Shown here: piece after piece, positions 1 to 64,000 of the stretch | Numbering within the stretch: position 1 is the stretch's first letter | Layout: each line of letters starts with the position of its first letter | Assembly (NCBI GenBank): GCA_964199315.1 | Contig: OZ116699.1 | Coordinates: 33,666,001-33,730,000, forward strand | DNA from: Orbicella franksi | Lineage: Eukaryota | Length of the DNA: 64,000 nt | Direction: 5' to 3' | Translations under genes and position numbers: made by a program | The notes under the pieces: generated by a model | What the model saw: the letters and a program-made list of their open reading frames with translations, nothing else | What the model was told of the DNA's origin: nothing | Database searches by the model: none

Positions 1-1855
1 AAAATGGTGTAAACATCTGGAACTTACTTTGGCTCTCTAGGCGACTCATTATCAGTACTGATCAAACAAGCATTTACATAAGCACTTTTCCTAATGCTTC
101 AACTTCTAAAAAGGCTCAAAATCATGGGATAAGTATATATTTTTCGACAAACTCGATCATAGCCTTGTGTCACGCACCTCCATAGCCCTGAAATTCAAAA
201 TGCTCTGGATTCCAAACGAAGCACGCTATTGAGCTGTAAAATCGTAAACAGATATAAATATACCGCCTCTTGTGCCTGATGAGGACAAAAACTTTGGTGG
301 CTCTTTCGTTTTGGATTTTAGAAAGTGATGACGTCACGTGAAAACGATCTATTTTTCCGATTTCCCGAAAAGAAATGTGTTCTCTTGAACGCAAAAACCA
401 CTCATCGCGATCTTTAACACCAGTTGCCATTAACAATGCATTTGTACCAATAGTTCTATGGAATATTCTATGTTGAAAGCTTCCTAGCTTACTAGCACTA
501 GTCAGTAATGGACTCCTGCACAAAGAATACTGTAAAAGGTAGTCCATTCTCCCACTAGGCACCGAAGATGTTTATTTCATTTACCCTGGACGTTAGTTGG
601 CTGTACGGCACTGAACTGACTTTTTCAATATATCATAAGTGAAACTGCACATACTTTTTGTAATAACAATCTAATTGTTAATTGGTGTTTGCAGCTTTTC
701 GTGTGACCTGAATAGTACATCTGCATGAGATTCATTCCTTTTCAGAATTGTTGATAAACCTCTCTTACTGAATAGTATGCTGAAGTTTTTTTCACATTAA
801 ATTTCATCCGAGTACAAAAGAATTGTGGAAAACAGTGGTTAAACGTGTATAAACTGAACTACGCAGAGTGTAAATATGACAGTCGAAATACGTAAATGGT
901 TTTTGTCCAGAGGTGAACACTTGTTCCTTATTCATATTACTGCATGCGTGATGGCAATCAGTGTATTTCGTTCTTTACCTGCTGGTGTATAAATGTAGGC
1001 TTCGTCTTCACTTCTTGAGAATCTTGAGAGAGACTCCGAAATATGGTAATTGCTGTGCTTAGTGTAGACATTTTATAGGCTGCATTGCCAGTTTCGGTTT
1101 CGTTTCAGCGCAAAACGACGTCCAGTTTAGCACTTAAGTAAGCGCACAATTACGATTGCAATTGTGTGCTTTGTTTTCCAAAAATCTCTTATTTATTTAT
1201 TCCGAAGGGAAAAACACCTGGTAGTGGAAACATTTTTTGGCTGTATCGTCAGTTTCGGTTTCGTTTCAGTACAAGAACGACGTCCGTTTCAGCACTAAAG
1301 ACGGTAAACGTCCCTTTTTAGAAACTCGCACATGCAGTTTGCATTCAGTTCTTTGTTTGCTTTGTTTTCTAAAAATATCTTGTTCATTTATTCCACAGAG
1401 AAAAAAATCCTGGCGATGGAAACATTCTTGCGATGATTTCTGTTTTCAAAACCTGTTTTTTCTTTTTCTTCAGTTTATCCCTGGACCTAAGCTAAGATCT
1501 TTGTTGCTGTAACAAGCGAGTATAAGGTAAAGAGTTAAACGGCTGGTAGACCCTTATTGGATAACAACATTGACGGCCGTCGACTAAAAGGCTCTAACAT
1601 ATTCCGTAAAGACGAGACTTTCGAAAGGTCATAAAGGCTCAATATTTGAAGTCTTTCGAAGCCTGATGTATAGTAATCTGCCTATCTTACGACAAATAGG
1701 ATTGTGTAATAGATATGTGCTTATTCTGCATTTTCGTAAATAGGCAAGCAGAAGTATCTAACAAGCGCTCAACCGTGAATGTGATAATTATTCATGATTG
1801 TACATGCAGTAATTGCAAAATCGATGGAAGTCAACAATCCTGGCAATCTCTAATT

Positions 1856-1856
1856 T

Positions 1857-1887
<31 letters not shown>

Positions 1888-1931
1888 TCCAATTTAAGCA
1901 ATTGGAAAGAAGAAGCCTGAAAAAATCAGGA

Positions 1932-1962
<31 letters not shown>

Positions 1963-2193
1963 GATACCGGTGCGATGCTCTACCAACTGAGCTACGAAGT
2001 CACACATTGGGAGCGAGGTCAATTTATTGAGTTCATATCTTCCCGTGAGGAGTGAAATGATGTGAAGTTTATATGAAATAATTCATATATGAACTGCGGT
2101 TGTAGATGAAAGTTTTCAGGCTTCTTTCCAATTGCTTAAATTGGAAAATTTACTGTGATGATCATTCTTCACTTTCATCTACAACCGCAGTTC
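1856..2193 (-). mobile_element. tRNA-like-core repeat: one ~257-bp unit plus an 81-bp inverted copy spanning the unit junction
   Basis: Unit 1856-2112 begins and ends with TGAAAG. 2113-2193 is the reverse complement of unit end (2091-2112) joined directly to unit start (1862-1924). The unit contains a tRNA-like fold at 1929-2001. Confidence 0.85.
1929..2001 (-). pseudogene. tRNA-like sequence (GGT/Thr-type anticodon loop) inside a repeat; probably not a functional tRNA
   Basis: The minus strand reads GACTTCG TA GCTC-AGTTGGTA-GAGC A TCGCA-CCGGTAT-CGCGG AGGTC ACGGG-TTCGAAT-CCCGT TGAAGTC. Acceptor, D and T arms pair and A/B boxes are present. The anticodon loop lacks U33 and the anticodon stem has an A-C mismatch. 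Confidence 0.7.
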
Positions 2194-2778
2194 GTTAAAG
2201 GCTATAGACTGATAGCCGAAAGCTTATGTTTTTAATATATTTTTAACCAGAGAACGTTTTTATTCCAATAGATCAAATTATTAATCAGTTGGGGTTTACG
2301 GTTTATGAACTTACTGCGAGATTTTGCGAGAGATTATTCATTGGGAACAGATCGATTGACTTAAAGTGCTATTTCATTTTGTCTGATGACAGACATGGAA
2401 GAGAAAACAAACTGAAGCAACAAGTGCCTCCGAAATCACTATTATAGATGCGTATTTACAATGTTTACAATTTGTCCTGAAGTCGTGAATTCTAGGCTGT
2501 TTTCGTTCTACTGTTTTACTGAAAAACTAATTGGATCTATTCTTTTGAGCTATGAATGAATCTTAAAAGTTTTGACAGAAAACAAATGGCTGATTTCCTC
2601 TATGGCCTGCAGGGAATTATGGTAGTGAGTGAAAGTCCTTTCCTTTTCAAATCCTTTTACTACTCTGTGAGTGAAAAACTAACCCTTCCCAGGATTCTAA
2701 ATAATGGAAAACATGCAGTTGAGCCTAAAAGGAGATTTAAACAGAGATGTCCATTCACTCGTGGTATTTGAGGTCACC

Positions 2779-2907
2779 GGTCGTTTAGCTCCCAATTCGA
2801 TTAGTCCCTGGCTAGTTAGCCCCCATCCAGAAGTTGATTAGTCCCCATCGACTTCTGTTTGGAGGCTAACCGGTTAGGGGCTAATCAACTTGGAGGCTAA
2901 ACAACCA
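2779..2907. mobile_element. Small palindromic MITE-like element
   Basis: Imperfect inverted repeats GGTCGTTTAGCTCCCAATTCGATTAGTCCC ... GGGGCTAATCAACTTGGAGGCTAAACAACC, with internal repeats of the TTAGYCCC motif. Confidence 0.55.
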
Positions 2908-3059
2908 ATAATCGCAAATACTATGAGTGAATGGACATCTCTACTAAATATAAACACATTTCCAAACAGACTACAAATCTTTCTTAGTGAAGCCAGATTC
3001 TCAGAGTCACTAAGCTAGTTGGAAAATTTAATATCAAAATGTACACTCATATCATATTG

Positions 3060-6000
3060 TCATGGAGTAATTCTATATACATCTCGAACTGGAACCAGCT
3101 TGGGTCCCTTGAACGGCTCCCTTGGTATGACACTGATATACTTTTTCTCTTCAAATGGTTCTTGTTGTCCTAAGCACCAATGGTATGGAGGAGCACGTTC
3201 ACTTCGGAATTTCACAAATCCTTCTACCAGTGCATATAATGTGCTATCTTTACCAATACCAACCTGAAAGTTTAACAAGCAATAATATTCTGAGCAGATA
3301 AATTCATCTAACTCAGAAATAAAGCATAAAGGTCAGAAGAAATGGGATGGAAAGGGTCTAAGAGGCCTGAAAAAGTAAGGTGATATGAACTAACTTTGGA
3401 TAAAAAAATTGTTAATAATTAAACCCAGTGAGTTCAGCTACAGCAAGTACGAAATGTCTGACCATCTGTCAAAACCCCCAGTCTCTTCTGGCTAATAATA
3501 AGTGCTCCAGAAATACTGGCACTTGAAATATGAAATTACCAATAAGTTGACCTCTGCCCCCCTTCCAAGCCTGTTTAAGACTTGCAAGGATTAAGACTAA
3601 AATGTATTATTTATAATGTATAAACCTGTCTAATGTATGATGGTAAAAATCCTGATTTGTCATAAATGTTTTGGTTAACTGTTGACAGATATCCAGTGGA
3701 AAAAAATTCTCACTGACAATTTAATAAGATTGTAAAACTGCTTACATTCAGTCCAGGATAACATCTGAGGTCTTTTTTTCTCTGTCTCATAAGAATAGTA
3801 CCTGGGGTTACACGTTCACCTGTTGAGATGGCCCAAAGATTCTCATTTCAATTCATTTGCTATGAATGATTTGTTTAGCAAGTTTAGAACTGAGAGTGTG
3901 TTTAATCAAGTACATGGTTTACTGTTCGAGTGCACAAGCATGTCAACACAAACAAGGCACACTAACCCTATCAGCTTTTTGAATTAACTTGTTTTTTAGT
4001 ATTATAATTCTGGTGCTGTAATTTTGATTTTCCACTGGACCATAAGGGAGACTACAGCCTTTGACTGTAATAATATGCAACCTACTGAAATAAAGTGTGA
4101 TTTATAAGAATCTGTGTTTAAGCTGATGTTTCCACAAGATTATAAAAGTGGCACTCTTCAATGAAGTTTTGCTTGTATAGTTGGCTCCTGCAAGCATTGA
4201 TATTTGAAAAGTCAATGTTTCAGGAGACATCAACTTGACATAATACTATACAGATACAGATCTCTACATCCGCACATAACAATATGTGTGAGTTCAGTTG
4301 AGCCAGAGCTTGGTATTAGATTAAAGACAACTGCAGGAAAAAATCCTCACTTCTGATAATAGGTTTTTACTGTACCCAAATTGGCTTTAATACTCCCAAC
4401 CCTGTCTGTAAAATATTTTTGTCAAGTCATAATGTGTTTGTTATTCCTTGTTAACATAAAAAAAGGTAAAGTCTGCATGTGAGCCAAGTGGCCCATCAGG
4501 CCGGAGCTTATCCCGGTTTCTGTAGCATGAAGCGACTAAGAGTATTTCTACTCCCCCCTGGATGGGATGCTAGTCCATCGCAGGGTTACCCCCAGCATTA
4601 AGATCGCCGGTACCTGTTTATACACCTGGGTGGAGAGAGGCACTGTGAGAGTAAAGTGTTTTGCCCAAGAACGCAACACAATGTCCCCGGCCAGGGCTCG
4701 AACCCGGACCGCTTGATCCGGAGACGAGCGCACTAACCATGAGGCCACTGCACCTCCCAATGATGGGAGATGATGGAAGCCAATAAATTTTCTTTGTTGC
4801 TAGTACAGCTAGTCATAGGCATTAACATGGTTTTCAATAAACTATCATCTTCAGTTGATATTCTATAGTCTGATATAGTCTGATATCCTAGACTTTCCAT
4901 TACATCAAATATTATGTAATCATTTCTGTCTTCTACAGTGATGTTTGTGAAATGACCTTCTAGATTCATTCATAATACATCAAGATAAAACAAAAGAAAT
5001 TATTGTCTTGATGTTGTTTAGAAATGTGTTCTTAGTCAGCAAAGATGTTTGCTTCTTTTTCTTCTTTGTTTTCTATTTAGTTTTGCTTTTGGTTGAGAAG
5101 GCTTATCAAACAAAAGAGACAGTCTTCTATTGCATTTCCAAACACCTCAAGACTCATCAAAAATACTCTGCTGGACATGGTATTTTCACTCTCTTCTTGG
5201 TGTATAGAAATGTAATGAAACACTGTCTATCTAGTCATGTTTGATATATAACATCATTCAATTTTAATGGTTTTTATTGAACTATCAGTCATGAATTGTA
5301 TTCATGACAATTATTTTTGCAGGTTTAGTTGTAACTCTTTTGTCCCACACTTTTCATATCATAGGTTATTATGCCACTTGATATAAAAGGACAACAAATA
5401 CATGTTCTGATTAATTCATTATAACTTGGAGCATGGTGACATGTCAAACCAAGATTGGTAACTGCATGCATAATGATATTGGTTAAATAGATGATTTGAC
5501 TATAAAGGCCTTGAACTACTGTATTCTTTTAATTTCCAAGCTTTCACTGATCTACCGCATTGTCTATTTAATCAACCAACATGCTACTGAAGGACAACAT
5601 TACTTCAAACATTTACTATTAATAATGATTGTAAAACATGAATGTTGAAGGGTGTCTAGCATACCATCAAATCTCTTTGGTCCATAATTTTTGCCTTTCC
5701 TTTTCCTATTGTGATTCTGCTTGTTCCTTGAGTGTCCTGCAGATTTCTTAGCAGCTGTTCGACTCTGCATAATGACTCCAGGTAAACCTGTGCCACATAA
5801 ATGGTAGTCAAGACTTTTCTAGTCCTAGGGACTGGAGGAGTCTGCAGACTCAACAGTGGAGGCATTTAACTGTAAACTCTGATTTCTGTAGCTCTGGACT
5901 ATTGCTATCTCCTTGGATAGAATGCGAGTCCATCAATTTTTTACTGTTTAAAAAAAGTAAAGATGAGCGCCCCCCCTCCTCCAACCCCTAGCTTAGCTCA

Positions 6001-6952
6001 AACTCTTAAAGAAAATGAAAAATAGCTGGATATAGTGGAAGTTTGCGATGGGTGAAGGCACATTGACTGAGAAAGCATATCCAAGGGAAAACACTGGGGT
6101 AGAATCTGTCGTGACAGGTGTATTTTCCAGTAACAAGTTACCAGTCATAAACATGTATCCTTCAACCCTGATTGCAAATATAGATCCTCATGATCAAACT
6201 AGTGCCCACTGGATTGCAGTGTACTTAAACAATAAAACTTCATTATAACACATTTGTAAAAAACGGTCTCCAGAAATACTTGGCTGTATATGATGGATCC
6301 ACAGTCAGTCAGCTACTTTGACAATGTTATAATGACATTCATGATCGATAACAGGACAGACACATGAAACAAGGATGCCATTATGATCAGACTCCAGTTT
6401 GAAAAATCTGGACTGACAGCATGTATATAAGTTAGTTATTTTAGTTAGGAGAAGTTAAATAAACCATGCTTGTTTGCTAATACATTGTGTCCAGATACCC
6501 GGCAGCTGGGAAGTGTTTCAAAACACTAGATACCCGGCAGTCTGAAATAATTACTGTAGAATTTCAACGAAATAACTCGTTCAGTTCTTCTTAGAATAGT
6601 ATATCTTTGTTTAGAAATTTCGAGCGATTTCAAGTATTATTTTGGCTTTGCAGTTGAGGAATTTTCGTATAAAATCACGATTTTTCGACATTAAAAAACG
6701 TCGTACTCTGACTCCGGAGTCAGCTCTCGTTCACACAAAATGGACAGTTGAAACCCTCTGAGATATTCCCCTGTGCGGAACACCATTCAGCAACATGACT
6801 TGTTTTCCATCTCTGTTACGTTGTTTTAATGCTACTGCATGATGGATACTTAACATTTTCTTGCAAAATTTACATAAGATATACTCACCTCTGAAGGGTT
6901 GAAAAACTCCATCCCATTTTCGAGCGCAGAGCGCCGCCATGATGGCAGCCAT
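3060..6952 (-). CDS. MRPL27: Mitochondrial ribosomal protein L27 (bL27m), 154 aa
   Basis: Exons complement(6889-6952, 5665-5787, 3746-3819, 3060-3263), all GT-AG, in frame, 465 nt. The protein has a transit-like N-terminus (MAAIMAALCARKW), then AAKKSAGHSRN...GPKRFDGERVTPGTILMRQR...[24 protein letters not shown], the bL27 signature. The start could also be the ATG at 6940. Confidence 0.93.
4461..4758 (-). mobile_element. tRNA-derived SINE (~300 bp) in MRPL27 intron 2
   Basis: Minus-strand head GGGAGGTGCAGTGGCCTCATGGTTAG (A box) ... GGTTCGAGCCC (B box). Conserved body (CTTGGGCAAAACACTTTACTCTCAC ... CCCTGCGATGGACTAGCATCCCATCCAGGGGGGAG) and a GACTTTACCTTTT tail. Confidence 0.9.
5103..5247. repeat. 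Hairpin-type (inverted-repeat) interspersed element
   Basis: TATCAAACAAAAGAGACAGT ... ACTGTCTATCTAGTCATGTTTGATA terminal inverted repeat. Confidence 0.5.
6117..6224 (+). pseudogene. Relic of a Polinton/Maverick (adenain-like) cysteine protease gene
   Basis: Translation GVFSSNKLPVINMYPSTLIANIDPHDQTSAHWIAVY matches the GVF..D.LP...YP..LI.N.DP......HW.AVY pattern around the catalytic His of Polinton/adenoviral proteases. The frame ends in stops soon after. Confidence 0.7.
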
Positions 6953-7131
6953 GTTCTTTCTGGGCCCCACCAACAGCGATGGTCAGCGGTAATAATTGTC
7001 ATGTAAGACAACTAATCATGTCCCTTCCAGAAGGGTGCCCACTTTTGCCCGAGGACTTTGCTGCTTCAGTGTGATTTCACCATGTAAGAACTGCACCTTA
7101 ATCTGATAGGGCTTTGATAGATAGTATTGTA

Positions 7132-7262
7132 GAGTGCGTAGCAGGTGCCACGAGAAAGGAAAGGGAAGAGAGGAGGTTGGGAGAAAGGAGAAAGGATTAC
7201 CCTTTTCCATCGCGTTTTTTGCCTCGCCTACTCTTTGTCCGTTTTTGCTTACTACGCAGACT
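7132..7262. mobile_element. MITE with (T)AGCCTGCGTAGCAGG-type termini; a related copy lies at ~52835-52955
   Basis: AGAGTGCGTAGCAGG ... CTTACTACGCAGACT inverted ends flank a purine-rich then pyrimidine-rich interior. Confidence 0.55.
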
Positions 7263-7855
7263 CGTATCGTTTAAGGTCCCGATAACTGAACTTCAGAAAC
7301 CAGCTGAACTTAATTTCCCAGTAGGAATCGCTCGTTATATAACTTTATTTGGATAGTAAAAATCCGTACTCCGAACGTTATTAAATTTTTGTTTTTGATG
7401 TAATTATTTTCTCACTTATTTACAAGAAATTGACCTTATTTACAAATGTACTGCTAAACCTAGTCGGGGTAAAATTGCCATTTTTTCCAGTCGCAGAGGA
7501 ATGAGGCTAAATGCATAAAGCGAGGCCAATACTGTGTTTTGCCAGAGTATAGCGAGAATGGAGGTAATTTCTATGGCTACCCTGTAACTCATCCAAGCAC
7601 ACTACCTCTGTAACACAACGATCATTCGGCCTGAGACTATTGACTGCAAGTTAAGAACTCTTCTAATTGTGATTAATTTGTTTTTCTAAATTGCAGTTAA
7701 TTACTGTCCTTGTAACTAGTTTTCATGGCCGTTTTCCGCTCTCTTTTCTCTTCTAATTGAGAGTATATTTTTCTTTCTAAATTGCATTGAGTTGCGGTCC
7801 TTGTTAAGTATAATTAGTTCCCATGACCGTTTTTCTCTTTCTCTGACTTTTTACG

Positions 7856-10800
7856 TCATTCAGTATCACCTCCTATCTCTCCGTCTTCTTTCTCTTCATG
7901 GAATGGCTTTTGATTGACGTTGTTCTTTTCCTTTTCCTCCCCCTCCGCCTCGTCTCCGTCCTTGTCCCCCTCAGTGGAAACTGATTCGAAAGCTACTTTC
8001 GTGTGCCCGACAATGATGGACGATGACAGCAATTCCTTCGGCACATTTCCCGGGGATTTCATGCGCAGATAGCGAGTGTGTTGAATCTCATCTACTGAAT
8101 GAGTCTTCTTCTCTTTTTGCGACGGAAATCGGTCTCTGCCCGCGACGTCATCGTCATCATCGCTGCTCCAAAAACACAGTTCCTCATTCTCCAGTCTTGG
8201 GAAGTCTCCCTCATCTTTCACAAGCTCCTCGCCTTCAGGCAGTTCAGCTTTGAGGGAAGACTCAATGAGCCACTCCTTTCCGATTTCCAAGGAAATTTGT
8301 TGCTTTTCTGTGGGCCTTGGTGAAACACTGTGATGGTTAAGTGATTCTGCCCGCGGAGATAACTCCTTTGCAGTTTGATCCCTCGTCAAACTGTTAACCC
8401 TTTTTCGGTATCTTTCTGCCCCTTCATCTTTGGATAGATTTGGAAGCGAGCCTCGAGCCAGTAGTTTAGGCAAGTGGAATAGATCTTCTTGAGAAGTTTG
8501 GGCCTGCTCGGTTACGATAGGCTGAAAACCCCGCAATCTTCTGAACTGAGGTGAAGGTGGTGCTCGCGGCGAAAGCCTTCCTTTATCAACATCCTGAAAT
8601 ATGTTTATAAAGAACGGGAAATTAGTTCAAATGATCTGAACTATACCATGGCAAAACAGGTTGCTTTTAAATGTCTGTTTTTTCATATAATGTAAAACCA
8701 TCTGATAGGACGGCTAACGCGAATTTTTCAAGTTGATCACTTGCTCATTTATCATTATTCTTTATTCTCCAAAGCTATGACTGGATTATAATATTACACA
8801 AAAATTCCTCTCTTGAAATGCCAAAGTAAAAATATCATTTCTGGAAAAAAAAAATAAGAAAACGTACAGCGCTATGTAAAAGCTGGAGGAAATTATTTTG
8901 AGTTTAATGTATTTCTAAACTTAAACAAAAAGGTCACAACATCTTATTGTTTAATGGTTGCGGAGAGCTGAGGTCGGCGCGTGACAACGTTAGAAACAAC
9001 CATTCACCCGAACGTCAATGGTTAACATGCTCGTTGTAACTGGTCAGCATTTGCAGTGTAATACCAGCTATTTAGTTATGACGTCACTCGAAATATTTCT
9101 CTCAGTTTGATAGGATAACCAAAATACAAAAAGAAAGTGTTTACATAAGAAAAGAGGATTGGTTTGGTACACCAACAAGGTCGCGGTGTCATTGTTTTGG
9201 AACACCAATACGGCTGCCGTGAGGTCATGTGGAAATGCAGTTTGCGCTTTAGATATTATTTGAACGTAATATTAAGCATTATTATGACTATATGAGTCAC
9301 TATTGCTACAGATTTTGAGTTTAGTCATTGAAGTATCGTCTGGTCTTGTCTCTTTCAGATGTATGTGCAAAACGGATTAAGCGCCCCTTCGCTAATGAGC
9401 GCACACTATACAAAAAACTAAATTAGTGCAGCGGAGACGAAATTGAATCATTTCGGTATAATTAATATAACAGTTCATACAGGCGATGTAGAGATGAAGA
9501 GCTAAAAATAATTCAGCACTATGAAACAGTGGAAGCTACTGGCGTTAAGGAACGAATACATAATGATGTTCTTATAAAACACATTACCGTTTACTAGTAT
9601 TAAAACAATTTACAGATAGCCGACCTTCAGAGAAAATGAACAATGCTTCTGGCTTTGTTGTACGGTACAGTAGAAACATTCTATTTTAACAATGAAACAA
9701 TAGAAATCAAGGCATGGGATGTTACAGAAAGTATTCAATGTGCAAACTTAACAACGAAACATGTCAGTTTACGTCTCTTGTCTGATCTGTGTTTGTTTTA
9801 ATCGATAATCACAATGAAGAAATTATAAGAACCTTAAAATATTTTCAACGTGTTATCGCAATTTAGCATAAGTTCATGCGACTTGTGGATGAAAATTTTC
9901 TCTCTGGTACCATGCGGTAATTTTGAATTGCGCCAGGCAATTTCAAGTACATGTGTTGAAACCTTCAGTCAAAGACAATTCATTTATTGCGGATTAAAAT
10001 TAACACCTCGCAGTTTTAAAGGACGTCCTTCGCCGGCTGACATAGCGAAGGGCCAAACTATTAGCAGAGTAATACCCGACATCGTTAATACAGGGTAGAT
10101 CCAGGACCTAAAATTCGCGCTATTGAAACAACTTAACCGCGGTCGACATCTAATCAACTTCTGGAACCCACACATTGTTTTCCTCGCATTCCTCGCTCTC
10201 TCTTCAACAGGCTTTGAATAATAAAACCAAAACCCTCTTTCGCGGCCATGATTCCCGTCTAAACGAACTTACCTCGAAGTCGACGGGCGATGTTTTCGCC
10301 CGTAGTCGCGCACCTTGTTTTGCAGTTGGCGTCGAAAACGATCGTTCCAAAGCTATCTTCGAATTTGTCCAACCAACATGAACAAAGTTCACTGGAGTGT
10401 CCAGCGTGTTAGCACGTCGTCTTTCTATACGCAGCGAGCAGGGCAAGGACCGTGTGCCTTTGTCAGGGTCTAGTGTATTTGAACTGCGCATTTGAGACAA
10501 AATTGGCGAAGGTGGTGCTGGAAGTCTAACTCCTGGTGAGCAAAGTGTCTGTTGAGTCGCTAGCCTGGTCTTGAAGTCGTTTCTTCCCCCGTCATTTGGT
10601 GACGCGAGACAAGCAGTTCGCAAATGTTCATCGATCTCTTGGCCATCCAAGGGTTCATTCCCATCCAGGGAAGTGGATAAATTTTTGTCAGAATCATTGC
10701 TTTTCTGGCGTTGATAAAATTTACTCTTTTGGTTACTTGAAGGCTGACTTTGAGGGCGCGCTGAATGTGTTGCCGACGATCCGCCTCGCTCACTTGTTGC

Positions 10801-11100
10801 ATTCTCAGAGAGAGCTCCTTTACAAAACTCAGCAACTGTTTGCTGCATGATGGCGCTGTCAGCTTCCGAGCCGGAACGAGTCCGGCGAATCGACGGAAGC
10901 TTACTCTTCCACAGTTGAAGAAAATCGAGCTTCTGTTTAGTCAGTGAATTCATCAAACTCCTTCGTTCTTTTTGCAAACGCGACAGCCCTTTCTTTAAGT
11001 CTTCGTCGTAGGCTGAATTTATGTTTAAGGCTTTCTTTATGTTTTCGCTGCGCATGGCGTCGTGTTGGGCCAGTTCCTTGAAAGACAATCCGTGAGCCAT
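7856..11100 (-). CDS. Unit A: CCDC190-like coiled-coil/disordered protein, 521 aa
   Basis: Exon 1 complement(10273-11100), from MAHGLSF to ...PVDFE|GTAAGT, phase 0. Exon 2 complement(7856-8593), from TTTCAG|DVDKGRLSP to the stop. N-terminal heptad segment, long S/R/P-rich disordered region and a C-terminal RYLR motif. The family call rests on recalled motif similarity. Confidence 0.72.
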
Positions 11101-11174
11101 ATTCCAAGGAAAGGATGCTTTGAAACTGCGACCGAGATATGATTCGTGTACGCATACAGCCAACATGTACACAA

Positions 11175-11234
11175 GCTCTTGTTTAGGATGCTTGCGTACT
11201 TTTAGCTCTTGTTTAGGATGCTTGCGTACTTTTT
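11175..11234. repeat. Perfect 30-bp tandem duplication just upstream of the unit A start codon
   Basis: GCTCTTGTTTAGGATGCTTGCGTACTTTT(A/T) twice. Confidence 0.9.
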
Positions 11235-11944
11235 ACCTCTACTTTTGTTTCAAGAACAATGGTGAAAAAATCCGTAAATGCATCCTTTGACATGTTTGAG
11301 TGCCTTCATAACAGGGTGAAGTGATTAATTATCAATTGATGTTGCTAGCCTTATTCAGTCCAATTTTATAGTTCAGTCACTCCTGTCACACTGACAATCA
11401 AAAGCTTAGAAGCCCCAAGGGCCCTGTGATTGTTGAAGAAGGAGCAGTCTCTTCGCTTCAAGCTCACGAGGAGTAGTCTTCACTATCTTCCTGGACTGTT
11501 TTGCTACCTTCTCCCGGCTCTCTCAAGGTCATTTATTCATTGATAAAATTTAATTAACAACAATTGATTTGGACATTACGCTCTGCCTTGCTGTCGCTAC
11601 TGAGTCAACTGATGCACCTCGTTTCCTGTCGCTGTAATTTGCTTCTGGGGCAGGCGTCGAAAATGTGAGGCACAGTGATCTTTTATATGTTAAGCTTCTT
11701 AGATTTTCAGTGAAAAATTACTTATTGAATTTATTATTATAATTATTTCAACCCAGGGCTTAACCTTGGGTTTAACTAAGAAAGTATAGAACTTTATAAT
11801 CGTAGAAGTTTCCTATTTGAAAAGCAGTGCACACACTTTCAAGCTTGCAAACTAGAAAACATGATAATTTACAGTGCAGATGCTTGTAGAATGACAATTT
11901 TTATTCGCTTCACTGAACACTTTAATAACATCCAGACAACTCAC

Positions 11945-12805
11945 CTCTCTACCGACCTCAGTTTCCTCGCAGCCCGAACTCATGGAACGAAGTTTATGAC
12001 TCGCTCCAATAAGCTCTGCGAGCACTTCTTTTCGCTTTACGCCTTTTGCCGTGTCCAAACTCTCTGCGCGGCGGCGGTGGGGAATAGGAGAAGACGGTAA
12101 CGACACACTCTTCCGTTCACCTGTGATGCGGTCGAGAGGATTTAAAAATTTCGAAGATTGCTGCTGCCTTTGCAAGAGAGGAGAATGAGGCAGCTGAGTT
12201 CCTAAGGTTGTAAAAGTGACGTGCACCCGAGAGTTCTTAAACAAGCCCATCCCTGGGTGCTCCTCAAATTCGTCATCTACTCCAGCTGCAATTCCACCGA
12301 CAGAGCTCTTTTTATCTGGTAACGAAAGTTGTTGGTCGAGCACCGGTTTTGTTTCGCTGGGTAGAATTGTAACTTGACTTTTTCGTATAATTTGCGGCGA
12401 GTCTGGCGGAGTAATGCATGCTTCAGGGGATATAGCAGGCTGTAAAAGAGGCAAAATTTTCTCTCCTCCGGACTTCGTCAGCAGAAGCTTCTGCGTTTCT
12501 TGAACTATCATGTCATGCGGCACGGACATCCTTTTCTTCGTTAGAAAACTCCTTTCACTAAGCTTATTTAAGTCTGGTAAATCAGCGTTATCTGGAGAAA
12601 CAGCATCTCTCGGCTCCTTTATGTCGTCCGATGAAAAACGAATTTTGGGAAGGGCAGAGATTCTTTCTATAAATTTTAACTTCTTCTCTCTTAGTGACCG
12701 TATAATCCGCTTGCGCTGCCCTTCGATATTTTCTAAATCCTTCTGTAGGTTTCCTTCGAATGTTGTGCTCCGATTGATGGCTTTTTTATATTCTCTACTA
12801 GTCAT
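11945..12805 (-). CDS. Unit B: large coding exon paralogous to unit A exon 1 (287 codons to a phase-0 donor; unspliced ORF continues to 11852)
   Basis: ATG at 12805 with an in-frame stop upstream. Shares KKA(I/L)N...L.K.L..(I/L)...R...SL...KL.F...LP.I and SLP.S....RRRA..LDT with unit A. Strong donor AGAGAG|GTGAGT at 11945/11944. Confidence 0.75.
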
Positions 12806-13372
12806 CTTCCGACTGATGTTTACAATATCTCTACATGACTTCTTCTGCGACGCTTTGAACTTTTCGGTCTATTCACGTGAACTCAACAGCGCCATAAACA
12901 GCCATTACTTGCCGAGTCTTGTCTACCTTTGTTAAATGCACGTCTAATTGGAGGTGTTCTTTTACTAATCTCCACCCAGGTTTGATGGATGAGAATATCA
13001 ATTAGATACTCTTTATTTGATTTACAGAAAAAACTAAGTTAAGTAAGATTCTGTTAAAACTGACAGGCAAATTAATGTGGCTGCACTTGAACCCTTGATT
13101 TCTACTTCACATGTTAACAGACCTCAACAAGTTTTTTCAGGACTAAATCTAAAACATTCAAATAAAACTAGTGCAACCTATTTAACAAAAATTAACGTCA
13201 GAAAGTAGAAGATTAATGCACTAAATTTTTCCTTCCCACTTATGAAATCGTTTAGACTGTTAAGCCATCCTCTCGAAATTAATTTGACTGAAAAATGAAT
13301 GAGTGATTTCGTCTGTTAATAATCACATTAAGCAGCAATTAGCGATAAACGGATTAGTGCTAGGTTGAGAAG

Positions 13373-13484
13373 TATGGGTTATTGACCAAGCTTGTTCGGT
13401 CAAGATGGCTGGATATTGGCCAAGGTCTTTTTTTGCGTGTTTATGGACCGAGACGGAGTCGAGGTTCAAAAACACGCAAAAAAA

Positions 13485-13519
<35 letters not shown>

Positions 13520-13689
13520 AAGCTTGGTCAATAAAGGATTTATTATATGGCTTACGGGGAAATTTTTCTTGCAGGACACGGCGGGTAGTCCCGAACGGGC
13601 AAGATAGCTCTATCTTGCCCGCTCGGGTAGCCAATCACAGCGCAGGATTTGATTCATCTTGCCCGCTCACGGAGCTAGCCACATAATAA
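13373..13689. mobile_element. Interspersed repeat with a perfect 42-bp internal inverted repeat; partial inverted copy at ~51460-51650
   Basis: TATTGACCAAGCTTGTTCGGTCAAGATGGCTGGATATTGGCC (13380-13421) pairs with 13492-13533. It also has repeated ATCTTGCCCGCTC motifs. Homologous text is present at 51460-51650. Confidence 0.8.
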
Positions 13690-13833
13690 TGTTAATTCTA
13701 ATCCCGAAGCCAAAACGTTTGTTGCGAAACAAAAAGCCGGACTTAAAAATCAATTAATCATTTGTGCAAATTAGGCCACTGTAGTCTCAATAAGCTCAAC
13801 GCACTTGCGTTAGTTCGAACTGCAAGTAACTTT

Positions 13834-14201
13834 AGGTGTGGCGAATGGTCCTTCAAAAACCATGGGTCTGGCAAAATTTTCGCCGAATTTCACGGGTCTC
13901 GCAGTATCGTTTTTTAGCGGTTATGTGCGTCTCGCAGTCTCGATTTTTCTCACAAAGCTATCTTGCAGTCTCGATTTTTTTTCAAGGCTAAGAAAATCGC
14001 GAAGTACCGATTTGTTTATTTTTTTTTTAGTAAAGTTAAATGACGTCACAACATGTTACAACCTGAACGTCTTCAGTTCGCATTTAAAACACTTTAAAGT
14101 CTCGGTCTCGCAATTGAAGAAATCAAAATGTCTCAGGCTCGCAAAGAAAAACGCTGATCTCGTCGTCTCGCAAAGCCTCGCATTTGCCATTCGCCACCCC
14201 T
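13834..14201. mobile_element. MITE with TIR (T)AGGTGTGGCGAATGG / CCATTCGCCACCCCT(A) and GTCTCGCA subterminal repeats
   Basis: 16-bp TIR with 1 mismatch, flanked by the direct repeat AACTTT (13828-13833 and 14202-14207). Confidence 0.75.
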
Positions 14202-14703
14202 AACTTTCAAGATTTTAGCTCAAAGATCACTGTTTGGCAAGTCTGCCAAACAAGATTTACGTTTTCTTCGAATGATCTTCCCACTGCTTTCAGTCGGCTG
14301 TTAGATTCTTAGACGGAATAATTGAAAAAGTCCGTGCTAGTCCGCGCGCGGCCCACTGAAACTCTAAGTTCGTTGCCAGATCTCTTCTGACGAGGATGAT
14401 CACTCCTCTGTCCAGCCAGGCTTTGGTCGTTTTTACTCAATCTCGTTCTCATAGTTTATCCAAGATGGCGTGAAGGGAGAGATTACCTGTCCGCCAAGTT
14501 GGATAAACCATTGGCACAGCCCTTTAGCCTGGGACTAGCATTAAGGCTTTACAGAAAGTGGACTACCAAAAAATTCGTGCGCGCTGAAAAATTCTCATCC
14601 CCATCCGGTCCGGGTCTTAACCGGGCTATAACCGCATAGAGGAAGCCCGTGGTCTCAACATGCACGTTCTCGTCACGAACCAAGAGTTGTCGGTCAGCGT
14701 CAG

Positions 14704-14929
14704 TAGGGAGCTTTAGCATGCGCGTTTTTGAGACGCGGACGGCAACCGGAAGAGAAGATTTCGCATGCTAGGACCGTATTGTCTCCCAGATTTTTTATAC
14801 TACTCATCTCTAATGAAGAAAAGATACTTAGCAATGTGAATATGGCTGTGTGAGGACAAGTTAAAAGTGAAAGTAGCTCACTTCCGGCTACCGTCCGCGT
14901 CTCAAAAACGGGCGTGCTTAAGTCCCCTA
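14704..14929. mobile_element. MITE, TAGGGAGCTT-type TIR
   Basis: TAGGGAGCTTTAGCATGCGCGTTTTTGAGACGCGGACGGCAACCGGAAG pairs with CTTCCGGCTACCGTCCGCGTCTCAAAAACGGGCGTGCTTAAGTCCCCTA. Confidence 0.8.
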
Positions 14930-15918
14930 GTACGACCTTCAGCAGCGAGATTGCCATCATGATGTTCTTCTATGCGCACGCCCTGGGGACGAATGCTGCC
15001 TTGCAGGAATGCGTACTGCACAATATATAATAGCCTCCCTCCTCTTTACGGTAGTTTGGATGACAGCGCTGAATTAACCGGAAAGTAAACAGCCCTATTT
15101 GCAATCACATTTAACTTAATCACTACAAACCGTAATGAACACAATTGTTCCCCCCAAACAACTGTATTTCAGTTACCCAGAAATACGACAAGGTGATTTA
15201 AGTAATCTGTTCATTCAAAGAAGAAAGAGAAACTCTCTGCGGTTTAGCTTTGGAAAATCAACCACGACAAATTTTTTAAAAACCGGAACTAAATTTTTTG
15301 AAAGTAAGATCGAACCTAAGAAAAGGGTCAGTAATCCAGTCTATTGTACCTCAAGAGGTCACTAAGTGACTTTCCGGTGTTGCTGATTGTTTCATGTTAC
15401 GAAATATTCATCAAGCTTGCATAATTTCTTTTCAGTTTTCATTCAAAGGTTTTAGCAGACCAACCCCAGAGTCCGCCTACTGCATTATCTTCTGTCAGGA
15501 GCCCACTATGCCCCTAATTGTGTACATTTAGCCTGACACCTTCCGGGGAGTGATTTTCAGGCTATGGCTGTAATTGAAGAAAAACGATGAAAAGTTTTAG
15601 CTTTTAACTCCAAAAGGCATGATATTTTCCGTGAATAATTAAGGGGAACAATGCTAAGAAAACGCTGGTAACTAAGTACGTGACTTCATCAGTTTGTTAA
15701 AATGATAAAAAGTACGTATAACCGATCTCATTAATGGTGCAAAGACGTTAATTACGACCCGTTAATGAGCACAATTATACCTCGCTTGTAAACCCCAGAA
15801 AATCAGCAAATTACAAAACGCTAATGCAACTGCATTCGCACTCAGTTCTACAGTGAATTCCAAGCCCTGCAGAGATTCTTTTAAAACCACATACTGCGGC
15901 TAGAACTCACAGTTAGCT

Positions 15919-16935
15919 ATGGAGTCCGTGACATTTGTGTACTCTTTGGCCACAGAACAGGAGAAGCAAACAGAAGCACTTAAAAATCAAGAGCAAAATC
16001 AACTCGATAAATACCGCGCTCTAATTCAAAAGCAGATGGAAAAAGAGAGAGCTTTCCTGTCCTATAAGAAAATTGAATTTCTCTCCAGGCAAGAGGCAAA
16101 GTTAGGCGGAAAAATAAGGCCGTTGTCCGCCCGTGTGCGCACGGGGGACCACCTTCCTGAAATAACATCGAAAGCACAGCCGAAAGAGATGGCGCATAAA
16201 AATGGATTACTCGGAACGAGGACTGAAACACGGAATTTAACGCCATTTATTTACCGTCAGAGGACACATTTGGGAATGGTGGTCGCTTCTTCGAAACCGA
16301 GAAGTAACAGAACAAGTCCAGCAGAAGGCAGGAAATCTTGTCTGATCACGTTGACTGGGTCAAATAGCCCTGTTGTAAATTCCAAAATGCATAACCAGAA
16401 GGAAAGAAAAAGTGTTCATTTTAAGAGTGACGGAAAAGCAACGAGATATTTCCCCAAATACAAGAATTCAAAGCCGCTGACAATTAAAGGACCGCAAGAA
16501 ATCGAAATCGAAACTTTAAGGAAACGAAGGTTAACTCTATCAAAATGCGAGAGTCCACTGAATGAATCAACGAGAGCCCAAAAGGAAATGGTCTCCGAGA
16601 ACTGCCGACATCTTAAAGAGAAAGAATCAAAAGACCGGGGCTCTATCGATTGCTCCCGAAAGAGCGATTCACACAGCTTCGGAAAAATCGAGGCAACTGC
16701 AGCTACAAACCTATCCGGAATGAGCGTAAGCTGAGCTGTGGTGGCGCGTCTGATTGGACTGAAAACGAAGTTTAAAAGGCGGCGATTGCATGGCACTTTC
16801 CAGGCGCCCGAGTTAGAAGTGTTGGACCCATCGCTTAAGCATGACAGGAGGTTCGGTCAGGCGAAACCTAATGACCCCTGGAAAGCAGTGAAGGGCTGTA
16901 GATATCTGAGAATTCCGACAAGAAACGATACATAA
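15919..16935 (+). CDS. Unit C: divergent CCDC190-like paralog (315 aa if the 78-nt intron 16726-16803 is spliced)
   Basis: ORF 15919-16734 carries the same L-x-K-x4-[IL]-x10-L-x3-K-[IL]-x-F motif. The same frame resumes after TGA and ends in DPWKAVKGCRYLR. GTAAGC (16726) ... ACTTTCCAG (16803) defines a phase-0 intron that removes the stop. Confidence 0.68.
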
Positions 16936-17598
16936 AATAGCGCTTCGCTATAAGTTCGTTCCCAAAGTTCTTCCTTCCCCTTCGATTCTTGAGAGATTTT
17001 AACAAGCTTTGGAACGAAGTTGTGCTGCCCCCCTGGCCTCTCCCAAGCTTTTCCGTGCCTGAAGGAAAGACTAGTGCACAGGCTTCCGCTACATTTGCCC
17101 ATAAGCCAAGTGCTATCTTAATAAAACACTGGCAATTTTATGCTTTAACAGAAATGTTTATTTATAGAAAATAACAAGAAGTTGACCGAAGGTAAATAAA
17201 GTGGGTCATCCACTCCGAACTTATAATACATAAATATTATCTTACAGAAAATGAACATAACACAAAATACAGTGATGAAACGAAAATTAACAAGATATCA
17301 CTCAAAACTTCTACAGTGGCTATAGCAGTTCAAAGGCAGGATTTTCACTTTATTATCATGGCACAAAAGGTGAATGTTGAATTTGAACTCTTAATGAACA
17401 GAATGTCACCTGAGGTGTCATTGAAAACCCTGAAAACACAGTAGTCTCTAACAAATAGTTTCATAATTTTAAATCATTTACACTAGTTGGATTAATTTGC
17501 AGCTGTTACAGTTGCAAATGGGTTTTGAAACCAATGTCTACATAACTGTAATCATCACAAACTTGAAGTGCATCTAACTTTAAGATGGGATTATTAGA

Positions 17599-20500
17599 TC
17601 AGTAGAAAAACTCATAGTATCCTCGTGAACCATATTCTGTTGAGGGTCTTTGACGATCTTCATATCCTCTGTGACCACGGTCATCTCGATAGCGCCCACC
17701 ATATCTGTATGCAGTAAAACAACAACAAAAAGGATAACAAATACTAGAACTACTTACGATACAGTTATTGATGCAATGAAAAAAAAAATCAAATATTACA
17801 AAAAACAAACAAACAAACAAACAAACAAACAACTGTCCCTTATGTTTATCCTGACCTGACTTTCATATTTACTTATTAATATTCTAATATTATTTTACTT
17901 ATCAACTTTTTTAATATATACTTATTTATTTTTTACATTCATAATTTCTTTTTTGTGTGTCCCTAATTAGCAGCAATGCTAAATACCCCAGACATGTTAA
18001 TAAAGGTTTTTTGTTTGTTTGTTTGTTTATGGCTCATTTACCTGAATTACTATTGTTTGCATCTAATCATGAATGTGTGAAGTGAAAATATTATCTAACT
18101 GGGTAAAAAAACTTGTGTGATCAGCTGCTAAACTGTCACAGATGACAATACTTTGGAGATATTTTTGAGCTTACACGTTAACTGCCAAGCACTTTCATGG
18201 AAGACATTTATGAATAAACAAATATCTTTGAAACTTCAAGCCTGGTTGTCTATTTTCTAATGACTTCATCCTTTTTCAAAATATCGTTACAACTCAAACA
18301 ATAATTGTATTTACTTATTTTCATTTTACTAAGTTTTCCCTAAAAACCATTTGACCAAACCTTGACGTAAGGCCATTCTCACACCATTTCTTTCACCCAG
18401 TCTTTTTTAAATTTTTTTGCTGAACAGTAAGCTGCAAATCTTAAAACTGGTACTCAATTAATTTGGACATCGTCATTCCTTGGAATGATGACACTCCCTA
18501 CCTGTCATCCCTGTGATGATATGAGCCATGTCTATCACCTCCTCTGTGTCGATCTTCATGATCTCCATATCGCCTGCCATGGTCCCGCCCACTATCATGC
18601 CTGGACCTTTCATAACCTCTGCCATCACTGCCACTGCCATGGTGAGAACGGCTGTAAGATGCAAATTGTATAACACCAATGTAAAGTATGTTAGAGATCC
18701 AAAAAGTACCAATAGCTCAGTTAAAATTATAATGATTTTCAGCCCTCCAGCTGCAGTTGGCTGGAATGGTTTGTGCTCTTTCTTTCCTTGCAAACTTGTT
18801 AATTGATAAAGTCCAATTAATGAATGTTCTGACTTTTAATTGGATATTGATCTTCATGTGTGCAACCCTTCAAACACAGGATAGCATAAAAAATCTACAA
18901 CACTGTACGTATCACAAAATTAAAAGAAACATTATTTAAAATCTAAAAACCTGCAAGCAATGTACATGTAATAAAGTTCCACTAAAAGAGCAGATGCCAC
19001 TTAGTAGCAAGTTGCATTTCTCATCCCAAGAGATGAGACTCTTGTCTGTGTTGTAACTTAAAATTCAACTTGCAAGTGGCATATTCATCAACCACAACTC
19101 AGATTGACTTCAAAAAAAGAGTTTGTGAATATCACAGATGAGGACAAATTTTAGCAACTGAGTAAATTTTCCAACAAACCAAAATGATCGTCAATAAACA
19201 GATTGATTTTGGTTGACCTGAGACAAGAGATGCTCATTTCGAAAGAAACAGATGAGAAAGGCAACTCACCTTTGGGAGGTGCTGTAGTAGATGAAGGGAA
19301 TGTTGCTTGCAAACAGAAATAGCAGATGTGCCAATATCACTGCACATCTTCTGGTTCGTACAGCACAGATCTTACTACAGCCACACACACTGTAGTTCAT
19401 CTAATCTTTTCATGCATGGATCTCTTCAATTACTAGAACTATGCATCTTGCAGGCCCCCCAAAATGTAGGGGTGCAAATTAACTCTATGTAAAGAAATTT
19501 AAAGATTTCATGACTGTGGCTGAGAGTTGTTTCTGTAAAATTTTGTCTGTACTTTGTCGATAATATTTTGTTGTAAAAATCTGTGTACAGACTAATACAA
19601 TAATTGCAACTCTCATAGTAGTTCTACAACTTGAAATTCCTGCAAAAATTATTTCAAAAATATTCACCTGCCTGTCAGGGAAGCAAGGGACAGAATCCAC
19701 TAGCCTAAATGTAAAAGCAGTTAGCCCCAGGCCATCAGTCATGACTTTCTTTGTAAACTTGTGTTTTCAACACTTATGATACTTGGGGCGTTTTCCATTT
19801 ACAAAAAATTCGGAAAATTGCTATCGGGAATTTCTGTTTGGGAAAAGAGTGTTCCATTTGTCACAAGTCCCATTCGTTCACAGGACCCTCTCTGTTGCTT
19901 CACTGAATCTCCTGCGAATATTCAAAATGGAGGCCAATGAGGCCCATCAGATGTGTTTTTTGTGCGAAATGTTAGAAGTCTCTATAGAGGAAAAGAGTTT
20001 GATTAATTCAGAAGATGATGCAGTAGATATCTTTTCAGTGACCTCAACGTTCATGAGACGGAATTTGCAACGAACTGAAGGCTATTTTGAACATGCGTTG
20101 CCTGGATATTCACTTGATGAGTTTAATGAGTTGAATGACGAGGCACAATGGCAGGTCTGTGTAGAGTCGTCCAAGCTACAGGGAGAGTGCCACAACGGCA
20201 ATAAATTTTCTAGATCTGGTGCTAGAATGTGGCAGGCAGAGCACTCGTAGTAACCCTGAAAGTTTGTTTACAAAAAGCTTCCAGAAAACTGACCCTGATC
20301 AGCCGCGATTTTTGTTGAAACACCAGGGAGTCGAGGGAAGCCTGGCCTCTAAAAAGACCGTGAAAGGCATGAAACTGGTGATAAAGACGAGAAATCTGTA
20401 AATGGAACACAAATTTTCCATTGGGAAGTTTCCACCGGGAAAACGGGACTACGTTTTCAGAAATTCCGTTTATTCTGGAAAATTTCCAGTGGAACGAACC

Positions 20501-20940
20501 AAAAATTCGTGTTCCATTTACATCCAAACCGGGATTTCCGGAATTTTTTGGTAAATGGAAAACGCTCTTGGTCACTCCTTGCAGTACTAACCGCAATACT
20601 AACCGACTACCAAAGCTAGCTGCTAACACATAGACATACAGAGCTTCATCTTTGTCAGAGTCAATTCAAGCTACGTACAGGCTATTTGGGGATGGAGCGT
20701 AAGCAGGATATCTCTCTTTTCACTAGACATACAAATTACGGGTAGTCGTCGTTTAGAGAGCCCTTATAATTCAAGGGAAGCTCTTTACCTGTCTCTATAT
20801 CCAGTATTGAGCCAATCAGTCAGGCAAGGTGGCGAAGCTTGAGGCCTGTTGACCGTTTTCATATACTCCTCATCTTCACTAGTGAAACGCTTCGCAAACA
20901 GTTTTTCGTATTCCGCAAGGGTTTCTTCAGGTGAGGCCAT
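17599..20940 (-). CDS. RAMAC: RNA guanine-N7 methyltransferase activating subunit (RAM/FAM103A1), 135 aa
   Basis: Exons complement(20789-20940, 18502-18651, 17599-17704), phase 2/2, 408 nt. MASPEETLAEYEKLFAKRFTSEDEEYMKTVNRPQASPPCLTDW matches the RAM activation domain (FEEMFASRFT..D.EY.....RP...PP....W). R/G/D/H/Y-rich tail. Confidence 0.9.
19786..20567 (+). mobile_element. Internally deleted PIF/Harbinger transposon in RAMAC intron 1
   Basis: TIR GGGCGTTTTCCATTTAC.AAAAATTC / GAATTTTTTGGTAAATGGAAAACGCTC and a 3-bp TSD TTG (19783-85, 20568-70). The interior encodes FMRRNLQRTEGYFEHALPGYSLDEF, resembling the N-terminus of Harbinger transposases. Confidence 0.8.
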
Positions 20941-22369
20941 ATTGAATATGAGGCAAGTTAAAGAAAAGAATCCGCAGATTGCAAGAAAACTACAGTACTC
21001 AATCGACTTCTCAAACGAAATGGACAACCTCGTGTTTCGAGCCTGGCTACAAAGTTGCTTTTTTACCTGGCCTGGCTACAAAGGTTCGCCTCACGAATGA
21101 TGGAATCCTATCCACCAGTCACGGGATTTTCCTTCGCAGACAATGTTGCAGCGGTAGATTTTGTCTACAATGATTTTATTTTCTTTTTCTGCGGCAATTA
21201 CTGGCCCCGATGAAAACATAAAAGTATATAGAAAGTCTTACCATCTTTTTGCTGAAAACAACTGATATGGACCAAGTATGGTAACATAAAAAGCACTCGG
21301 TACAAAGTCCGCTACTAAGGTAAGTGGAGAATGCGGGAGAATGAGCTTATTACATCGATACGAAGACGAGATCTATTTAATCCAGTTCAAAATTTAAGTT
21401 CTAAGGAGTTGAACAGATAGAGGAGCAGTCATTTGTGAGATTGCAGGAGCTTCTTTTCGTTACACAGACATTTTATCGAAATTCACGGGTGGAAAAGAAA
21501 TGTGTCTCCTCTTGCGTCGGTTTCGACTGATCACGACTTCAGCATATCAGCTGCTATCGAGAGAGAAAAAAAATCCAGTTAGAAACAGGAAAATGTTTTG
21601 GCACCTGGATTTAGATTCGAGGTAAAGGAACAAAAGGACAGACGCAGAAACGCCATTTTCCAGGAAAAGGGAGAAGCGTGAATATTGCTGAGCCCATTGA
21701 GCTTGGGAGTTTCGCAATCGAATCCAATTCTACGCGCTGTCAAAACAGTTCCTCTTTGAGACTGATAAAATTGCCAACAAAGTACAAAAACGTTTCATTT
21801 CGAGGTAGAAAATTAAACTACCCCAGTTCCTGTATCTGTATTATTTTGCTTGCTACCTCGACGAACTGGAGGCAAAATAAAGGGTCTGATCTGTGGATAA
21901 ACTACTAAATCCATGGCTTCGAAAAAGGTCATATTGCCCCTCAAAATCGAAGAAAAACGGCAAGGACGTTTTGTTTTGTTTTTTTAATATTTTTAACATT
22001 TTTGGGAAGAATGCCTTCAGACTCCCGTACGAAGGAAAGAGCGGAAAATTTCCGATTCTCACCTCGAATATCAACAGCTCGAACATCAAAACATGTCATG
22101 GATGTCTTGAGAAATGATGAAAGTATAATGTGAAAAAAAAAAAGGTTTGACCATAGAATCGGAGTTCGATACAGTTAGCAGATGTTCGCGTTGCATTCAA
22201 CTTGATGTGCGAGCTCTCATATTACACCTGGGGGCGGGGTCGAAGGATGGGCTCCCTGCTAGGTTACACTATGACGTCAGGCATGTAACAAATCTTTGCG
22301 CGCGCACACGTGTGAGTAATTGCCTTGTTGGCGGGCTAGTTTGTGAGAGGTGGGAAACTTCACTTCGTT

Positions 22370-25300
22370 ATGGAGCCTAAAAGGTGTTTAGAGCCTCCTG
22401 AATCGATGGAGGACGTTGTAAAAGGTCTTCATGTTCTTTTTGAAGAAGACCGCGTCAATGTTGAACAGGTTATTTCGTTTTTAGAGTCATATCGATCAAA
22501 CCCGGCTGATTGGGCAAAATACGCGAACTACGATCCTCACAGGTTTTGTGTAACTTTGTTTCCATTATTTAATGGTATTTAGTACATTGTTATAATTAGC
22601 TGTTTTTGTACTATTTGAAATGTTCCTTTTCTAATGTCGCAGGTACACAAGGAACTTAGTAGACGAAGGAAATGGAAAATTCAACTTGATCGTATTGTGT
22701 TGGGGAGAAGGCCAAGGGAGGTAAGAAAAAGTTCAACGTTTTGGCCATCATAAACCTGAAGGGTTTCATGGATTCATATTGTTATATTTGAAAAAAAGAG
22801 AAGGCTTTTCTACTGTTTGTGGCAATTTATATCAGTTATACCTTTAGCATATTGGTCCCAATTTAGCGAATTTCACGGAAAGCTGAAATGATGCAACTTC
22901 CACAGATATTGTTGAGCACTGTCTAGACAGTCACTGGCTTATATGACAAGAATGTTAATTAATGTCCTTCGCGCTTGATTAATATCGCTAATCTCTCAAC
23001 CTCTGCGAGACATGTCTAAGTATTATGTGTAATATTGTTAGCCTTTTCCATGTCAAGAAGCTGGTTATCTAATTTGGAGGAGATTTGACTAAATTCCTGG
23101 TAACATAGGCCCAAATCCCAGAGGTTTAATTTCCTCAGACACGAAATGGTATTTTTTGGCTTCATGAATTGATGAGAGCCTCCATTCAGGTCCCAATTAC
23201 ATGGTCTCTGGTACTTGAGACAACCCTCCCCCTGAGTCAACTTTATCGAGCATTTATATGGGAAAGTGTTGTCCTTGTAGGCCGCGCCAAAGTTGACCCT
23301 GCATGATTATTCACAACCCTTATTGAATAGTTAAATGTGCAAATATCCCTGTCTCCTTAATTTTTCCTTGCTAAATCAATCACAGTGGGTTTTGCCTGGT
23401 TGATTTTCTCTTCTTTGGTACAAATTTCTGCTTTAAATCCTAAATTCAGGCATTGTATGACACTGCATGCCTACTGGTGCCTCAAGAACTGATGATGATG
23501 ACACTCACTACCCTGAGAGTTGTACTGGTTAGGCAAGCCAAAGTGTTTAAGTTGACACCCGTGTTGTCTCACCCCTCCAGATAGGTTTGAGATCCTCATG
23601 TAAATGATTGGTTGAATTTTGCAAAGAAATGAGTGAAAAATTAGCTCAGCCAGGGTAACTCACTGTGAGGGTTGCCTCAGGTATCCGAGGCCATGTTTGT
23701 AAAGTTTGTAATTGCCATCATAAACATGAAGCTAGACAAACAAACTGTGAACACCTGTTAATCAGATATTACTAAAATGATTGTTAGAAACGTGAAAGAA
23801 AATTAATACATACAGTATCACAAATTGAAAGTTATCGCTAAAGTGATTCTTAACTACATGTAGACTGAAACAACGCAGTGTAGAAAAAAGGTATTACTTC
23901 AATGGTCCACATAAAAACTAACCAAAATAACAATGGGCTGTTGCAATAGTCCTAACTTTTGATTTGAGCACAGAACAATGCTGACATTTGGCTGTGAGGT
24001 AGATGTCGGGGCATGATGAGAACTAGGTAAAATAAATAATAATGTGTCAGTTTACCAGTCAGATTCACCCATTTGATTGAAATTAATAATAACATATTAA
24101 GGCTTAACACCTGTTAATTGATTTGTCATTGTGGCGGAATTGTATTATTTTGCTATTCAATCAAACCTGTGTTTTTAGAAATCCTGTACTTGACTTCACT
24201 TCATGGGCTAAAATGGCTTTTTTGTTATAGAAAGGTTACCGTATTATTGTTTGTCTCACCATGTAATCACCTGAGATTAAGATCACGACTTTTTGAGTGC
24301 TTACTGGTGATGAGATTGACACTTTGTGTAGCATTATGGTCAGCTGGGATTTGTGGATTTCAATCGGGTTCCTCATAGGCTTTCCACTGTGCACCATTGT
24401 TATACCATTCTTCTGTTGTTGTGTCTCTTGACCTTAGACTGATTGCCAAAAGAAACACAGGAAAAACCTGTGTATAAGACCCTACTAGGTTTTTTCAAGT
24501 TAACCTCTATAAGTTCTTATATAAATGGTGTTCACTGTGAAGTTAGGCTACTTAGGTTCTTAATCAGGTTTTTAATTTTTGTTACCCTTTTTTGTGTCGC
24601 ATGTGATTGATGTACTGTATTATATTTGAAAAAAATGCTAAATAAGAACCTGTAGTGAGATTTTAGCCTAGAATGGTTCTGAAGTGAAGGATGCTTAAGA
24701 GGGAAATTTTAACTTAACAGGCTCTTAAATTTCAGGTTCTTATATGCTGGTTTTTACTGTATTACAAACAAACTACACCAAACACTGCAGATAAGGACAT
24801 AATGACCACATGCTATGCATTACAGGGGGTAAATTACTCAGCATGTTAAAATGCAACCATGACTACGTTTTGTTTCCAAGTTCATGGGGTTCTACTACTA
24901 AATGAATGGGTTCCTGATATTTTACTTTCGGTTTTCCTAGCATGTAATTTATTTCTTCCATAAATCGAAATATTAGTTTCCTATAAGAGAAACAGTAAAA
25001 TAATACTTATAAACTAACACAAATGCATAAAATTATTTAATCGTGACCTGGTGAAGTTGCTGATTTGGAACATGTTACAAAGTGAAATTAAGCTGACGAA
25101 ATCTGATTGCCAAAAGAATTTGTTTCAAATAAACCACACCGAACACTACAGATAAGGACATTGCTACTGTATGCGTTTGAGGCGGTAAATTACTCAACAT
25201 GCTGAAATGTAACCATGACTACACTTTGTTTTCAAGATCATGGGTTTGTACGTCTAAGATATCTGTTGCAGAAAAGAGGCTTTTCTTTAAAATTTTTCAA

Positions 25301-27107
25301 TGTGGTCCAAGCCACGCACATGATACTGCAGTGACTGCATGAAGTGTATTATTATGTTCCAGTGATGTTGCTGTTGCTGATGAATTTTCCCAGAGTTGTA
25401 TATATAATATTCAATTTTGAAAATCACTAGGCAGGTTGGATGGAGAATTTGCTAGCTGCAGCTGGCAGCTTGTTGCTATATTGAACCCCTCTGATCACAT
25501 TGTTTTTCTGCTAAAATTGTTGCTAGGACTTGACATGTTAACTAGAAAAACCTGCATTATTGGGAAATATATAGTTATTATAATGATAAATCAATTCACA
25601 TGTACATGACATAAATGAAAAAGGTCTCTCCCAAATAATGAATTTGGTCCTTGCTAAAACCTCACTTCTGTAAAATTGAAAATGTTGAACCTTGTAAGGA
25701 ATGCTGTAGATTTAAGTATTTTATATTATATTTTCTTATCCTTTACTTGCTTCTTTTTTGTTTCCATAGTTCTATTCATGATCACACTGATGCCCACTGC
25801 TTCCTGAAGGTGCTAGATGGAAGACTTAAAGAAACACAGTATCCATGGCCCTCAGACTCTGAGCCTGAGAAACCTCTGGAACCAACAGCGTCAAGATTTT
25901 ATGAGACTAATGAAGTCAACTACATCAATGGTATGTCTAAACCAATGATATGTCTGCTCATTGATGAATAGCGTTCACTCATCGTGCTTAAAAGCAAAAT
26001 ATTATTCGCCATGATTAAATCTTCCCCCTAAATTTGGCACCTGCCCATTACACTGAAATTGGACACCATGCAAGAGGAAAATTTTGTGGAAGTTTATTTT
26101 TGTGACTGTTTAATGGGTAATTTGTAAATTGGATTTAGCAAGATCAAGATGTTGTGACCTAACTTAATAAACTTAAACTACAACTGATAAGACAAGTGAT
26201 AAGTTTCTTGGTGGAAACCAGTCATGAAATTCTTTTATTTAAAAGGATATTAATTCCTTGAGCATTAGACAAGATGCTAAAAGTTAGTCACTGGCTGGGA
26301 ACTAACCTTGAAATTCTGGTCACCAACACTCAAGTTTTGGCTGCAGTGCTGACCAGCTGGTCACAATTTCAGACCCTGAAAAAGGAAATGTGTAAGTGAC
26401 TTAAGCCCTGGCCAAACAAAGTTGCAAGTATACGCAAGTTGTGAACTTGCGTTTACTTGCAACTCCGTTTGGGCAGGCCTTGTGTGCACTTGCGTTGACT
26501 TGCAATGACTTGTGCTCACTTTGGTCAAGATCAAATTTGCATCCAAGTCGACGCAAGTTTTTCACCGTTTGGCCACCCTACCCAAGTCCACGCAAGTTGA
26601 GTGACGTACATTAACCTATTATTAGCCAATGAAATACAGGGTATTTTTGCATTGAAATGGGTTTTTTGTGACTTGCATGTACTTGTGAGGAAATGTGCGA
26701 GTCCGTTTGGCCATGCAACGCAAGTTCAACTTGCGGCTACTTACAACTATTTGTGATTCAGTTTGGCCAGGGCTTTAAACTCTGTCCTTTCTTTTGTAAC
26801 AGACAGCATAGGTCTTCATCGTGTGGAGAACGTTAGCCATACTGACACAGCTGCATCACTTCATGTCTACATCCCAGCATTTGACATGTGTCAGTCATTT
26901 GACCAGCGCACAGGATACAAGCGGAAATGTCAAGTGACATTCTGGAGCAAGTTTGGCTCGAGAACACCTTATGTGAGTATAACACATTCCTTATGTCTGA
27001 GCTCTGAGTATTTGCTATCCAATTGCTATTTTAACAAGGATGTTTAGTTTGACTGCTAATTTACACTCTGTTTCTTGTTTCAGAAACCAAGCTCATGTGC
27101 CAACTAA
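22370..27107 (+). CDS. CDO1: Cysteine dioxygenase type 1, 201 aa
   Basis: Exons 22370-22542, 22643-22720, 25770-25930, 26803-26972, 27084-27107 (606 nt, in frame). Motifs RYTRNLVDEGNGKFNL, SSIHDHTDAHCFLKVL, GLHRVEN and SLHVY, so the three Fe-binding His and the Cys/Tyr crosslink residues are present. Confidence 0.97.
26401..26778. mobile_element. MITE with TTAA-associated termini in CDO1 intron 3
   Basis: TTAAGCCCTGGCCAAAC ... GTTTGGCCAGGGCTTTAA, with many internal GCAAGT/ACTTGC motifs. Confidence 0.8.
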
Positions 27108-27311
27108 TGCTATCCACAAGAAAAGAAGTATATGTGTTTTCACTGTAAGGAATCTTTGAGAAACAATACATGTACATCCCAACAGGGATTGGTCAACATT
27201 TATGATACTTAAAATACTTCTGATATTTACTGCAAATATGAAAATATGAACATATAAAAATATGAGCTATATTACACGTACTTAAAGGGTTCAAAACTAC
27301 TTTTAAGTTTA

Positions 27312-27536
27312 CAGGCCTCGAAAAAAGTGCCATCTGGTCATCTGGGACAAGTAGATTCTCCTTAGAACTGGGCAAGTGACTTTTCACTCGTACTTGCCCC
27401 ATGGGCAAGGGATCAGGCAAGTCGTCTGACAAATAAATCATTAAAAGATCAAACTATGACTTGCCAGGGCAAGCAAACTTTAAGAGCTACTTATCCCAAG
27501 GGCAAGCTGGAATTCAAGGTTTTTTTTTGAGTCCTG
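27312..27536. mobile_element. hAT-like MITE with a 6-bp TSD
   Basis: TIR CAGGCCTCGAAAAAA / TTTTTTTGAGTCCTG, flanked by AGTTTA at 27306-27311 and 27537-27542. Internal GGGCAAG repeats. Confidence 0.72.
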
Positions 27537-30500
27537 AGTTTAATGTTTGCCTATTTGATCTAAACATGTACATGCTTAGTTTTCATTTTGTAGGCTTTTG
27601 ATAGTTTTGAATTTTGCCTTCATTGTACGTGCTAAACTCTATTTAATGTATAGAACAGTATTTTATTACTGAAAAAACTAAATGTCTAACATCAAATGAT
27701 AAAGTTCCTATTCTCTGTATGCCACATGAAATTAACCTATGTAGCCGGAGTGAAGCACTCTACACAGGCTACATGAAATTCAATTTACTTTAAAAAAAGA
27801 GACAAGTGCAGGGAACAGAGTGTTGTTATAAAGTTAAGTGATTGTTAGAATGCCATGGGCTAAAACGTTGAAAAATGTTACAAAGTATACATTGATATTG
27901 GAATAGCAATAATTAAGTTTCGGTCTTACCTAGGAAGACTTTAAACAAATCATATTTTCTTATGAAATTCATAGCTTGTTCGCTTTATTAAGACTGTATT
28001 TTGTAGTTGGATATTTTACGCAAGTTAAAAACTGTTTGTTAAGTCCTTGTTGACTATTAAAATGTACTTCACAGGTGTGAAAACCTTTGGAATGAAAAAA
28101 AGTTATTAAAGCAGTTGTTGATTGTATTGTGAAATTTCCTCCTTTCTTCCCGAGATTCCCACAGAGCTATTGAATACATATTCATTTTCTCCCTCCACAT
28201 TTTCCTTGTGCCATCTAGCTGGCTGGAAGACAGAGGAGCGACAGAGCCCAAGAGGAATGGGGAGAGGGAAATGTAGAGGGTCTTCACGCCAGCCTCTCAC
28301 TCCACTTGTGGACCATCAAGTTTATAAGTGGCTACTCCCACCGGTCAGTGTAACAGAGTCGGAGAAATTTTTGACATATCGATTGTCACCCTCCTCGCCA
28401 TCCTACGTAGGGGTGGGGGTGAGGAGAGGGGGGGGGGGGATGACGCCTTGGCTCCGAAGCCAAGGGGAATAAAACAAGATTATTATTATTTTTTTCTATT
28501 CTACGACCTCGGCATGATTCATTTTTATACGCGACCGTAAAATTCTGGTAAACCTCGGCGAAACCTCATCGCGAGGGTGACTGAACTATCAACCTCGTTC
28601 CCATGTGTACTTACCTGTAATCATTATCGTAGTTATGCAGAATGCAACATCCTTGCGGGCAATAACAAATAATAAACATCAATTTTTGCATTCGTGACAG
28701 AATGGATTTTTTTTCTTTTTTGAATATAGAGAGCATCTGGCTCTGATTCTATTCTTTTACATGTAATTACTGTCTGCTCTCTAAGCACCGTCACTAATAT
28801 TAAATAATCCTATTTCCGGCACACTCGCGTTATAAAGCCATTTCATTTCCGTTTCGGAAAGCCGGTTAACGGTTAACACGGAAATATAGTTAACCTGACC
28901 GTTAAATTTCAGCTGGGCAACAAATAGTGGATCCCCCTAATTTTTTCTTAGGGTTACCTCTCACAGTGGAGTACGTAGTGGGAGAGCTCGCGAGAAAAAT
29001 GTGGGACCCCCCGGACTTGTATAGTCTAATTACAGCCGCTTAGTTTTTAAGCTGGTTAGTCAAACTTGTACAAAGTTAAAAGAGGGTACAATAAGGGTGG
29101 GGGGGGGGGGGAAGGAGCTGAGACCCCGTTTATGCACAAATTTTAATATAATTCACACGCCACATATAGTTTTAGCTTCAGTTAACAAATGTTTGCTTTT
29201 TTCCCATAAATTCAAGCAACACGTATTTCTAGAAATTGCTTTTCACTCGTCACGCTTTAATTCCCTCCTCGTACACTTGCGCTCTTAAAAATGTTTAAAA
29301 AAAGTAAGATAATTACTGGCAACTTTTAAAACTTAACCTGACCCCCTGCTTTAATTTGTGAGAACTGCTCTTTTCTCATTCTTTTCATGACAAGTGAGAA
29401 GCACAACATCTCGCCAGTGCCTCGCTTTCAAATTAAATCGCCATGAAAGTCGCGCAGGAGACACAAAGAACCAATAGAGTTTAAGAATGGCGTTTGTTGC
29501 AAATCCGGGCTAACGGCAAAGATTGATAATTAAACCAGGCGTTCGACTTAATGAAAAGACTGACAGTTGTCGAGCATCGATCGAGGGACATCCATCAAGC
29601 TGTCCCTAAAAACCACAGCTTACTACCCATGCAACTCGTGGGTGTGGCGCGCGATGGAAGTTGCATGTCTGCTGTCTGGGTAGCCTGCGAACACAGACGG
29701 ATAAACACGGGAGCTGTTCGGTCTGTGTTCGCAGGCTAGCTGCATGCTGGGAGAACTTGCCAGGGGACTTGCTGGGAAGTAGACCTTCAGATATGTTTCT
29801 CCTGGAATAATGAACAGATATCAATTTGCCAGTAAATAAAAAAGAGAGAAAAAGAAAAGAAAAGCTTGGTAATTGAATTATTTGATGTTGGTTACTTTGT
29901 GGCGTAGACTATCCGTGGTGAGTTCTGAATTAGAGAAGAGGTCAACTTCAAAAATTAAACTTCGAATGGACAAAGCCAACAAAGAACAAACATGTCAAAC
30001 AACGTAATACACAAAGACACGAAGAAACAGACAAGCAAACAATTAGTACAAACAAACAAACAAACACAGAAACAGACAAACAAACCGTTTGTTTCAACTA
30101 ACAAATGGAGCGATGATTTTGTATGTCTCACAGGAGTTTGCTGGCCATCGAAATTAGAACCTACGTGGGTCTACTATGCCTGGTGGCGGGGGGGGGGGGA
30201 CTCCAATACAAAAAGGACAGGGGTGCTCGTGGTCGGGGTTAAAAAAGCGTTTTTGCTACCTCTTAGGGTGTTCAGCCTCAAAAGGTCCACAGCAGGAGCT
30301 TTTGCGGTATCTTTTAGGGTATGGGCCGGAACAAAATATGACGGGAGATATTTGAGATCATAACAGGATCTTGGTACCCGGCCGGTCAGGGGCTATTTTC
30401 AAAATTTCCGACGAGCACCACCGTCCTTCTTGTATGGGAGTTCCTCCCCTCCCCACCCCCCCCCCCCCCCCAGGGCCATTATGTGTGTCTCGTGGGTACA

Positions 30501-31498
30501 ACTTGGTTCCGTGTCTTAAAAGAATAAGGATTTCCTTTCTTACTTGGCGCCATAACTTATTTTCGCTTTAAGTAAACCAATTAATCTGTTTTTCCACCAG
30601 CCTAGAGCTCAGTTAACCCATGACTGCGTCAACAATCAACACAAAGCCAGTGAGTTATTGGCGCACGTCGCAGCGGTAAATACCCCATTTATCTATCGCA
30701 TAATCAATCAAATCCGACTTCCGTTGGAAAGCATTGGCAGATCATCTTCAAATGGAGGGAAAGAAATTTTTAGAAACAAGAAACTAACGTGCCATAAACA
30801 TCTGATATATGTCCAAACCCCTTGACAACAACCACAACAATTTCATGGTTTCTACGGTTTGTAACTTTGTTGCGTAACGAGAGTCAATGGCTCCAGGATC
30901 GTAAAGACGGCTTATCTCCGAAAATCGTTTCAAGTTAAAGTCTCAGTTTGCCTGAAAGAATAATAATTATATAAATAACATGACCTCAGACTACTTAAAC
31001 AACAGAAAGGCGAATGAGCAGTACTGTGCGCGATAAAAATGTCTGCTGTGACTCTAAACTCAAGTAAGACATTTATTTCACGGTTCTTGCAAATCATTTG
31101 TAGTGAAATAAATCTGGTATTTAACCAAATTGCGATCCTCTGTGTTGGTTTCACAATTCATGGGGAAGACAGAGGGGTAAGAAGTGTGAAAAATCGTAAA
31201 CAGTTCTTTAGTTTGAAATTTTGACTTCACTTTGTCAAGAGAGCGGGAAGGAATGTTTTCGCGCGTGTCCTCGTGAACCAATAACAATGACCATATTATT
31301 ATGCGTCTTAGAATATGACCAATCACAGCCCCGCTTTTATGGGCAGAGAGAAAAGGCGAAGACATCACGCTAACTGAGGACTGACTTGGTGAGACGGTTT
31401 GGGAAGGTTTTCGGTGTGTTTAATTAGGTTGTTTGTTCAAAGCAATGTAAATGTACCACCAGAAGCCTTAAAGTGATACCTGGAAATCGAAACGGTGA

Positions 31499-41167
<9,669 letters not shown>

Positions 41168-43567
41168 TGCTGAGCAATGTCTAACACAACTTCCAAGAAA
41201 ACGGTAGATGATTATAAAAGAAAGCGGTTTGTTTTGTTGTTAAAAGACAAACAATCTGCGCATCTGTTAATTAAAAAGCTAATGGGCAGGTTTCCCTATC
41301 TATGTGTAGATGCTTCATCGAAATTTATTTCTGTGAAATGATGGTGGTCAGATGTAACCTGCTAGTGTTTGTCTTTATTTATGTGCATGTTTTTTAAAAC
41401 TATTGTTATTTGTTTCTAGTTTGATATAATTGAGAAGAAAGGCTATAAATTCTCTAATCATTGCATTTGAAAAATTAGAAGACAACTCACTGATGTGAAG
41501 AGGGTAAAATCACGTTGTAATTACGTTTAGGCAGCATTATCCTTTACAAATCAGGAAACTTGGAAATGCAAATGACTGTGTATAGCATTTGTAAATTGCA
41601 CACGGCAGACTTTTTAGCTAATATCGTAAAAAAATCATTTCCATTACCGAGAACTATGTTTTGTACACAGGCTAACCTGAGCACTATATAAGGCTAAATA
41701 GAGTGCTAATTAGGCCTAAATGAAATCTGCAGTCTGTAGATGTTTACAGCCTTTCAATAAAAGGCAAATTATCGTCCCAGAACCGTGAAAGGCAACAGAT
41801 TATGTTGCCAAAAGCTCAAAACTTAGTTTGTTTTGTTTCGAAAAAGAGCAATGTTAAGTTAACACCTGGTGATTTCTCTTAATTCTACGGTGTATTTAAG
41901 CCGATAATAATAAATTAGAATATAGATAAATTGCATGTGCAGTATAGACAAGAACAGTGGCTAGTAGAAATTCCACTATGCTTCCCCGCATCACAGTTTA
42001 TTGATTTAAATTTCCAGAAGATTGGGTTCATTCCTTGAGTTTTCATGTCATGAGCTCTAAGTAATAATTTTATTAACGGCAAGGATTAATTAAGGCTAAT
42101 TAGGCCATTAAAAGTAATTTCATGTTTCAATCGGACCAAACCTTTTAATTCTGCAATAAAATGGTTTGTTCCCAGTCCCACATTTCACACCTTAATGGCG
42201 CGAAATGCAAATTTGTACTTTAGTATATAGATGACACGTTGCTGAATCAGATTGCTTCAAAATTTCATGGAAAAAAAATATATATTTACCACTGACAAAA
42301 GATGATATATAACCTGCTGATGTTTTAACTGAATATTCTTACCAAAATGAAAGACATTTTCTCTGGAACTCACGTAGGAAATATGAAGTTGTTCTAAGCT
42401 GTTTACGGTTTCATGGTTGACTGATAGACAACTTGGCACCAGGCTTCCTTCATAGGGGAACTCCTTGTTTAACAATTATTTTCCTTGTTTTTACCCAATC
42501 AGTATTGGATAAATCTGAGATAGTTCAGGTTGGCATAAATTATTTCACTGTTTGTCCCAGAGCCGCATTTTCGATTAAATGCCACAGTTCGTGTTACTGA
42601 ATTCCGGTTAAACCGAACGCTTTATTGAAAGTTGAAATTAAGAATGTCATAAATGCTCAGTTTCCCTCAAGAGGTATTTGAAATTTTCTGTATATCTAGC
42701 GAAACAGTTTTTTTTAAACAAGTTCAACATTTTTATAGCGCCTTATATTTTGTTTTATTTTGAAGATTGTGTTGAGGTTCATTGTACTTTTTAGTGACCT
42801 TGCAAGTTTATATATATTTCTTGTGGAATCTCTATAATTTTTCCTCTTGCAATGTCATTAACAACTTTATTGGATTGTCGACAATTGGTATATGCGTAAC
42901 ATTCGAGCAGCTCTTCCTTGTAGTATACGGCGCTCTTGGATTAAATATTTTTGTTCTTTTATGAAAAGCGTTGCAAGAAAGCATTGCAATTTCTTTTATG
43001 CCCTGCGTTGATTTTGGAAAGCTCTGACCGACGTTACACATTTTGGCGGGAAAACACAGCAGGGAAAGCCATTTAATATACAGCCCGAAATGGTTTTGAT
43101 TGGTTGTTTCCACTGAATGTGCAATCTGCCAATCTCGAAAGCTGTTTCCAGTTTAAAATGGCTTACATTTAAGATTTGCGTTAAAGGGGTTCTTGCTCTC
43201 AAGTTTTATTTTATCACATAGCTGCTGTATGGCCCTAGGTGTTCTGCGGGGCACGATGAGGAATGATATTGCGGCTGTTGTGTTTGCTAATGCCGTAATC
43301 TGTTGTATTTATTATTTTATAGCTAAGAACAGGAACACTCCATAGGTCCTAAATAAATGTGATTTAAAATGGGAAGATATGTTAGTTGTTATTAGATTGT
43401 CCAACACTACGTAAAGTATCCCTTTAACTGGACTTTGTAAGCCAATGGTATTTTAGTTTAATAAAACGTTTTAAACGTACGTACTGACGTTGTGTGTTGT
43501 TATAACACGAGTGATCTTATTGGGTTAAAAGGGTCACTCTTTTTTCACCCGAACGACAATTTTTATT

Positions 43568-44647
43568 GGAGTTCAAGACAGGAAATATTAGGGAGTTTAA
43601 GAAACCACGATGGTAAAGCCTGGTTTTCACTAGCGACGGACAGTTGTTAAGGGAGTTCAAGACGGGAAATATTAGGGAGTTTAAGAAAACCACAATGGTA
43701 AAGCAAGCACAGCAATTCTTATTTCAACGTGAAAACGCCGGCCTTGACGCAGGCATAAACACAAGCGCAAGCACAAGGATATTTACCACACGTGGTTATG
43801 TTTGGCTAGTGAAAACACTGGATCCAGATTACCTCGCGCCTAAACAGTTCGGAATGATCGGGTGAGTTTGCATGTACTTGTGTTTGCGTAGAATTTCGTT
43901 TTCACTTGGGTCATCCCTATTGGTTACGCCGTTTGTGCTTGCGCTTGCGTCGCTCGTGAAAACCAGACTTGGTGGCAACGAGAACGTCGCTAAACAACAG
44001 GTTTAATGAGCAGAACAATGGCTGTGCACGTGCATAATAATTCATGGTACATTTCTTTGCCGTCCTCTGCAAAACAACATGAAATGACCAAATTCTGCGT
44101 TGTGTGGATAAGGTGAACCACGACGGACAACTTTTAAAATTTATATTTTGAATTTTCCGCCGTATTCCATAATCAGTATTGAAATAGTTTAGACAAAGAG
44201 AAACAAACTAAATGACTTTCGAGTATCGCGAGATTCAGAGGTAAAATATAAATTCATTTTTTAAACTGCGTTGCCCTGGAAGTCGGTCGCCGTAGTACGT
44301 AGCTACTTAGGCCCCGTCCTCACGTATCCGGACATTTTTGATATCCGCAACTTTTTCTTTCCGGATTGAAAAATTTCCCCGTCCACACGTAGCATATTCG
44401 AATCGAATTCGCCTGTCCACACGCATCTGATGGTATCTGGAGTCACTCTAGAAAAACTAGGCCTACACTTTGTGCCGCCATATTGGTTTATTGTTCGGTA
44501 ACAGACTGGAAACGATTCTGCGACTTCATCGGATTCGAAAATATCCGGATTCGCTGTGCACACGTTATCGGATTCGTTGCGGATTTATGTTTTTTCCACC
44601 CTGGAGAGCGGAATAAAAAATATCCGGATACGTGTGGACGGGGCTTT
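43568..44647. mobile_element. Nested and adjacent MITE cluster
   Basis: A TAGGGAGTTTAAG... element is interrupted by an AAGCCTGGTTTTCACTAGCGACG / CGTCGCTCGTGAAAACCAGACTT element (~43617-43972). It is followed by an AGGCCCCGTCC.CACGTATCCGG / CCGGATACGTGTGGACGGGGCTT element (~44307-44647). Confidence 0.72.
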
Positions 44648-46231
44648 GAACTGCCTTATGAACCTTTTAGGACCGCTTTTATAATGCGCTCACTCAGATA
44701 TTTACCGGCCCCACTTCTGGCTGTTAACAAATATCATTTAATGGAAATTACAAATAATGAAGATGTTTCATGTCAGTTTTTACACCTCTGGCACCTTGAA
44801 ATGCTTTCGTTAAAATTTTTGGCGAAGAAGTGAAACTTCTAAAGAATAAACTAGAGTGTTTTTTTCTCTCTTACGCGAGTAATGCTAGCCTACGGAAAAC
44901 TTCAATCACCATGGGCCTCAATAAGATGATCAATTATGTATGGTGTACAAAGGTAGTTTCAACAAGCCTCCTGTATAAGCTAGTGTCCAACTGGTGTACA
45001 AAAGGTCTTGCATTCAACTCCCAAGGTTTACTAAAAACACCTTGTGCTTGTCGCCTCACGACAACCATAACCTAGCAATAGAACCACTACTCTGCCGAGT
45101 TGGCGAATCTCGCGTAGGGTTTAATTAGATTCCCTTTCTACTGATTTATTTGTACAATTCAGAGAGTTATCACAAAATGCGACACATTATGTTATTACAA
45201 AGTGTAATATTTATACAAGCTTTACAAAGTGCGACAGCTGTTTTACAAATTACAAGTGTTAGTACAAAGGTTTGTCAGGTATATTAGAGCTTGAATGCGA
45301 CAAGATTACTACAGACACCCCTACCCCACCCGAATACCCTCAAAATTTGTGCAAAGCCGAGGCAGACCCCAATTACAGGAAGGATGTTTCGGCGCGATAG
45401 AGGTCAGTGAGCATAATTTACAGGTTACGTTAGTAACGCTTATTACTTCTTGCGGGAGTTCAATCATAATCCATACCAAAATCAATTATTCATACCTTTT
45501 TACTTTTGGGGAAATCTCATCTACTCAGCGCTGTGGGAAGACGAACTCTGCGATCTTGAGCGAACGACTAAACATGAGCAAAAAAGATATGAAAGCATTC
45601 TGGGCCAGTACCTTCCTACTCCTTCCTTGTTTAATTCAGGTTTGAGTTAATGTTTAGCCTGTTTTTAAATCAATTTTTAAGAGAAGTTCATTCAATTGCT
45701 AAGTTTTTAATGGCAGCAATTGGAAAAAGCTGCTGAAATCCGAAAAGATTTGGTGAAGACTCTATATGGTTCGCTAAAAAGGCGTCGTTTTACTTTGTTA
45801 AAGATGAAGAAACTGGATGAGTTTACAACCGAGTTAAGAAAGCGAGAAGTATCTATTTGTTTCTTAAAGTGTAAAACTACTTATTATCTTTATTCGTGAG
45901 ACAGTTAAACCGGCTTTAACAGTGCAAAGCTGAAAACAGCTTCGTTGAACCGCGAACATTTTCTGGTAACAAAAATTGAATTTTCGGCCACTATTTGAAA
46001 TACAACTTATATATCTCGTTTTTGCCGTCAGTATTACCAGATAGGCCTATTTGCTGGATATGTCATCATAATAAATCATTGGAGATTGTTTATATTTTGG
46101 TCCACCGATAAATGGCAATAGATAATTTTTTTTTATTTAATGCGGGTTATTCAATACGATCGTTTTATCGACGACGAAGGTAAAAGGAACCTGTCGAGAT
46201 ATTCTCAGAATCACAAATCACCTGTAAAATG

Positions 46232-59134: not shown

Positions 59135-61821
59135 AATTGAGCTTATTACGCGCGTTAATTATAACGGGCGTGAATTTTACATATAATGGCCGTACGTATA
59201 GACGCTCATTAATCTATCAAAATTCTGACCCGTTATAGCGCGCGTACGAGACGTGACAACGGAAATTCAGCGTTTATTTCTAGTTGTTACTTTCTAAAGC
59301 TCAGCGCTTTGCGCCCGCATTCGCGCTTCGCACTCGATCGAGTATCGCTCTCTGCGTTCTGCCCCGCTAAAGCGCCTGTTCTGCAGTTACTTGTTAGCGT
59401 TGTTTTGTCGGTGAAGGCAGGGTGGCCATTTGTTTAAGCTTTCACGTGGAGTTCGCAATGCAAGTACGTACACTAAGTGAAGCTCGCCATTTTATTATGT
59501 CAGTAGTTTAATGTGCCTAGTTTTTTAGTTATTCTTGTCATGATAGAGTCCGAAATACAAATTGATTAAGGCCATGCATGAGTAAGAAGAGCCAGGTAGT
59601 ATCTAAAGGTCGCTAATCTAGGAAACATTGTTGCTGACTGATTTTGAAACCATTTTGCAACGAGGAAATTTATTTCAGAAACAAAGTGGCACGCATGCCC
59701 ATAACAACTGTACAACAAGTCTATTAATAATGGTAAAAAGACGGAGTGAAGGCCAATTCCAGGTGATTAATCTTCTCGTCGCCAGGGCTACGGGACGGCG
59801 TTGAATTAGCTGTCTTGTTTATTATTATGATAGCTTGCTTGGATTTGACAGAACGCAACTTTCTTGTTGTCTTTATATATTCAATGTAGTCTTCACATGA
59901 AACTGTTGATCTCTATGAGTTACACTGCCACTAACGCTTTCGGCGCATTCTGCAAAATGTCCCTACCGGATATCAGGGGGAAGATTCACAGTTTGCTATC
60001 TCATACCGGGGCATTGACCGAAACTGACGTGCAAGCTCTCTGCCAGTCTGCCGGCGGGGAAACTGGTGATCAGTTCGAACGTTCGTTACCAGATAAATGA
60101 TATCACTCGTAGATGTTGTCTCCCCTCTTCTATACGAATATACGAAGATTCTTACAAGAAAAAGCTGGAGTTTTTCTTAAACACCCGAGCGAAATCTCAT
60201 TGTCCAACGGTTCTTTCAGGCGGGTTTGTTACATGACCTTATATATATCTCTGACTTTCCAACGTGACAACCTTATTTCCAAATTTAAAAAGAGCTTAGA
60301 GACAGTCTCGACATTCAGTGATTAAGTGTTCATCTGTGTCCTTATCTGCCTATTATGATCATATCATAAATTATATTTCGTCCTATTTGAGAAGGTTGAG
60401 AGGTGAGGGGCCAAGAGTGAATATCATTTTTGAGTTTTACTTAATTACAGTAATTTTACTGACAACATTTCCTGTCACCACAGTTGACAAAATACTCAGG
60501 ATACCTCACCTCTTTGTATGCCTCCCCCATGTCTTGACCTTCTATAATCTGTGAATCCCAACTTTGAATACCTGACATACTTGTTGAATCATACTAGTCG
60601 GGGTGATTCAGGCTGGTTTCATGCCGCGAAAATCAAAACAAGACTAATGCGGTAGAAAGCCATACAAACAGTGAAGTTAAACGAAAGTAATCTGAGCTTT
60701 GGTGCACGAATCTAAACATACTTAAAGGAAATTAAAATAATAAAAAAAACATATACATGTATTGTGAAAAATATTGAAAGGGATCCCAACACAGAAAGCC
60801 ACTGATCTATTTGTGGTATATCAAAATATTAATGTAAGCGTCAGTGTTGTCCTGTTTGTTGATTGGTAGTGCCAAGAGAAAACAATGTATACTGTTCCTG
60901 TGTAGACAGTGATGCTTAAAATATTCAGTTGCATTTGAGCTGAAATATACATGGGAAAAGAGCGAAAATAAAGGACATCTCGGACATCAACTTACGTAGG
61001 CCTGTTCCAATGCTCAGATTTTGCAGAGTGTCAAATTGCATATCGTTCAGAGCAACTTATAAATAACCTTCTGTTTATTTCCAGTTACCCTTTTCGTTAC
61101 ATCCACCAGGAAGAATTCCAAGATTTGCGATTTTTTTTTTGTTATATAAATACAGTGTTTGCTGCATCGAATCCGGCGGTTCACCCCTCCCCCACTCCGC
61201 CCCTCGGCCTCCCCCAGCCCCACCCCCACTACCGTGTCACTTCACAGTCTTTACATACTCGCTGCATTCTTTTGATGGCAGTTTATACAACGAACAGTTA
61301 CGTAACAATCCCCTTTTGTGTCTCTTATCAAAGAAATATAACTTTTCACGTGGAAATGCCTCAAATTGACGGTGAATTTTAAGAAGGAAGAAACCTCTGG
61401 TACCGGTTTTAACCGTTAAAAGGCCTTAGGGAATCAAAGCGAAAAAAAAATCTTTGAGATCAAAGGATAAATAGATGCGTCAAATTTGCAGAATTTAAAT
61501 AGATCGAAATTGGCCTATCAGAACTAAAATCGCATGACAGTCACTGGGGAATGCGTATTTTCCCTTCCAATGAACTATGGTTGATCTATGGACCTTCATG
61601 CTTTTTTCACGTGCACCAAAGTAGCAACCAATCAGCGACCGCAATGTTGGTCAGACGTGACAGCTGTGAAAACGAGGCTATTCTGTAATTTCACGGACAG
61701 ATATAAATATGGTTTTGAAATGTTTGAAATGTTCTTTATTTCCACTGTACTGAAGCGCTCAGGCGAAGCCTTACTTTAAACCTTTTGGATCAAAACCTCA
61801 GCGATCTAACAAAAACTAACA

Positions 61822-61884
61822 ATGGCTGATACACGTAAACGAGTTTTGAATTTCGCTGCTGGTCCCGCCAAACTACCAGAAGAA
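61822..61884 (+). CDS. PSAT1: Phosphoserine aminotransferase, exon 1 (gene probably continues beyond the window)
   Basis: MADTRKRVLNFAAGPAKLPEE followed by GTAAGT (phase 0). Matches the SerC/PSAT N-terminal NF.AGPAKLP motif. Confidence 0.88.
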
Positions 61885-63650
61885 GTAAGTGAAAAGAGAA
61901 ATTTTACGCTACACTTTGACTGTATTTTCCTTGTATGTGTTTTAGCTGTATAATTTTTGAATCGCAAGAGCTCGTCTTTTCTAAGCAGTGTTATGTAGCA
62001 CCTTTTCTATCAAGTTATTTTTGAAATTTTATATTGATATTTACTAGATCTGAAGAATTAATTCAAGCTGAAAGTTCAGCGGTAGACTGCAGCGATCTTC
62101 ACGAATTTTATGCGCGAATTTGTCCACAGTTCCTGACATCAATCATGATTTTAGAGCAGACCTTGTTTGGATCAAACTATGCTTCGAAACCTCGTCAGTA
62201 AAGACCGGAAATTGTGATTTATTGCATTACATTACATTATCATTGCGAAACAGTTTGTAAAAGTACTTTGGTCAGTGCTAACGTGAGAAACTGAACAACC
62301 GCGAAGCTAACGAAATTGGCGCGTTTCCCTAATATGGGGAGCAAGATGAATGCGTTTCCCTAATATGGGAGATTAGCAAAACATCGAAGGGAGATTCCTT
62401 GGACTGTGCTCAACGCGATCTGTCATTCGAATGCGACACTGTACTTCTGTTCCTAACTTCGTGGAGTAATTCATGTATTGTGGACGCTTCAGGGGGAAGC
62501 GATGGGCTTTTATTTTGCTTGTCCGTCTCGAGACTGTCGACCAAGCGGGGCGAAGCCATGAAGCAGAATATTGTAGGGATGGGCCATGGGCCGTGTCGTT
62601 TAAATGCAGAATATTGTATCGATATAAGTCACTCAGAACTAGCAGTTTGTGAGACAACAAGGTGGCATTGAGTTTTAACAGAAAAAAATGCTTTTGTAAC
62701 AATATGGTTTATAGTTTGGCTGATGCAATCGTGCATAATTTAATATTCCCACAAGGAGTGCCTTGTGATCTAGAGATATATGCAGTTCAATATGAAACTA
62801 TTATTCTTACGTAACGACTTCTTCGTTGCTTTACCACGAGCACAAATAAATATCATTACATGAACATATACTCTAGACACTGGTGTTTATTTTTGTTTTC
62901 TATTCCTTTTATGTGGTATTTTGGATATTTGTACTTATATTGTAGTATTTTCTTGAATCAAACCCGTGAAAGTGTGGAGACAGGCAAGGAATAGAACTTA
63001 TAAATGTATTCTTAAAATTTTTCCTCAGTAGTGTGTTAGTTCCTACTGTGATCGTAACATGAAAACCATTCCCTTTTCTGTCATGTTTGAGCTGCACAAT
63101 ACCGAATTTGTACCTATCACTTAATTTTTGTCCCTATATTAAGACATTACTTTCCTTTCTCTTTCATTTGGTTTGTTTTCTCTGACTGCTCTTTTAAACA
63201 CAAAGGGATTCATAGGTTTCTTTGTTTCAAGTATCATATTTGGGCAAATGTATCGGTAGGACTAGCCACAAAAATGTAACATAATAATACAAAGAAACTT
63301 CTAAAGGCTAGAGAGGAAATGTGAAAAGCTATAAATTATTTGGCAGCGCCTGTACATGTTGCTGCAAGTATGCACCAGACCCAAACTTCTCGGCCAAATT
63401 TTGAATCATGCAACCTGTAATGTTTATTCGCCAAAAGCTGTCGAAATATTAACACAAAGACAATGTTATGGATATTATTTTCTTTATTTATGGGTAAAAT
63501 AATAGTGGGAATCGGTTGAGATTTTGCAATCGATCGTCGGAAATAATCGGATTATCCTAACCGATCGATCATCGATCATAATCGAAAGAATCTACCAATA
63601 AGCATTCCATGAGACTGACACGAAATCAACAAAACCAGCGTGCCACAAAC

Positions 63651-63822
63651 CTTTGTTGGTGTATTGCTTTCTGCAGAGCCTACAGATTACCTTCATCATA
63701 TCCAAGTTTTCTTTTGTTTTGGGCCCTTCCTTCACTTGATAAAAACCAAAATATTCCCACACTTTTGACCTGGCATTTCCAGGATAACGACGGATCTCCC
63801 ACTTGGCCATTTCAGCCGCCAT
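63651..63822 (-). mobile_element. BED zinc-finger first exon of a hAT/ZBED1-like transposase (truncated), antisense within the PSAT1 intron
   Basis: MAAEMAKWEIRRYPGNARSKVWEYFGFYQVKEG...DMMKVICRLCRKQYTNKG then a GTTTGT donor. SKVWEYF and CxxC are BED hallmarks. ATCG-rich subterminal-like repeats lie at ~63505-63590. Confidence 0.72.
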
Positions 63823-64000
63823 GTTAGACTTGTCAGCAACATGTAAGCGAGGCAGGTCTGAGAGGACCCTCGGAATTAATTTGAGGTGACATTTCGCGGC
63901 GATGTTGTTTGTTAATTCCTTTCACTCGCTAGTGATAGTGATACTACAAATGCGAAACAGTGAGTTTGTTCGAAATACAAAGCAGCTTAGCATGCCACAT

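Follow-up and report, generated by a model that had tools for sequence, protein, structure and literature searches.

Two large first coding exons, here called B and A, follow one another on the (-) strand of a 64,000-nt stretch of Orbicella franksi DNA (the window; contig OZ116699.1, positions 33,666,001 to 33,730,000), and downstream of both lies a single terminal exon, T. Does T serve A alone, or are transcripts that start at B also spliced onto it, as a sequence-only reading of the window had proposed? We lean tentatively towards the second answer and regard splicing of B onto T as possible, though far from assured.

Exon B (11945..12805; all features given here with window positions lie on the (-) strand) has 287 codons, from the ATG at 12805 to the GAG at 11945. 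Its reading frame is intact in the window genome and closes with ...AGA GAG|GTGAGT, the donor GTGAGT (11939..11944) following the Glu codon in phase 0. If left unspliced, the open reading frame continues for another 30 codons to a TAG at 11852 (read-through tail, 11852..11944), yielding a product of 317 aa; the conservation of this tail is limited to near relatives. After a gap of 844 nt comes exon A (10273..11100), with 276 codons, an ATG at 11100 that opens a conserved MAHG start, and the 3' end ...TTC GAG|GTAAGT at 10273, where the donor GTAAGT (10267..10272) is likewise in phase 0 after Glu. An intron (8594..10272), with a repeat fragment inside at about 9141-9339, separates A from the sole terminal exon T (7856..8593), which has no start codon of its own, begins at a phase-0 acceptor (tttcag|GAT at 8593), comprises 245 codons plus the stop and carries an HTRYLRMK motif. 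The predicted products are 521 aa for A-T (276 + 245) and 532 aa for B-T (287 + 245). The positions of the three exons in the sequence-only reading and its codon sums of 521 and 532 all hold. It was also right that B and A each have an ATG (both conserved) and end in Glu with a phase-0 donor, and that there is only one phase-0 terminal exon with the RYLR motif: T has a single match in the entire 497-Mb genome, with one RYLR exon at each locus.

B and A are true paralogs across the whole exon, far beyond chance, as had been proposed for these tandem, same-strand exons. They are only about 22% identical, and in pairwise BLASTP the similarity is weak but colinear (E 2e-4 and 5e-4); profile-profile comparison with hhalign gave a probability of 98.8% and an E value of 4.5e-17 over 243 colinear columns. 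Seven loci in six coral lineages retain the gene order C(-) B A T. The full arrangement was found again at six other loci (L001, L002, L003, L004, L013 and L014), and in L021, a contig that stops short of T, the order could be read for B and A only. The layout recurs in other corals, but B is not intact everywhere, being degraded in one of the lineages (L001 and L002). In the D. pertusum locus (L013; MU825397.1:3114118-3135511) the B donor lies at locus position 10849 and the A donor at 13813. The B orthologs form one clade (support 99/100), so the duplication of the first exon is older than the split of all sampled stony-coral lineages.

B is intact in five other lineages (L003, L004, L013, L014 and L021), and its dN/dS of 0.18-0.42 indicates purifying selection; for exon A the values are 0.25-0.38. 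Conservation ends precisely at the A donor ('FE|VS') in 16 of the 17 aligned orthologs, P0023 stopping earlier. The homology of B is closed by a phase-0 donor, GTRAGK or GTGGGT, in all seven loci despite dS > 1. L014 at first seemed to have lost the B donor, a view that was withdrawn: exon B is 53 codons longer there and still closes at a new phase-0 |GTAAGT. The ortholog P0042 reads E-E-R where the near relative L004 has E|V-R, which at the level of the protein reading suggests a mutated B donor and speaks against splicing of B onto T. As the acceptor of T is in phase 0 at every locus that reaches T, it fits the donor phase of both A and B, here as well as at the orthologous loci.

We propose that the first coding exon of a gene for a coral-specific, largely disordered coiled-coil protein was duplicated in tandem before the lineages split. 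A and T would form the core two-exon gene, and B would be an upstream copy of exon 1 that has retained its own promoter region, ATG, reading frame and phase-0 donor and whose tail exon either was never present or was lost. Because exon A has no acceptor, transcripts initiated at B would run through A, and the splice partner of the B donor would be the next acceptor in phase, that of T. The outcome would be a B-T protein (532 aa) alongside A-T (521 aa), made by an alternative-promoter, alternative-first-exon gene of paralogous exons. Short unspliced forms that end within the intron are probably produced from each of the two first exons as well; that of A was seen in RNA run X2 (see below). The locus might then be described, with due hesitation, as a minimal variable-exon/constant-exon locus in which two promoter-bearing paralogous first exons share one tail, an arrangement that would be older than the split of the sampled stony-coral lineages and would repeatedly have been cut back to a gene with a single promoter as the upstream exon was lost.

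The proposed use of alternative promoters agrees with the conserved ATGs and with conserved sequences upstream of both exons. The non-coding block 5' of the B ATG (approximately 12826..13070, about -20 to -260), presumed to hold the B promoter and 5'UTR, was detected by blastn between the window and L013 (66% over 257 nt), L021 and L003, and also between L003 and L013 and in other pairs. The block 5' of the A ATG (11135..11392), presumably the core promoter and 5'UTR of A, contains TATAAAA at 11364-11370 and aligns in L021, L013, L003, L001, L014 and L004; the sole RNA 5' end observed lies upstream of this TATA box. Against alternative promoters of one gene speaks the annotation of Desmophyllum pertusum, which separates B from A and T.

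Neither a B-T nor an A-T joint was found in the RNA contigs examined (runs X1 and X2). Run X1 has an even, low depth across introns and looks like genomic DNA. The metatranscriptome X2 contains abundant A RNA that reads past the A donor (10110..11696, depth about 1700-2850), with T at zero depth. This unspliced RNA reaches from about 600 nt 5' of the A ATG through the whole of exon A to some 165 nt beyond the donor, and would encode A plus 23 residues up to a stop at 10204. The contig break at 11696 corresponds to a SNP bubble at 11697; with single-copy flanks, a restriction site or a repeat was discarded as the cause of the shared contig end. The raw-read polyA runs X22 and X24 gave 0 and 7 reads, the 7 all on a repeat, and are therefore no test of the junctions. 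The polyA RNA runs X5, X6, X25, X26 and X3 contain a fraction of 0.49-0.61 of the sequence words of exon T. When proteins were searched for A-T or B-T products made by splicing, the matches were all open reading frames called on genomic-type contigs, and all T-homologous proteins in the databases carry intron-derived '..FQ' residues upstream, which marks them as unspliced genomic calls. JGI metagenome contigs, scanned for exact matches to the junction GAG|GATGTYGATAAAGGAAGG, gave five chance matches, none related to the locus, and the Logan contigs L005, L006, L007, L019 and L020 are all colinear with the genome. A common C-terminus for A and B agrees with the anatomy, the phases and the unique T, but neither joint was seen in this material. 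Comparative evidence and the D. pertusum gene model, in which the A donor is joined to the T exon in a 493-aa gene, suggest that A is joined to T. Both junctions, above all that of B to T, are ones that we infer.

It is somewhat less likely that B is an independent neighbour gene, i.e., a partial tandem duplicate without an RYLR tail, and that T belongs to A alone. Transcripts of B would then end before A: they might be left unspliced (317 aa, stop at 11852), or the conserved donor might be joined to a short private terminal exon in the B-A interval. The D. pertusum annotation has just such a gene, a separate B of 298 aa with two exons, the second of 15 residues, apart from the 493-aa A+T; this mini-exon has, however, no counterpart in any other lineage sampled. 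The annotation pipeline used for D. pertusum cannot model shared exons. In the window a small conserved element of the B-A interval (11479..11513; cag|GAAGAT with the AG at 11492-11491 and the boundary at 11491|11490) hints weakly at a private B mini-exon (ED..., stop at 11464-11466) that would extend the product by 8-14 residues before it terminates. The window, L021 and L013 all have this element, and in L001, with its pseudogenized B, it has eroded, but the candidate acceptor at 11491, as read from the sequence, is preceded by a purine-rich stretch rather than by a polypyrimidine tract. An early end of B transcripts would also be in keeping with several AATAAA/ATTAAA signals between B and A (at about 11900, 11733, 11556 and 11535), with the conserved TATA promoter of A that sits between the two exons and, by analogy, with the abundance of unspliced A without T in X2. 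Against a tail of its own, the B-A interval has no conserved coding block among distant species, and no further [RK]YL[RK] exon was found in any B-A interval examined; the sequence-only reading, which found no convincing private tail for B between the two exons, is upheld in so far as no conserved private RYLR exon exists there, though a short private exon is conceivable. Nor does an unspliced B explain why a phase-0 donor is found in every lineage.

That B is a decaying relic in the window genome, once functional, now neutral, open in frame only for the time being and without a stable protein, we hold to be improbable. In the clade to which the window belongs, B can be dispensed with and is undergoing decay. 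It is a heavily degraded, multi-stop pseudogene in L001 and L002, beside intact A, T and C. Codon 258 has become a stop (CGA to TGA, 12034) in each of the three contigs from near relatives that include the site (L006, X1 and X2), and B of X2 has in addition a frameshift from a 20-nt deletion at 12142. Two orthologs, P0025 and P0026, are truncated open reading frames of 191 and 179 aa, and in X2 the depth of B RNA is about 250 times below that of A. In the window genome itself, however, all 287 codons of B are open, its donor matches the consensus and the block upstream of it is conserved; the dN/dS of B against L006 (0.53) is not above that of A against L005 (0.65), and in five other lineages B is intact and constrained.

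A single three-exon gene of B, A and T, or a B-A fusion through a cryptic acceptor 5' of A, is barely conceivable. The exons do share one strand, and 24 open codons precede the A ATG in frame, but none of these codons ends in AG and hence there is no phase-0 acceptor; the only AG nearby (11127-11126) is in phase 2 and leads to a stop at 10937. The MAHG start is invariant in the orthologs, the frame upstream of it is unconserved, and a conserved TATA block belongs to A itself. An in-frame fusion is effectively refuted.

Animal genes often have alternative first exons. With ordinary genes of this kind the locus shares paralogous first exons on one strand, each with its own ATG, upstream block and same-phase donor, and one downstream acceptor (T) compatible with both donors; it differs in that the first exons are unusually large (about 280 codons) and old and that the upstream one is lost in some lineages. 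Protocadherins are known for a conserved promoter element and an insulator-based promoter choice. The likeness to protocadherin (alpha/gamma) and UGT1A loci drawn in the sequence-only reading is right for the formal layout, i.e., tandem large paralogous first exons with presumed private promoters followed by putatively shared coding sequence, but the analogy overstates a case with a single constant exon and no more than two variable ones, from an unrelated protein family, in which the variable exons are about 22% identical and do not form a recently expanding array. B resembles a 3'-truncated partial tandem duplicate in so far as it consists of the 5' exon only, is separated from A downstream by 844 nt and has been annotated in D. 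pertusum as a gene apart; copies truncated in this way tend to decay fast, whereas the frame, the donor and the promoter block of B were kept at dS above 1. Intronic polyadenylation or intron retention comes to mind for the A RNA of X2, which ends about 165 nt into the intron and would give a tail-less protein; neither a poly(A) tail nor a canonical signal was seen at this end, which was read from the contigs of a single run.

In alignments the family members A, B, C and D share an N-terminal coiled-coil signature and an SLPxSP..RRRAx[ST] motif, and the first exons of C and D also close at phase-0 donors (GTAAGC and GTATGT). An RYLR match at about -886 in window coordinates, considered as the tail exon of D, was rejected, having neither an acceptor nor conservation. 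Pfam, searched with E values up to 1, contains no relevant match for A, B, T or 15 B orthologs; the look-alikes in the ESM Atlas score 0.75-0.83, which is in the chance range and points to no family; and membership in a CCDC190-like family was dropped, no curated family model matching significantly. Several basic RxRxx[ST] sites are conserved in the family, and the tail motif RYLRMKSP...SSSIIVGHTK is strongly so; because of these sites and this tail the members of this unnamed coral family may be phospho-regulated scaffolds.

If B is spliced onto T, current coral annotations mis-model the locus, and the D. pertusum record may do so; standard gene finders cannot assign one exon to two neighbouring gene models. 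In that event the locus would count as an ordinary case of alternative first exons, in a family without a name, which changes no general principle, and it would offer a clean, datable example of an alternative first exon that arose when an exon was duplicated and that some lineages have since lost.

Exon B extends on the minus strand from its ATG at 12805 to AGA GAG|GTGAGT at 11945 (287 codons), exon A, on the same strand, from its ATG at 11100 to TTC GAG|GTAAGT at 10273 (276 codons), and exon T, which lacks a start codon and carries HTRYLRMK, from tttcag|GAT at 8593 to a stop at 7856 (245 codons, minus strand). Coordinates, codon counts and splice signals agree exactly with those of the sequence-only reading; the predicted products are 521 aa (A-T) and 532 aa (B-T). 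The window (GC approximately 39%) has spliced genes and is eukaryotic; by related contigs and public runs it belongs to a stony coral. The A-T intron carries a repeat fragment (9141-9339), over which the depth of sequencing run X1 rises to 73, where all reads of the polyA RNA run X24 fell and where several Logan contigs break.

Seven related loci were compared: L001 and L002 (separate contigs from the same assembly; A 79% identical to that of the window), L003 (A 53% identical), L004 (A 41% identical), L013 (Desmophyllum pertusum GCA_029204205.1, annotated), L014 (a Tara metagenome scaffold, 40% identical) and L021 (GCA_044670265.1, whose contig stops short of T). Order and orientation are the same in all seven, with the divergent paralog C ahead of B, A and T, which share a strand. 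L004 and L014 carry a fourth paralog, D, convergent and beyond T. In the window's genome the syntenic D lies 7.3 kb before the window start (G000:C2:33658687-33658878, plus strand; L017), with a 291-codon open frame ending in CAC CAG|GTATGT, phase 0. Follow-up of the D region revealed no D terminal exon; a RYLR match at approximately −886 was rejected as due to chance.

Pairwise BLASTP of A against B found no more than a pair of short colinear segments (E 2e-4 and 5e-4). Orthologs were gathered and aligned separately for A (alignment A1) and B (alignment A2), and the two profiles compared with hhalign matched with 98.8% probability (E 4.5e-17) over 243 colinear columns, which bears out the proposal that A and B are tandem paralogs on one strand. 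Both carry the N-terminal coiled-coil signature KKA.N....L.K.L..LQ..R..L..SL...KL.F together with the motifs KLPxIR and SLPxSPR..RRRAx[ST]. Pfam had no family match for A, B, T or any ortholog, and look-alikes in the ESM Atlas scored within the range of chance. In a maximum-likelihood tree the B copies form one clade (99/100), as do C (100/100) and D (98/99), and the A copies are compatible with a single clade (66/97), a topology that makes the A/B duplication older than every sampled lineage. All three exons evolve fast yet under constraint (dN/dS 0.18-0.42 for B, 0.25-0.38 for A and 0.15-0.66 for T).

Exon A ends in GAG|GTAAGT in the six loci read as DNA, and among the 17 orthologs in A1 protein conservation halts exactly at this donor ('..DFE|VS..', then unrelated tails), the exceptions being P0019, which reads DKS, and P0023, which ends earlier. 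Wherever a locus extends to T, the exon starts with yyycag|GAK in phase 0. In D. pertusum a 493-aa model joins the A donor to T, entering T at an inner AG, since a one-base shift in this long-read assembly puts the conserved acceptor out of frame. The single-base frame breaks in MU825397.1, in exon A (~13214-13217) and at the T start (~16990-17007), are probably long-read indel errors; as a consequence of them the annotated model takes a later ATG and the inner acceptor. By conservation and this one annotation, a predicted two-exon gene A-T is well supported. In the last columns of A1, at least five A orthologs have a stop exactly four codons past the donor (EVSxF-stop or EVSxL-stop), more often than would be expected if the intron sequence were neutral; a short unspliced form of the A protein may end at this stop.

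Because its coverage is even over exons, introns and intergenic DNA (depth 2-6), X1 looks like DNA. In run X2, coverage (depth approximately 1700-2850) is unbroken on the minus strand from ~11696 to 10110, spanning about 600 nt ahead of the A ATG, the whole of exon A and about 165 nt beyond its donor, with a depth of zero over T and of 7 over B. In this sample A is therefore expressed as unspliced RNA, with A plus 23 residues as predicted product (stop at 10204). The RNA starts at least 330 nt upstream of A's conserved TATA box; a poly(A) signal is not evident near its end. A SNP bubble at 11697, with single-copy flanks, accounts for the contig end shared at 11696. Neither A-T nor B-T joints occur in the contigs of X1 (DNA-like) or X2 (T depth zero), and two polyA runs examined as raw reads contributed nothing usable. 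By a second run search, T is transcribed: polyA RNA runs contain a fraction of its words, 0.61 in X5, 0.52 in X25, 0.51 in X6 and 0.49 in X26 and X3. X2 is missing from that list. All T-homologous proteins in two large collections have an intron-derived '..FQ' or an internal start upstream of T, and when JGI metagenome contigs were scanned for exact copies of the spliced junction, only unrelated chance matches came up.

That B is spliced onto T is the reading we favour, at somewhat less than even chances. The anatomy of B points to splicing, its presumed promoter block, frame and phase-0 donor all being conserved. Each of the two start codons is immediately preceded by a conserved non-coding block, that of B at approximately −20 to −260 relative to its ATG and that of A at 11135-11392 (both minus strand), the latter with an invariant CTATAAAA at 11364-11370. 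Within the presumed A promoter/5'UTR block, just upstream of the ATG, a unit of about 31 bp (aaagtacgcaagcatcctaaacaagagct) is tandemly duplicated (two copies, 11174-11240, minus strand); L021 has a single copy. B closes with a phase-0 donor in all seven loci: GAG|GTGAGT in the window and L013, GAG|GTAAGT in L001, L002 and L003, GAA|GTGAGG in L004, GAG|GTGGGT in L021 and, after 53 additional codons, AAA|GTAAGT in L014. Since dS between lineages is saturated (0.7 to over 2), retention of this six-base signal at the end of B homology is unlikely under neutrality. The B ortholog P0042, a protein only, reads E-E-R where L004 has E|V-R, which suggests a mutated donor in its source. T would be the only conserved in-phase acceptor downstream of B, and B-initiated transcripts reaching it would by default skip A, because exon A has no acceptor.

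Somewhat less likely is the alternative that B is a gene in its own right that stops short of A, being either left unspliced or closed by a short private exon. T has one match in the whole 497-Mb genome and B none except itself and D; in a motif scan T was the sole credible RYLR exon of each locus, as the single terminal exon of the sequence-only reading implied. That reading had also seen no convincing terminal exon for B, which holds for RYLR exons and for conserved coding blocks, none of which tblastx detected among the B-A intervals of distant species, but two short candidates qualify it. In the D. pertusum annotation B is closed by a 15-residue exon approximately 500 nt downstream, without counterpart in the other loci compared. 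That annotation was built with EVidenceModeler as a consensus of ab initio and RNA-seq models (PMC10022433), and such a consensus is unable to share one exon between adjacent models. The second candidate, a 35-nt element with cag|GAAGAT (11479-11513, minus strand), is kept in the window and in L013 and L021; in L001, whose B is dead, it has eroded. Used as an acceptor in phase 0, it would append 8-14 residues before a stop, and the tract upstream is purine-rich. Both are weak candidates. The unspliced A RNA of X2 suggests that the family normally produces short forms without a tail, and it weakens the argument that every first exon must reach the RYLR tail.

That B is a neutral relic in the window's genome is less probable still. 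B is dispensable: in L001 and L002 it has many stops and frameshifts, with A, T and C intact; in L006 (96.6% identical to the window) codon 258 is changed from CGA to TGA (plus strand 12034 G>A; site 12032-12034), the sole allele in X1 and X2 contigs, and in X2 B also lacks 20 nt at 12142 (12142-12161), a frameshift. At both sites the window has the intact allele. A B-A fusion is scarcely credible, since no codon of the 24-codon open stretch ahead of the A ATG ends in AG, and the sole nearby AG is out of phase.

Paralog C lies on the plus strand of the window, its first part (15919-16725) ending in AGC|GTAAGC, followed by an in-frame 78-nt segment (16726-16803) and 43 codons with CRYLRIP and a stop at 16935. 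The segment is open and its protein strongly conserved (..VSWAVVARLIGLKMKFKRR..HGTFQ) in L001, L003, L013 and L014, which have TGG where the window has TGA (16732-16734). In the window, either the segment would be spliced out like an exitron or C would be truncated.

If B is indeed spliced onto T, the locus would belong to the alternative-promoter/alternative-first-exon genes, its two first exons being ancient tandem duplicates. The likeness to protocadherin and UGT1A clusters drawn beforehand is sound for the formal layout, but the locus has just two variable exons and one constant exon, we saw nothing that pointed to a system of promoter choice, and exon B was lost repeatedly. It would thus be a common kind of gene in an unnamed coral family, its main interest being as a pitfall for annotation and as a case of exon duplication and subsequent loss that can be dated.

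Follow-up and report, generated by a model that had tools for sequence, protein, structure and literature searches.

A 64,000-nucleotide stretch of the Orbicella franksi genome (assembly GCA_964199315.1, contig OZ116699.1, positions 33,666,001 to 33,730,000 of the forward strand), hereafter the window, contains three protein-coding units designated A, B and C, whose features are collected in Table 1. The three 27-residue peptides quoted for these units in an earlier, sequence-only reading of this DNA (10918-10998, 12668-12748 and 16003-16083) were recovered exactly as given, those of A and B on the minus strand and that of C on the plus strand, and both their ungapped alignment and their shared residue pattern were confirmed.

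Table 1 Features of units A, B and C, with positions counted from the first nucleotide of the window.
Feature	Position	Strand	Description
A exon 1	10273..11100	-	276 codons, MAHG...DFE; N-terminal helix domain and disordered linker
A N-terminal helix domain	10876..11100	-	includes the A peptide of the sequence-only reading
A intron	8594..10272	-	GTAAGT...TTTCAG, phase 0 at both ends; predicted from sequence and conserved splice sites
A exon 2 (putative constant exon)	7856..8593	-	C-terminal anchor ...EIQHTRYLRMKSP..LLSSSIIVGH, then acidic tail
A exon 2 stop codon	7856-7858	-	
A RYLR codons	8063-8074	-	in exon 2, apart from the exon of the N-terminal helix
Unit B first exon	11945..12805	-	287 codons, paralogous to A exon 1; phase-0 donor RE/GTGAGT
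Gene C to premature stop	15919..16734	+	271 codons and TGA 16732-16734; includes the C peptide of the sequence-only reading
C in-frame continuation past TGA	16735..16935	+	AVVARLIGLKTKFKRRRLHGTFQAPELEVLD...WKAVKGCRYLRIPTRNDT, then stop; C-terminal anchor of the family
C CRYLR	16897-16911	+	past the in-frame TGA

Synteny across corals was borne out, with the gene order C, B, A exon 1, A exon 2 kept in other corals and four other loci retaining C beside B and A. A further member, D, follows A exon 2 in L011, the sole locus reaching that far; for this upstream member, no conserved second exon carrying RYLR turned up within 6.5 kb. The Orbicella genome itself gave eight matches to the N-terminal domain, five of them within ~35 kb on the chromosome of the window, and with C included the cluster comprises six units. 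The genome has at least seven or eight family members, of which five or six lie in the ~35 kb around the window, and further members of the cluster sit just outside it. Several family members are broken in other corals. The window holds part of what is probably a tandem cluster that arose by local duplication. The sequence-only reading had not mentioned that A and B lie on the minus strand, that C is interrupted by a premature stop, that B probably uses A exon 2, or that further members lie beyond the window.

The proposal of an expanded two-anchor family was upheld, the members carrying an N-terminal helix and a C-terminal helix ending in ...RY[LI]R, with a basic, disordered linker rich in S, R and P between them. 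The N-terminal domain is an amphipathic helix ~55 residues long, in which A, N, L and F are nearly invariant and a P closes the domain; it follows the pattern ...[KR][KR]A[VLM]..N......L......[IL][QE].[EQ]R......[LW]...[KQ]..F......LP. Within the long linker, the basophilic, phospho-acceptor-like motifs RRRAxTLD, K.RRIS and RRRSKSFSD are conserved. The C-terminal anchor is an amphipathic helix ending in [CLT]RY[LI]R; it lies in exon 2 of A and past the TGA of C, and B would obtain it only through a predicted splice to exon 2 of A. Both anchors are present in single-exon paralogs on other chromosomes and in octocoral and jellyfish relatives. AlphaFold2 models of a single-exon paralog group showed one long helix at residues 8-62 (pLDDT 80-91), C-terminal helices at 274-300 and 310-324 up to CRYLR, and disorder elsewhere. 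A homodimer prediction with two copies of the N-terminal helix of A scored 0.01, a value that counts neither for nor against dimerization. Values of dN/dS for the family at this locus ranged from 0.19 to 0.65.

A profile of the N-terminal domain searched against 1.84 billion representatives (E <= 1e-3) retrieved 53 cluster representatives, all of the same family and most ending in CRY[LI]R. Every named member is cnidarian, from stony corals, an octocoral or a jellyfish, and includes proteins of Paramuricea clavata, Stylophora pistillata, Desmophyllum pertusum and Sanderia malayensis. Alignment-based searching of 5.8 billion proteins yielded only close family relatives, none with a Pfam domain. 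Foldseek comparison of a paralog model with the Swiss-Prot part of the AlphaFold database gave only noise (TM <= 0.15), and ESM Atlas look-alikes of a full-length paralog and of exon 2 scored at chance level (0.75-0.81). A literature search on CCDC190 and CRYLR found nothing functional.

Gene A is best explained as a two-exon gene, its splice predicted from conserved sites. Exon 1 homologs end at DFE in 23/23 cases, followed by translated GTAAGT, and the donor GAG/GTAAG is kept in four other corals. The exon showed a dN/dS of 0.38 and contains RSLPCS..RRRANTLDT in its linker; its N-terminal helix domain scored 74-99 bits on the family HMMs, with a hydrophobic periodicity peak at 101 degrees. 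No conserved block was found inside the intron upon comparison across divergent corals. Exon 2 is conserved in seven orthologous loci, most of which keep the acceptor TTTCAG/GA, with dN/dS values of 0.35-0.63. Its orthologs share the strongly conserved segment TRYLRMK[SP]P.HWLPKMGNVPK.LLSSSIIVGH, and the window copy is devoid of seven residues (HHWLPKM) present in all other copies. The RYLR segment previously ascribed to A is indeed present, though in an exon separate from that of the N-terminal helix.

On sequence comparison, A and B are certain paralogs. The rest of each protein had been described as largely unalignable, which is wrong for A and B because the two share far more than expected by chance: BLASTP gave two collinear matches (E 3e-4 and 8e-4), and tblastn of B against the A orthologs of other corals gave E values of 2e-11 and 7e-9 over residues 1-253. 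B also scored 64-72 bits on the N-domain HMMs. A donor, GT[AG]AG, lies directly past ...RE of B and is kept in 5/5 loci retaining B, the most divergent included; its phase is that of the A exon 1 donor and of the single conserved acceptor. B has no RYLR of its own, and the search for a B-specific second exon revealed neither a conserved candidate nor an RYLR nearby. Because the donors of A exon 1 and B are both conserved in phase 0 and the sole conserved downstream exon is A exon 2, B probably shares that exon, as a duplicated first exon spliced onto it.

A possible but doubtful alternative is that B is no alternative first exon at all, being either a stand-alone gene of one exon, read through the donor, or a decaying duplicate without a product. 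The B reading frame does run 31 codons beyond the donor to a stop at 11852. In other corals, B is frameshifted in three loci (L008, L009 and L014), mostly deleted in a fourth (L012), and without a match in a fifth (L013). Reads joining either first exon to A exon 2 were sought in four RNA runs, and no junctions were found; two polyA raw-read runs bearing the same species label gave 0-1 reads. Thin RNA-library contigs covered exons and introns alike, and at the A exon 1 donor the single deep signal from an RNA library continues unspliced. Against this alternative stand the retention of the donor wherever B is kept, its phase match to the A exon 1 donor and acceptor, the lack of conservation of the sequence beyond the donor in divergent corals, and a dN/dS of 0.27 between the first exon of B and that of L010. 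Use of A exon 2 by B is probable; B has decayed in several corals, and this genome may likewise be losing it.

Gene C is represented in the window by an interrupted copy. A TGA stands where the orthologs have Trp (13/13 full-length orthologs inspected, one of them 96% identical), and the CRYLR tail is cut off as a result. In the orthologs, of which 26 were found, the stretch beyond the TGA site is continuous with the open reading frame. Values of dN/dS were 0.33-0.65 for the part up to the stop and 0.19-0.31 for the continuation past it, and 31-65% of the sequence words of C were present in the RNA libraries of 10 or more studies. The nonsense change is probably a recent one in this assembly. 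A 78-nt intron (16726-16803) that would remove the stop was considered and rejected, because in the orthologs the region is translated without interruption into conserved protein and carries Trp where C has its stop.

The N-terminal signature attributed to all three units holds for A and B (64-99 bits) but for C does not rise above chance. On a family HMM that left C out, the C reading frame scored 0.6 bits and ranked about 63rd among the 710 window ORFs, and on a 136-sequence HMM the 26 orthologs scored -1.3 to 4.7 bits, values falling among those of shuffles (-1.0 ± 1.9). BLASTP of C against A and B gave no match; the N-terminal hhalign score of 14.8 (P 0.022) was reached by 4.5% of column shuffles, and P ranged from 0.02 to 0.66 across comparisons, with the register always that of the sequence-only alignment. 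The N-terminal signature of C is indistinguishable from chance. Its C-terminal tail matched the family by hhalign with P 8e-6 and a probability of 84%, the score of 44.1 comparing to 11.9 ± 2.4 for shuffles (maximum 25.8; 0/300 reached it). The match spans 21 columns (DPWk.VKgCRYLRmP versus L..lfeeIr.CRYLR.g; score 44-48). C is therefore placed in the family by its C-terminal ...CRYLR helix and conserved synteny and not by the 26-residue signature, most plausibly as a diverged member with one exon, encoded on the other strand; the three units would then belong to one family as claimed, with C tied to it by a different anchor from the one proposed. That C is instead unrelated to A and B, its 26-residue match and RYLR being coincidences between neighbouring charged helical, disordered proteins, accords with the noise-level N-terminal similarity in BLASTP and HMM comparisons and with two other occurrences of RYLR when the window is translated in six frames, but is improbable in view of a tail score well above the shuffle maximum, the position of that match at the very C-terminal end, where other members carry theirs, the proximity of C to B and A elsewhere, and the constant register of the weak N-terminal alignment.

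The sequence-only reading had also placed the units in a CCDC190-like family. CCDC190 is an uncharacterised vertebrate coiled-coil protein which, like the present proteins, has ~300 residues, a coiled-coil region at the N-terminus and disorder in the rest, and which was only mentioned in passing in the literature searched. The Pfam model CC190 (PF15768; gathering score 27 bits) matched 0 of ~70 family sequences and segments at E values up to 10 (up to 1 for 41 profile hits). This set consisted of B, C, the tail of C and both exons of A, together with 8 paralogs or orthologs, the 41 profile hits, 10 more proteins and 10 short anchor segments of 60 residues. In a whole-genome search with the model, the best score was 15.8 bits (E 2.75), obtained for an unrelated ORF on another chromosome (C4) and regarded as noise. 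The N-domain profile retrieved no vertebrate protein from the 1.84 billion representatives, and CC190 was absent from the results of language-model and fold searches. The coral family is moreover multi-copy and clustered, with the anchors of one member split over two exons, and every named protein found by the reverse profile is cnidarian. A cnidarian counterpart of CCDC190 too diverged for HMMER is therefore unlikely. In its favour are a similar layout of N-terminal coiled coil, disorder and C-terminal YLR segment, and the conserved exon 2 segment of the A orthologs, whose TRYLRMK[SP]P...LLSSSIIVGH resembles the C-terminal YLR...P....LLS...I.GH ascribed to CCDC190 in the sequence-only reading. 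The sole genome match of the model, at model positions 205-262, shows only that its C-terminal part drives weak matches.

Taken together, A, B and C are best explained as belonging to a family, hitherto undescribed and spread across cnidarians, of intrinsically disordered proteins with a helix at each end. The probability of this explanation as a whole, including the two-exon structure of A, the likely splicing of B onto its second exon, the tandem cluster, and the membership and recent nonsense change of C, is put at roughly 0.6.

Family proteins may act as small scaffolds or adaptors, in which the two terminal helices would serve as docking or oligomerisation modules and the linker as a phospho-regulated tether. 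Disordered scaffolds and regulators with short docking motifs include PP1 regulators with RVxF and the clients of AGC kinases and 14-3-3 proteins. As in such proteins, conservation in the coral family is confined to short islands amid long disorder. These islands are [RK]..VHF in 14/26 C orthologs and, in the groups of A, B, L002 and L005, basophilic motifs of the form R-R-R-x-x-[ST]-hydrophobic or RRxS. The coral family differs in that its motif matches are at consensus level only. With alternative first exons, the head and linker would differ between products while the RYLR tail stays constant. UGT1A and the clustered protocadherins are variable-first-exon, constant-exon loci, and B and A exon 1 resemble them as tandem large first exons with same-phase donors facing one conserved acceptor and a putative constant exon with a shared C-terminal module. 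Unlike those loci, the coral locus has only two first exons, with predicted junctions, and the upstream one is lost or broken in several species; its products are disordered, cytosolic-type proteins rather than receptors or enzymes. A more tentative reading is that of a miniature variable-head, constant-tail locus in a pan-cnidarian family devoid of Pfam domains, in which the B and A first exons, each with its own promoter, N-terminal helix and phospho-linker, would be spliced to one RYLR exon, the terminal helices would form paired docking modules, and members would be rapidly gained and lost among coral lineages.

The family is undescribed yet of an ordinary, lineage-restricted and scaffold-like kind, and mechanistically nothing about it is surprising. 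The analysis defines the anchors, the range (Anthozoa and Scyphozoa) and the copy number of proteins annotated automatically only as scattered hypothetical proteins, and provides corrected gene models for the locus, namely a two-exon A, a probable shared exon for B and a nonsense allele in C. Should docking prove to be the role of the terminal helices, the family would offer a tractable, cnidarian-specific scaffold system.

The three peptides from which the sequence-only reading built a family of paralogs are present letter for letter in the window, those of A (10918-10998) and B (12668-12748) on the minus strand, where plus-strand translation gives stops, and that of C (16003-16083) on the plus strand. 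The claim of three paralogs by a 26-residue signature held for A and B and failed at the N-terminus of C. BLASTP aligned A and B in two collinear segments, and B matched A orthologs at E 2e-11 and 7e-9 over residues 1-253; the two share the N-terminal helix and a ...SLP.SP...RRRA.[ST]LDT island and are, by sequence, paralogs.

Features of the A, B and C genes and N-domain matches in the genome
Feature	Position	Strand	Description
A exon 1	11100-10273	minus	MAHG...DFE, ends GAG/GTAAGT
A exon 2	8593-7856	minus	starts after TTTCAG; carries ...EIQHTRYLRMKSP..LLSSSIIVGH
B	12805-11945	minus	intact 287-codon exon, ends RE/GTGAGT, phase 0 as in A
C	15919-16734	plus	stop TGA at 16732-16734
N-domain matches, chromosome of the window			A, B, D, E, degenerate copy with stop
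N-domain matches, elsewhere in own genome			tandem pair on C7, one copy on C9

The N-terminus of C gave no BLASTP match to A or B and scored 0.6 bits against a family HMM built without C. An HMM of 136 sequences did not separate C from shuffles either: 26 C orthologs scored -1.3 to 4.7 bits versus -1.0 ± 1.9. By hhalign the match had P 0.022, a score reached by 4.5% of shuffles, and is thus not above chance, the alignment register being consistently that first proposed. C is instead tied to the family by its C-terminus, which matched the C-terminal anchor at P 8e-6 (hhalign score 44 versus 11.9 ± 2.4 for shuffles, maximum 25.8; reached by 0 of 300). The suggested synteny comparison showed that in other corals, too, C is a neighbour of B and A. 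We put the probability that C belongs to the family at roughly 85-90%.

Gene A has two exons, as judged from sequence and conserved splice sites. Each of the 23 exon 1 homologs in the databases terminates in DFE with translated intron after it; the exon 1 donor is kept in four other corals, and the exon 2 acceptor in most of seven loci examined. At 8040-8062 (minus), exon 2 of the window is missing HHWLPKM, a run of seven residues that 7/7 orthologous loci have between RYLRMKSP and GNVPKELL. In each of the five loci where B survives, its donor is conserved. Only B, A exon 1 (with ~280 nt upstream) and A exon 2 are conserved at the DNA level in divergent corals, and no RYLR codons occur near B except in A exon 2, which suggests that B most likely splices onto that exon.

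Among the other coral loci, B is frameshifted in L008 (5770-6621), L009 (5787-6638) and L014 (6051-6909) and mostly deleted in L012 (7507-7602); L013 gave no B match, and A exon 1 carries an in-frame stop in L014 (9635-10483). Family turnover between coral lineages is high and decay is lineage-specific. Another coral has RVT_1 reverse-transcriptase ORFs inserted between B and A (L008 7419-8444, L009 7314-7856); the window is without them.

The codons following the TGA of C remain in frame to ...GCRYLRIPTRNDT*, ending at 16935. Four syntenic orthologs, one of the orthologs with Trp being 96% identical, and 9/9 further database orthologs inspected read Trp at this position in a single ORF, and the tail beyond it has dN/dS 0.19-0.31. 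Either a recent nonsense change or an error in the assembly thus deprives C of its conserved tail. A 78-nt intron that would remove the stop is rejected, since the orthologs read this stretch without interruption.

Over 7500-13400, two polyA raw-read runs under this species label yielded 0-1 reads, and one metatranscriptome covered exons and introns alike, thinly. Another small RNA-library run (X2) reached a word depth of ~2000 (range ~1700-2300) at 10080-11696, unspliced and continuous over the A exon 1 donor and ending ~190 nt into the intron; this is either an abundant unspliced transcript of exon 1 only or an amplified fragment. No splice junctions at A or B were seen in the RNA runs checked. 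For the C stretch, 14 RNA libraries, polyA libraries among them, each contained 31-65% of the words; they represent at least 10 studies.

The genome (497 Mb; relatives, stony corals), of which the window is G000:C2:33666001-33730000, has eight N-domain matches. D lies ~15 kb beyond the 3' end of A and ends in a GTATGT donor; a second exon was looked for and not found. The C7 and C9 members are single-exon and encode the two anchors in a single ORF, the ends being ...ECRYLRVG and ...DLRYLRTG. E, the degenerate copy and D are three units close to the window on its upstream side (G000:C2:33647632-33659469; L024 922-1671 minus, L025, L003 1420-2283 plus); the 249-codon ORF of E is intact and resembles Stylophora PFX22143.1 in type, and the degenerate copy has a TAA stop. 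A repeated element (MAGYWPRSFF...GQYPAILTEQAWSI) whose ORFs overlap on opposite strands lies between B and C (13323-13686) and recurs ~10 kb upstream of the window (L025 922-1338), adjoining that copy. In a 43-codon ORF at 25817-25945 (plus), the segment SLRNLWNQQRQDFMRLMKS aligns with the latter half of the N-domain (12-13 bits; E 0.002 in the set of 710 window ORFs), and the ORF may be a relic of another member.

Searched against 1.84 billion representatives, the N-domain profile retrieved 53 clusters, all 53 of this family, and reached no vertebrate protein. The named members are from Paramuricea clavata, Stylophora pistillata, Desmophyllum pertusum and the jellyfish Sanderia malayensis, so the family is cnidarian-wide. 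Placement in a CCDC190-like family was not borne out: the Pfam CC190 comparison, also proposed at the outset, reported none of ~70 sequences (proteins, exons and anchor segments of 60 residues) with the E limit at 10, or at 1 for the 41 profile hits, and genome-wide the model made a single 15.8-bit match, in an unrelated ORF. The proposed YLR...LLS...I.GH likeness of A exon 2 to CCDC190 is a lead and not a test; remote homology is improbable, and the family is not demonstrably CCDC190.

The C-terminus of most full-length members reads [LF]..I[RK].CRY[LI]R. AlphaFold2 models of the C7-type group show one long helix (8-62, pLDDT 80-91) and helices 274-300 and 310-324 running into CRYLR, the remainder being disordered. 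N-domain hydrophobicity has a period of 101 degrees, consistent with a helix that is amphipathic or forms a coiled coil, and dN/dS values of 0.19-0.65 indicate purifying selection of moderate strength. Of the two-anchor scaffold with a phosphosite linker, the architecture and its conservation stand, while the scaffold role stays a proposal: the proteins may be disordered scaffolds or adaptors whose terminal helices would dock partners or oligomerise, with the basic linker possibly regulated at conserved basophilic Ser/Thr motifs. The gene models of A, B and C are hereby corrected, and the family is real, undescribed and lineage-restricted, in a tandem cluster.
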